Origin: Octopus vulgaris
Lineage: Eukaryota
Assembly: GCA_951406725.2 (NCBI GenBank)
Contig: OX597818.1
Location: 77,190,001-77,254,000 of the forward strand
Length of the DNA: 64,000 nucleotides
Direction of reading: 5' to 3'
Of this stretch, positions 1-64,000 are shown in pieces; positions within the stretch are counted from its first letter, which is position 1; each line of letters begins with the position of its first letter. The position numbers and the translations under genes are program-made. Under the pieces are notes generated by a model. That model was not told where the DNA came from. It saw only the letters and a list, made by a program, of their open reading frames with translations, and made no database searches.

Positions 1-36
1 ATATATATATACATAAATACATATATATATATATAT

Positions 37-113
<77 letters not shown>

Positions 114-362
114 CATACATATATATATACATACATACATACATACATATATATATATATACATACATATATATAAATATATATACATACATATATATAT
201 ATATACATACATACATACATATATATACATACATACATATATATACATACATACATATATATATATACATACATATATATATATACATACATATATATAT
301 ATACATACATACATATATATATATACATACATACATATATATATATATACATACATATATAT

Positions 363-427
<65 letters not shown>

Positions 428-455
428 CATACATACACACATATATATATATATA
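1..455. repeat. (TA)n/(TACA)n compound microsatellite
   Basis: Directly visible. Confidence 0.97.
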
Positions 456-2004
<1,549 letters not shown>

Positions 2005-2020
2005 CTATATACATACATAC

Positions 2021-3378
2021 ATGGACAGAGATTTAGAGAAGTATTACTTAAAGTTTTTGATGAAATAGAGGGGGATATAGCATCACATGATGTGGAAGAC
2101 AAATGGAGGTATCTATGGGACAACATGCTGAGGGCCACTGACCAGATCTGTGGATGCTGCAACGTCCCCTTTTGACCCAAAGTAACATGATTGCAGAACA
2201 ATGTTGTTGGCAGGGCTATTAATGAAAAGAAACAGGCTTGGGAGAACTGGAAGAATGGTGGTAGCAGGGAATTGTATCAGACTGCCAGAAGGGAAGCTAG
2301 GAGACAGGTTTATTTAGCCAGAGGGGAAGCAGAAAAGAAAATAATTGCCAATGTTCTGCACTGTGAGGATCAAAGACTTGAGGTAGTTCATGTTGCAAGA
2401 CAGTGTGCGTGAGAGAATCGTGATGTCATAGCAGAGAAATGTGTCCGCATGGATGATGATTCACTTACATTAAACAAGGCTGCAAAGAGAGAGTTTTTGA
2501 GATGCTACTATGAAAGGGTGCTCAATAAAGAGAATGAATGGGAGAAAGAGAGTCTGTTGAATGCTGACTCAACAGAGGGACAAGCTATCCGAATTGACAG
2601 TACCTTGGTAGATAAAGAAATTAAGGGTTTGAAGACAGGGAAAGCCCTTGGCCCATCAGGAATCACTGCAGAGATGCTCAAAATATCAGGCAGTGTCAGC
2701 TATAGCCTTGTCACCCATATAGTTAACCAGGTGATACATGAAGGAGTCATACCCAATGACTGGTGTAGCAGCATTATAGTCAACAGCTACAAAGGCAAAG
2801 GTGACGCTTTAGATACAAATAATTACAGAGGTATCAACTTTTTGGATCAGGTAATGAGGGTCATGGAGAGGGTCATAGCCCAACTAATTGGGGAGAAAAT
2901 CAGTCTAGATGAGATGCAGTTTGGGTTCGTGCCAAGGAAAAGCACCACTGATGCTATATTTCTGGTAAGACAGCTGCAAGAGAAATACCTAGCCAAAGAT
3001 AAGCCCCTGTACCTGGCTTTCGTTGACATGGAGAAAGCCTTTGATAGGGTCCCCCGATCCCTTATCTGGTGGTCAATGAGGAAACTAGGGATAGATGAAT
3101 GAGAGCTGGGCAAGCCATGTACAGAGAAGAATTCTGGGTAGGGGCCCACCAAGGATCAGTCCTCAGCCCCCTCTTATTCATCATAGTCCTCCAGGCAATA
3201 ACAGAGGAATTCAAGATAGGATGATCCTGGGAGCTCCTCTATGCTGATGACCTTGCTCTAATAGCTAAGTCACTATCAGAACTAAAGGAAAAGTTTCAGG
3301 TGTGGAAGCAAGGATTAGAATCAAAAGGCCTTAGAGTCAACCTAGCTAAAACCAAAGTCTTAATAAGTAGGAAGGCAG
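2021..3378 (+). mobile_element. RTE-clade LINE internal fragment (degenerate reverse transcriptase)
   Basis: KALGPSGI, NNYRGI, QFGFVP, FVDMEKAFDRVP, and LLYADDL at ~3235; stops and deletions present. Confidence 0.9.
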
Positions 3379-3696
3379 GTTTGTGGGGTTTGTGTAGGCA
3401 TAACGTGCATACCTGTGTGTATGTGCATGCGTGTGCTTGTGTGCGTGTCTGTATGTGTATTTTGTGTTGGAGGTATATGTGCGAACCTGTGCAAGTGTGT
3501 GTGTGTATATGTGTGTGCATGTATTATGTGCGTGTGTATGTGTGTGTGTATGTGCGTGTGTGCATGTGCGTGCATGTGTATATGTGTGTGTGAACCTGGA
3601 GATGCATGTTGGGTTATGTGTGCATATATTTATATATACATACCAATATACAGACATATATATGTATATGTATAACTATCTATCTATCTATCTATC

Positions 3697-3748
<52 letters not shown>

Positions 3749-3989
3749 AGCTTTCAATATGTCTTAACATTTTTCGTTTTGATATATATATATTTTTTTT
3801 CCTTTGTAATTGTGTGAACATGTGTGTGTGTGTGTGTGTGTGTGTGAGTGTATGTATAATAGTGTAAGACTATGTCCGGTGTATAAGTGAGACTTTCATG
3901 TTCACTTCCCCTTCATTTATACAGATATGCATATGTTTGTATATGTGCAGGTGTAAGTGTGTGATAGGAAGATGTGTATATGTGTCATG

Positions 3990-4180
3990 ATAGATCGTTA
4001 GCTCTTCACGCATTTTTTGGTCTCCTTGTTTTTTTCTGTGTATCTTTCTGTTGAAGAGTGTAGGCTCGAAACGTAAAAGACTTTTTCTATTTCTATTCCT
4101 GAGCGCTATACTAATACGTTTGTTTGTTTGTACTCCACCTGCCTTCGTCTTTTATTTATTTTCGTAAACTTTCCCGTTTT
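3990..4180 (+). ncRNA. Short non-coding repeat carrying a variant minimal hammerhead ribozyme motif (4044-4079)
   Basis: cttt-CTGTTGA-a-GAGT gtag GCTC-GAAAC-GTA-aaag; related copies at 23799 and 35252. Confidence 0.6.
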
Positions 4181-4226
4181 ATATATATATACATACACGT
4201 ATATGCGAATGTATGCCCATACATAT

Positions 4227-4382
4227 ATCATCATCATTATCGCTTAACATCTGTTTTCCAGCGGCTGCACAAGGCTTCAATCTGATCTCGCAAGGTTTCT
4301 ACAGCTGGATGCCCTTCTTAACGCCAACCACTCTGAGAGTGTAGTTGCCACCAGCACAGAAGTCAGTCAGGCAGCCCTGGCA
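4227..4382 (-). mobile_element. RTE LINE 3'UTR fragment
   Basis: (CAT)n head plus ctacagctggatgccctt..acgccaaccactc core, shared with the 25718 copy. Confidence 0.75.
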
Positions 4383-4486
4383 TATATATATATATATATA
4401 TAATTATTATTTGAGGGAATAAAATCCAAACTTACAAGGAAAAAAATTCAATTTAGAAATACTAGAACAAATTTCACACAATATAA

Positions 4487-5940
4487 TATATATATATAAA
4501 AAATTAGAAAAGAACCACCTTTTATCAATTCAAAATAAACAATTAAATTACACCATCTAGAAAATTACATATTATAGACAAGTTAAAATTAAAATAACAA
4601 TAAAATTTTTCTTGATAGTATTTTTTACGTCCAATGTTTAAATTGTTATAAAAGATTTTATGTTTTACATATTATTTAATTTGAGAATTAATATTGTTAG
4701 ACTATATTTCTTTTAATAATTAGATAATATTTTCAGTAGTATTATTTTTAAATAAACTAGTTTTTATTTTAATATAAAGTTGATGTTTAACTTTTTTATC
4801 GTGTGATATATTAAATCTATAGATATTATACATGGATATTAATATAACGAATTTATATAATTGACTTGAGTATATTTGATTGTATAATTTTTGATTGTAT
4901 TTTTCATGAATGGAATCGATTGAGTATATTAATTAGACACTTATAATATTGATACATTTACAATCTAGATAGATTAACAGAATCGTTGAACTTAGTAATT
5001 TAGTTTGCTTATCAATATTAGTTAGATCTTGCTATTATTTTGACTTTGCTCGTTGTTATTATTGTTATTGTTATTGACTGGTTTGGTAGAGGACTGGTGA
5101 TTGTGATTGTACATCTTCATAGTGTATTGTTCTTTGGTTCTAATATTTTTGCACCTTTCTTTAATTTGGGGTTGATAGGTTTTCTTACTTTCCATTAACA
5201 TATTATTCTCGCTATTATATTTTTTATACATTTTCATATATATATTGAAAGATATTACTTACGATAGTTATTAATTATTATCTCTCTCTCTCTCTTTTTT
5301 TTAAATATATTATATTATATATATAGGTGACTTATGTATTTGTAATACTAAATTTAAGTTAATTAGGTATTATATTATTTGATATTTAGTCAACTTTGTT
5401 ATAGATTGCTATATTAAATCTATAGATACTACACATGTATATTTATTATATGGTTAGCTTATTTAAGGAGTTTGTCTATATTTGAAACATTTCTTATTTT
5501 GATTACAATTTAATGACTTGTACTAGCTTTGTGCATTTTATTTAATTTTAAAGTATTTAATTATTTAAGTATTATTTTATTTTTCACTTATGTATATTTA
5601 GGATTTTCATATACACATATATATATATATATATTAAAGTATATTTATTAATTAATTATTTTATTGTTCTATTTTATTTTTAACCTGATGAGCGACTATA
5701 TTTATATTGAAGTGATTTCTCTACTACTATAATCATTTCTTAAATATAGCCTCAAAACACGTGTCGCTTTTCTACATATTATATACGTTTTTATTATTAT
5801 TTTTGCAATTTACTTAATCTTTACATTTTATTGTTATTTTAATTTTAACTTTTCTCTTATATGTAATTTTCTAGATGGTGTATTTTCATTGTTCATTTTG
5901 AATTGATAAAAGATGTTTTTTTTCTAATTTTATATATATA
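4487..5940 (+). mobile_element. AT-rich fold-back element (Penelope pLTR-like) with degenerate hammerhead at 5682-5770
   Basis: ~120-bp inverted arms at 4487-4607 and 5825-5940; CTGATGAG, long stem II (ctatattta/taaatatag), CTC-aAAAC-acgt-GTC. Confidence 0.6.
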
Positions 5941-6204
5941 TATATATAGATACAGATAGATAGATATATGCATGTATACATACATATATATATATATGCA
6001 TAAATGCCTAAATATATATGTATGCATGCAGACACCTATGTGTATATGAGGATGAAGCTGCGTGCACATATACATATATACACATATGTATGCATGTGTG
6101 TGTGGCTATGTGTGAATGTATGATTAAGTACATGCACATATATGTTTGTGTGTGTATGTGCATGTACATATACATGTTTGTGTGAGTGTGTATATATGTA
6201 GAAT

Positions 6205-6778
6205 TTCAAATCATTTCCATAGCTAGCAAGAATCGCTATCTAGGTAGTTGAGGGCATATCTAAGAGGGCCACTACGAAAAGCAGTTGTCCCAAGACAGGG
6301 CCTTGTGGAACACCGCTCACTATTTGTATTTTCTTTCAGGTGGCTCCATTAGCTATTACTGCCTGACTTCTGTCTTTCAGAAAGTCATGTAACTACTCTC
6401 CAAGTTTTCTAGCTATGCTGAGATCATGCAATTTGTGACGTATCATATCATGATCCAATTTATCAAAAGCTTTTGCAAAGTCAAGGTATATTACGTCCAT
6501 ATTTGAGTTGTTCAGTAACTGCTTCAACACCCAGTCATAGTGCTGTAAGAGCTGGATCACGCAGCTTCTACCTGGTCAAAATCCATGCCAGGTATCACTC
6601 AGCAAGTCGTTTTCTTCAAGGAATGCAATTAGTTTCCCTCTGACTATCTGCTCCATGAATTTGCTGATGTGTGAAGTCAGAGAAATAGGCCTAGAGTTTT
6701 TGGCATCTGCTCTGCTTTCCCCTTTATGGATTGGGCATAATATTCCCTCCTATCATTTGCTTGGCAGCCTGCCATTTG
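6205..6778 (-). mobile_element. CR1-like LINE reverse transcriptase fragment
   Basis: Minus strand reads YLDFAKAFDKLDH..FLKDRSQAV..SGVPQGPVLG. Confidence 0.82.
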
Positions 6779-6800
6779 CATATATATATATATATATATA

Positions 6801-6977
6801 GTTAATCCAAACATGAAAGCACAAAAAAACACAACAACGCGAGGACGTGGAACAAATATAGTATTATTGGACGCTCAGGAAAGAAGGAGGGTTTAACATT
6901 TCGAGCGGAGCTCTTCATCAGAAACATAGGAGAAGGAAAGATCCAGAGAAGGGAAGACAGAGGGAAAGAAATCGCCA
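6801..6977 (-). ncRNA. Hammerhead-bearing short repeat (family A), HHR motif 6891-6925
   Basis: Minus strand: gttt-CTGATGA-a-GAGC tcc GCTC-GAAAt-GTT-aaac; flanked by (TA)n; homologous to 8550-8733 and 53972-54105. Confidence 0.7.
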
Positions 6978-6979
6978 TG

Positions 6980-7023
<44 letters not shown>

Positions 7024-7026
<3 letters not shown>

Positions 7027-7722
7027 TCATCATCATCATCATCATCATCATTTAACGTCCGCCTTCCATGCTAGCATGGGTTGGACAGTTCAACTGGGGT
7101 CTGGGGAGCCCGAAAGCTGCACCAGTCCAGTCAGATCTGGCAGTGTTTCTACAGCTGGATGCCCTTCCTAACGCCAACCACTCCGAGAGTGTAGTGGGTG
7201 ATTTTATGTGCCACCGACACAGGTGCCAGACGAGGCTGGCAAATGGCCACGCTCGGATGGTGTTTTTTATGTGCCACCGACACAGGTGCCAGACGAGGCT
7301 GGCAGACGGCCACGCTCGGATGGTGTTTTTTATGTGCCACCGACACAGGTGCCAGACGAGGCTGGCAGACGGCCACGCTCGGATGGTGTTTTTATGTGCC
7401 ACCGACACAGGTGCCAGACGAGGCTGGCAGACGGCCACGCTCGGATGGTGTTTTTATGTGCCACCGACACAGGTGCCAGATGAGGCTGGCAAACGGCCAC
7501 GATCGGATGGTGCTTGTTACGTGCCCACAGCACGGAGGCCAGTCGATGCGGTACTGGCTACGGCCACGTTCGGATGGTTTTCTTATGTGCCACGTGCCAC
7601 CGGCACTGGTACCACAAAGATACGAATTCCATTGATGTTCATCTATTTTGATTTGTTTTGATTTGATTTACACTTGCCTCAACAGGTCTTCACAAGTGTC
7701 ACAAGAAGGAAGGTATGCACAG

Positions 7723-7726
<4 letters not shown>
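7024..7726 (-). mobile_element. RTE LINE 3'UTR (5'-truncated) with five tandem ~60-bp units
   Basis: Same sequence as the 3'UTR directly downstream of the RT ORF at 25718-26241; (GAT)n tail on the minus strand. Confidence 0.88.
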
Positions 7727-7769
<43 letters not shown>

Positions 7770-7805
7770 ATATACATATATATGTATATATACATATATA
7801 TATGT

Positions 7806-8109
7806 GGAGGCGCAATGGCCCAGTGGTTAGGGCAGTGGATTCGCAGTAGCAGGATCGTGGTTTCGATTCCCAGACGGGGCGTTGTGAGTGTGTATATAGC
7901 GCGAAAACACCTAAAGCTCCACGAGGCTCCTGCAGGGGGTGGTGGCAATCCCTGCTGTACTCTTTCGCCACAACTTTCTCTCATTCTTTCTTCTGTTGGC
8001 CTGCTCGCTTAGCCAGCGGAGTGGCGTCATTTGAAGGCTAAAACAATGTGAAGCGCATTGTGACCAGCGATGTGTAGCAACATCTGATAGCCTGGTCGGT
8101 CACAGTGAT
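7806..8109 (+). mobile_element. tRNA-derived SINE
   Basis: A box TGGCCCAGTGG and B box GTTTCGATTCC at the head, unrelated body, inserted in (TA)n. Confidence 0.8.
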
Positions 8110-8124
8110 GTATATATACATATA

Positions 8125-8156
<32 letters not shown>

Positions 8157-8339
8157 CATACATATATATATATATACATACATATATATATATATACATA
8201 CATATATATATATATACATACATATATACATACATATATATATACATACATATATACATACATATATATATATACATACATATATACATACATATATATA
8301 TACATATATATATATATACATATATATATACATATATAT

Positions 8340-8382
<43 letters not shown>

Positions 8383-8549
8383 TATATATATATATACATA
8401 CATATATAAACATATATATATATACATACATATATAAACATATATATATATACATATATATACATATATATACATACATATATATATATAAACATATATA
8501 CATATATATATATATACATATATATATTTAAACATATATACATATATAT

Positions 8550-8733
8550 GATTTTTTTTTCTTCTGTCTTCCCTTCTCGGGATCTTTCCTTCTCCTTTGT
8601 TTCCGACGAAGAGCTCCGCTTGAAACGTTAAACCCTCCTTCTTCCCTTCTTTCCTGAGCGTCCAATAATACTTTATTTGTTCCACGTCCTCGCGTTGCTG
8701 TGTTTTTTTGTGTTATCTTGTTTGGATTAACTT
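8550..8733 (+). ncRNA. Hammerhead-bearing short repeat (family A), degenerate HHR 8599-8633
   Basis: gttt-CcGACGA-a-GAGC tcc GCTt-GAAAC-GTT-aaac; reverse complement of the 6801-6977 unit. Confidence 0.65.
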
Positions 8734-8812
<79 letters not shown>

Positions 8813-8848
8813 CAAAGTGAAGTTGTAAGGTACTGCACGAGTGGAATT

Positions 8849-9040
8849 ATATATGAAAGAAGGTTTGAAAATGCAATTTTAAAAGTTGTTTATTCACTTG
8901 ACCAGTTTCACTTTTTTAGAAAAAAATTGTCAAAAAAAGCTTTTACATGTTACTTTCAACAATCTTTTTCTAAAAAAGTGAAACCGATCAAGTGAATAAA
9001 CATCTTTTAAAATTGCACTTTCAATCCTTCTTTCATATAT
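8849..9040. repeat. Fold-back inverted repeat (~80-bp arms) containing a hammerhead 3' half
   Basis: Arms 8849-8930 and 8959-9040; GAAACCGaTC at ~8980 and its inverse gaccagtttc at ~8900. Confidence 0.75.
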
Positions 9041-9089
9041 ATATACACATATTTATATATAAGCATATCTATATATATATCAATATATG

Positions 9090-9159
<70 letters not shown>

Positions 9160-9285
9160 CATATACGGGTTTGTGTGGGTGTGTGTGTATATATATAAAT
9201 TAATCAAAGGACATATATCAAGTATGTCTACCTGCTGGGAATAGCTGTCAAAAGTCTTATTTAAATCCCCGAAATATATATATAT

Positions 9286-9640
9286 ATACTGTTGTGTCTG
9301 GGAAGAGTCATTTTCTTTTTGTGCCTTATAATTTAACACACTCACCAGTAAAATTTCCACTTATTTCTTATTTTTATTTTCCTAAAATTTTTGTTGCAAC
9401 GTTTTCATCCATAAATACGTACATGCATAGGCACACACACACACACACACACAAACCTACACACATGTGCACAAACAAGCAAAAAGGAACGCTGTGTAAA
9501 TAACGGAAAGAGTCAAGTTTGCAAGACACAACGAAAATTTTAGGAAAATAAAAATAAGAAATAAGTAGAAATTTTACCGGTGAGTGTGTTAAATTATAAG
9601 GAACAAAAAGAAAATGATTCTCCCCAGACACAACAGAATA
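9286..9640. repeat. Inverted pair of ~110-bp repeats around a (CA)n-containing spacer
   Basis: 9286-9397 is the reverse complement of 9527-9640; ORFs 9294+ and 9374- share the peptide [16 protein letters not shown]. Confidence 0.8.
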
Positions 9641-9702
9641 TGCTTCAACATATGAACTCACATAAAGAATCTTGCAAACCAAATCCAAAAACGAGATATA
9701 TA

Positions 9703-9740
<38 letters not shown>

Positions 9741-9752
9741 TATATATATATC

Positions 9753-9795
<43 letters not shown>

Positions 9796-9797
<2 letters not shown>

Positions 9798-10643
9798 TTC
9801 AGATGAATATGGTACTTAAGTTAAAAGCACCAGAATTTTGTATGGTATTATCCATATAAATCAAATGGGGTGATTATAATCAAAATAAGCAACAAAGATA
9901 TCCAAGGTAGTGTAGTACAATTGTTTCATGCTACTTCATTTTAATAAACACTGTAAGTATTACATCAGTTAATGTTGGCAAATGAAATAAGTATAAGAAT
10001 GTGCATTGTCAGTTTAATTGAAAAATTCTATATGTGGCTGAAGATTGCTCGACATTTTAAAACTGATGTAATACTTACAGTGCTTACTGGCATCCGTGCT
10101 AGCGGGGTGCAAAGAGCACCATACAAGTGTGATCGTTGACAGAGAGGCTATTCGAGTATGATCGTTACCAGCATCGCCTTACTGGCACTTATGCCTGTGC
10201 TAGTAGGGTGCCAAGAACACCATCCGAGCGTGATCGTTGTGATCATTGCCAGAGCAGCCAACTGGCTTCCGTACCCATGGCACGTAAAAGGGCACCATTC
10301 GAGTGTGATTGTTACGAACGTCGCTTCACTGGCACCTGTGTCGGTGGCAAGTGTAAAAAGATTCGAGTGAGGTCATTGCCAGTACCGCCTGACTGGCCCC
10401 CGTGCGGGTAGCATGTAAAAAGCACCCACTACACTCATGGAGTGGTTGGCGTTAGGAAGGGTATCCAGCTGTAGAAACTCTGCCAGATCAAGACTGGAGC
10501 CTGGTGCAGCCATCTGGTTGCCAGCTCTCAGTCAAAACCGTCCAACCCATGCTAGCATGGAAAACGGACGTTAAACGATGATGATGATGAAGTAGCATGA
10601 AACAATTGTATTACACTACCTTGGATATTTTTGTTGCTTATTT

Positions 10644-10647
<4 letters not shown>
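9796..10647 (+). mobile_element. Fold-back pLTR-like element whose hammerhead is split by an RTE 3'UTR insertion
   Basis: 9875-9970 is inverted relative to 10061-10085 plus 10589-10647; tgtgg-CTGAAGA (~10039) ... GAAAC-AATT-GTA-ttaca (~10599); family end also at 28400 and 54322. Confidence 0.55.
10086..10590 (+). mobile_element. RTE LINE 3'UTR fragment
   Basis: Ends in ggacgttaaacgatgatgatgatg, the family 3' terminus. Confidence 0.85.
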
Positions 10648-10682
<35 letters not shown>

Positions 10683-10829
10683 CATCATCATCATCATTTA
10701 ACGTCTGCTTTCCATGCTAGCATGGGTTATAAAAATATATATGTATACTCTCTTTTACTCCTTTACTCATTGTAGGCATGTGGCTGCAGTCATTCTGGAT
10801 CACCATCACTGTCTTTCTCATTTTCTCAG

Positions 10830-11715
10830 TGCAGGGTGTTTCACATCACCACTCCTGTATGTGCCTTTGTCCTAGCTGTTGGTCCATTTGGTGTCCAAGG
10901 GAGTTTTAATTCGCTGTTCTTGTCTGGACCTCATGTTGGGCTGTTGGTTCATCCGGTGTTGTGGAGAGGAAGGTGTCTAGTTCCTTTTTGAAGACATCTG
11001 CTTCGACCTTATGCTGATTTCTTAATTTTTGTAGCTGGGCATTGAAAATTTGTGGGCCTTTGAACCTTAGACTATTGCAGTATTGGTCCTGAATTTATAT
11101 GGAGTCGATGCTACAATGGTGGCCAGTTCTGGCATTTGTATGACACTCAATGCCGAAATTAGTACTAGCCCTTCTAAGGTTTACCATATGTATATTATTG
11201 CATATCTCACACGCCTTTGCTCCAAGGAGTAAAGTTGCAGTTTTCTTAGCCTATCCCTGTAGCCCATCTGCTGCACTGTGTCAATCTTTTTAGTGTAGTG
11301 GCATTGGACTGCTTCAAGCTCCACTGTTAGTTTGGTACTATGTGTGACCAGAACTGGGAACAGTAGTCCAGGTGGCTGAAAACAAAGGTTCTCCACAAGG
11401 TCAACATATTTTCTTGGACTCTCATCTTGAAAGACCTCAGTACCCATCCTGCCATTTGTCTGCACTTTGCTGCCATTCTGGTAATGTACTGTACCCTTAT
11501 TTGAAACCTCCTCTGATATGTGGCACTTGGTCAATGAAGGAGTTGATGCTGCTGCCTTCATCTGTATTTCCTGGTATGCGGTAGGCTGTTCTGGAACCCT
11601 TGACAGGAGGAGATCCAGTTTTGTCTTGAAGACACATCCACACCATATAGGTCTCTCAGGCATTTTGGAAGGATATTGAAGAGCTGTGGCACCTTGAAAA
11701 CAAAGCTGTTGCAGT
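10830..11715 (-). mobile_element. CR1/I-like LINE C-terminal fragments
   Basis: LEAVQ..YRDRLRKLQLYSLEQRRVRYAIIYIW and FKTKLDLLLSRVPEQP motifs. Confidence 0.7.
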
Positions 11716-11759
11716 ATCATATATATATATATATATATATACATACATATATACATCTT

Positions 11760-11960
11760 AGTTTCCAGGTCCTGCACCATGTGGCGCATTGGGTGGCAAG
11801 GCTCTTTTCCAATATGGTCAGTCGGCTGCAGTGATTTCAGCTTCATCCCATGAAATGTCAATGGCTTTGAGGTCATCAATGAACGTGTGGCGCCAAGTTG
11901 CTTTCGGCAGCCCTTGTTTTCCCGTGGCATGCGGTGGCTTCCGCAGAATAGCGGTTTCAG
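11760..11960 (-). mobile_element. RTE-type LINE C-terminal fragment
   Basis: GKQGLPKATWRHTF..DISWDEAEITAAD resembles the RTE C-terminal GRP..TW..AxDR motif. Confidence 0.6.
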
Positions 11961-12285
11961 CATGTGCATACATGTGTATGTACATGTATATACATACACA
12001 CACACACACATATATATATATATATTACACACACATATATATATATATATCTACATACATACATATTCATGTATGTATACATAATCATGTGTACATACAT
12101 ATATATTTATATATACATATACATTATATGTACATATATATATATATATACATTCATATAAATATACACTTATATACAAACATATTGATACATATATATA
12201 CATGCATACATATATGTATATAGATAGATATACATATATATATTCATATATAATATACATGCACACATAATATATACATATACAC

Positions 12286-12325
<40 letters not shown>

Positions 12326-12581
12326 CATGCACACATAATATATACATATACACGTATACTCTTTTACTCTTTTACCTGTTTCAGCCATCCGGCTGAGGCC
12401 ATGCTGGGGCACCGCCCTTGTTGCTACCCTCTCTAAGTCCAGTTTGCCGTGGCTGGCCACTGATCTAAGAGAGAGTTTGTAACTGCTGCCCTTAGGTTAC
12501 CTTCGTACCTTGCAGTGGGTTCATCTGGGATCCCGGAAAGCAGCTTGTCTATATATATATATATTTATATATATATATATT

Positions 12582-12613
<32 letters not shown>

Positions 12614-12835
12614 GACACACACATATATATATATATATACACATATATATATAATATATATATACATACACACACATACAATGTACATATATATATATAC
12701 ATATATAACACACACACACATTAAATATACACAGACACACACACATATATATAGAGAGAGATGATCCACTTGAAGCGAGAAATAACAGGGCTAAATACGA
12801 ACGTTGAGTACTCGTATGTATAAATTGTAATGTTT

Positions 12836-13050
12836 AAGGCGACGAACTGGCAGAATCGTTCGCACGCCGGGCAAAATGGTTAGTGGCATTCCGCCCGTCT
12901 TTACGTTCGAAGTTCAAATTCTGCCGAGATCGACTTTGCCTTTCGTCCCCTCGAGATCGATAAAATAAGTCTAGTTGAACACAAGGATCGATGTAATCGA
13001 CTTAGTTACTCCGCCGAACCTGCTGGCCTCGTGCTAAATCTTGAAACCAG
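12836..13050 (+). mobile_element. tRNA-headed SINE with Meta-like core
   Basis: ggcgacgaactggcagaatcg.. head, gttcaaattc B box, gactttgcctttc..gataaaataagt core; relatives at 51180-51310, 51367-51565 and 56915-57017. Confidence 0.75.
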
Positions 13051-13240
13051 TATATCTGAAACGGTCTAATTTGCAGTATTCAGAATTGTTGTTTCCGGTG
13101 ATCAGCTTTTAAATCCTATACATATATAAACATATATACATACATCAACGCACATATATTTATATAAATATCCACACATAAACGTGTAATTATATAAATA
13201 TATACGTATGTGTATTTATATAAATGTATATCTATAAGTA

Positions 13241-13273
<33 letters not shown>

Positions 13274-13290
13274 AGAATTTATATTATATA

Positions 13291-13322
<32 letters not shown>

Positions 13323-14908
13323 AGTATTTATATTTTATATATATATATATGTATGTATATAAACAGTGAGTATTGTCTATACACACATGTGGCTGAAAAA
13401 CAGGCGGGGATTTTTTTTGTAAACTCCTCCTCTTTAAACAGATAAGCATGGTTAGTACGGTGTTCGACTAAAGAAAATATCTTCATAAAAATAGAATATG
13501 GAGCAGAAGACTTCGACTGGAAGCTTCTGTGAAAGAACGGTTATTGAAGAGACAGATTAAAATAGATACATTTAGATATCTCTCTCTATATATATTGATG
13601 TATATAAGCATGGATATAATGGATATTTTATGGTTGGGTGAAATGAATTTAAATTTAGAGATTGATTAAAGCAAAGGGGGAATGTGAGAGAAGGATGAAG
13701 TTAAGTAGAAGCCAAGGTAATGTGGAGTAGAAAAAATTCCCTCCCCGTTGAGGGAAGTGCGAGAGATGGAGGAGGTGCAAGCTGTGAGCACATGTGCTCA
13801 GAAATACAAAACATAACAACATAAACATACTCTGACGGCGATGATGACAGATGAAAAAATAGGTACTAACATTTTCAAGAAGAGAAGTTTATATGCAAAA
13901 AAAAATTTTTTTAAACCAAGATACTTCGAAGAATGAAATTATTTTTAGCATTTTATCCTAAAGATAGGAATAATTTAGTGGAATTAGCTTGATATAAAAT
14001 AGAAATTATAAAAAATTCTTCAAACAGAACAGGATTACGTAAGACCAAATAACATTTCGTTTTCTATTTCCAGTGGAAATGAAGATTTTACGTTGATGAC
14101 AGTAAGAATTGGTCAAAGCTACTCAAGAATGGAACCATTTGTATATATAACAAAGATTGTGTCAGTAATTTGCTGTGTTGAAACAAAGAAAAATATATAT
14201 TGTTTTGCTTTTCTTTTAAATTGCGAAACAGATTCGATTTTTTAAAAAATTATCAATTTTTTTTTCGATGGAAAGAGAAAAAATATCGTTTACTTCTGAA
14301 GAAGAAAGTTTATTTAAATTTTATTTCACTTGAATAAAAAAAAACATTATAATGATTGCAATAATCACAATTTTAAATAGTTTTGGTTTTCTGTAATTTG
14401 AAAAAACATAGAGGAAATATTTTTCAACAAGAAAAAAAATTTTTTTTACAAGAAATATTCCACAATCAAACAAATATTTAAAAGGCATCTTTTGACAGAG
14501 AAAAGAGGAATAAAAAAGAGAAGAATTTACTTTGAAGCTGAGCTAAAATTATTACGCAATTTTCCCCAAGATGGTAAATAAATTTGATGGCCAGTTGTTG
14601 AGCATCATTTCCAAATAAATGTGTTTTAAAACAAATAATTCTTCTTGTTTTGTATGGCAGACATCGATATTAAGTTAACTTCGGACAAATGTTTATTTGC
14701 TTTGCTAAATTTCTAATGAATTAGCACAAAAGATCAGGAATGATACAAGAATTGAGGAGATAGAGTAATTTCTAATGAAGATCGAAATACCAAAAATATA
14801 TTAATGAAAAAGATAAAACAAACCTGGATGCCATCACTAGTTGGACTGATATAATTCTTGGGTTGGTAATAATGGCTATATTATAGCATATGCGGGTGGG
14901 TGTATATA

Positions 14909-14962
<54 letters not shown>

Positions 14963-16941
14963 TATATATATATGTGTGTGTGTGTAAGTGCGTGTGTTGA
15001 AATGTTAATATCTATATATTTCCCTACAGATTCCGGCGACTGGTTTAAAGTCAGCCCTTAAGGATCTGCTAGGCAAGTGTATGTTAGGTATGGATACCAA
15101 GCAGTCTACCTATCTAAGTGTTCAGCACCTGCTCTCTGTGACGAAAACAGAACATGCTACAATCGTGTAGCTGAAAGTATACCTAAGCGTTGGTTATTGA
15201 GTACAAGATCGATTAATTACAGATATTGTCAGTACCAACTGATCCCCCACTATGTGACAATCCATTCAAAAATATAGTTTTCTTTTTGGTTTGTTTTTAT
15301 TTATATTTTTAACTTTTATATCGCACATGACATTTCTTCAGAAATTTCAAGTTCAAACTGAGTTTTAAAGAAAGGAAAAAATAAATATTCTGAAAAAGGA
15401 ACATAGTTTTAAAAAATGTGTAGTTTGCAACTTTTTTTCTGCTGCAGTATATTATTTGTTTTATTGTTAAGTTTTCTAGCATTGACTGGGATGGTGGTGA
15501 CTATCAAACCGAGTGGGTGAACTCAACAAGGAAGTAGTGGTGGGCATGTGGAACTAGTCGCCTCCTCCAATAGCTCACTCCTTCCTCCACTACTTCCTCC
15601 TGCCGCTACTTTCATTACGACCTTTCCTCCTTCTATCACTCTCTCTCTCTCTCTCTTTATCTCCTCCTCTCTTTCTCTTTTCCACACTAAATTCCAACGC
15701 TGTAACCATTACTTCCCTCCCCTCCCTCTCTGCTGCACTTGCCTGATCTCCTCTTCCTCCGCCTCCTCCCATCTTGGTTGAAGCTTCCAAGGAAAATGAC
15801 CTACATCTCTCTCTCTCTCTCTCTCTTAGCAAGTGATGTGATCAACTAAATTCCTTCATCATTTTCAATTAACAAACTGCCACTAATTGTCTAAAAACTC
15901 CAACGACCACCTTCCTTCTTTCTCTGCAAATATGTAACTGTATTAAGAAGTTATTTTTTCCCCACTTACCTTCTCTCCTCAACTAACGGAAATAATGATT
16001 GTGTGGAATATGGAATAGTCTCTCTCTGTACGAAACATGGACTGCCGCCGCTTAATTACAAGCTCGGCTTTGACCAAAATTTTTATCTTTCGTAATGGAT
16101 CTCACCGTCTCACCAATTACATAACATCTGTCCTTGTTTATAATAGCAATAAAATTGGGTGATGAAATGTAGAAGACAGCCGTTATCTGGTGATTTTTCG
16201 TCCCCTATTGCTAAAACATATATATATGTGTGATATATGGTTGTGAAATAAATAAAAGATAAACCCTACCAGTTTTAGAGCTTTAAAAATATGGAATGGA
16301 GTTGCTTAATGGCAACTTGATAGATATTGATTTTCGGGGTCTTTATTAATACTTAAATCTTTTAGAATCAGTGTTTTAACTTTGAGGTACCAAGTACATT
16401 AGCGAATTAACATAAATACTGTTTAAAATTTTTCTATTTGTATGGGGGGTTTTTTTCTTCGGAAATATAGTCCCCCTCCCCACAAAACAACAACAAATTA
16501 TGGAAAAAGGTAAGACAAAGTGGATAATAGATAATATTTATATTATCTATCATAAAGACAAATAAATATCAAAATTCTCCACTTAAGTGAAGAATTTTGA
16601 TATCGTATTTTGATGGTGTCTTTATTTACAATTCTTGCTATCAATTAGTTAGCCTTTAATTAGGAAAATAAAAACGAAATAAACTTTGGAGAAGGATTAG
16701 CAAGGGATAAAAAAAAATCAAGCGAATGAATTAGATGACATTTTGCAATGAGGAAAATAATTACTTCAGCTAAAATAACACATTAAAACAATGCTTCATG
16801 ATAAGTAAAAAAAATTGTAATAAAATAATTCAAATTCATTTTATTTTTACGCATTTTAAACTTTTTTTAATTAATTATAAAACCATGTGGTTGTTCGAGT
16901 GCCCCAGTATGGCCACAGCCCTAAGCTGAAGCCAGTAAAAG

Positions 16942-16973
<32 letters not shown>

Positions 16974-17206
16974 TGTATGTACGTATGTGCGTGCGCGCGT
17001 GTATTATATAATGTATTATGGATAACCACAGAAAGAATTATGTGATTACTCCAATATTCATTCTGGTAAGGCGACATGGGTGTAGTATCATTAGAATTAC
17101 ATTCTGGCATATATTACATGTTATTTTGAAATAAACAAACAAAAGATTAATAATAATAAAGAATTCTTCAAATATAATTCTTTACAACGGTATCTGCAAG
17201 ACAATA

Positions 17207-17263
<57 letters not shown>

Positions 17264-17325
17264 ACACACATACACACACACAAACTGCACACACAAACAC
17301 ACACACAATTATGTGTGTGTATGTA

Positions 17326-17389
<64 letters not shown>

Positions 17390-18204
17390 AGAATTCTGAT
17401 TTCTTAGTCATTTTCTTCGTTACATAATCATGTGTGTGTATGTGCGTGTGTGTGTGTCTGTGTGTGTGTGTGTGTGTGCACGATACATCGAGAAAAAGAG
17501 TGTGAGTCAAGTCACTCCGACCAATGGCCACCATGTGTCACAGTGACCTGGCAGTGTATTCCTAGCATCGAATCGGGAAATAAAACTGCTAAAACTATCA
17601 TATTGTTCTTAGCAGTGGTACTAAATTGTAATTAGGATTGACCAGGCAAATATATTTTAGGTTATCATCAACCGATCGACAGCTAAAATGAACGCAATAA
17701 CATAATACGTTCTATAAAAATGTCACGCTGACATTACACGGAAACTGACCTGAAAAAACAAATAAATAAATAAAATGAGAAGAAAATTAATGAACTTCGT
17801 GGTTGGTTTTGTATTGTAAGTTTTAAAACTGAACTTGATTACTGCAACCGACATATTTTCAGCAATCAGGTACCGAATACATTATAATTCCAATAAAGGT
17901 GCTGAATATATACACACCTACTATTAACTCTTTTATTTCCTCACTCACCTTTACATCGATCATATCATCATCTCTCTCTCTCTCTCCCTACCTCTCAGTT
18001 TCTCCCACTCTCTCTTTCTCTTTCCTTCTCTCCGTCTCTCCCCTCAGCTTTATGTTAGACAAATATGGTAAAATTTCAGCATTTGTTGAAATGGATAGAA
18101 TTTTCTGAGGGGAAAAAAATCCCTTAAATTTCTCATTATTCACCATGACATTATATATTTATACATGCGCGCACACACACACACATTTATACGCGCACAC
18201 ACGC

Positions 18205-18242
<38 letters not shown>

Positions 18243-18575
18243 ACACATATATATAATAATTATAACATATAATATATAATATACATATATACATACATAC
18301 ATGCATACATATGTGTATGCTTGTGTGTATATATATATGAGTATACATACATATATTATGTATATATATATACACATATATATATATCTATCTATTCCTA
18401 TACATATATATATGTGTGTATGCATGTATGTATAAGTAAGTAGTTATCTATATACATATGTATATATAAATATGTATATATATAGAGAGAGATATATACA
18501 CACATATGTATATACACACAAACGTTGTATAACTGCGTACATGTGTATCTATGTGAGCATGTGTGAGTGTGTGTG

Positions 18576-18641
<66 letters not shown>

Positions 18642-18733
18642 TATATATATATATATATATAATGTATATATGATATATATATATACACACACATACATAC
18701 ACATGTATACATACATTTACAGAGACAGACAGG

Positions 18734-18839
<106 letters not shown>

Positions 18840-19148
18840 TTGTGACACAGAGATTGTTAATGAGGTAGTGGGTGGGGATGCTTTCCTTCAGCAACAATGG
18901 CAAAAACATTTTCCCTTTGTTTAGCCAAACCTGCCAACACAATAATAACTGTGATGTTTTTGGAGTAAGTTTTTATTTTATTGTATCTGTTATCTATTAT
19001 ATATTATGTAATTGATAAATACATTATGTTTCATTGAATGACAACTGGAATTATCTATTTATTTGTGAATACATATATAATCATGGATGCATGCATACAG
19101 GCATACCTACATATATATATATATATATCAATTATATATATTTATGTA

Positions 19149-19197
<49 letters not shown>

Positions 19198-19266
19198 CAG
19201 TATTATGTGCGTATGTATGTATGTATGTATGTATCTGTCTATCTATCTATCTCCCCCTCTCTCTCC

Positions 19267-19323
<57 letters not shown>

Positions 19324-19329
19324 GTGTGT

Positions 19330-19612
19330 ATCATCATCATCATCATCATCATCATCATTTAAGGTCTGTTTTCCATGCTGGCATGGGTTGGACAGATTCA
19401 CAGTAAACCGGGGAGCTGCTCCAGGTTCCAATCTGATTTGGCTTGGCTTCTACAGCTGGATGCCCTTTCTAACATCAGTTATTTTAAGAGTGTAGTGGGT
19501 GCTTTTTACTTGCCAGTTATGTCGTTGGCATCGGCCATGACTACAATCTCACTTGGCTCAACAGATCTTCTTAAGCATGGTATATCACCAAAGGTCTTGA
19601 TCACCTGTCACT
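19330..19612 (-). mobile_element. Degenerate RTE 3'UTR fragment
   Basis: (CAT)n followed by ttccatgctggcatgggttggac. Confidence 0.7.
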
Positions 19613-19732
19613 ACCTATACACACACACATACATGCATACATACATACATACATATGCATGTGTGTGTGTGTATATATATATAATGTATATGTATAATAT
19701 ATACATACTGTATATATGTATATGTATATGTA

Positions 19733-19782
<50 letters not shown>

Positions 19783-21071
19783 ATATATATATATATGAGA
19801 TAAGATATATATATGAGATAAGAGGAAAAAATCTATCAGAAAGGAACTCTATCTCTCTTAGAAAAATATCTTTTGATAAGCACAACAAATGCGCAACCGG
19901 TAAAAAGAACTTCCACCTAATTAAATTACTTAAATTACTTAAATTATTTTGTCAGCATTTTCTTCATTTCCTTTTTTATATATCACAACTCGTGTTCCAC
20001 ATCTCCTTTTTTAAATATATATATATATATATATGTATGTATATATAATACACAGACACACACATACACACACACACACACATAAGGAGAGACAACATTC
20101 ACAGTGGACGGGACCTGCAGATGATGCCTGGGAAGATACAGAACCAAATGGTAGAGACTTTATTCAAAGGATTTGGCCAATGACTGACGACTGATGATAG
20201 GTTATACTGATGAAGGCTTCCCTTCCACCAAGTATATCTGCCAAACAGACTGCTAAACTGGAGGTTATGCTTGTGTCTGAGGTAATATATCTACATTTGG
20301 GTTTCTAGTACACATGTTATATTCCTGTTAAACCCCTATCTACTGCCAACCATTCTCATTTATCATTCTCTGTCTGTTTGTCTCCATTTTTACACACACA
20401 CTCTCTCTCTATCTTTCTCTTGTTCACTGTACAATACTGCCTATGTAGTTAGTGATTGATCTAGATTTCTCCATATTTAACACACCTGTTACAACTCCTA
20501 TTGGCCTTGTTGCTCTATCTCTCTCCAATCATGATGCCTATGTAACAAGGGACTGTATTACATATGTCAGTATTCAGTACATCTTACCTTCACCATTGTG
20601 TAATACCAGCCATTACCTCTTCTCTTATCATTGTTCATTAATCACATCCATCAGTTCTTCTTACTGATGCCCAGCTCTATTTCTGGCTATCACCCTTCCT
20701 TTTTATCTGACCTGAAAATATGTAGCTACTGTCACTATCTCTCTTCCATTACTTCCACCTCTGATGTTCTCTCACCCGAATCACTGTGTTTACGCCCATC
20801 AAACTCTCTTACTTCTCCTTTTACACTGTTCTTCTGTCGTCTTTCTGTCTCTTCTACCAATTTCCTTGCTTGTGTTGCTTTGAATGAACAGAGATAACAT
20901 AGAATAGAGAGAATCCTTTATAGCCTTATGAGCCACAAAGCAAACTTACTAGTGCTGGTGCCATGATAAAATATAACTGGGAAGTGGTTGGCAAACAAAA
21001 GATTACTCTCTCTCTCTCTCTTTCTATACATATGCATAAATACATACATGTATGTATGTATTTATGTATGT

Positions 21072-21891
21072 CATCATCATCATCATCATCATCGTTTAAC
21101 GTCCGTTCTCCATGCTAGCATGGGTTGGACGGTTCGACCAGGGATCTGGGAAGCCAGAAGGCTGCACCAGGCTCCAGTCTTATCTGGCAATGTTTCTACA
21201 GCTGGATGCCCTTCCTAACGCCAACCACTCCGTGCGTGTAGTGGGTGCTTTTTACGTGCCACCTGCACTGGTGCCAGGCAAGGCTGGCATCAGCCACGGT
21301 TGGATTGGTGCATTTTACGTGCCACCTGCACGGAAGCCAGTTGAGGCGGCACTGGCTTCGGCCACGATTCGGATGGTGCTTTTTACGTGCCACCCACACG
21401 GAAGCCAGTCGAGGCGGCGCTGGCATCGGCCACGATTCGGATAGTGCTTTTTACGTATCTCCAGTCCAGGGGTCCTGGCATCTGCCAGGTGCCAGTCATA
21501 GGATTGTTTCAATTTCGATTCCGATTTCACTTGCCCCAACATCAAAAATCAATGGAAATTGTAGTTGTGATCCCTGTGCCGGTGGCACATAAAAAGCACG
21601 ATCTGAACATGGCCAATGCCAGTGCCGTCTTGACTGGCTTCCGTGTCCGTGGCACGTAAAAAGCACCGCCCGATCACTGCCGTTGCCAGCTTCACCTTAC
21701 ACCTGTGCTGGTGGCACGTAAAAAGCACCCACTACACTCATGGAGTGACTGGCATTAGGAAGGGCATCCAGCTGTAGAAACACTGCCAGATCAGACTAGA
21801 GCCTGATGCAGCCTTCTGGCTTACCAGACTCTGGTTGAACCATCCAACCCATGCTAGCATGGAAAATGGACGTTAAACGATGATGATGATG
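21072..21891. mobile_element. Two RTE 3'UTR copies joined head-to-head (minus 21072-21540, plus 21545-21891)
   Basis: (CAT)n start and (GAT)n end with mirrored terminal sequence; left part is near-identical to 27651-28110. Confidence 0.85.
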
Positions 21892-21904
21892 ATATATATA
21901 CATA

Positions 21905-22767
21905 TGGGTGCAGTGAAATGAAAATAAGACTGCTGATATCTCATTTTAACAGATATATTTACCAAAATTACATAAAAATATCTTGAAATACTAAAGAGTA
22001 AATTTATTCAATAAAATCGCCACTGGCTTCAACCACAGCCTCCAGACAACTTCAGAATCTCCTGCAACTCTTCTGGATGGTCACCTTGTTTAAGTTGGTG
22101 AATGCTGCCATAATCCTTGACTTCAGTTCATCTTTGGTGTTAACAAGGAGCTTTGTTGGTCTCTTGATCTACTGGCCCCAAACATGATAATCAGGGGAGT
22201 TGCCGTCTGGGGAGTTAGGTGGCCAGATGTTAAGGGTGGTGTGGTTGCAGAAATTGTCTGACAGCCATGACTGGATTCTCCTAAATGTGTGGCATGGTGC
22301 AGAATCCTGTTGCTAGACATAGGATCTTCCAGCAGCTACCCTCTTGACCTGGGCAGCACTACCTCCTCCAGGCACTTGATGTAGGCCTCCGTATTGAGTC
22401 TGAGGCTGTGTGGGAAGATGAATGGTGGCATAACATTGCCATCACTAGTGATCACTTCAACCAACATGATGTTGACTGGGTGTTTGATTTTCATTACTCT
22501 CAGTACATGTCGTCAGAGTGCACTCTCCCCAGATTGACTTATAAACACTGAAATATTTGTATTGGAGCTTCCAGCATGAATGCCAAGCAGTACAGTATGT
22601 CGTTTCCAAATTTCTGGTGGAGTGAATTGCATCATGGTGCTGTTTATATGACAGACAATGCCCAACAGACCCTATTTATACTGTGTAGTTGACAAAATCA
22701 AAAACAAACTATGAGCATGCGTGAAATTAAAAATATAAAACGGAAACAATTTATTCATCAGATCCTG
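21905..22767 (-). mobile_element. Internally deleted DD37D (maT-type) Tc1/mariner element
   Basis: KHPVNIM..TSDGNVMPPFIFPH, QDSAPCH..WPPNSPD..D; homologous to 41628-42514. Confidence 0.82.
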
Positions 22768-22769
22768 TG

Positions 22770-22800
<31 letters not shown>

Positions 22801-22803
22801 ATA

Positions 22804-22952
22804 CAGGGTGTGATGAGTAAATTGTTCCCATTTTATATTTTTAATTTCAGGCATGCTCATAGTTTGTTTTTGATTTTGTCAACTACACAGTGTAATAGGG
22901 TCAGTTGGGCACTGTCTGTGAGAAAAACAGTACCATGACACAATTCACTCTG
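22804..22952 (+). mobile_element. 5' end fragment of the same DD37D family, head-to-head with the 21905-22767 copy
   Basis: TA-CAGGGTG terminus; inverse of ~22620-22767. Confidence 0.75.
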
Positions 22953-23202
22953 CCTAGCTTAAAAGTCACCTGAAAGGGCGGCTTTTAAGCTAGCTCCTGT
23001 GGAGGGCTCTTCATGAATTGAATACATATTAAATTTTATTGAACTTGACCGATATTTTTCAAGCAATGAATAAAATTTCCTCAAAACAATGATATAATAT
23101 GTCGACTTGGAACTTATTGCAAAACTTCATGATAAACAACATTTTTTGTCTTCCCATTCGGGGTAGGGGATGTCAGTACAATTTTTTTCTGTCTAACCTC
23201 TT

Positions 23203-23248
<46 letters not shown>

Positions 23249-23714
23249 GATTGCTTTCAACCATCCCTATCACCTGTACCACCACCATCGCCACCGCAAC
23301 TGCATAGACACACCATTCAGACTTCTGATGCCACCCCTATCATGAACACCTTTGACTTTGCCACTTTCCCCTCTACCACTATCACCACTGTCTTTCACAT
23401 CCCTTACTATCACCATCATGCTTGACCACCTCAGCTACCACTACCACCACCACCACCACCACCACCATCATCACTGTCCCTGCCTCTGCCTCTATCACAA
23501 ATACAACTCATACTATTGCTATCACCCCATTACCATCTCAACTGTCAATCGACAACCACCCTCACCATCCCTATGCCTTCTATTACTCTTACCCCAGCAA
23601 GAGGAGTAGAAGAAGTGTCATTGAATAGTGAGAGAGGGGATCAAAGTGTGACACACTGACACAGAAATTTGTTTTGTCATTATTATTTTTTTTTTTATTA
23701 TTATTATATATTGT

Positions 23715-23895
23715 TGAAACTAACAGAAAAACATATGAAGACAGGTGTATAAACAACAAGCAGGTGTATTAATTTGAAAGTCAGGAAGGTGAGAAAGTCT
23801 TTTATGTTTCGAGCCCACGCTCTTCAACAGAAAGGAACACAAGGAAATAAACAAAGAGAGAATAAAAAAAAACTTGTGGAGTTAGTGGTCAATTA
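23715..23895 (-). ncRNA. Hammerhead-bearing short repeat (family B), motif 23799-23834
   Basis: Minus strand: cttt-CTGTTGA-a-GAGC gtgg GCTC-GAAAC-aTA-aaag. Confidence 0.6.
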
Positions 23896-23903
23896 TATAT
23901 ATA

Positions 23904-24118
23904 TCATCATCATCATCATCATCGTTTAACATCTGCTTTCCATGCTACCAAGGGTTGAACAATTTTGACTGTGGGCTGGTGAACCAGATGGCTGCACCAG
24001 GCTGCAATCTTGATCTGGCAGAGTTTCTACAGCTGGATGCTCTTCCTAACGCCAACCACTCCGAGAGTGTAGTGGGTGCTTTTTACATGCCACCGGCATG
24101 GGGGCCAGTAAGGTGACG
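23904..24118 (-). mobile_element. RTE 3'UTR fragment
   Basis: Family terminal sequence with (CAT)n. Confidence 0.78.
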
Positions 24119-24190
24119 TTATATATATATATATTTCAAGACATATAACTACACATGCACACATGCATTCTCACATGCACACATGTACGT

Positions 24191-24240
<50 letters not shown>

Positions 24241-24245
24241 TTATG

Positions 24246-24287
<42 letters not shown>

Positions 24288-24502
24288 TATATATATATAT
24301 GTATGTATGTGTATATATATAAAATAAAATACAAAATGGGACAACAACGCAAAACATCTGGACAACTAGGTGATACAAAAATGGACAACAAAACATTCAG
24401 ATGGATGATACAAAAAAACACGGATGGGTCATTCGAAGCCTTTTATCTTCAGTCAAGAATCGGATCATCTTCGCAATTTTGGACCGTACATATATGTATA
24501 TA

Positions 24503-24579
<77 letters not shown>

Positions 24580-24616
24580 GCATATATATATATGTGTGTA
24601 TATATATATACGCATA

Positions 24617-25703
24617 TCTATATATATAAAACTCAACTTGTGTGTCTGTGTGTTTAACTTCCCGGCACATCTCCTCCTAGCCAACAAATCGTAGAACCAC
24701 CAAAAATGGGTCACTTAAAGTTTAGGCAAATGAAAATTGAACTGCGCTATTTCTGTTCCAAAATTCATCTCGCAAGTGCAAAAATTGATAACGTGTTTGT
24801 TTAGGCCTTATCCCATGCATTGAATAGTGAACTTTACTCAGTCAGCTGTTTGACGTGAACTGTGTTCACCACGCGTGCAAGCATGCATAAATTGCATGAA
24901 AAATAAAAAATCAAGATATACAAACAAATCGCCATAAGCATTGTAGAAATTCAGCAAAGAAATGAATTTTCGGGATGTTGCCTGGAGGGTTTTTTTGTAT
25001 TAATCGTTTGGACTTTGTGAACGCATACCAATTGTTTTCATAACATTTTTAACGCTTTGAATTAAATGTGACCATTTTGCGTTGAGTCTGCAGTTTGAAT
25101 CATTTTAACCAAATTTTAGCAGGCCGGATTTTTGATCATCACAATACATCGCCAGTGACTCCCTGAAACTCTCCACTGAAATCCCCGTTGAGAAATCTAT
25201 ATATATAAAACACAACTTGTGTGTCTGTGTGTGTATCTGTGTGTGTGTCTGTTTGTTTAACTTTTGGATCTACCAAGTTTCATTATTAAGGATGGAAAGT
25301 AGTGTGTAGCAAATTTATATATATAAAGCTGAAGTTGTCTGTGTGTGGCAGGTTTGGTAGCCTTCAACTAACACTATCTCCTTCAAGACCCTGCTGCACA
25401 AGTTGACCAAAATTGAAAGTATGATAGAAGAAGGCTTGATCTTTATTCTGTAGAAGATAAAATACAAATCGGACCATGTTAACACTAAAAATTATTTACA
25501 TCAAAAAGGTGCTTTTTTTCGATGAAAATTCCCTATTTTTTACGATTTTTGACTGCTGTGTCACCATTTTTCAGTGTATTTCAACTGGAAAAATGTTCCC
25601 TTGAAGAGAATAACAAGTTGCATAATGCAAAATTTTTACTTTTCAAAAATTCCAATTCTAAATGGTCGAAATAAACCCAAGCAACACTGGGCGATACTGC
25701 TAG
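24617..25703 (+). mobile_element. Composite non-autonomous Helitron with three stacked 5' ends
   Basis: TCTATATATATAAAA-type starts at 24617, 25196 and ~25314; single 3' end cccaagcaacactggg..CTGCTAG followed by T. Confidence 0.78.
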
Positions 25704-25717
25704 TATATATATATATA

Positions 25718-27634
25718 TCATCGTTTAACATCCGCTTTCCATGCTAGCATGGGTTGGACGGTTCAACTGGGGTCTGGGGAGCCCGAAGGCTGCACCAGGC
25801 CAGTCAGATCTGGCAGTGTTTCTACAGCTGGATGCCCTTCCTAACGCCAACCACTCCGAGAGTGTAGTGGGTGATTTTATGTGCCACCGACACAGGTGCC
25901 AGACGAGGCTGGCGAACGGCCACGCTCGGATGGTGTTTTTTATGTGCCACCGACACAGGTGCCAGACGAAGCTGGCGAATGGCCACGATCGGATGGTGTT
26001 TGTTACGTGCCCACAGCACGGAGGCCAGTCGATGCGGTACTGGCTACGGCCATGTTCGGATGGTTTTCTTATGTGCCACCGGCACTGGTACCACAAAGAT
26101 ACAAATTCCATTGATGTTCATCTGTTTTGATTTGGTTTGATTTTCACTTGCCTCAACAGGTCTTCACAAGTGTCCCAAGAAGGAAAGTATGCACAGGTGG
26201 ACTGACTACGTTCCAGGTAGGGGCCACAGGTTATGGCCTCACTAGTCTTGCCGGGTCTTCTCACACACAGCATACTTCCATAGGTCTCGGTCTCTAGTCA
26301 TTTCCTTGGTGAGACCTAAAGTTTGAAGGTCGTGCTTCACCACCTCATCCCAGGTTTTCCTGAGTCTACCTCTTCCACAGGTTCCCTCAACTGCTAGGGT
26401 GTAGCACTTTTGCACACAACTATCTTCAGCCATTCTTGTCACATGACCATACCAGCACAGCCGTCTCTCTTGCACACCACAACTGATGCTTCTTAGGTTC
26501 AACTTTTCTCTGACATTACACATCCATCGGAGCATACTGGCTTCATTTCTTGCGAGCTTACGCATATCCTCAGCAGTCACGGCCCATGTTTCACTACCAT
26601 GTAGCATGGCTGTACGTACACATGCATCATACAGTCTGCCTTTTACTCTGAGCGAGAGGCCTTTTGTCACCAGCAGGGGTAAGAGCTCTCTAAACTTTGC
26701 CCAGGCTATTCTTACTCTAGCAGTTACACTTTCAGCACACCCACCCCCGCTACTGACTTGGTCACCTAGGTAGCGGAAGCTATCAACTACTTCTAGTTTG
26801 TCTCCCTGGAACGTGGTAGAAGTTGGTCTCTGCACATTTCCAGTGTTTATTGCTCCTGAGCATCTGCCACAGACAAAAACTATTTTCTTAGTTAGCCTTC
26901 CTTTGACATTGCTGCACCTCTTATGTGTCCATAGCTTACACTTGGTGCACCTTATAGAGTTTCTACCTACACCTTTTTTACAGATCGAGCAGGGCCATCT
27001 ACCTGAAGTCGTTTGTGATTGGTACACCTTCCTACTTATTAGGACTTTGGTTTTGGCTAGGTTGATTCTAAGGCCCTTCGATTCTAATCCTTGTTTCCCC
27101 ACCTGAACCTTCTCCTCCAGTTCTGATAGTGACTCAGCAATTAGAGCAAGGTCATCAGCATAGAGGAGCTCCCGGGGGCATCCTGTCTTGAATTCCTTCG
27201 TTATTGCCTGGAGGACTATGATAAATAGGAGGGGACTGAGGACTGAACCTTGGTGGACCCCAACCTCTACCCAGAATTCTTCACTGTACTCGTTGCCAAC
27301 CCTCACCTTACTAGCAGCGTCTCTGTACATGGCTCGCACTAACCATTCATCTATCCCTAGTTTCCTCATTGACCACCAGATAAGGGATCGGGGAACCCTG
27401 TCAAAGGCTTTCTCCATGTCAACAAAAGCCAGGTACAGGGGCTTATCTTTGGCTAGGTATTTCTCCTGCAGCCGTCTTACCAGGAATATAGCATCAGTAG
27501 TACTTTTCCCTGGCACGAACCCAAACTGCATCTCATCTAAGCTAACTCTCTCTCTAATTAATTGGGCTATAACCCTCTCCGTAACCTTCATTACCTGATC
27601 CAGCAGCTTGATACCCCTGTAGTTATTTGTATCT
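25718..27634 (-). mobile_element. 5'-truncated young RTE LINE (RT ORF plus 3'UTR)
   Basis: Uninterrupted ORF followed by ~520 bp of 3'UTR and a (GAT) tail. Confidence 0.95.
26242..27591 (-). CDS. RTE LINE reverse transcriptase (C-terminal 449 aa) with PHD-like C4HC3 finger
   Basis: QFGF, FVDMEKAFDRV, GVHQGSVLSP, YADD, CSIC..CTKC..HKRC..CGRC, FRYLG, GRGRLRKTW. Confidence 0.92.
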   Translation of the reverse strand: MKVTERVIAQLIRERVSLDEMQFGFVPGKSTTDAIFLVRRLQEKYLAKDKPLYLAFVDMEKAFDRVPRSLIWWSMRKLGIDEWLVRAMYRDAASKVRVGNEYSEEFWVEVGVHQGSVLSPLLFIIVLQAITKEFKTGCPRELLYADDLALIAESLSELEEKVQVGKQGLESKGLRINLAKTKVLISRKVYQSQTTSGRWPCSICKKGVGRNSIRCTKCKLWTHKRCSNVKGRLTKKIVFVCGRCSGAINTGNVQRPTSTTFQGDKLEVVDSFRYLGDQVSSGGGCAESVTARVRIAWAKFRELLPLLVTKGLSLRVKGRLYDACVRTAMLHGSETWAVTAEDMRKLARNEASMLRWMCNVREKLNLRSISCGVQERRLCWYGHVTRMAEDSCVQKCYTLAVEGTCGRGRLRKTWDEVVKHDLQTLGLTKEMTRDRDLWKYAVCEKTRQD

Positions 27635-27650
27635 ATATATATATATATAT

Positions 27651-28293
27651 CATCATCATCATCGTTTAACGTCCGTTCTCCATGCTAGCATGGGTTGGAC
27701 GGTTCGACCAGGGATCTGGGAAGCCAGAAGGCTGCACCAGGCTCCAGTCTTATCTGGCAATATTTCTACAGCTGGATGCCCTTCCTAACACCAACCACTC
27801 CGTGAGTGTAGTTGGTGCTTTTTACGTGCCACCTGCACTGGTGCCAGGCGAGGCTGGCAACGGCCACGGTCGAATTGGTTCATTTTACGTGCCACCGGCA
27901 CGGAAGCCAGTCGAGGCGGCACTGGCATCGGCCACGATTCGGATGGTGCTTTTTACGTGCCACCCACACGGAAGCCAGTCGAGGCGGTGCTGGCATCGGC
28001 CACGATTCGGATAGTGCTTTTTACGTACCACCAGTCCAGGGGTCCTGGCATCTGCCGGGTGCCAGTCATAGGATTGTTTCAATTTCGATTCCGATTTCAC
28101 TTGCCCCAACAGGTCTTTGCAAGCAAAGGGGGGTTGGCATGGGTGCCTGTCGTCGGATGAGGTTTGATATCGACTTCGCTTGCCTCAACGGGTCTTTGTG
28201 TGTCCAAGGGAGGAAAAGCATGCATAAGTGGACTGGACTCACTTGTCCTGCCTGGTCTTCTCACGCACAGCATATTTCCAAAGGTCTTGGTCG

Positions 28294-28295
<2 letters not shown>
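27651..28295 (-). mobile_element. RTE 3' end (ORF tip plus 3'UTR)
   Basis: [17 protein letters not shown] followed by the UTR. Confidence 0.85.
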
Positions 28296-28357
<62 letters not shown>

Positions 28358-28399
28358 TATATATATATATATGCATATATATATATATGCATATATATA

Positions 28400-28590
28400 G
28401 ATTCAGATTAATATGGTACTTAAGTTGATGCACCAGTATTATTCATACAATTTCAAAATAAGGTGATTAAAATCAAAATAAGCAACAAGGATATCCAGAG
28501 TTAATGCAGTAGGATCATTTCACACAACTCCATTCAATTGAACAATGCAACCATTAGATCAATCTTCAGCTGCAGAAAGACATAGAATTT
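28400..28590 (-). ncRNA. pLTR-like repeat with degenerate hammerhead (~28505-28575)
   Basis: Minus strand: tgcag-CTGAAGA..GAAAtgatccTA-ctgca; same family as 9796. Confidence 0.45.
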
Positions 28591-29789
28591 AATTAAATTA
28601 AAACAGATTGCATCTATCTGTTTTAAAATCCCTGTCCCATGTGCTCCTTACCATTCCATTCTCTCACATATTCTTGTCCAGTTGCCAAATGATGATTACG
28701 CATTGCTAAGCTGAGTCTCATTTTGATCCTTCATTCACTCATTCCCCATTAACACTTTAAATGTACTGTTTACTAACAGCTAATTTTTCTCAGAAGCTAA
28801 CTAATTAAATTAGGATAATTACTCATCTCTTGGCCTGTTTAATTTCTTATTCCTCGTTTCTCTAGTTTAATTTCTCATCCACCATGAACACTATGAATGT
28901 ATACTATACTAAACAGTCCTGCTCCTTTCGTTCGATCCTTGCACCATTTCCCCAAATTAAACTTGTTTGTTCACGGTGCACCCACCCTGTCCCACCCCCA
29001 CCACCAATACCGGATTGGATATCTCGATCTTTATCTTCTCACCATTTACACTGGATATTTCTCTCTCCTCCCATCACCATTACCTGATGTATTTTCTCTC
29101 CGCTGCTCCTCCTCACTGAGCTGTTCTCTATAATTTACCTGCACTCTTCCTCTCTCTCTCTCTCTCTCTCTCTCCTGGGGCATATGCAGTTGCCCTTCGT
29201 TTCGTTCTGTCTAGTGATTTCTCACCACCATTACCAGATGTCTCTTCTCTCAATCTCCCCTCCTCTCTGGTGCGGTTTTCTATGCTACCTGCACCCCAAC
29301 TCTCTTCCCAAAAAACACAACTAGGTTAGCTGCCCACCTACTTAACTGACTATCCTTCATTTCATTGTTTTCCGTCTAGAAATATTCCAACAACTACCCA
29401 ATAATTTTCCATGCACACATCAAGTGAAGGAAACAGCTAATGTGTTGTATGTGTGTGCTTGTTCGCCTGTATCTGTGCGTGCATGCTTGTGCGTGTGTAT
29501 GGATGAACTTGCTTCCTCTCTCTCTGTCTGAAATCACCCCCCAACCCCCCACCCCCCACCCCCTTACGATGACCAAAATGATTATACTCACAATGCCGCT
29601 AACACCTAAAACACCTAATCCTACCTCTAGTAGGGGCTATAATCTTAATCCTAACACACTTGAATGTTTGAATGATGTCAGGTCGGAAGTGAGAACAGAT
29701 GATGCATGCCTAAAAAATGAACATGACAACCTCCCTCTTCTTTTTAGGCACTGAATAACATCTCTCCTCCCTAAGCCTCACCCCACATT

Positions 29790-32555
29790 CCTTTCCCAGT
29801 TTTCAAAGTCGGCACAGTCAATGTAGGCACAATGAAAGGTAGGTCTAGTGAGATTGTAGAGATGCATGCATGAAAGGAGACGTGTCAATATGTGCTGCAT
29901 ACAAGAGGTAAGATGGAGAGGAGCTTCAGCTAGGGTCCTCACAGGCACAGCACATAGGTACAAAATCTTCTGCCAAGGTAATACGGATGGAGTGGGGGGT
30001 GTAGTTATATTCCTTGTGGAGAAATGGGTGGATAAAGTCATAGAGATTGTCAGGGTATGCGATAGAGTGCTTAAGCTTAGGCTAGTCCTGCAGAACAGCA
30101 CAGCTACAATTATCTCTGCCTACACCCCACAAATGGGCCTACCAAATGATCAGAAGGAACATTTTTATGATACCCTTCTACAGGCTACCTCAAAGACGAG
30201 TGGCAATGACCTCATCTTTGCAGCTGGGGATTTTAATGGGCATGTTGGGCAGCAATCTGGTATCTTCACTGGTGTACACGGGGGCCATGGTATTGGTTCC
30301 CAAAACGACAAGGGAACTAGGCTACTGAAGTTCTGTGATGCATGTGACCTTTTAATCTGCAACACTAATTTCAGGAAACCAGACAGCCACCTGATAGTCT
30401 ATCAATCAGGTGACTCTGCTAGCCAGATTGATTTCATCCTCACCGGACAGTGGGACGCAGGGTTGCTCTAAAATACATAGACCCTCCTGGGTGAAGAATA
30501 TATCCCTCAGCATAGGCTAGTCATTAGTGACTTTAGGCTCGAGGCCAGAAGGATACCAAAAAGCAAACCAAAGGATTTGGAAGCTAAAGAACCCTTCATA
30601 TGATCAGAAATTTAGAGACATCCTCATCAAGAAATTTGATGGGAAGGAGGAGGAGCTACAGACATCGTACATAGAAGGTAGCTGGAAATTCCTATGGGAC
30701 AGCTTGCTGAGTGCCACAGACCAAGTCTGCGGATGGTGCAAATAGTATGGTAGACAAAGCTATTAGAGCAAAGAAACAGGCCTGGAAAGTTTGGAAGGGC
30801 AGGGATAGCAGGGAACTGTACCAGGTAGCCAAAAGGGAGGCTGGGTGGCAGGTATACATAGCCAAGGATGAAGCAGAAAAGAAGTTTGCCAATGTCCAGT
30901 GATGTGAGGACCAAAGAACTGAAGTTTTCCAGATTGCAAGACAATGTGTGAGAGAAAATTGTGATGTCACAAGAGACAAATGTGTCCACATGGATGATGG
31001 TGTACTTGCTTTTAATGATTCAGAAAAGAAAGAGACTTGGAGAAGCCATTATGAAATGGCTGAGATGCTTAAAACATCTGGTGGTGTGGGCTATGGCTTA
31101 GTCATCCGCATTGTAAACCTGGTAGTTCATGATGGAGTTATACCAAATGACTGGCATAGCAGCACTATAATCAACTGCTTCAAGGGTAAAGGGGATACTC
31201 TAGATAGAAATAACTACAGGGGTATCAAACTGTTGGATCAGGTGATGAAGGTCATAGCCAATCTCCTTAGGGAGACAGTCTGCTTAGATGAGATGCGTGC
31301 CGAGTAGAAGCACCACTGATGCCATATTCATGGTTCGACAACTGCAGGAGAAATACCTAGCTAAAGATAAACCCCTATACTTAGCTTTTGTGGACTTGGA
31401 GAAAGCCTTTTGACAGTGTCCCCAATTCCTTATCTGGTGGGCGATGCTGAAACTGGAAATTGACGAATGGTTAATAAGGTCTGTGCAGGCCCTATAGAGA
31501 GAGGCCATTAGTAAGGTTATGATTGGGTAGAAGTAGGTGCCCATCAAGATTCAACCCTCAGTCCCCTTTTATTCATCATAGTCCTCCAAGCAATAACAGA
31601 TGAATTCAAGACAGGTTGCCTCTAGGAGCTCCTTTATGCTGATGACCTGGCCCTCATAGCAGAATCACTACCAGAACTAGAAAAGAAATTTCGGGTGTGG
31701 AAGCAAAGTTTAGAATCAAAAGGCCTTAGAGTCAATGTAGCAAAGACCAAAGTTCTAGTAAGTAGAAAGGTGAACACATCCCACACACCCTCAGGTAGGT
31801 GGGCCTGCTCGATCTGTAGAAAAGGTGTAGGTAGAAACTCCATAAGATGTACTCAGTGTAAGCTATGGGCACATAAGAGGTGCAGCAACATCAAAAGAAG
31901 ATTAACCTAGGAGATAGCTTTCATGTGTGGCAGAAGCACAGGGGCAATAAACAACACAGATGCTCAGAAAATAGATTCCATCACACTCCAGGGGGAGAAA
32001 CTAGAAGTAGTTAATAGCTTCCGCTACCTAGGTGACCAAATTAGTAGTGGGGGTGGATGCTCAGAGAGTGTTACCACTAGAATAAGAATAGCCAGGGTAA
32101 AATTTAGAAAGCTTCTACTCCTACTGGTGACAAAGGGCCTCTCGCTCAGAGTGAAAGGTAGATTGTACAATGCATGTGTGTGAACTGCCATCCTACACAG
32201 CAGTGAAACATGGGCCATGACTGCAGAGGACATGTTTTGGCTCAAAAGAAATGAAGCTAGCATGATCCACTGGATGTGTAATGTCAGTGTGCACACATGA
32301 CAGAGTGTGAGCGCCCTGAGAGAAATGTTGGACATAAGAAGCATAGGATGTGGTGTGCAAGAGAGACGTTTGCACTGGTATGGTCATGTATGGATGGGGT
32401 GAGATGTGTGAAGAAGTGCCACTCCCAAACAGTTGAAGGAATCTGGAGTAGAGGCAGACCCAGGAAGACATGGAATGAGGTGGTGAAGCATGACCTTTGA
32501 ATGTTGGGCCTCACAGAGGTAATGATGAAAGACCAAGACCTCTGAAGATATGCTT
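29790..32555 (+). mobile_element. Near full-length degenerate RTE LINE (APE endonuclease, RT, PHD-like finger)
   Basis: CIQEVRW, GVGGV, ISAYTPQ, GDFNGHVG, SQIDFIL (APE); downstream RT motifs including YADD at ~31635; many stops and frameshifts. Confidence 0.92.
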
Positions 32556-32939
32556 TATATCTTTTTTTTGTTGACTAATGGATGTAAGAGAGACAATCAA
32601 TTTCTGAAAGTTACTTTGCAAAGAGTTACCTCCCTTTCCCACGTAGCCCAGGAACAGATGTTTTCTGCCCCTAGGGGGCCCATTACTCATTATGTGAAAA
32701 CTTTTAAGGGTCTAAAACCATCCCTGGAACACCAGTAGTGTATGTTCCCAGTTTGGAGAAAATCAGTTGAAAAATACAGCCGTTATAATCTTTTACACAC
32801 ACACACAGACAGAACAGGATTTATATTATAGATACGATGGACTTCTTTCAGTTTTTGTCCAGCAAATCTGTTCACATGGCTTTGGTTGGCTTGAGGCTAT
32901 AGTAGAAGACACTTGTCCATGCATCTGCCAAGTTTGTGC

Positions 32940-33298
32940 CAAAACTGCTTTCAGCTGACCAAAAAGACACTCAGGTTTCAGTTGGCCAAAATCTTGTTGA
33001 TTGTGTTGAGAACAATGAAAATGTTTAGAAAATTTGTGCGGGCAGGTATCACCAAGCTTTTGGCAAAATTTGATGCAGATTTTTTGCTCAACTTTCTCTG
33101 TCATGGTCAATGCTACAATCACATGCTACACACCCTATTTGCAAGCACTGCTGTAAACAGTGGAAGTGAGCTAAAATGTAAAAACTTAGGGCACATGCAC
33201 AACAGGGTTCAAGGTCAATTTGTGCCTAGTGGCTTTACTCTGCATGTTTTAGCTTCATTACTATGGCAACAGTCCGGATACTTATTGATCAGACCACA
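32940..33298 (-). mobile_element. Mariner-derived non-autonomous fragment
   Basis: Terminus ta-TGTGGTCTGATCAATAAGTATCCGGACT and N-terminal peptide MTEKVEQKICIKFCQKLG. Confidence 0.7.
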
Positions 33299-33719
33299 TA
33301 TATCTTCATTTTTATAATATCGGACCTCAAAGCACACATAAAGTGATAAATAGTAGCTAATAAATATTGAGTTGAAAACCTTTTGGATAGAAAATGTCAA
33401 TGGCTGCCCTTAGAACTTGAACCCACATTTCCTGAAGACCTGTCTGCAGGAGATGTCTATATATAGCTTTCTGTGTGCTTTGAGATCTACTATTCCAAAA
33501 AATGAATTATTTCACATTCTTACAAAAAGTTATAAAATGGCCCTGCCCCTCTCAAAATTCATTGTCTTGCAAGTTACTTGGTGACCCTGCCAGTGCCGAT
33601 TCTATGTAAAAAGCATCCAGTCCATACTGTAAAAAGTGTGCCATGTAAAAAAGCATCCAGTCTACATGGGTGCCTTTCACATTTCAGTAGCTCTGACCAT
33701 GACTATGATTCGATTAAGC

Positions 33720-34808
33720 TTAAGATGTTTTCTCAAGCACAACAAATAACCAAAAGTCTTGGTCACTTGTCATTGCTTCTGTGAGACTCAACATCTGAAG
33801 ATCATACTTCATTACCTCATCCCATGACTTTCTGGGTTTAACTCTTCCACAGGTTTCCTCCACAGTTAGAGATTGGAACCTGTTTACACAGCTGCCCTCA
33901 TCCATATGCATCACATGACCATATCAGTGCAGTCTTATCTCTTGTACACATCTGATGCCTCTTATACCCAATTTTTCTCTCAAAATGCTTGCAGTTTGTC
34001 ATATATGTACATTAACATTGCACATCCAATGAAGTATACTAGCTTCATTTCTTTCAAACCTTTGCATGTCCTCTGCATTCGTGGCCCATGTTTCACTACC
34101 ATGTAGTATGGCTGTTCACACACAGACATCATACAATCTGCATTTCACTCTGAGGGAAATGCCCTTTGTTATCAAAATGGCAGAAGCTTTCTGAACTTTT
34201 CCCTGTTTATTCTTATTCCAGCAGCTATGTTCTCACAGTGCCCACCTCCACTACTGACTTGGTCATATGGTAATGGAAGCTATCAACTACTTCTAAGTAT
34301 CCCCCCACCACCCAAACATTTAATGAAGTCTATTTTCTGTACATATTTCTAGTGTTGATTGTATCTATACACCTGCCACACAAAAAGACTACTTTCACTG
34401 TTAAGCTTCCTCTGATACTGCTGCACCTCTTATATATCCGTAGCTTGCACTGGGTACACCTTATGGAGTTTCTACTGATATCTTTTCTATAACTCGAGCA
34501 GGGCCATCTCCCTGAAGGGATTTGTGATTTCTCTGTTTTCCTACATGCTAGTACTTTGGTCTTTGCTGAATTAACTCTAAAGCACTTTGATTCCAAACCT
34601 TGCTTTCACACTTGAAATATCTTTTCTATTTCTGGTAGTGATTCAGCTATGAGAACAAGATCATCAGCAAAGAGGAGCTCCCAAAGGCAGCCAATCTTAA
34701 ATTCCTTTGTTATAGCTTGGAAGACTGTGAAGCACAAGAGGGGGCAAAGAATTGATCCTTGACAAACTCTTACTTGTACACTGAATTATTGTGATACTCA
34801 TTGCCAAT
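33720..34808 (-). mobile_element. Degenerate RTE LINE 3' half
   Basis: GRWPCS..IRCTQCKL..RCS, GRVKPRKSWDEV. Confidence 0.85.
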
Positions 34809-35164
34809 ATTTATATAAAAATATATATAATAATATTCAATTTCAAAATTAAATGCAGTGCTAGTATTGTAAACATTATCAACCACACATACTCAATATA
34901 TGTGTTTTGCTTGTTTGCCAATTTACTGTGAGGTGTTTTGACACCCAGTGCTAAGAGGGAGTTGTCTCCAGAGTGCTGTACTTATTTTTATTCTTTTAAG
35001 CACAATGCTTATTCTGTTAGTCACTTTTGCTGAACCGTTAAGGTAAGGGAATGTAAACACACCAATACCATTTGTCAAGCAGTGGTGGAGGACAAACACA
35101 AACACACACATACACTCTTAGGCACACACACATAAAATACACACACACACACATGCACACGAGT

Positions 35165-35320
35165 ACAAATTAATAGAAAGCAAAAGATGAAGACAAGTAA
35201 AAGAGCAACAAGCAGGTGTATTAATTTAACGCTCAAGAAGAATGGGAAAGTCTTTGACATTTCAACCTTAGGCTCTTCAGCAGAAAGGACTGAGAGGGAA
35301 AAAAATGTGTAAGGATTATA
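35165..35320 (-). ncRNA. Hammerhead-bearing short repeat (family B), degenerate motif 35252-35287
   Basis: Minus strand: cttt-CTGCTGA-a-GAGC ctaa GgTt-GAAAt-GTC-aaag. Confidence 0.5.
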
Positions 35321-35649
35321 CAATGGACATCTTTCGGTTTCTGTTTACTCACTAGGCTTTAGTTGGCCTGCAACTATGTGGTTGGGAAGCAAAATTCTTA
35401 CCCCATAGCCACACCTGTGCCTGTGTAATTATATATATATATTAAAGGAAATAGAGAAATACAATTGACATATTATAAATTTATAACCATTATAATATAA
35501 TATAATTATACTATAAAATAAATATAACATAATATAATGTAACTAGCAGAATTGCCCAGCGTTGCTCGGGGCTGAATTGCTTGAAAGTACTGTTAATGAT
35601 TGCACTGAATTATGATGATTATTCAGGCAAATATTGATATAAGTTTATG

Positions 35650-36160
35650 GTGGGAGATAAGGACTTAACGATCAAACGTGTGCCATTGCATTGTTTTGAG
35701 GGAACCAAATATCTGATGAGCATTATAGGGGCACCAACTTTAAGTTTGAGAAAGTGTGGTGGTAGTCCGGGGTGCTCAAAGGAATTGAGTACCTCTATTG
35801 GATAGTTGATGACGTCCTCTGGGTCAGGAGTTGTATCGATAGACTGATATACATAGACTTCCCCAGGAATGAGTTTTAGCATTTCATCATTAATATGGTG
35901 AACAGTTTTATTCCTCGGGGCCAGTATAGCCTTTTTGCCAATCCAATCCATATTCTGATAATTAGCTTGTAGATCTGGGAACACTGCATCTCTGAGATCA
36001 GAAGGCGTCTTAACAAAGGTACAAATAGAATCGATGGCAATATTACCAGTTTCATCCCCTGGTATTTTGGCTTCGCCAAATGCAAGGAGGGTGTGAGGAA
36101 ATGCTGCTGATGTGATATTACGTCGCATATGAGCACGCATATTGGTGTGAAGTTTGAAAG
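35650..36160 (-). pseudogene. Helitron PIF1-family helicase fragment
   Basis: KLHTNMR, AILAPRN..IN, YPIEVLNS..PGLPPHFLKLKVGAPIMLIR..CNGTRLIV. Confidence 0.92.
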
Positions 36161-36388
36161 TTACTTCCCTTTATTTAAAAAATATGCATTAAAATGGAAA
36201 AAAATTATGGTAAATTATTTGTAAAATCGTAGACTCATCGTAGACGCGCGCTAATACCCAGAAGGGCTCGATATGAATCACGACTATAAGACACCCGGTT
36301 TTGGTTAAACTGCATCGCAAAATGTGGGAGTAGTTAGGAATCTAAATCGGAGTAGACAGATACACAACCTTTCTTTTATATATAAATA

Positions 36389-36910
36389 TTTTCATCCTAA
36401 AAAACTTTGTATGGATTGAATGGTTACCTCTATGGAAATATATACACGCACATTATACATACATGTGTGTATAGATGAATATATAAATACATTTAAATAT
36501 CTATATACACTTTTGGGCGATCTTTCTTTTTCTTAGAGATAACTTTAGATCTTATTTTCGTCCTAAAAAACTTTGTGCGGAGTGAATGGTTACGTCTATG
36601 GAAATATATACACACACATTATACATACATCTGTGTATAGATGAATATATAAATACATTTAAATATCTATATACACTTTTGGGCGATCTTTCTGCTACTT
36701 GGATATACTTTAGATCTTATATTCGTCCTAAATAACTTTGTATGGAGTGAATGGTTACCTCTATGGAAATATATACACACACATTATACATACATCTGTG
36801 TATAGATGAATATATAAATACATTTAAATATCTATATACACTTTTGGGCGATCTTTCTGCTACTTGGATATACTTTAGATCTTATATTCGTCCTAAAAAA
36901 CTTTGTATGA
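36389..36910. repeat. Tandem repeat, ~165-bp unit x3.2
   Basis: tcctaaa..actttgt anchor at 36395, 36561, 36726 and 36891. Confidence 0.92.
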
Positions 36911-37913
36911 ATTGCAAAAGAAAATGAATTGAAATTTTTAAGAAAGGAATTTGTTTACATACATGTGTGAAATGACAAATGTTTGTGCAGTTGTCCGAAA
37001 TGGAAGCAGGGTAAATGTGTGGAACTGATGTATAATAATGAATAGTCCTTCTTGTTGTGAATATTAATTTGATGAATATGAACTGAAAACCAGTGGTGTA
37101 GCAAAAAGGATGACCAGTCTGACTGGCTCATCCCTGTCACACACTCACACACACGCACACACACACACACGCATCCTCACACACACACACACGCACACAC
37201 ACACACACTCACACACATTAGCTTACAATTTTATTTATATATTTGCGTGTCTATGTGTGTAAAGAGGAAGTGGGAATGCAGAGTAAAGGCTTTGAAGTGA
37301 AATGGTAGTTTTCTCGAATTTTTTCTGAAATGGGGGTGAAATTGAAAGAAATTTTGTATGTCATGACCGAATGGAAGTACTTTGAAAAATCATAGGTAAA
37401 CTCTAATTGAAGAAATTGTGTGAGGAGTAAATCGTTATGTATTTATTTGTTTCTGTTTGCTGTGTTTTTTTTTGAGTAGTGGTTTAAGGTACACTTGCAA
37501 AGAGAAAGTGGGAGAAATTAGGGTGATAGCATGAGTGATCCGTTTTATATAAATACTTTCACTTTAATCATTGCACACTTGCAAAGAGAAAGGAGGAGAA
37601 ATTAGGGTGATAGCGTGAGTGAAGCAGATCGCTCCGTTTTTGTGTGTGTGTGTGTGTGTGTGTGCTGTAGCCCACACTAAGAAAAGCACTTCAGTTACAC
37701 ACCACAATGTGAGTTTTCTCGAAATTTTGCTTAACTGGGGTTGAAATTTGAAAAACTGGACCTGGCACGACCCGATGTATTCTACTCTTAAAAATGCTAG
37801 GTAAATTGTAATTGAAGAAATCCTATATTGTAGATTTCTATAAGAGACAAAGGGAGGCAGATAAAATCTGCCTTTTATAATAAGAGATATAACAAATAAA
37901 TAAAACAAATATA

Positions 37914-37996
37914 TAACCTACAATCTGTTTCAATTCATATCAACTAGTGAATTTATAAAAAATTCACATTTATGTATATGGATCTCATCAGGGTAA
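37914..37996 (-). ncRNA. Type I hammerhead ribozyme motif with intact core and long stem II
   Basis: Minus strand: tacc-CTGATGA-gatccatat..gtgaattt/aaattcac..atatgaatt-GAAAC-agatt-GTA-ggtt. Confidence 0.7.
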
Positions 37997-39482
37997 TCTC
38001 TTATTATAAAAGGCAGATTTTATCTGCCTCCCTTTGTCTCTTATAGAAATCTACAATATAGGATTTCTTCAATTACAATTTACCTAGCATTTTTAAGAGT
38101 AGAATAAATCGGGTCGTGCCAGGTCCAGTTTTTCAAATTTCAACCCCAATTAAGCAAAATTTAGAGAAAACTCACATTGTGGTGTGTTAGTCAAGTGCTT
38201 TTCTTAGTGTGGGCTATAGCACATGCGCACACACACACACAAAAAGGGAGCGATCTGCTTCACTCACGCTATCACTCTAATTTCTACGACTTTCTCTTTG
38301 CAAGTTTGCAACGATTAAAGTGAAAACAGTGAATCCGAGAGCTCCGACAGCGATAAAGAAAATGAATTGGCACCTGAATGGAGTGAAAATTTAAAAACTG
38401 TTTCTTTCGGTGATTTTTCTGAAGAAACTGGACCAAGCCACAGACTTTCCCAGAAGAGTAAAGCCTTAGACTATTTCTTTTTACTTTTTCGAATTAGCCC
38501 ATTTGAAATCATTACGGCGGAAACGAACTGTTACGCTAAACGTAAACAAAGCGAAAGAAAGGATAGTTTGTTATTTCCCACAACCTTAAATGAAATTAAG
38601 GCCTATTTTGCCATAAATATTATTATGGGTATCAGAAAGTTACCCAGAATAACAAATTCTATCGTAAAATTTTGTTGTATACCCAATTGAATATTAGCTA
38701 ATAACCCATTTTCTATAGCGATGTTTGAACAAAATTTTAATAATTTTATATATTGTTGAATTTACCTGTATCTACCTGCAATTAGAGTCACTTTATGACA
38801 AAAATTATAGTATAGAATTGGTTGAGAACATTTCATTAAATTATCTTCCAAAATTCATGTTAATATATTGATAAATAAAAAAGTTATAGTTGTTTAATGA
38901 AACCAGACTAAATTTATGATTACGTTAGAAAATAATTGAAACACATAAGGGGTGTATTTTGGTCAGAAATATAGTAACGAAAGGGTTAAGAAAAACCAAA
39001 AAATATTTTATTCTTTATAAATGTTGTGTTCAAAATAACATTTTCTTTTAAGAATGTGTATATAACAAAGTATGTGTATATAACTACGTGGCTTATATCT
39101 TTATATATAAAAGTGAAGTTGTGTGTCTGTCTCCTACGATTTAGATTCGTAACTACTCCCACATTTTGCGGTGCAGTGTAACCAAAACCGGTTATCTTAT
39201 AGTCGTGATTCATATCGAGCCCTTCTGGGTATTAGCGCGCGTCTACGATGAGTCTACGATTTAAAAATATTTACCATCATATTTTTCCATTTAATGCATT
39301 TTTTCGCTATTATATAAGGGAAGTAACTCTCTAAAAATATCTACGATGTGTCAACGATTTAAAAAAAAAATTTACCTTAATTTTTTTTCCATTTTTAATG
39401 CATTTTTTGGCTATAACTCTCTAAAAACTCTTATATTGTTATTTCCCTTACAAACCCGAGCAACGCCGGGCGATACTGCTAG
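37997..39482 (+). mobile_element. Composite Helitron carrying a piggyBac fragment
   Basis: A|TCTCTTATTATAAAAGG start, second 5' end at ~39097, 3' cccgagcaacgccggg..CTAG|T. Confidence 0.88.
38367..38655 (+). pseudogene. piggyBac (PGBD-like) transposase N-terminal fragment
   Basis: F.E.TGP..ALDYFFLLF..EIITAETNCYA..TTLNEIKAYFAINIIMGIRKLPRI; a piggyBac-like end (AAAGGG-TTAA) follows at ~38988. Confidence 0.8.
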
Positions 39483-39688
39483 TATTTGTTAAAAAATAGA
39501 CAAAAATTTCATGCAAGGACTACTAAATCATAGCATAGACTATTTTATGATTTAGCAGTCCTTGCATAAAATTTTTGTTTATTTTTTGGCAAGTATATAT
39601 TTTTTTATAAATTCACTGGTGGATATGAATTGAAGCAAATTGTAGGATATATATTTGTTTTATTTATTTGTTATATTATATTATACTA

Positions 39689-40052
39689 CTAGCAATTTGA
39701 CCCGGCAACGCCGGGTCATACTGCTAGTGCATGCATATACAGCTGTGTGCATGTGCACATACATGTGAGCACTGTCCAAATCTCCAACCAATCACATACA
39801 GCTAGCTGGCATTCAATTGGCGTATCAAGTTTCGGGCATTTTGATTGGGTTTGGGATAGAAAATTCACAAAAAAGTCACTTCTATTGATTTTTTAATGGC
39901 TTTGCGGGGTGACTGGGGAAATGTAAAGATGTGCACGACCACCCTTGGACAGTTTTGAATGACCATAGAAAGTGTGAGCCCTCTAACTGAAAAATTGTGG
40001 ATTCGTATAAAGGACACGCACACAGACGTTTTGCCGTTTATATATATAGAGA
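39689..40052 (-). mobile_element. Short non-autonomous Helitron
   Basis: Minus strand TCTCTATATATATAAACGG start; 3' palindrome tgacccgg/ccgggtca next to CTAG. Confidence 0.78.
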
Positions 40053-40057
40053 TATTT

Positions 40058-41340
40058 CATCATCATCATCATCATCATCATCGTTTAGCGTCCGGTTTCC
40101 ATGCTAGCATGGGTTGGACGGTTCTACTGGGGTCTGTGAAGCCAGAAGGCTTCATCAGGCCCAGTCAAATCTGGCAGTGTTTCTACGGCTGGATGCCCTT
40201 CCTAACGCCAACCACTCCGTGAGTGTAGTGGGTGCTTTTTACGTGCCACCCGCACTGGTGCCAGACAGAGCTGGCAAACGGCCACGAACGGATGGTGCTT
40301 TTTATGTGCCACCGGCACGAGGGCCAGGCGAGGCTGGCAACGGACACGAAACGGGGCGGTGCTGGCAACGGTCGCGGAACGGAAAGTTCTCTTACATGCC
40401 ACCGGCACTGGTAACACATCTGCAATTTCCATTGATCGATTTCCATTGATCGATTTCGATTCTGATCGTCACTTGCCTCAACGGGTCTTCACAAGCAGAG
40501 TTTTGACATGCCACCGGCACTGGTAGCACATCCGCAATTTCCATTGATCGATTTCGATTCTGATCCTCACTTGCCTCATCACGTCTTCACAAGTAGAGTT
40601 TTGTGTCCCAAGAAGGGAAGGTATGCATACGTAGGCTGGCTCCATCCCATGTAGAAGGCCACGGGTTATGGACTCACTTGTCCTGCCGGGTCTTCTCGCG
40701 CACAGCACACTTCCAGAGGTCTCGGTCTCTAGTCATTTCCTCAGTGAGACCTAAAGTTCGAAGGTCGTGCTTCACCACCTCGTCCCAGGTTTTCCTGGGT
40801 CTGCCTCTTCCACAGGTTCCCTCAACCGCTAGGGTGTGGCACTTTTTCACACAACTATCTTCATCCATTCTCGCCACATGACCATACCAGCGCAAACGTC
40901 TCTCTTGCACACCACAACTGATGCTTCTTAGGTCCAGCTTTTCTCTCAAGGTACTTACACTCTGCCGAGTGTGAGTACCGGCATTACACATCCATCGGAG
41001 CATACTGGCTTCATTTCTAGCGAGCTTACGCATATCCTCAGCAGTCACGGCCCATGTTTCACTGCCATGTAGCATGGCTGTTCGTACACACGCATCATAC
41101 AGTCTGCCTTTCACTCTGTGCGAGAGGCCTTTTGTCACCAGCAGAGGTAAGAGCTCTCTGAACTTTGCCCAAGCTATTCTTACTCTAGCAGTTACACTTT
41201 CAGCACACCCGCCCCCGCTGCTGACTTGGTCACCTAGGTAACGGAAACTATCAACTATTTCTAGTTTTTCTCCCTGGAAAGTGACGGAAGTTGGTCTCAG
41301 AGCATTTTCAGTGTTTATTGTTCCTGAGCATCTGCCACAT
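40058..41340 (-). mobile_element. 5'-truncated RTE LINE (C-terminal ORF plus 3'UTR)
   Basis: ORF 40674-41138 is near-identical to the C-terminus of 26242-27591; (GAT)n tail. Confidence 0.93.
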
Positions 41341-41627
41341 TATATTATATTACATTTATAATATAATATAATATTTTATCTTTTTATAGTATAATTATAT
41401 TATAATGTTAATAAATTTATATGTCAATTGTATTTCTCTATTTCCTTTAATATTTATTTATTGAAATTATACCATTTGAGTTCTCATTTTTTCTATATTA
41501 TATTGTGGTATTTAACCGAAGAACCAGTGAAAATTGGATGTTTTCCATCCCTTTGAAGGAATTTGTCTTTTCCTTGGATTGAATAATAAAAATAATAATG
41601 ATATATATATATATATATATATATATG

Positions 41628-42514
41628 CAGAATGAGATGGGTAAATTATCACCATTTTATAATTTTTAATTTTCTTCATGCGCATTATTTGTTTTTGATT
41701 TTGTTGATTACACAATATAGTAGGGTCAGTTGGACACCATCTGTGAGAAAAACAGCACCATGATGCAATTCACTCCACCAGAAATTTGGAAACGACATGC
41801 TGTACTGCTTGGCATTCATGCTGGAAGCTCCAATACAAATATTTCTGTGTTTATGAGTCAATCTGGGGAGAGTGCACTCTGACGACATGTACTGAGAGTG
41901 ATGAAAATCAAACACCCAGTCAACATCATGGTGGTTGAAGTGATCACTAGTGATGGCAATGTTATGCCACCATTCATCTTCCCACACAGCCCCAGACTCA
42001 ATATGGAGGCCTACATCAAGTGCCTGGAGGAGGTAGTGCTGCTAGGGTCTAGAGGGTGGCTGCTGGAACACCCTATGTCTGGCAACAAGATTCTGCACCA
42101 TGTCACATATGTAAGAGAATCCAGTCATGGCTGTCAGACAATTTCTGCAACCACACCACCCTTAACATCTAGCCACCTAACTCCCCAGACGGCAACTCCC
42201 CTGATTATTATGTTTGGGGCCAGTAGATCAAGAGACCAACAAAGCTCCTTGTTAACACCAAAGATGAACTGAAGTCAAGGATTATGGCAGCATTCACCAA
42301 CTTAAACAAGGTGACCATCCAGAAGAGTTGCAGGGGATTCTGAAGTTGTCTGGAGGGTCTGGTTGAAGCCAATGGCGATTTTATTGAATAAATTTACTCT
42401 TTAGTATTTCAAGATATTTTTATGTAATTTTGGTAAATATACCTGTTAAAATGAGATATCAGTGTTATCTTCAATTTTGCATAATTTCGGCACCAGTTTA
42501 TTCACCATGCCCTG
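41628..42514 (+). mobile_element. Internally deleted DD37D (maT-type) element
   Basis: QQD-37 aa-DYYVWG counted from ~42084; ends ccctg-TA. Confidence 0.85.
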
Positions 42515-42518
42515 TATA

Positions 42519-42567
<49 letters not shown>

Positions 42568-42572
42568 GTATG

Positions 42573-42695
<123 letters not shown>

Positions 42696-42869
42696 GTATA
42701 TTGGTGGACAGGGGAGAGTGACTTACTCTCATTCGCTTTTTGAATTTGGCGGTACTAGCACGGTATACGTTCTCTCTGATACTGTGAGGGGAAGTGATAT
42801 TTTCTAGTGCCTTTAAATTTAATACACAATTATTAATAATTGAGACGCAATTATTTATAATTGAAGAAT

Positions 42870-42960
42870 CCTACGCTGATGAGGAAAATAGTCAGGTAAG
42901 GTATAATTATTCATTTTTTATGCTCTATACTGGCTTAATTCCGAAACGCACGTCCGTAGG
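42870..42960 (+). ncRNA. Type I hammerhead ribozyme, canonical core
   Basis: cctacg-CTGATGA-GGAA..agtcag/ctggct..TTCC-GAAAC-gcac-GTC-cgtagg: perfect 6-bp stem I, G-C closed stem II, GUC cleavage triplet; lies in a ~440-bp unit (42700-43142) between (TA)n tracts. Confidence 0.88.
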
Positions 42961-43167
42961 CAACTTAATATAGAATGATTTTCGTCATTTCTTTCTCTTT
43001 TACCTGCGTGGTTTGTTCTTGAGTGCTTTGGTTTTTACTGGGATCTCCCTTTAAAGTAGAAGGAATAGCTAAGACTTTTTGACTGCTATTTCTAAATTCA
43101 GTGTTTGGTGAGGCAAATCGTTGCTGAACCCTAATTATTTAGTATATATATATATATATATATATAT

Positions 43168-43436
43168 ATACAAAATAAGAAAATGGAGAAACACATCTTA
43201 ATCAATGATCAACTACCAGATAATACCCAATCACATAATTTATGTATTTATTTATATTCACTTACACATACTGTACTTATTGTATCATATTACTCTTTCA
43301 TGAACATTGTTTTGTTCTATATTATTATGTTTGACCTTAATGTTCATATATAGTGGTTGAATAAATTATGTGATTGGGTATTATCTGGTAGTTGATCATT
43401 GATTAAGATGTGTTTCTCCATTTTCTTATTTTGTAT
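43168..43436. repeat. Apparently perfect ~76-bp inverted repeat with ~117-bp spacer
   Basis: 43168-43243 versus 43361-43436. Confidence 0.9.
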
Positions 43437-43606
43437 TATTAATTTGTGGTAAAACATTTTACCTTTGCCCATATAATACAGTAAATGAATTAATTGCATC
43501 GCAATTCTTAACATTTATGTATTACTTTGTTGGGTATTTCACTAGCAGTATATTGGATATATGTTATCCCATGCAGGGTTGCACTTACAACCCCTATCTC
43601 AATTTG

Positions 43607-43693
<87 letters not shown>

Positions 43694-43698
<5 letters not shown>

Positions 43699-45642
43699 TA
43701 TTATAAAAGGCAGATTTTATCTGCCTCCCTTTGGGAGTTATACAAATCTACAATATAGGATTTCTTCAATTACAATTTACCTAGCAATTTTAAGAGTACA
43801 ATGCATCGCGTCATGCCAGGTCCAGTTTTTAAAATTTAAACTCCAATTAAGCAAAATTTACAGAAAACTCACATTCTGGTGTGCGTGTCAAATGTTTTTC
43901 TTAGTCTGGTTTACACCACACGCAAACGCACACACACACAAAGGGAGCGAATTGTTTCACTGACGCTATCACCCTTCTCCTCCTTTGTTTTGCAAGTTGG
44001 CAGCTATTAAAGTGAAAACAGTGAATCCGACAGCGATAAAGAAAACGAATTGGTACCTGAATGGAGTGAAAATTTAAAAACTGTTTCTTTCGGTGAGTTT
44101 TCTGAAGAAACTGGACCAAGCCACTGACTTTCCCAGAAGAGTAAAGCCTTAGACTATTTCTATTTACTTTTTCGAATGAGCCTATTTGAAATCATTACGC
44201 TAAACGTAAACAAACCGAAAGAAAGGATAGTTTGTTATTTCCCACAATCTTAAATGAAATTAAGGCCTATTTTGCCATAAATATTATTATGGGTATCAGA
44301 AAGTTACCCAGAATAACAAATTCTATTGTAAAATTTTGTTGTATACCCAATTGAATATTAGCTAATAACCCATTTTCTATAGCGATGTTTGAACAAAATT
44401 TTAATAATTTTACAGAAAGTTACCCAGAATAACAAATTCTATTGTAAAATTTTGTTGTATACCCAATTGAATATTAGCTAATAACCCATTTTCTATAGCG
44501 ATGTTTGAACAAAATTTTAATAATTTTACAGAAAGTTACCCAGAATAACAAATTCTATCGTAAAATTTTGTTGTATACCCAATTGAATATTAGCTAATAA
44601 CCCATTTTCTATAGCGATGTTTGAACAAAATTTTAATAATTTTACAGAAAGTTACCCAGAATAACAAATTCTATTGTAAAATTTTGTTGTATACCCAATT
44701 GAATATTAGCTAATAACCCATTTTCTATAGCGATGTTTGAACAAAATTTTAATAATTTTACAGAAAGTTACCCAGAATAACAAATTCTATTGTAAAATTT
44801 TGTTGTATACCCAATTGAATATTAGCTAATAACCCATTTTCTATAGCGATGTTTGAACAAAATTTTAATAATTTTACAGAAAGTTACCCAGAATAACAAA
44901 TTCTATTGTAAAATTTTGTTGTATACCCAATTGAATATTAGCTAATAACCCATTTTCTATAGCGATGTTTGAACAAAATTTTAATAATTTTACAGAAAGT
45001 TACCCAGAATAACAAATTCTATTGTAAAATTTTGTTGTATACCCAATTGAATATTAGCTAATAACCCATTTTCTATAGCGATGTTTGAACAAAATTTTAA
45101 TAATTTTACAGAAAGTTACCCAGAATAACAAATTCTATTGTAAAATTTTGTTGTATACCCAATTGAATATTAGCTAATAACCCATTTTCTATAGCGATGT
45201 TTGAACAAAATTTTAATAATTTTACAGAAAGTTACCCAGAATAACAAATTCTATCGTAAAATTTTGTTGTATACCCAATTGAATATTAGCTAATAACCCA
45301 TTTTCTATAGCGATGTTTGAACAAAATTTTAATTATTTTACAGAAAGTTACCCAGAATAACAAACGAGCCCTTCTGGGTATTAGCGCGCGTCTACGATGA
45401 GTCTACGATTTAAAAAAAAATTACCATCATATTTTTCCATTTTAATGCATTTTTTCGCTTTTATATAAGGGAAGTAACTCTCTAAAAATATCTACGATGT
45501 GTCAACGATTTAAAGAAAAATTTACCTTAATTTTTTTTCAATTTTTAATGCATTTTTTTGCTACTTTTTGGCTATAACTCTCTAAAAATGCTTATATAGT
45601 TATTTCCCTTACAAACCGAGCAACGCCGGGCGATACTGCTAG
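43694..45642 (+). mobile_element. Helitron of the 37997 family with piggyBac fragment and internal satellite
   Basis: Same TC 5' end and hairpin-CTAG 3' end; A|T target site. Confidence 0.9.
44297..45364. repeat. 116-bp tandem array, 9 full units plus a partial unit
   Basis: cagaaagttaccc anchor every 116 bp from 44297 to 45341. Confidence 0.96.
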
Positions 45643-45648
45643 TATATG

Positions 45649-45680
<32 letters not shown>

Positions 45681-46184
45681 TATATTTTATATTAATCTTA
45701 ATCTTATTTCGGCCAGAGTTCTTTCGTCACACTCCTGTGACCGCATCAGTGGTCCTTTGTTTTCTTCTTTCTTATTTGTGTCTCTCCTTACTAACCGTCA
45801 GCCATTTTGTATTTCTATTGTATGTCTTCATTTGCGCATGCTTATATTTCTTTGTGCGTCTATGTTTATTTAGTATGTGTGTGTTGGGGGGATGCCTGTA
45901 ATATTTGTATCTTCTGTTTATATACGTTCATGTAATTTGTTTTTGTTGTTGTTGTTTTTGTTTATTCTTATTTTGTTCATGTGTTTACATCCACTTATTA
46001 TCATTACATATGCTTGTATGTATGTATGTATAACAACAATACTAGTAATAATAATGATAAATAAAAAAATATAAACAAAACCGAAAACATAATAAATAAA
46101 ATACACAGATAAATAAACAAATAGAAATAAATAACTATATAAGTTTTTTTTTTTGTTTAATTTAAAAGATTTTTTTATACATTT

Positions 46185-46375
46185 GTTATACATGTACATA
46201 CTTCCAGAACACTTTGCTGTCAGGGTTGGTTGCAATGCGTTGTTCAAATTCAAGCACTGCCTTTTCTGTCACCTGCTTGAGGTGGTTGGCTGACCTATTG
46301 CGCTTTTTCCTGTTGATCTCTGATTTGTGCAATTTGTAATCCTGTTCAGCCTTGATGTAATCTTCCAGATAAAAA
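46185..46375 (-). mobile_element. CR1-like LINE fragment
   Basis: RNRSANHLKQ..KAVLEFEQRIA..SKVFWKYV linker motif. Confidence 0.55.
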
Positions 46376-46998
46376 TTTGTGTTTCCTGATGAAATGGTGT
46401 AATTATGTAATATGGTAAAATTATGTAATTTCACACAATTATGCATTGCTGAATGAAACACACATATAGCAATGTTTTGGGTTGTCCATTCTTGTTACTT
46501 TTCTACATGATACACCATGTAATATGTTGCAATTATCTCATTACTAAATAAATAGATTTAAAAGATTCCAAAGATCATTATACAACTGCTTAACTTTGCA
46601 AGGATTGCTATATTGATCAGTTGATTGATTTAGAATATTCATTTATTCATTCAGAGTACCTATGTGTGGAAATGCTACAAAGTTAACTAACTGGATCTTT
46701 TAGATTGCCTCTACTTAATATATGTGTATGTGTATCATCATCATTATCAACATTTAATGTTTATTTTCCATGTTGGCATGGGTTGGGTTAGGTTGGACAG
46801 CTTGACAGAAACTGGCAAGGTCTGGAGCCACACCAGTTCTATAGTCTGTTTTGGCTTGATTTCTACTGCTGGATCCTTTCTAATGCCACTTCTTTACAAA
46901 GTGTACTGGGTGATTTTTACATGGCACTAGCACCCACACCATGCTGTTTATATAGCACTGTGGTTTTAAGATCTCAATTCTGTTGTGGTGGCTGGGTC

Positions 46999-47032
<34 letters not shown>

Positions 47033-47533
47033 ACATACACACTCACACACATACATAATCATCATTTAATGCTCACATTTCCAAGCTTGCACAGATGAGA
47101 TGGAATTTGTTGAGGCAAAATTTTTATGTAAGTGTTGTCCGTACTGCATACAAATATGGTAGAATGATGTTCCAAATGTTACACAGTGAGTTGAAAAGCT
47201 TTGATTAACTGAAGTTGTCTACACAATTAGTAGATAAACGTTTGCTTTGAGCATGTTGAAAATCTATGAACAAGCAAGGGAGATAACTTCATTAAAATCA
47301 TGTTCCTAAAAATTGAAAAATGATGATGCAGAGGGGAGAATGGATCTTGTCTTCGAAGTTGAAGCTTCTTTAAATGTCTTGATTTGTTACCTCATTGAAT
47401 TCTTTCTGACCTATGAAAGTATGGAAAAAGTAAATGTTAACTGATAATGATGATGATGATGATACCTGGTGAGTCTTGAGAGAGTCAATTTACAAATAAG
47501 ACATATTGGTTCTATTTCACTTCTTATTATTTA

Positions 47534-48553
47534 CTAGCAGTATCGCCCGGCGTTGCTCGGGTTTGTAAGGGAAATAACTATATAAGCATTTTTAGAGAGT
47601 TACTTCCCTTATAGATGCCAATTCGGGCTTTCTTAGCCATTTCTGTTTTGGTGTCTTCAAGCCATGAAGTCGTTGTTCTAAAAGAACGCTGGTCTCCTTG
47701 ACAATGCTTTACGATGTTGATTTCCTTACACTCCCTTCCCCACAGCTTCACGAGGGAGGGAAGAAGGGGGGAAAAGCAAACAGGTGCAGCTGTGAGCGTG
47801 GACGCCAACTCCGCCGCCATCGACACACGAAAAATTATGCATTAAAATGGAATAAAAAATGATGTTAAATTATTTTTAAAATTGTAGACTCATCGTAGAC
47901 GCGCGCTAATACCCAGAAGGGCTCGATATGAATCACGACTATAAGATACCCGCTTTTGGTTAAACTGCACCGCAAAATGTGGGAGTAGTTAGGAATCTAA
48001 ATCGAAGGGGACAGACACTCACACAACTACAGTTTTATATATATAGACTAGCAGTATCGCCCGGCGTTGCTCGGGTTTGTAAGGGAAATAACTATATAAG
48101 CATTTTTAGAGAGTTACTTCCCTTATAAATTCGGGCTTTCTTAGCCATTTTTGTTTTGGTGTCTTCAAGCCATGAAGTCGTTGTTCTAAAAGAACGCTGG
48201 TTTCCTTCACAACGCATTACGACGTTGATTTCTTTACACTCCCTTCCCCACAGCTTCACGAGGGAGGGAAGGGGGAGAAGCAAACAGGTGCAGCTGTGAG
48301 CGTGGACGCCAACTCCGCCGCCATCGACATACGATGCATTTTATGCATTAAAATGGAATAAAAAATGATGTTAAATTATTTTTAAAATCGTAGACTCATC
48401 GTTGACGCGCGCTAATAGTCAGACGGGCTCGATATGAATCACGACTATAAGATACCCGAATTTGGTTAAACTGCACCGCAAAATGTGGGAGGAGTTAGGA
48501 ATCTAAATCGAAGGGGATAGACACTCACACAACTAGAGTTTTATATATATAGA
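47534..48553 (-). mobile_element. Two non-autonomous Helitrons in tandem (47534-48047 and 48048-48553)
   Basis: Each runs TCTATATATATAAAA..cccgagcaacgccggg..CTAG on the minus strand; junction CTAG|TC. Confidence 0.92.
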
Positions 48554-48887
48554 TATACACACCACAGATTAGACTGTTGGAAAAGAGAAAATCCTAACAT
48601 TGGGCTACAAATGACTTTAGATGCCAAGAACCATCCTAAGTATCCTAGCTGTCCCTAATAACACTGTTTTTGGGATCTAAGAAAAGAATAGCAAACTATA
48701 ATATATCATTAAGAGAAAATTAAAATACAATTAATTAAAATATTTAAAACAAATAAATATATATATAAATAAAATACAAAATATACATTAAGTGAAAACT
48801 AAAATATTATCATTTAATCTATATACATTAAATTAAATTATTTATTAACTAACATTGAGCAACAAATGACCTCAGATGCCAAGAACC

Positions 48888-50252
48888 GACTGACTAGGCC
48901 AGTCGATCGCTTCCTTTTTTTTTTTTGCATCGCTCTTTTTTTTTAATTTGAAATTTATTAATAAAAAATTAACAGAAATTTTAATAGTATCTCGTAGATA
49001 TTACAAATTATACAATGAAAGAATAAAATAAAAAAGAAGTTTTTTAATAGTATCTCGTAGATATTACAACTTATACAATGAAAAAATAAAATAAAGTTAC
49101 AGGTTTTCATCAAATGGCTCTGGTGAAGGAGTTGCTCTGTTTGAATTCATTAATTTCCCGTATCTGTGCCATTTTGGTTCTTTTTCGAATCCGTTTTCTT
49201 TGTCGGAGTCACTGTTGTCGTCGAATCGCAAAGTTTCCCCGCTTCGATCAGGAGACGGAGTCCGAAGTCTGTCTCGTCTTTCTCGAGTTGTTTGTTGGAG
49301 TCCTTCGTATTCTTCTACAATGTTAACGAGATTACCATCGTTTGATGACCCTTCATCATTCTCCAGTTCCGAAAAACAATGTTCATAAAATAAGATGTTC
49401 CAAATGAAAGGATTTTATTTTTTTTTTACATATTTTAAGAATGGTGAAGCGCTATTGAACGTATACTCTGTGTATCCTGTAATAAATGCTATTCTTTGTG
49501 TTAGTGGTGCGTTATTATCGAACTTGTTATTCGAAGTAATTATTTGGTCCTGTTTGAATTTAACTGATACTTCTGTGTTAGTTCCTTCTGCTAGTTTTTT
49601 GAATGTTTGCTATGTTTCCATAGTGAAATTCGGCTCTTCGATAAGTCCTATTTAGACATTAATGATGTTTTGAAAAGGGAAACTGCTAGTTCCTTGTATT
49701 GTGCTGACATGTGTGAACGTGTCTGCAATGCTTCTGGCAATCATTGACTTACCAGTGTTAGGTAATCCTCTTAAAACTAACTGGTTTCTTTTTGTTAAGT
49801 AGTTCCCATTCTACGAATAAAGGTTCGGATATTTCTTGAGTCATGAGTATGGATCTGAATATTTTTAATGAAATATCTTTATCCATGTACTGATGTTTGT
49901 TGGATTCGAATAGTTCCCAATTCATAGTTTCCAATTATTAGAGTTTTCAGCTTAACACATGCAAGGACCTTTTTCATTATGCTATCATACATAGGATGGC
50001 TTATAGCTCTCATACAGTTTTCATCGTAATTTCTATTTAGCCAATGTGATTTCATGTCCTGCTCACTTCTGAATTTCTTACTGGTGAAAATGTATGTCAG
50101 ATAGTTGAATAGTGTCAGCGTGGTTCCACTTTTTGATTTGAAAATGGTTCTTCTTCTAAAACCTATTTTGCTAGCGTGTCAGTCACGCGATAGTAACAAT
50201 ATACTGACACGTATGCATAAAATTAGTATAAATATCAAGGCGCGTAATTCGA
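48888..50252 (-). other. Endogenous viral element (parvovirus/densovirus-like insert)
   Basis: Non-LINE, CpG-rich segment interrupting an R4-type LINE; contains an NS1 relic, a poly(A) signal and short terminal hairpins. Confidence 0.78.
49097..50150 (-). pseudogene. NS1: Parvoviral NS1-like SF3 helicase, disrupted
   Basis: Manual translation: KRNQLVLRGLPNTGKS (Walker A, 49745-49768), FPFQ, IGLIEEP (Walker B, ~49631-49651), FKKLAEG..VSVKFK (motif B'), IITSN (motif C); two stops and frameshifts. Confidence 0.85.
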
Positions 50253-51172
50253 ATCCTAGCTGTCCCTAATAACAGTTTTTTGGAACTGTACTAAACTGGG
50301 TTTTATGCCAGTTTTCTCTATCCATCTGTTCAGATCTTTAGGGATACTTCTCAATGCACATATAACTACTGGGATACATTTTACCCACATTTTCCGTAGT
50401 CTCTGTAATTCAATGGCTAAGTCCTGGAATTTTGCTATTTTTTCTATACCTCTCATATTGATCTTTTCATCATTTGGGACTGTAAAGTCAATTATCTGGC
50501 ATTTTCTATTCTCTTTATCGACTACTATTAAACCAGGCCTTCTAGCTTCTATTATTCTATCAATTTGAATGTTACAGTCCTGCAATATCTTATATTTCTT
50601 ACTTTCTAGTACTTTTATACCATTTATCAGTATGGTCAAATCTTAGCTTTCTACAAAACTCCCAATGGTTATCATGTCTTTTCATGTATTCTTTCTGTGA
50701 CAGCATGCTACATTCACTTACTATATGAGCAATGCTTTTCTCTTTTGATTTGCATAGCCTACATTGGGAATCTACTTGGTTTTTGTCTATCTTGGCTTTT
50801 ATCCAATTAGTCCTTAGTGCTTGATCTCGTGCTGCTATTAACAAACTTTCCATCTCCCTTTTCAGCTTTCCTTTCTGCAACCATAATTATGTCTCACTAA
50901 TATTATTTTCTGCAACTGTCTTTGGTAATCTACCATGCAAAGCCTTCTCCTACCAGTCAGATAGCTTCTATTCTTTTTTCTGGTTTTTAGCTTCGTTTTG
51001 GTTTCCCTATATCTTGTTGTGACTTGAGCAGCTTTTAATAAACTTTCTTCATTTTCACCTACATAGGAGTCTATATCTACTCTAGCTAACTCCATACAGT
51101 CATCTACTGATATTAACCCTCTTCCACCTTCTTTTCTAGGTAAGTATAATCTTGCTACTCCTCTCCTTGGGG
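50253..51172 (-). mobile_element. R4/Dong-like LINE 3' part (CCHC finger plus restriction-like endonuclease)
   Basis: CRLC..HIVSEC..RHDN, ARRPGLIVVDK..IID, EKIAKF, QKTV.LGTARI; the 3' tip continues at 48851-48887 and a second tip lies at 48590-48675. Confidence 0.88.
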
Positions 51173-51312
51173 GAGTTCTCCTCTGCTGAGGTCAACTTTG
51201 TCTTTCATTCTTTCAGAGTCGATAAATTAAATACCAGTGAAATGCTGGAGTTGATTTAATCGAATAGTTCTCTCCCCAGAAATTTCAGGCTTGCCTTCAG
51301 TAGAAAAGATTA

Positions 51313-51347
<35 letters not shown>

Positions 51348-51366
51348 GATATTATTATTATTATTT

Positions 51367-51565
51367 AAGGCAGTGAGATGGCAGAATCATTAGCATGCTG
51401 GACGAAATGCTTAGCGATATTTCACTCATTTCTACATTCTGAGTTCAAATTCTGCCAAGATCAACTTTGCCTTTCATCCTTTCGGGGTCAGTTGAGTACT
51501 GGGTTCAATGTAATTGACTAGTCCCCTCTCGCTAAATTTCAGGTTTTGTGCCTTTAATAGAAAGA
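51367..51565 (+). mobile_element. tRNA-headed SINE (12836 family)
   Basis: ggcagtgagatggcagaatc.. gagttcaaattc.. ctttgcctttcatcctttcgggg. Confidence 0.75.
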
Positions 51566-51583
51566 ATTGTTATTATCATTATT

Positions 51584-51925
51584 CATCATCATCATCATCA
51601 TCATCGTTTAACGTCCGCTTTCCATGCTAGCATGGGTTGGACGGTTCAACTGGGGTCTGGCAAGCCCGAAGGCTGCACCAGGCCAGTCAGATCTGGCAGT
51701 GTTTCTACAGCTGGATGCCCTTCCTAATGCCAACCACTCCGAGAGTGTAGTGGGTGATTTTATGTGCCACCAACACAGGTGCCAGACGAGGCTGGCAGAC
51801 GGCCACGCTCGGATGGTGTTTTTTATGTGCCACCGACACAGGTGCCAGACGAGGCTGGCTGATGGCCACGCTCGGATGGTGTTTTCTTATGTGTCACCGA
51901 CACAGGTGCCAGACGAGGCTGGCTG
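51584..51925 (-). mobile_element. RTE 3'UTR fragment (7024 subfamily)
   Basis: Near-identical terminal sequence with ~2.5 copies of the 60-bp unit. Confidence 0.85.
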
Positions 51926-52534
51926 GCATTATTATTATTATTATTGAGTATAAGAGCAGGACATGCCATCACAGTGACACTGGGGTACAAATATAAAAAG
52001 CCCAATATACTCATCATGACTGCCTGTCACATACATCCCAACTATATGTGTATGACATGGTGATCTCATAACATGGTAAACAGCACATGACCTTGCAGAT
52101 GGGAGCCCAGTTAGAATTTTCTTCAGGTTAAGTAGTCCCATCCTACTCAAAAGGTCCCTGAAAAAGGTTTGTTTAAGGATGATGAACAATACACCTAAGT
52201 TTCCAGAGATTAATTATTCAAACCCCAAAGAATTCCTCTCAACACATGGCTGTGGTGCTCCCATCAGAGATGTACATATCATCAGCCACTAAGGGACATG
52301 CTCAACTGGTTAAGGTCAAACAACTGACATGCAAATCTGTGGTATTGAACAGAATATTTGCTGTAGCCCAAATTTTTCACCAAGACAAAACATGTACATG
52401 ATAACACTTCCAATCAGTTAAGATCAAAAACCATGAGAGCCACTGCTGGTACTGCATCAAGATATTTATCATCATCATCATCACCATTGTTGAAGCAGAT
52501 TTTTCTATATCCAGATGCCTCTCCAGCCATCAGC

Positions 52535-53893
52535 TTTCACCATAGTCAACTGCTACAATGGTAAAGGTGATGCTTTAGATACAAATAATTACAGAGGTAT
52601 CAAGTTGTTGGATCAGGTAATGAAGGTCATAGCCCAACTAATAAGGAAGAGAGTCAGTCTAGATGAGATGCAGTTTGGGTTCGTGCCAGGGAAAAGCACC
52701 ACTGGTGTTATATTTCTGGTGAAACATGGGCCATGACTGCTGAGGACATGCGTTAGCTTGCAAGGAATGAAGCCAGTACGCTCCACTGGATGTATAATGT
52801 CAGTGTGCATACACAACAGAGTGTAAGCGCTCTGAGAGAAAAGTTGGATTTAAGAAGCATCAGATGTGGTGTGCAAGAGAGACAACTGCACTGGTATGGT
52901 CATGTGTTGCAAATGAATGAGGACAGCTGTGTGAAAAAGTGTCACACCCTAGCAGTTGAGGGAACCTATGGAAGAGGTAGTCCCAGGAAAACCTGGGATG
53001 AGGTGGTGAAGCATGACCTTCGAACAATAACTAGTGACCAAAACCTTTGGAGATATGATGTGTTTGAGAAGACCTGACAAGCCAAGCGAGACCATAGCCC
53101 GTTGCCTATGCCAGTGGGTGTAATCAGCCCACTTATGAATACCCCTCATTCATTGGACAATAAAATTTGCTTGTGAAAACCTATTGAGGCTAGTGAAATC
53201 AAAATCAAAATTGCTGGCATGGCCAATGACAGTACCGCCTGATTGGCACTTGTGCCAGTGGAATGTTAACAGCACATCTGAATGTGGGGTGTAACCAGCC
53301 CACTTATGAGTACCCCTCATTCACTGGACAATAAATTTTGCTTGCAAAGATCTACTGAGGCAAGTGAAATTAAATCAAAATCGCTGATGTGGCCAATAAC
53401 AGTAATGCCTGATTGGCACTTGTGCCAGTGGTACATTAAAAGTACATTCAAACTTGATTGGATGTGCTTGATCTGAGCTTGATCGGTTGCCAGGGCCATG
53501 CATTGGCTCCCGTGCCGGTGGCACGTAAAAACTGCCATTCGGGCGTGATTGTTGTCAGTATTGCCTTACCAGCTCATGTGCCACCGGCACGTGAAAAATA
53601 ACATTCAATCATGGTCATTGCCAGTGCCACTGGACTGGCTCCCATGCAGGTAGCATGTAAAAAAGCGCCTTTTGAGCTTGATCATTGCCAGAACCACCTG
53701 ACTGGCCATCATGCCAGTGGCACGTAAAAGCACCCACTACACTCTTAAGTGGTTGACGTTAGGAAGGGCATCCAGCTGTAGATACTTTGCTAGATCAGAT
53801 TGAGCCTGGTGCAGCCTTCTGTCTCACCAGTCCTCAGTCAAACCACCGTCCAACCCCTGTCAGCATGAAAAGTGGTTGTTAAACAATGATGAT
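52535..53893 (+). mobile_element. Internally deleted RTE LINE with 3'UTR
   Basis: NNYRGIKLL..QFGFVPG fused to the C-terminal GRGSPRKTWDEV region; ends gttaaacaatgatgat. Confidence 0.85.
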
Positions 53894-53936
53894 ATAAAGA
53901 TATATATATATATATGTATGTATGTATGTGCGTGTG

Positions 53937-53970
<34 letters not shown>

Positions 53971-53971
53971 A

Positions 53972-54105
53972 AGTTAATCCAAACATGAAAACACCAAGAG
54001 AAAACACAACGCCTGGACGTGGAACAAATATAGTATTATTGGACGCTCAGGAAGGAAGGGAAGAAGGAGGGTTTTACGTTTCGAGCGGAGCTCTTCGTCA
54101 GAAAC
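53972..54105 (-). ncRNA. Family A repeat with apparently intact minimal hammerhead (54071-54105)
   Basis: Minus strand: gttt-CTGACGA-a-GAGC tcc GCTC-GAAAC-GTA-aaac; palindromic ACGT stem III. Confidence 0.78.
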
Positions 54106-54108
54106 AGG

Positions 54109-54219
54109 TGTTACTGGTGAAGGCTCGTTTATAGAGTTACCCTGGGTTTCTCACCATAAAGGGTACCTTTATGGCAAGAAACCCAAGGTGACCCTATATA
54201 CTGGCCTTCACCAGTAACA
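54109..54219. repeat. Imperfect ~110-bp palindrome
   Basis: tgttactggtgaaggc..ccataaagg-gta-cctttatgg..gccttcaccagtaaca. Confidence 0.85.
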
Positions 54220-54989
54220 AATATAAACTGCTCTACTTCTTAGAGTCTGCTTCTCTGGAGTTATGTTTTTCTAAAAAAAAAAACCATATATATATATATA
54301 TGAAATATAAAATATAATTAAGATTCAGTTGAATTAGGTGCTTAAATTGAGGCAGCTTGGTATATTATTTTAATATCGAATATCAAGAATCCATGTAGGG
54401 GTATTTGTACCAAATATTCCTGTTGTGTGTGTAGACAATGCAACCCAGAATGGTTTTTTTCGAACTGATGTAAACTATCCCTGTGATAATTGTGAATGAG
54501 CATCATCACCATACAGGCAATGTTGTTTGTTTGCAGTCTTCAAGAAAATCTGCCTCAATGAATTCCATCTGACCTATGAAGCATGGAAAAGTAGATTTTA
54601 AAATAATGATGAGTAAATATGATTTTCATTTCAGTTCTTCATCCTGCAGAAGTATACTTTGCTGTTCATCATTTTGAGGTTGATACACAAAGTACTACTC
54701 CTTTGATTGGTGGTGTATTGGCAAAATTGTTAATATTGGATGAGATGGCTTGTATCTCTTCTAGTGGTTTGTGTTCTAAGTTCAAATTCCACCTAGGTAT
54801 ACTCATGGTTAAAACTATTCACCCAATTACAAGAGCATCTTGATCAATATACAATCAACCAGTGTAGAGAAATAGGTCAAGAATGGCATGGTGACATTTT
54901 ATCCAGCAGTGGACTAAAAATGGTTTGCTGAGAATATGGAATAAGTGAATCTAATAAAGCAGTGTTTGGGTTCAGTTCATGAACTGTGT

Positions 54990-55330
54990 TGTGAAGGTGC
55001 ACGACTTGTCTAGTTGTTAGGGTGTTGCACTCATGACTGTAAGATTGTCGTTTTTATTCTTGAACTGGGTGATCTGTTTTTTCATGAGCAAAACACTTTG
55101 TTTCATGTTGCTCCAGTCCAATCAACTGTAAATGTATAACCTGGTGACAAATTTGCATCCCATTCAGGAGGAATGTTGTAATATGGGTCACTGTGAAAAG
55201 TGGGTAACTAGCCCTATAAATCCTAGTGCTTGAGACAGTAATGTTCAGTTGTTGATGATATTGTATTGTGGCCTTGAGCAAGGCACTTCGTTTTGTTTCT
55301 CCAGTCAATTTAGCTGTAAATAAGTACATG
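54990..55330 (+). mobile_element. Degenerate tRNA-derived SINE copies
   Basis: tgagcaaaacacttt.. and ccttgagcaaggcacttc..aaataagtac cores. Confidence 0.55.
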
Positions 55331-55392
55331 CTGGATACTAGTACTGTCCTTTCTTACTCTCTGGCTGTCATCTGGCAGATGTTACACTAGGC

Positions 55393-55715
55393 TAGTGGTT
55401 CTCAACCAGGTCCATATAAATTTCTGATGGGGTTCGTGCATGCAATATAGTAAATTGGGGCCTAATAGAAGTACATTAAGGGTCTATGAAAAAAGTTTTG
55501 CTTTAGATGTATTTATTGCAAGAAACAGCTTGATCTCTTTCTCTAATGTTTTACATAACTCAAACTACATTAGTTAATGTGTGATGAACAAAATAGGAAT
55601 TTTGAAAGAAGTATCTATAAAATTGGTTTTTGAACACCAAATGGCTATGGGGTATCCACCAGAATAAAACAGTAATCTAATGGGTCCATAGAAAAAAAAT
55701 GGTTGAGAATCATTG
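55393..55715. mobile_element. hAT-family MITE
   Basis: TIRs tAGTGGTTCTCAACC / GGTTGAGAAtCAtTG and 8-bp TSD cactaggc/cactagac. Confidence 0.82.
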
Positions 55716-56731
55716 CACTAGACCAAAGATAAAGGAGTCAAGAGGGTATCTGTTCATTATGACACAGGTACATAAAAAAACTAGTGAAAGCATGGTACAT
55801 GTTACCAAGCCATACCCACTCACAAGTGATGGCTGGCTGTATTTGAAAGGAGAGCAAGTATACATCTCTCTTCGGTGTGATCTTTATTTTCAAAGAGGAT
55901 AGGGTATACTGCTGGTGAATCTTGGGAGGGTCATTATGCCAATAATAAACACATGCACTGGTTCTATTTCACTTCTTTATTTTAATATGTTAACTGGTTG
56001 ACCATTCAAGCAACTAACTAATCAATTGATTAATTGTTTGGTCAATCAGTCAGCTAGGTTTGTCAAAGTCCTTTCGTCATCATTCACAACCTCATCAATC
56101 ACGTGCCCTCTCTCAGAAATAACTCCAATAAAATATTCCAGTAAAATCTATTTAAAAATTCATCTGTTTTGTCACGAATTTATTTCCATTCCTGTACATA
56201 TATGTCATATAAATGTTATTTCTAGATTTTCATAAATATTCATGAAGTACTTTTGACATTTTTTTTTAGGAAACAACACAAAATAAAACAAAAGACAAGT
56301 TTTGTATAAATTGGTTTTGATATTATCAAAGAAATATATTCAACATGTTTAATATTAACAAAATTGATCACAACCAATAAAAAGATAAAATTCTGATTTA
56401 TAAAAACATTCTTTTTTTTTTTAGTTATAATTGTAAACCATATTTTATTAAATCTCATTTTGATAATTAAACCTGCCTCTGTATTGTTTAAAATGGATGA
56501 AGAAAGAACATATACATACATGAAAACACACCCACACACACATATGCATATACATATACACGTGCACATACACATAGTGATGAATTTTGGTAGGAAAATG
56601 TGGGTCAATATATTTTTTAAAAAAAAGATAAAAAAAAGATTAAGTAGAGACCAGTAAAATTTTAATAATATTAATCTTCTGGAAGGATTTGAATTTCAAC
56701 ATTTTAAGGGAAAAAAAAAAAACAACCTAGT

Positions 56732-56890
56732 TTAACCCTTTTGCTACCATATTTCTGCTGAAATACACAGTCTTTGTCTCAATTAAGTTTGAAAATAATA
56801 AGAAATTTGTTAATATAACTTTGTCATTATTGATATAGCATTTGGAATATAAATTGCAGTATTTTTGAGGCATAAAAATTAATTTTCCAG
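56732..56890 (+). mobile_element. piggyBac-type MITE end (other pieces at 58170-58377 and from 58974)
   Basis: TTAA-CCCTTT.G.TAC.ATATTTCTG terminus, the same as the end at 38960-38988. Confidence 0.6.
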
Positions 56891-59044
56891 ACCATCATTA
56901 TCATCATTGTTATCGACTCAGGGTCGATAAATTAAGTACTAATGAAACATTGAGGTCGATGTAATTGACTAGTCCCTTCCTACCAAATTTGAAGCCTTGT
57001 GCCTCCAGTTGAAAGGATTATTATTATTATTATTAATTCAGGTTTTGTTGGAGCTCCTTGGGTCTTGCATGTGTAGTGGGATTGGTACCTGCAGTCTACA
57101 ATACCACAGTATCTGTTCTTTTCAGTTAATACTTTCTTGATATTATTATTAATTATTATCATTAAACATTGATATTAATTAAAAACTAGCTACATAATAG
57201 TTATTTAGTAGATTAATAGCTGCTTATAGTCATTTTCCACCAAGAAATTATATTTGGAATACTATGAGACAATGGAGAAACTCTATGAGGTCATTTATCA
57301 TGCTAAAAATAACAGCGAAACTTCTCTCAAATCATACACATTTTCAAAATGAAGACCTAAATACACTATTTGAAAATAAGATAGGATGATTATAGCTGGA
57401 ATGCTTTTAATCATAGGTCTATTGAATCAGGCCTGGCCTGTGGTTAAACAACAATGGAAGACAAGATGTAAAATAATTAAAAAAATTACCATCCTGAAAT
57501 ATAACAATAATCAACATCATAGTAAATTTAGTGGAAAACTGGAATAAATCTCCAGAAATATGCTTAATATGATTTTATTATGGGACTAATTTACTCAGAC
57601 AGTAAAATGATATATAACAAAGAAATACATAAAATTCATTGGTTGGCTGAATCTCAAAATACATAGGAATGGGATGGTGGTGGGCCAGTATATAAGAGTA
57701 GATTGTATATTCCATGGTAACTTAAAGATGAAAGATTAAAGTTTGAAATATACAGTGTAGAATTAGTTGTTTAGTCCCAGATCAGAACTGACCAAGATCT
57801 GTGGATAAAGGTAAAGGACTTTCAAACATAACATCTCATAATTTTTTAAGCATAGTTCATCCTGTACCACACTATTCAATGTGTTCCCCACAACTTTTAT
57901 TTTTGTTAAGATAGTAGAGTGTGATTTGAGAGAAATTTTGGCTGTTATTTCTAGCATGATGGGCAGTTGCATAGGGGTTTTCTCACTGACTCATTATATT
58001 TATTGTGTGTGTGATTTGAGAAACAATAGGAAGATTTTGACAGAGATGTAAGAAAACAGAAAATAAAGTTAATGTGAAGGAAAGAGGGTGTGTGTGTGGG
58101 TGGGGAGTAATACCTAAGAGAAGAAATTTGAGAAACAGTTTCTTCAGCTCATTTGATGACCAACCCACTCAAGGACTGACACTGGTTCTATGATACTTCT
58201 TTTTCAAAGTGATCTAAATTAAAACCTTCCATCAAAATTTCATGTAAATTTATGTTCCAAACACCAGGTGAATAATGACAAAGTTATTTTACTATAAATT
58301 CTTCATTATTTTCAAAATTAATTAAAAAAACAAAAAGACAGTGTGTATCAACAAAAATATGGTAACGAAAAGGTTCACCACACATTCACATTTGTTATTT
58401 CACTTTGACATTATTTGTACAAAAATAATCAAGCGATACAGTTATCTTGGGCAAGTGTCTTTACCATAACTTCAAGTCAACAAAAGGCTTGTGAATGAAA
58501 TTTGGTGGAGGGAAGACTTATACAGAAATGCAGAAGTCCATCAAAAGGACTTGTCCTGTTCATGGATGGAGATTTTTTCCAGCAGTCAGTTTAACATCAC
58601 CATCACAGTGACCACCACTACAACTGGGTTCTTGGATGTCTTTCATTCAGTCTGCTCTGTTGCAAGCATTTAGACCAAGTTACCCTGTTTGAGGATAACT
58701 TTTGTCCCTCCCTCTCTCCCTCCCACAAGTCTCAGAGGTCCTGAAAAAAATCAAAAGTACTGGCCTTTCTCTTCTGACAAAGCCAGAAAAAACAACAGCA
58801 AAAAAGATAATGAAACTTGAGCGACACCCCACATGTATGAATGTCATTAGACTCATAAATATTTCCCTTTCACAAAGTAATTTTCGTCAGGTGGCCATTT
58901 AGAAAATCCTGCTGGCAGCAATTTGCCTATGACTACAATAAACCAAGAAAATATATCTTACAGTTATTGTTATTTAACCCTTTGCTACTATATTTCTGCT
59001 GAAATACACAGTCTTTGTTTCAATTAATTACGAAAGTAATGAAG

Positions 59045-59712
59045 ATCATGGGATTGCACCTAGAAAGTTACCCTCCAAGGCATATGTTCAGGCAAGGTTG
59101 TTTATGGAAGACCAGCAATCACCCATGTATACCAGCCTCCCCTCTCCATGCCACTGACGTTTATCAAGAGAAGGGCACAAGCTGATACAGCTTGGCACCA
59201 GTGACATCATAACTCATTTCTACACCAGAATGAACAGAAGCAACATGAAATAAAGAGTCTAGCTCAAGAACACAACACACAACCCGGTCTGAGAATTGAA
59301 CTCACTACCTCATGATTGTGAACCTGATGCTCTAACCACTGAGTCATGCACCTTCACAAAATAAAGATAACTGTCATTATTAAGTTTGTGTTTGAAATAC
59401 AATTGATTGCCACTGCATCGCTTATGATGACAAGGGTTCCAGTTGATCTCATCAACAGAACAGCCTGCTCATGGAATTAACATGCAAGTGACTGAACATT
59501 CCACAGACACACATACAGTGAGATTAAGTGTGACACACAGAACGTGACAAGGCTGGCCTTTTGAATTATTGACACAACTCATTTTTGCTAGCTGAGTAAA
59601 CTGGAGCAATGTGAAATAAAGCATCTTGCTGAAGGACAAAATGCACCACTGGCAATCAAACTCATGACCTTATGATCATAGCTGAATACCATAACCAGTT
59701 AGCTACGTGCCC
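59045..59712 (-). mobile_element. Two tRNA-derived SINEs (59045-59358, 59420-59712); a third at 60190-60480
   Basis: Minus-strand heads gactcagtggttagagc..gagttcaattc with shared bodies. Confidence 0.65.
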
Positions 59713-59754
59713 TGGAATACAAATTTTAGACAGGGTGCACAACTCAGATATTAG

Positions 59755-60070
59755 GTAATCTTTCCCGGTTGAGCAGCTACTTCTCGTTGAGAGGTCACTA
59801 CTTCAGTGTTACGGAGATGTCATTAGAATGTCGGAGGAAAGGATGACAAGATGGATTCTTCAAACCAAGTCAACCAGCAGCAAACCAAAGAGTAGACCAA
59901 GAACAAGATGGTTGGATAATAACCAAAGTCATGTTTGGGAATCTAGCAGGAAAGTATAATGATGGTTGCTTCTGATAGTACCCTATGGAGGAGGTATCTG
60001 AAGACTCTATCACCATGATAGAGAAATACTGCTATACCAGGCCAACCTGTGGCAAAGGCGGAGCAAGCCC
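59755..60070 (+). mobile_element. Old RTE C-terminal fragment
   Basis: LLRVERSLLQCYGDVIRMSEERMTRWIL..KPKSRPRTRWLD. Confidence 0.65.
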
Positions 60071-60076
60071 CTAACT

Positions 60077-60165
60077 CTTATGGCCATATCACGTTGAAAA
60101 CACCGGTTCTTGTTTGATCACTGAAGTTAAGCAATGTCGAGCCTGGTTAGTAGTTAGATGGATGA
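60077..60165 (+). pseudogene. 5S rRNA pseudogene, first ~90 nt
   Basis: tatggccatatcacgttgaaaacaccggttct..gatcactgaagttaagcaa..gagcctggttagta matches the metazoan 5S sequence, with CpG decay and a 3' truncation. Confidence 0.85.
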
Positions 60166-63100
60166 TACAGAAATACTGTATGGCCGGGCACTCTATCAGT
60201 TATAATGATGAGTGTTCCAGTTGATTTGATCAATGGAACAGCCAGCTTGTGAAATTAACTTGCAAGTGGTTGAGCACTCTACAGAGTGTAGTACTTAATG
60301 TAGTCCTCAAGGAGATTCAGCATGACACACTGAATGTGACAAGGCTGGCCCACTGAACTACAGGTACAACTTATTTTTGTCAGCTAAGCAGACTGGTGTA
60401 ATGTGGGAAAACATGTCTTGTTCAAGGGCACAACATGCTGCTGGGAATCATACTCATGATCTTATGATAGTGAGTAGATGGCAACAATGGATGTACAGAC
60501 AGATGAAATTTTGGAGAAATATTTTAATTTAGATCACTCTAAAACAGAAAGTTTATATCATAGAATGAGGGGCAGTTTAAGAAGGGTTGGTAATTTGATT
60601 TATAAAACATGATCAATTCCTCAATTAGGTAACACAGAGCTATGAAGAATGAGAGACGGAGGACATGGCTTTTCAAATGATTTTTTTAACAAACACATTA
60701 AAATAGAAAGTAAAATTCATTAAGACCAGGAATTGGAAGTTAGTGAAGGATAATGCTTCACTATGATTTTAGTATTGTCTCATATAAAACAAATAAAAAA
60801 TAGATAATATAGATTTATAACATCAAAATACATGAATACAGGCTTAAAAAATAACCAAAAAAACCCCCAGTTATATATAACAAGACTATTTAAATTTCAA
60901 TTTCTATATTAATATTAAAAACAAATACCTTAAAATATTTCATTTATAAACAAAAATAGAATATATGAATACATATATACATACATACATATATATATAC
61001 AAAAAAATTATATAAAAATATTTTTTCCTATAATATAAATCACATGATGCTGTGATATTGAAAACCATTATAAGAAATTTACAATTTTTTCCAACCAGAC
61101 TAGAGTATTAAAAGGTTGATTTTTTATACATATTCCCTTTTAAAAATTTTTTATTTTTATTCATGCATTTTATGATTTTTTTGTTAACAAGTCCATAAGA
61201 ATGGGTGATAAATTTTTGTGACCAGAAAATCTCACAGGGTAAATTTGCTCTAAATTGGTAAATCAGACTGTCAATAGAGAATTGTTACATCATCATCTAG
61301 TTTCATGCCAGTTTCTTGGTATCTTTATTGATGTTTGGTATTCATTGGACAAAGGATTGAACTACTAGCTAATTGGTTAATAATTGATATCAATATATGA
61401 TGTACTTGTGGCCAAGATATTTAAACACAGGTTGGTTTGGTTCACTGACATGTTGACTTCAGATCCTTCAATAGATATAGCTTGCAATAAAATGTACTGT
61501 CCCAGTACAGGCTTGATCCTTGCAGTAAAATAGACTCTGACAGTATAGATTTGAGATCCATCTATAGATAAAGATTGTAGTAAAATGGAATGTGACAATA
61601 TAGGCTTCTATAGATAAAGCTCGTAATCCAGTGGACTCTGCCAGAATACATGTGATTTATACAAAGTGCATGAAAACCACTTTCTAAATGATTTCCAAGA
61701 ATTCAAGCAGTTACAAAACCCCTTTTGTAATGACTGTATCATAAACCAACTTTGTAGTTATACTGACTATTTGAGACTAGAATACAGTAATAGCATACAG
61801 AAATATTTCTTTATATTAAAAAATTTGATAAGTTATAATTTTCAAGAAACTGTTAAGAAGAGAGTGATTAAACAACACAAACACACATGAATATAAGCAG
61901 TAACATTATTTTTTTCTATTATGTAGACTTACTCAAAATTAAAAGCAGCATCTCTTACACTATTGAAGAGTCACATTAACCATTTACATTACATACACTT
62001 TCATTTATTTCTTTAACATTCTAGCATTTAAACCAGACATGTGTAGTCAAAATATTCTGCCTGTTATTATAAAGTACTTTTAAGAATAGCAACTAGACAT
62101 TTACTGATAGTAGAGTAAAATTTTATTGTGAAGATGGAATTAACTGGGGCTTCAAGTTGTACATGCTGATAAGCAAGTCCTAATAAATTTGATCTTTACT
62201 TATATGCCTGTATATGTGTGTGCGTGTGTCTATCTATTTGTCCTCAACTGATATGAAGAAAGGATCTAAAAATCAACAACAAAAATAAAATTATAAATTC
62301 ATTATATAAGCAAATTTTGCAGACTTTGCCTCAAAACTGGAGAGCAAATCTATAGGGGGAGGGTGAGAGAGAGAGAATCAAAGTGATGAGGCACAGAGCC
62401 TTTAATATGTTCAATGCTATGGGTATTACAAATGAACTGTAAAGGGATCTTGTCAGAATTTACAAATTACATAAAGTGTAATAGATGTGACCAAATGAAA
62501 TTGGTTCAAAAAGTGTGACTTATTCTGAGAGGGACTCACAAGGAATGAATATGAAAAAAATCCTGTTTGAGTAGCAGTAGGTTTTACTGATTGAAATTAC
62601 TATAGTTGGGTATAGCAACAGAAGCTATTGAGACACCTGAATTTAGTATATTCTTAAAAGGATTAGTGTGGGTAATGAGAGGATTATATGTAAGTTACAA
62701 GAAAAGATCTTGAACTCAAGTCAGACAAAATCAGCCAATGAAGCAAATAATATACTAAGCAATAAGTACAGGATAAAAGAATCAAATGTCTTGATAAATA
62801 TTACAGTATGCCTGACAATAAACATTCTTTTGTTCACTTGAGATATCAAAATTTCTTTTGAGGAATTAAAAATATAGCAATAAAACCTGCACATGCTGCA
62901 CAATGAAACAAGCTAAAAAAAAAAAAAAAAGGCAGAAAATAAAGTTCTTAAATATAAGTTTGATAATTCTAAAATTAATGACTTTTTAAGAAATTAAAAT
63001 TAGATTTTAAGAAATTACAATTGCGCTTTAAAGGAATTTGAATATATAGAATCTTGTAAAGGGAAAAAGTGAAACAAAATAGTTTTTACACAGCCAAATA

Positions 63101-64000
63101 GCATTACACATCAAAACATGACAAATGTTCCAACTTGAATTACACAAAAACTAATCACAGAGAGATTAGGTTCTGTGATTAGATTTTCTTATTAAAGGTC
63201 AATTTCTCATTTAAAAAGGCTAAATATTCTATGTAAAGAAAATAGATCATGTTAGATATAAACCTTGATGTATGGTTTACGGAATAATCAAAGAGCATAT
63301 GCTTCCTAACCAATCTATCATATGTCTAAAGAACCATTATTTACATACAATAGAGTTTCTTAATAAGTAGGTGGCTAAAAGAAGAAAAAAAAAAGGAAAG
63401 GTTAAAAAAAAAAGAAGAAGCAATGGTCCATTCTGAAGGATGTATTTATCTTTGTGTCCACTTTCTCTTCGCAACTATTATCTCCTTGAGTGAGACACGT
63501 ATTAGTAACTGAAGCAAACAGAAGAAAAAGAAAAGAAAAGAATATATATGTGTAACTTTAGTTATTAATTTTATTAAACTCTCAACATTTTTAAATACAG
63601 CCGAACCAAAACACATAGAAATGAAACAATACAAAAAAAAAAAAGAAATAAAACAATGCTTGAATGGAATTATTCCTGTAGAGAGGGAAAAATACTCAAA
63701 GAAAAACATTAGTCTTTCAACAATTTAATTTTTTTTTTTTTTTTTACAATACCTTGATATCCAAAAAGCAATTTTGTCACACATATTCTATGCATCATAG
63801 AAAATTCCACACATATTCTATGCATATCGTATATTATAAATTTAGATATAAAATAGAATTTTGATTTTGATAATTTCCAACTTTATAAAAAAAAAATTTT
63901 TTTTCCCCTAAAATACAATGATAACAATGAAAAATAAGAAAAATATAATTATCAAATTAGAATGTTATTTCCCTGTTATGAAATACAAACAAACCCCATA

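Follow-up and report, generated by a model that had tools for sequence, protein, structure and literature searches.

A decayed parvovirus NS1 insert lies at 48888-50252, on the minus strand, of the 64,000-nucleotide stretch of Octopus vulgaris DNA analysed here (the window), and its NS1 is followed by a viral 3' non-coding region and a small hairpin, not by a capsid gene. Considered together with related loci elsewhere in the genome, this arrangement leads us to propose, with confidence a little short of even, an octopus parvovirus lineage outside the named genera that split, independently of AdSDV, a segmented densovirus from the cricket Acheta domesticus, into two segments of ~2.1-2.3 kb with one gene each, the smallest layout of the family. 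The insert would then document the NS segment almost from end to end, with internal deletions and captured by a LINE, and a capsid array at another locus (C4) would have arisen by very recent integration of the capsid segment of a virus that is perhaps still in circulation.

By definition, parvoviruses carry both cassettes on a single DNA molecule. If the proposal is true, the octopus virus would be a second segmented parvovirus, unrelated to AdSDV, and comparison with its probable one-molecule sister would allow a direct test of how one segment became two. Such viruses would also have been overlooked, with NS1-only contigs of 2 kb read as partial genomes. Further, an intact NS1 relative in public reads, captures on at least 10 contigs and a near-identical capsid array point to long as well as recent infection of octopus, which is both a farmed and a laboratory animal.

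The NS1 insert and its lineage

The best match to the insert is P0001, an intact NS1 of 547 amino acids on a 2093-base Logan contig, to which the insert is 61-87% identical over three frames. A protein search with the first 140 residues of the helicase translation (49798-49097) among longer proteins gave 17 matches out of 491 candidates, with P0001 as the best. The parts of the insert and its surroundings are as follows, in minus-strand order and with residues numbered as in P0001.

50253-51181, minus strand: LINE, 5'-truncated and decayed, 3' part of ORF2, interrupted by the insert
50181-50252, minus strand: 5' piece of the insert, without alignment to NS1
49933-50142, minus strand: NS1 piece, residues 180-249 (tblastn, 87% over 70 amino acids)
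49782-49934, minus strand, different frame: NS1 piece, residues 255-308 (tblastn, 61% over 54 amino acids)
49097-49792, minus strand: NS1 SF3 helicase and acidic tail, residues 309-547 (tblastn, 68% over 239 amino acids)
49768-49745, minus strand: Walker A
49651-49634, minus strand: Walker B
49600-49559, minus strand: motif B'
49543-49529, minus strand: motif C
48914-49096, minus strand: viral 3' non-coding region, homologous at locus C12 and behind the C4 capsid stop
48888-48913, minus strand: small hairpin at the 3' end of the insert, cut in its 3' arm at the GGT overlap
48849-48887, minus strand: LINE resumed for 39 bases, 9 bases past the interruption point (against 11 uninterrupted copies)
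48671-48848: AT-rich filler, 178 bases
48553-48678, minus strand: second, uninterrupted LINE 3' end (last 110-125 bases), which shows the empty site

The series of SF3 helicase motifs that a first-pass annotation had reported on the minus strand was borne out at that site, and the acidic, Arg-rich tail runs as described to a natural stop at 49099-49097. Its count of two interruptions was too low, as three stops lie in the helicase frame (49654, 49612 and 49417), and the quoted 'KKKI.PFIW' passes through the third of them. The upstream part, for which it gave ~110 further codons, amounts to ~125 alignable codons in two other frames. Frameshifts lie near 49934 and 49782-49792 (tblastn against P0001), with another near 50145 by eye, and a gap of 7 codons relative to P0001 separates motifs B' and C. 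Residues 1 to ~170 of P0001, including the HUH nuclease motifs, were unmatched anywhere in the window, and no capsid gene was found within it. The insert cannot encode a whole NS1, with the HUH half missing, three stops and frameshifts, and it is now most likely an inert fossil. No RNA run was listed among those that contain the stretch; contigs of run X5, whose RNA nature is only a guess, cover 48880-49421 and 49449-50208 and speak neither for nor against expression.

The parvoviral identity of the insert is almost certain, and is supported by the Pfam profile, by an intact relative with HUH and SF3 motifs, and by fold search. The minus strand of 49798-49097, with stops read as X, matched Parvo_NS1 (PF01057) at E=1.9e-10, with 40.7 bits against a cut-off of 20. 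In P0001, the HUH part comprises HFH at 81 and Y at 130, and is also present in the copy at locus C9. The AlphaFold model of P0001 reached a pLDDT of 81.5 on a 50-sequence alignment and 36 from the single sequence. Among the 50 BFVD matches listed for this model, 46 were parvoviral NS proteins, three were unnamed and one was herpesvirus U94; the best named matches were 14-27% identical in the structure alignments. AAV2 Rep68 was the first PDB match, at full length, and NS1 clusters of the Atlas were found at 0.96-0.98. A helicase from another SF3 carrier (Polinton, CRESS virus or papilloma/polyoma-like virus) or from a cellular ATPase is very improbable. The papillomavirus helicase profile PF00519 also scores (E=1e-4 for the insert, below its own cut-off, and above the cut-off for P0001), and papillomavirus E1 appears among the PDB structure matches of the P0001 model. 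However, Parvo_NS1 is the best-scoring Pfam family, the top BFVD and Atlas rows are parvoviral NS1, Rep68 is the leading PDB match along the full protein, hairpin ends are present, and the partner capsid carries a PLA2 of parvoviral type and resembles the capsids of parvoviruses. The searches did not return best hits to Polinton/Maverick, CRESS-virus or cellular ATPases, the outcome that the first-pass annotation had named as speaking against its reading.

The CpG richness noted earlier for the segment holds against its immediate flanks but not further out. The observed/expected ratio is 1.09 in the insert (42 CpG in 1365 bases) and 0.49 in the whole window, but 0.15 for the LINE sequence on the upper side of the insert and 0.0 for 318 bases on its lower side; it is also 1.09 at 47560-48560, and only 0.62 at 49400-50150.

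The helicase region was placed in a FastTree phylogeny of 164 sequences and 170 columns. Its input consisted of 203 proteins, 176 of which passed a length and score filter; 20 cluster duplicates were taken out and eight single-frame locus pieces were added. The insert falls in a clade of 38 tips (support 0.91), whose named members are Octopus proteins and one protein of the tubeworm Lamellibrachia, and the earlier suggestion of a mollusc-infecting lineage is thus supported. Sequences labelled as ichthama- or chapparvoviruses join this clade at a support of only 0.65. No named virus was found inside it among the 10 tips for which names were sought, and we assign the clade to no genus or subfamily. 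Scans of IMG/VR with P0001, P0047 and an alignment, and of one JGI metagenome, confirmed no relative. Many intact-looking NS1 frames of a sister clade (P0003-P0014, P0058) occur on long ENA contigs, several per contig, and one cluster member of this set bears the name Lamellibrachia satsuma.

Integration into a LINE

The limits of 48888 and 50252 given by the first-pass annotation are the exact junctions with a LINE, which we take to be a restriction-like endonuclease LINE from its CCHC and PD..D motifs; no Pfam family passed for the interrupted copy. The family has thousands of copies (2540 first-look candidates in the genome), and the interrupted copy is 81-86% identical to all 11 other copies fetched. 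Compared with these 11 uninterrupted copies, the insert replaces nine LINE bases without a target duplication, and a 3-base overlap (GGT) between insert and LINE marks the lower junction. The insert is oriented like the LINE, whose 3' end is 110 bases away. The empty site has been inferred from the 11 paralogous copies, and the second LINE end in the window shares 89-90% of its bases with the interrupted copy in stretches of 37 and 39 bases, and 80-88% with other copies. The AT-rich filler is missing from ordinary LINE copies. A viral origin of this filler is unsupported, as its comparison with the viral 3' region gave no significant match (219 of 1000 shuffles reach the score). Spread of the insert by the LINE as a chimera was likewise rejected, since near-identical LINE-virus copies were not found and viral DNA was present in none of the 11 other LINE loci. 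The insert DNA has nine matches in the genome, and the eight others are partial and 70-86% identical.

That the insert resides in the germline, as first proposed, is as good as certain. The stretch is present in 20 of the 24 runs listed, from nine studies (one possibly the source) and three recorded organisms (A, B and C). Of four runs examined at the junctions, three, from the three organisms, held bridging contigs. The contig from organism B reaches across both junctions (48819-50340); it has 11 other letters (0.7% difference) and 29 gap letters. Contigs from organisms A and C bridge the upper junction with zero and three differences, respectively. A lack of junction-spanning sequence, which had been named as evidence against integration, is therefore not what the runs show. 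As junctions are bridged in organisms A and B, the insertion is germline and predates the A/B split, and because some breaks are not common to the runs, decay continued after the split. Free virus sequence mis-assembled into the chromosome is exceedingly improbable at the window locus. Nothing speaks for it there, whereas junction-bridging contigs in independent runs, common breaks and single-copy depth (against thousands for the LINE) speak against it; for the C4 capsid array it may apply. Dating by stop counts, based on 5.4% of single changes producing a stop, was dropped because not all three stops are common to the runs. The insertion, common to three recorded organisms, could serve as a minimum age marker.

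How the viral DNA entered the LINE is less clear-cut. Capture by the LINE itself has an even chance in our judgement, and template switching by the LINE enzyme and end-joining repair stand about even. In the former case, the LINE reverse transcriptase, copying from the LINE 3' end, would have jumped at the 3-base overlap onto a viral template and, after 1365 viral bases, jumped back nine bases further on. A second switch-like composite join lies within 40 bases below the insert, and the 5' end of the insert would fall at about the predicted transcription start. Against this route, the insert extends ~65 bases beyond AATAAA, which misfits a normally polyadenylated RNA template and fits viral DNA. 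Alternatively, viral single-stranded DNA could have been patched into a break in a resident LINE by end joining, with the 9-base deletion and the 3-base overlap as its traces, a route that we hold to be only slightly short of evenly probable. The missing target duplication, the nine lost bases and the overlap are all consistent with it, as are the passage of the insert through the polyadenylation signal and its ending in a hairpin. Further, the LINE differs by 14-19% from its closest paralogues, compared with 0.7% between organisms A and B, which leaves time for a later insertion, and LINEs are so abundant that the site needs no special cause. The same sense, the nearness to the LINE 3' end and the second composite join argue against end joining, and so do the same-sense LINE neighbours of the NS1 copies at C9 and C12.

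Viral ends and genome layout

The 3' region of the insert contains a 54-base direct repeat (48979-49032 and 49042-49095, 96% identical), AATAAA near 48959 and two A tracts. Locus C12 aligns with the insert at 75% over 1059 columns, up to the last base of the insert, and has the same run of repeat, AATAAA, A tracts and hairpin, so that the whole 3' end of the insert is viral. A reading of the A tracts as a retroposed poly(A) tail was rejected, as C12 has the same tracts and continues to the same hairpin. The insert and C12 do not end at the same base either, since C12 continues for ~8 bases and completes the stem.

The window holds the small hairpin only, with a fold z of -2.5 (2 of 200 shuffles); across loci, the small hairpins range from z=-2.2 to -4.8. 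Hairpins stand at a similar distance from the stop at C12, C29 and C4. From the NS1 stop to the hairpin arm there are 207 bases in the window, 212 at C12 and 233 at C29, and 245 bases separate the C4 capsid stop from its arm. The 3' motif follows directly behind NS1 at C9 and C15, and in all, five loci show the 3' motif or poly(A) directly behind NS1. In the source virus, NS1 was very probably the last gene before the right end.

A piece upstream of NS1 at C12 led to the C4 array. This array (C4:168362268-168376366) consists of capsid-only parvoviral units, tandem and inverted, with open frames that are annotated as host 'capsid' proteins and with many amplified 125-base terminal repeats. An open frame of 542 codons differs at one of 1626 bases between two copies. 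A capsid protein identical to one encoded in this genome is recorded under the name Octopus vulgaris. The capsid has a PLA2 domain (E=2e-13) and weakly matches the capsids of PmMDV (E=9e-5) and IHHNV (E=0.003-0.01). One unit runs from a perfect palindrome (fold z=-17.7) through 458 bases with a TATA box to the ATG and capsid frame; behind the capsid, 252 bases lead to the small hairpin, which is followed by inverted copies of the terminal element. The distance from the palindrome centre to the small hairpin is 2321 bases. In the 30 kb fetched, NS1 had no match at E<=1. The left terminus had 36 of its 37 matches at C4, and the remaining one was a 33-base low-complexity match. The array adjoins a 100-N assembly gap, and it may stem from very recent integration or else be replicating DNA that was wrongly scaffolded. 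The 3' motif is missing from a second capsid end, on the contig of the window (C5, 102.66 Mb).

The shuffle tests indicate three non-coding elements common to the NS1 and capsid cassettes, namely the 3' region, the terminal element and the leader. The 3' regions of the insert and of the C4 capsid match in the same sense at 68% over 180 bases (E 2e-10, 0 of 1000 shuffles), compared with 324 of 1000 shuffles for the reversed control and 219 of 1000 for an AT-rich host control. Behind the C29 hairpin lie a T tract and a purine-rich element, and the C4 terminal element recurs there in inverted orientation, at 77-78% over 60 bases (0 of 2000 shuffles). The first bases of the insert match the end of the C4 capsid leader at 18 of 20 positions, a score reached by 4 of 2000 shuffles over the whole leader. 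This leader-like stretch opens the piece at 50181-50252 and is followed 10 bases later by an ATG at 50218; the piece had no match in the other loci tested, and it may represent a viral leader. A shared 15-base motif has 63 matches in the genome, compared with 45 for a control, and 13 of the 63 lie in these viral loci; close pairs of the motif occur only at C4 and in the window. The hairpins of C4 and the window differ in sequence and thus come from different strains.

Taken together, these ends give an even chance, in our estimate, that the source virus carried NS1 and capsid on two DNA segments of ~2.1-2.3 kb with related ends. Each segment would comprise a terminal repeat, a promoter, one gene, the shared 3' region, the small hairpin and a terminal repeat, and NS1 made from one segment would replicate both in trans by rolling-hairpin replication. 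Both genes have the same kind of right end, and the capsid also has a close left end, so two single-gene segments are the simplest reading. That the two genes belong to one kind of virus follows from the joined capsid and NS1 pieces at C12 and C29. The VP unit is bounded at both ends (C4) and the NS1 cassette at its 3' end only, the capsid-only evidence comes from the one locus beside the assembly gap, and NS1 contigs of short length, such as the 2093 bases of the P0001 contig, would suit an mRNA no less than a segment.

Evidence for a different layout comes from NS1 P0047 (38% to P0001) and capsid P0195 (41% to the C4 capsid), each of which lies on an ENA contig of 4017 bases; most probably this is a single molecule carrying the two genes. 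It could represent a sister lineage with one molecule, two sequences wrongly joined, or the layout that all these viruses really have. The main rival, one molecule of 4-4.5 kb with the capsid first and NS1 last, from which C4 would derive by loss of NS1 and the insert by loss of the capsid and the NS1 start, is in our view unlikely; such an order would also be unusual for a parvovirus. It would accommodate the contig, as well as the position of the capsid close to a left end and of NS1 close to a right end, and the insert's leader-like 5' piece might itself be that left end. The capsid frame at C12 continues up to its stop, where it meets the middle of NS1, and C29 likewise has a capsid piece ahead of the NS1 end in the same orientation, an order that also fits a capsid-before-NS1 molecule with deletions. 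However, C4 would then need a deletion that starts no more than 55 bases behind the capsid stop and ends no more than ~10 bases behind the NS1 stop, and this would have to leave no NS1 trace in any C4 unit. In addition, the bases after the ATG of the insert are, by eye, unlike the conserved capsid start, and P0047 branches just outside the clade of the insert (P0001/P0002), which places the 4017-base relative outside that clade.

Integrated parvoviral DNA is often rearranged, and the loci at C12, C14 and C29 are indeed rearranged. The octopus copies could accordingly stem from defective or rearranged genomes of a virus with NS1 followed by the capsid, or with an ambisense arrangement, which is the family norm in the accessible part of PMC13426907. 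This is improbable given that NS1 is followed at once by the 3' motif or poly(A) at five loci that diverged as viruses, that three of the loci have the hairpin 207-233 bases behind it, and that the 3' regions behind NS1 and behind the capsid agree in like orientation and not reversed (0 against 324 of 1000 shuffles).

Other viral loci and known systems

The copy-number check proposed with the first-pass annotation was carried out, and related NS1 pieces were found on 10 contigs (26 matches in a genome search with P0001). A genome search with the NS1 start gave three matches, none of them before residue 38, and no locus contained the NS1 start together with its left end. At second codon positions, the insert agrees with the copies at C9 and C29 in 80 of 85 cases, and at third positions in only 36 and 39 of 85, respectively. 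Divergence mostly at third codon positions indicates that these copies grew apart as coding viruses and entered the genome by separate captures.

The C9 copy (C9:9514405-9516000) contains NS1 from residue 38 to the stop, ends in poly(A) and is flanked by a duplication of 67 bases. It interrupts a LINE between the ORF1-like part and the endonuclease part. The upstream LINE frame continues into the 5' part of the copy, giving a stop-free stretch of 465 codons, and the poly(A) end and flanking duplication would be the marks of a retroposed mRNA. At C12, NS1 adjoins a LINE reverse transcriptase piece in the same sense. The locus C14:64321465-64338720 holds at least five NS1 pieces of four sublineages within 17 kb, amid transposon remnants and ankyrin-like repeats, and may resemble a trap locus such as a piRNA cluster. 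At C29:19151772-19155050, C14 and C15, NS1 pieces lie directly beside DDE transposase remnants, presumably of Merlin/IS1595 type from their look. Part of the C29 locus is duplicated, and a piece of capsid gene stands there between pieces of NS1. Another NS1 lineage, only distantly related (27-29% identity to P0001), occurs at C19:23965826-23966563 and C14:64334043-64334756, and by eye resembles Euprymna and Sepia sequences in the accessible part of a 2016 supplement (PMC5013282). Finally, a distant capsid-like frame at C22:543828-544736 is 23-26% identical to the C4 capsid and runs for 402 codons without a stop before an A tract.

Octopus NS1 relics are already known, and what is new here is the layout of the viral ends. 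The accessible part of Francois et al. 2016 (PMC5013282) lists this NS1 lineage from Octopus bimaculoides as endogenous, as well as an Octopus vulgaris VP transcript and related Lamellibrachia sequences, and its supplement flags KOF81493 / A0A0L8GWZ8 'Yes' for adjacent element/degeneration. This O. bimaculoides protein (P0046 in our set) is 68-72% identical to P0001 and falls in the same subclade as the insert. The 2016 sequences, as given in that part, are helicase fragments named by best BLAST match, without ends, layout, junctions or the window locus (PMC5013282). Nothing on the ends or layout of an octopus or cephalopod parvovirus was found in the literature searched, which was mostly outside subscription journals. 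In the accessible portions of PMC13426907 and PMC11357303, AdSDV is the only parvovirus named as bipartite; PMC11360563, from its accessible portion, concerns a plant virus.

AdSDV carries its NS and VP cassettes on separate molecules that share corresponding ends, which is how the octopus virus would work on the two-segment reading, although its segments are deduced from fossils and not from particles (accessible part of PMC10267136, as for the following features). The AdSDV segments are 3316 and 3332 bases long with several ORFs, compared with ~2.3 kb and one long ORF in the octopus virus. AdSDV has T-shaped hairpins without inverted terminal repeats, while the octopus virus has inverted terminal elements. 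Its 378-amino-acid capsid lacks a PLA2 of its own, and the octopus capsid has an N-terminal PLA2; its NS1 is of brevihamaparvovirus type with 796 amino acids, compared with 547 amino acids and a separate clade for the octopus type. Named Parvoviridae in general (densoviruses, ichthama- and chaphamaparvoviruses, IHHNV, PmMDV) share an NS1 with HUH and SF3 parts, hairpin ends and a jelly-roll-type capsid, but the best named matches are only 14-27% identical to the P0001 model in structure alignments.

Elsewhere in the window, no host gene was identified in a search that stopped short of exons. Transposon remnants lie at 709-1464, 26242-27684, 29860-30471, 35619-36170 and 38319-38690, and include a mariner-type transposase, LINE reverse transcriptase and endonuclease, a Pif1 helicase piece and an IS4/piggyBac-type piece. 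Two tandem copies (~515 bases, 93%) of a CpG-rich, very high-copy repeat occupy 47546-48560, and further copies occur near 36240 and 39094.
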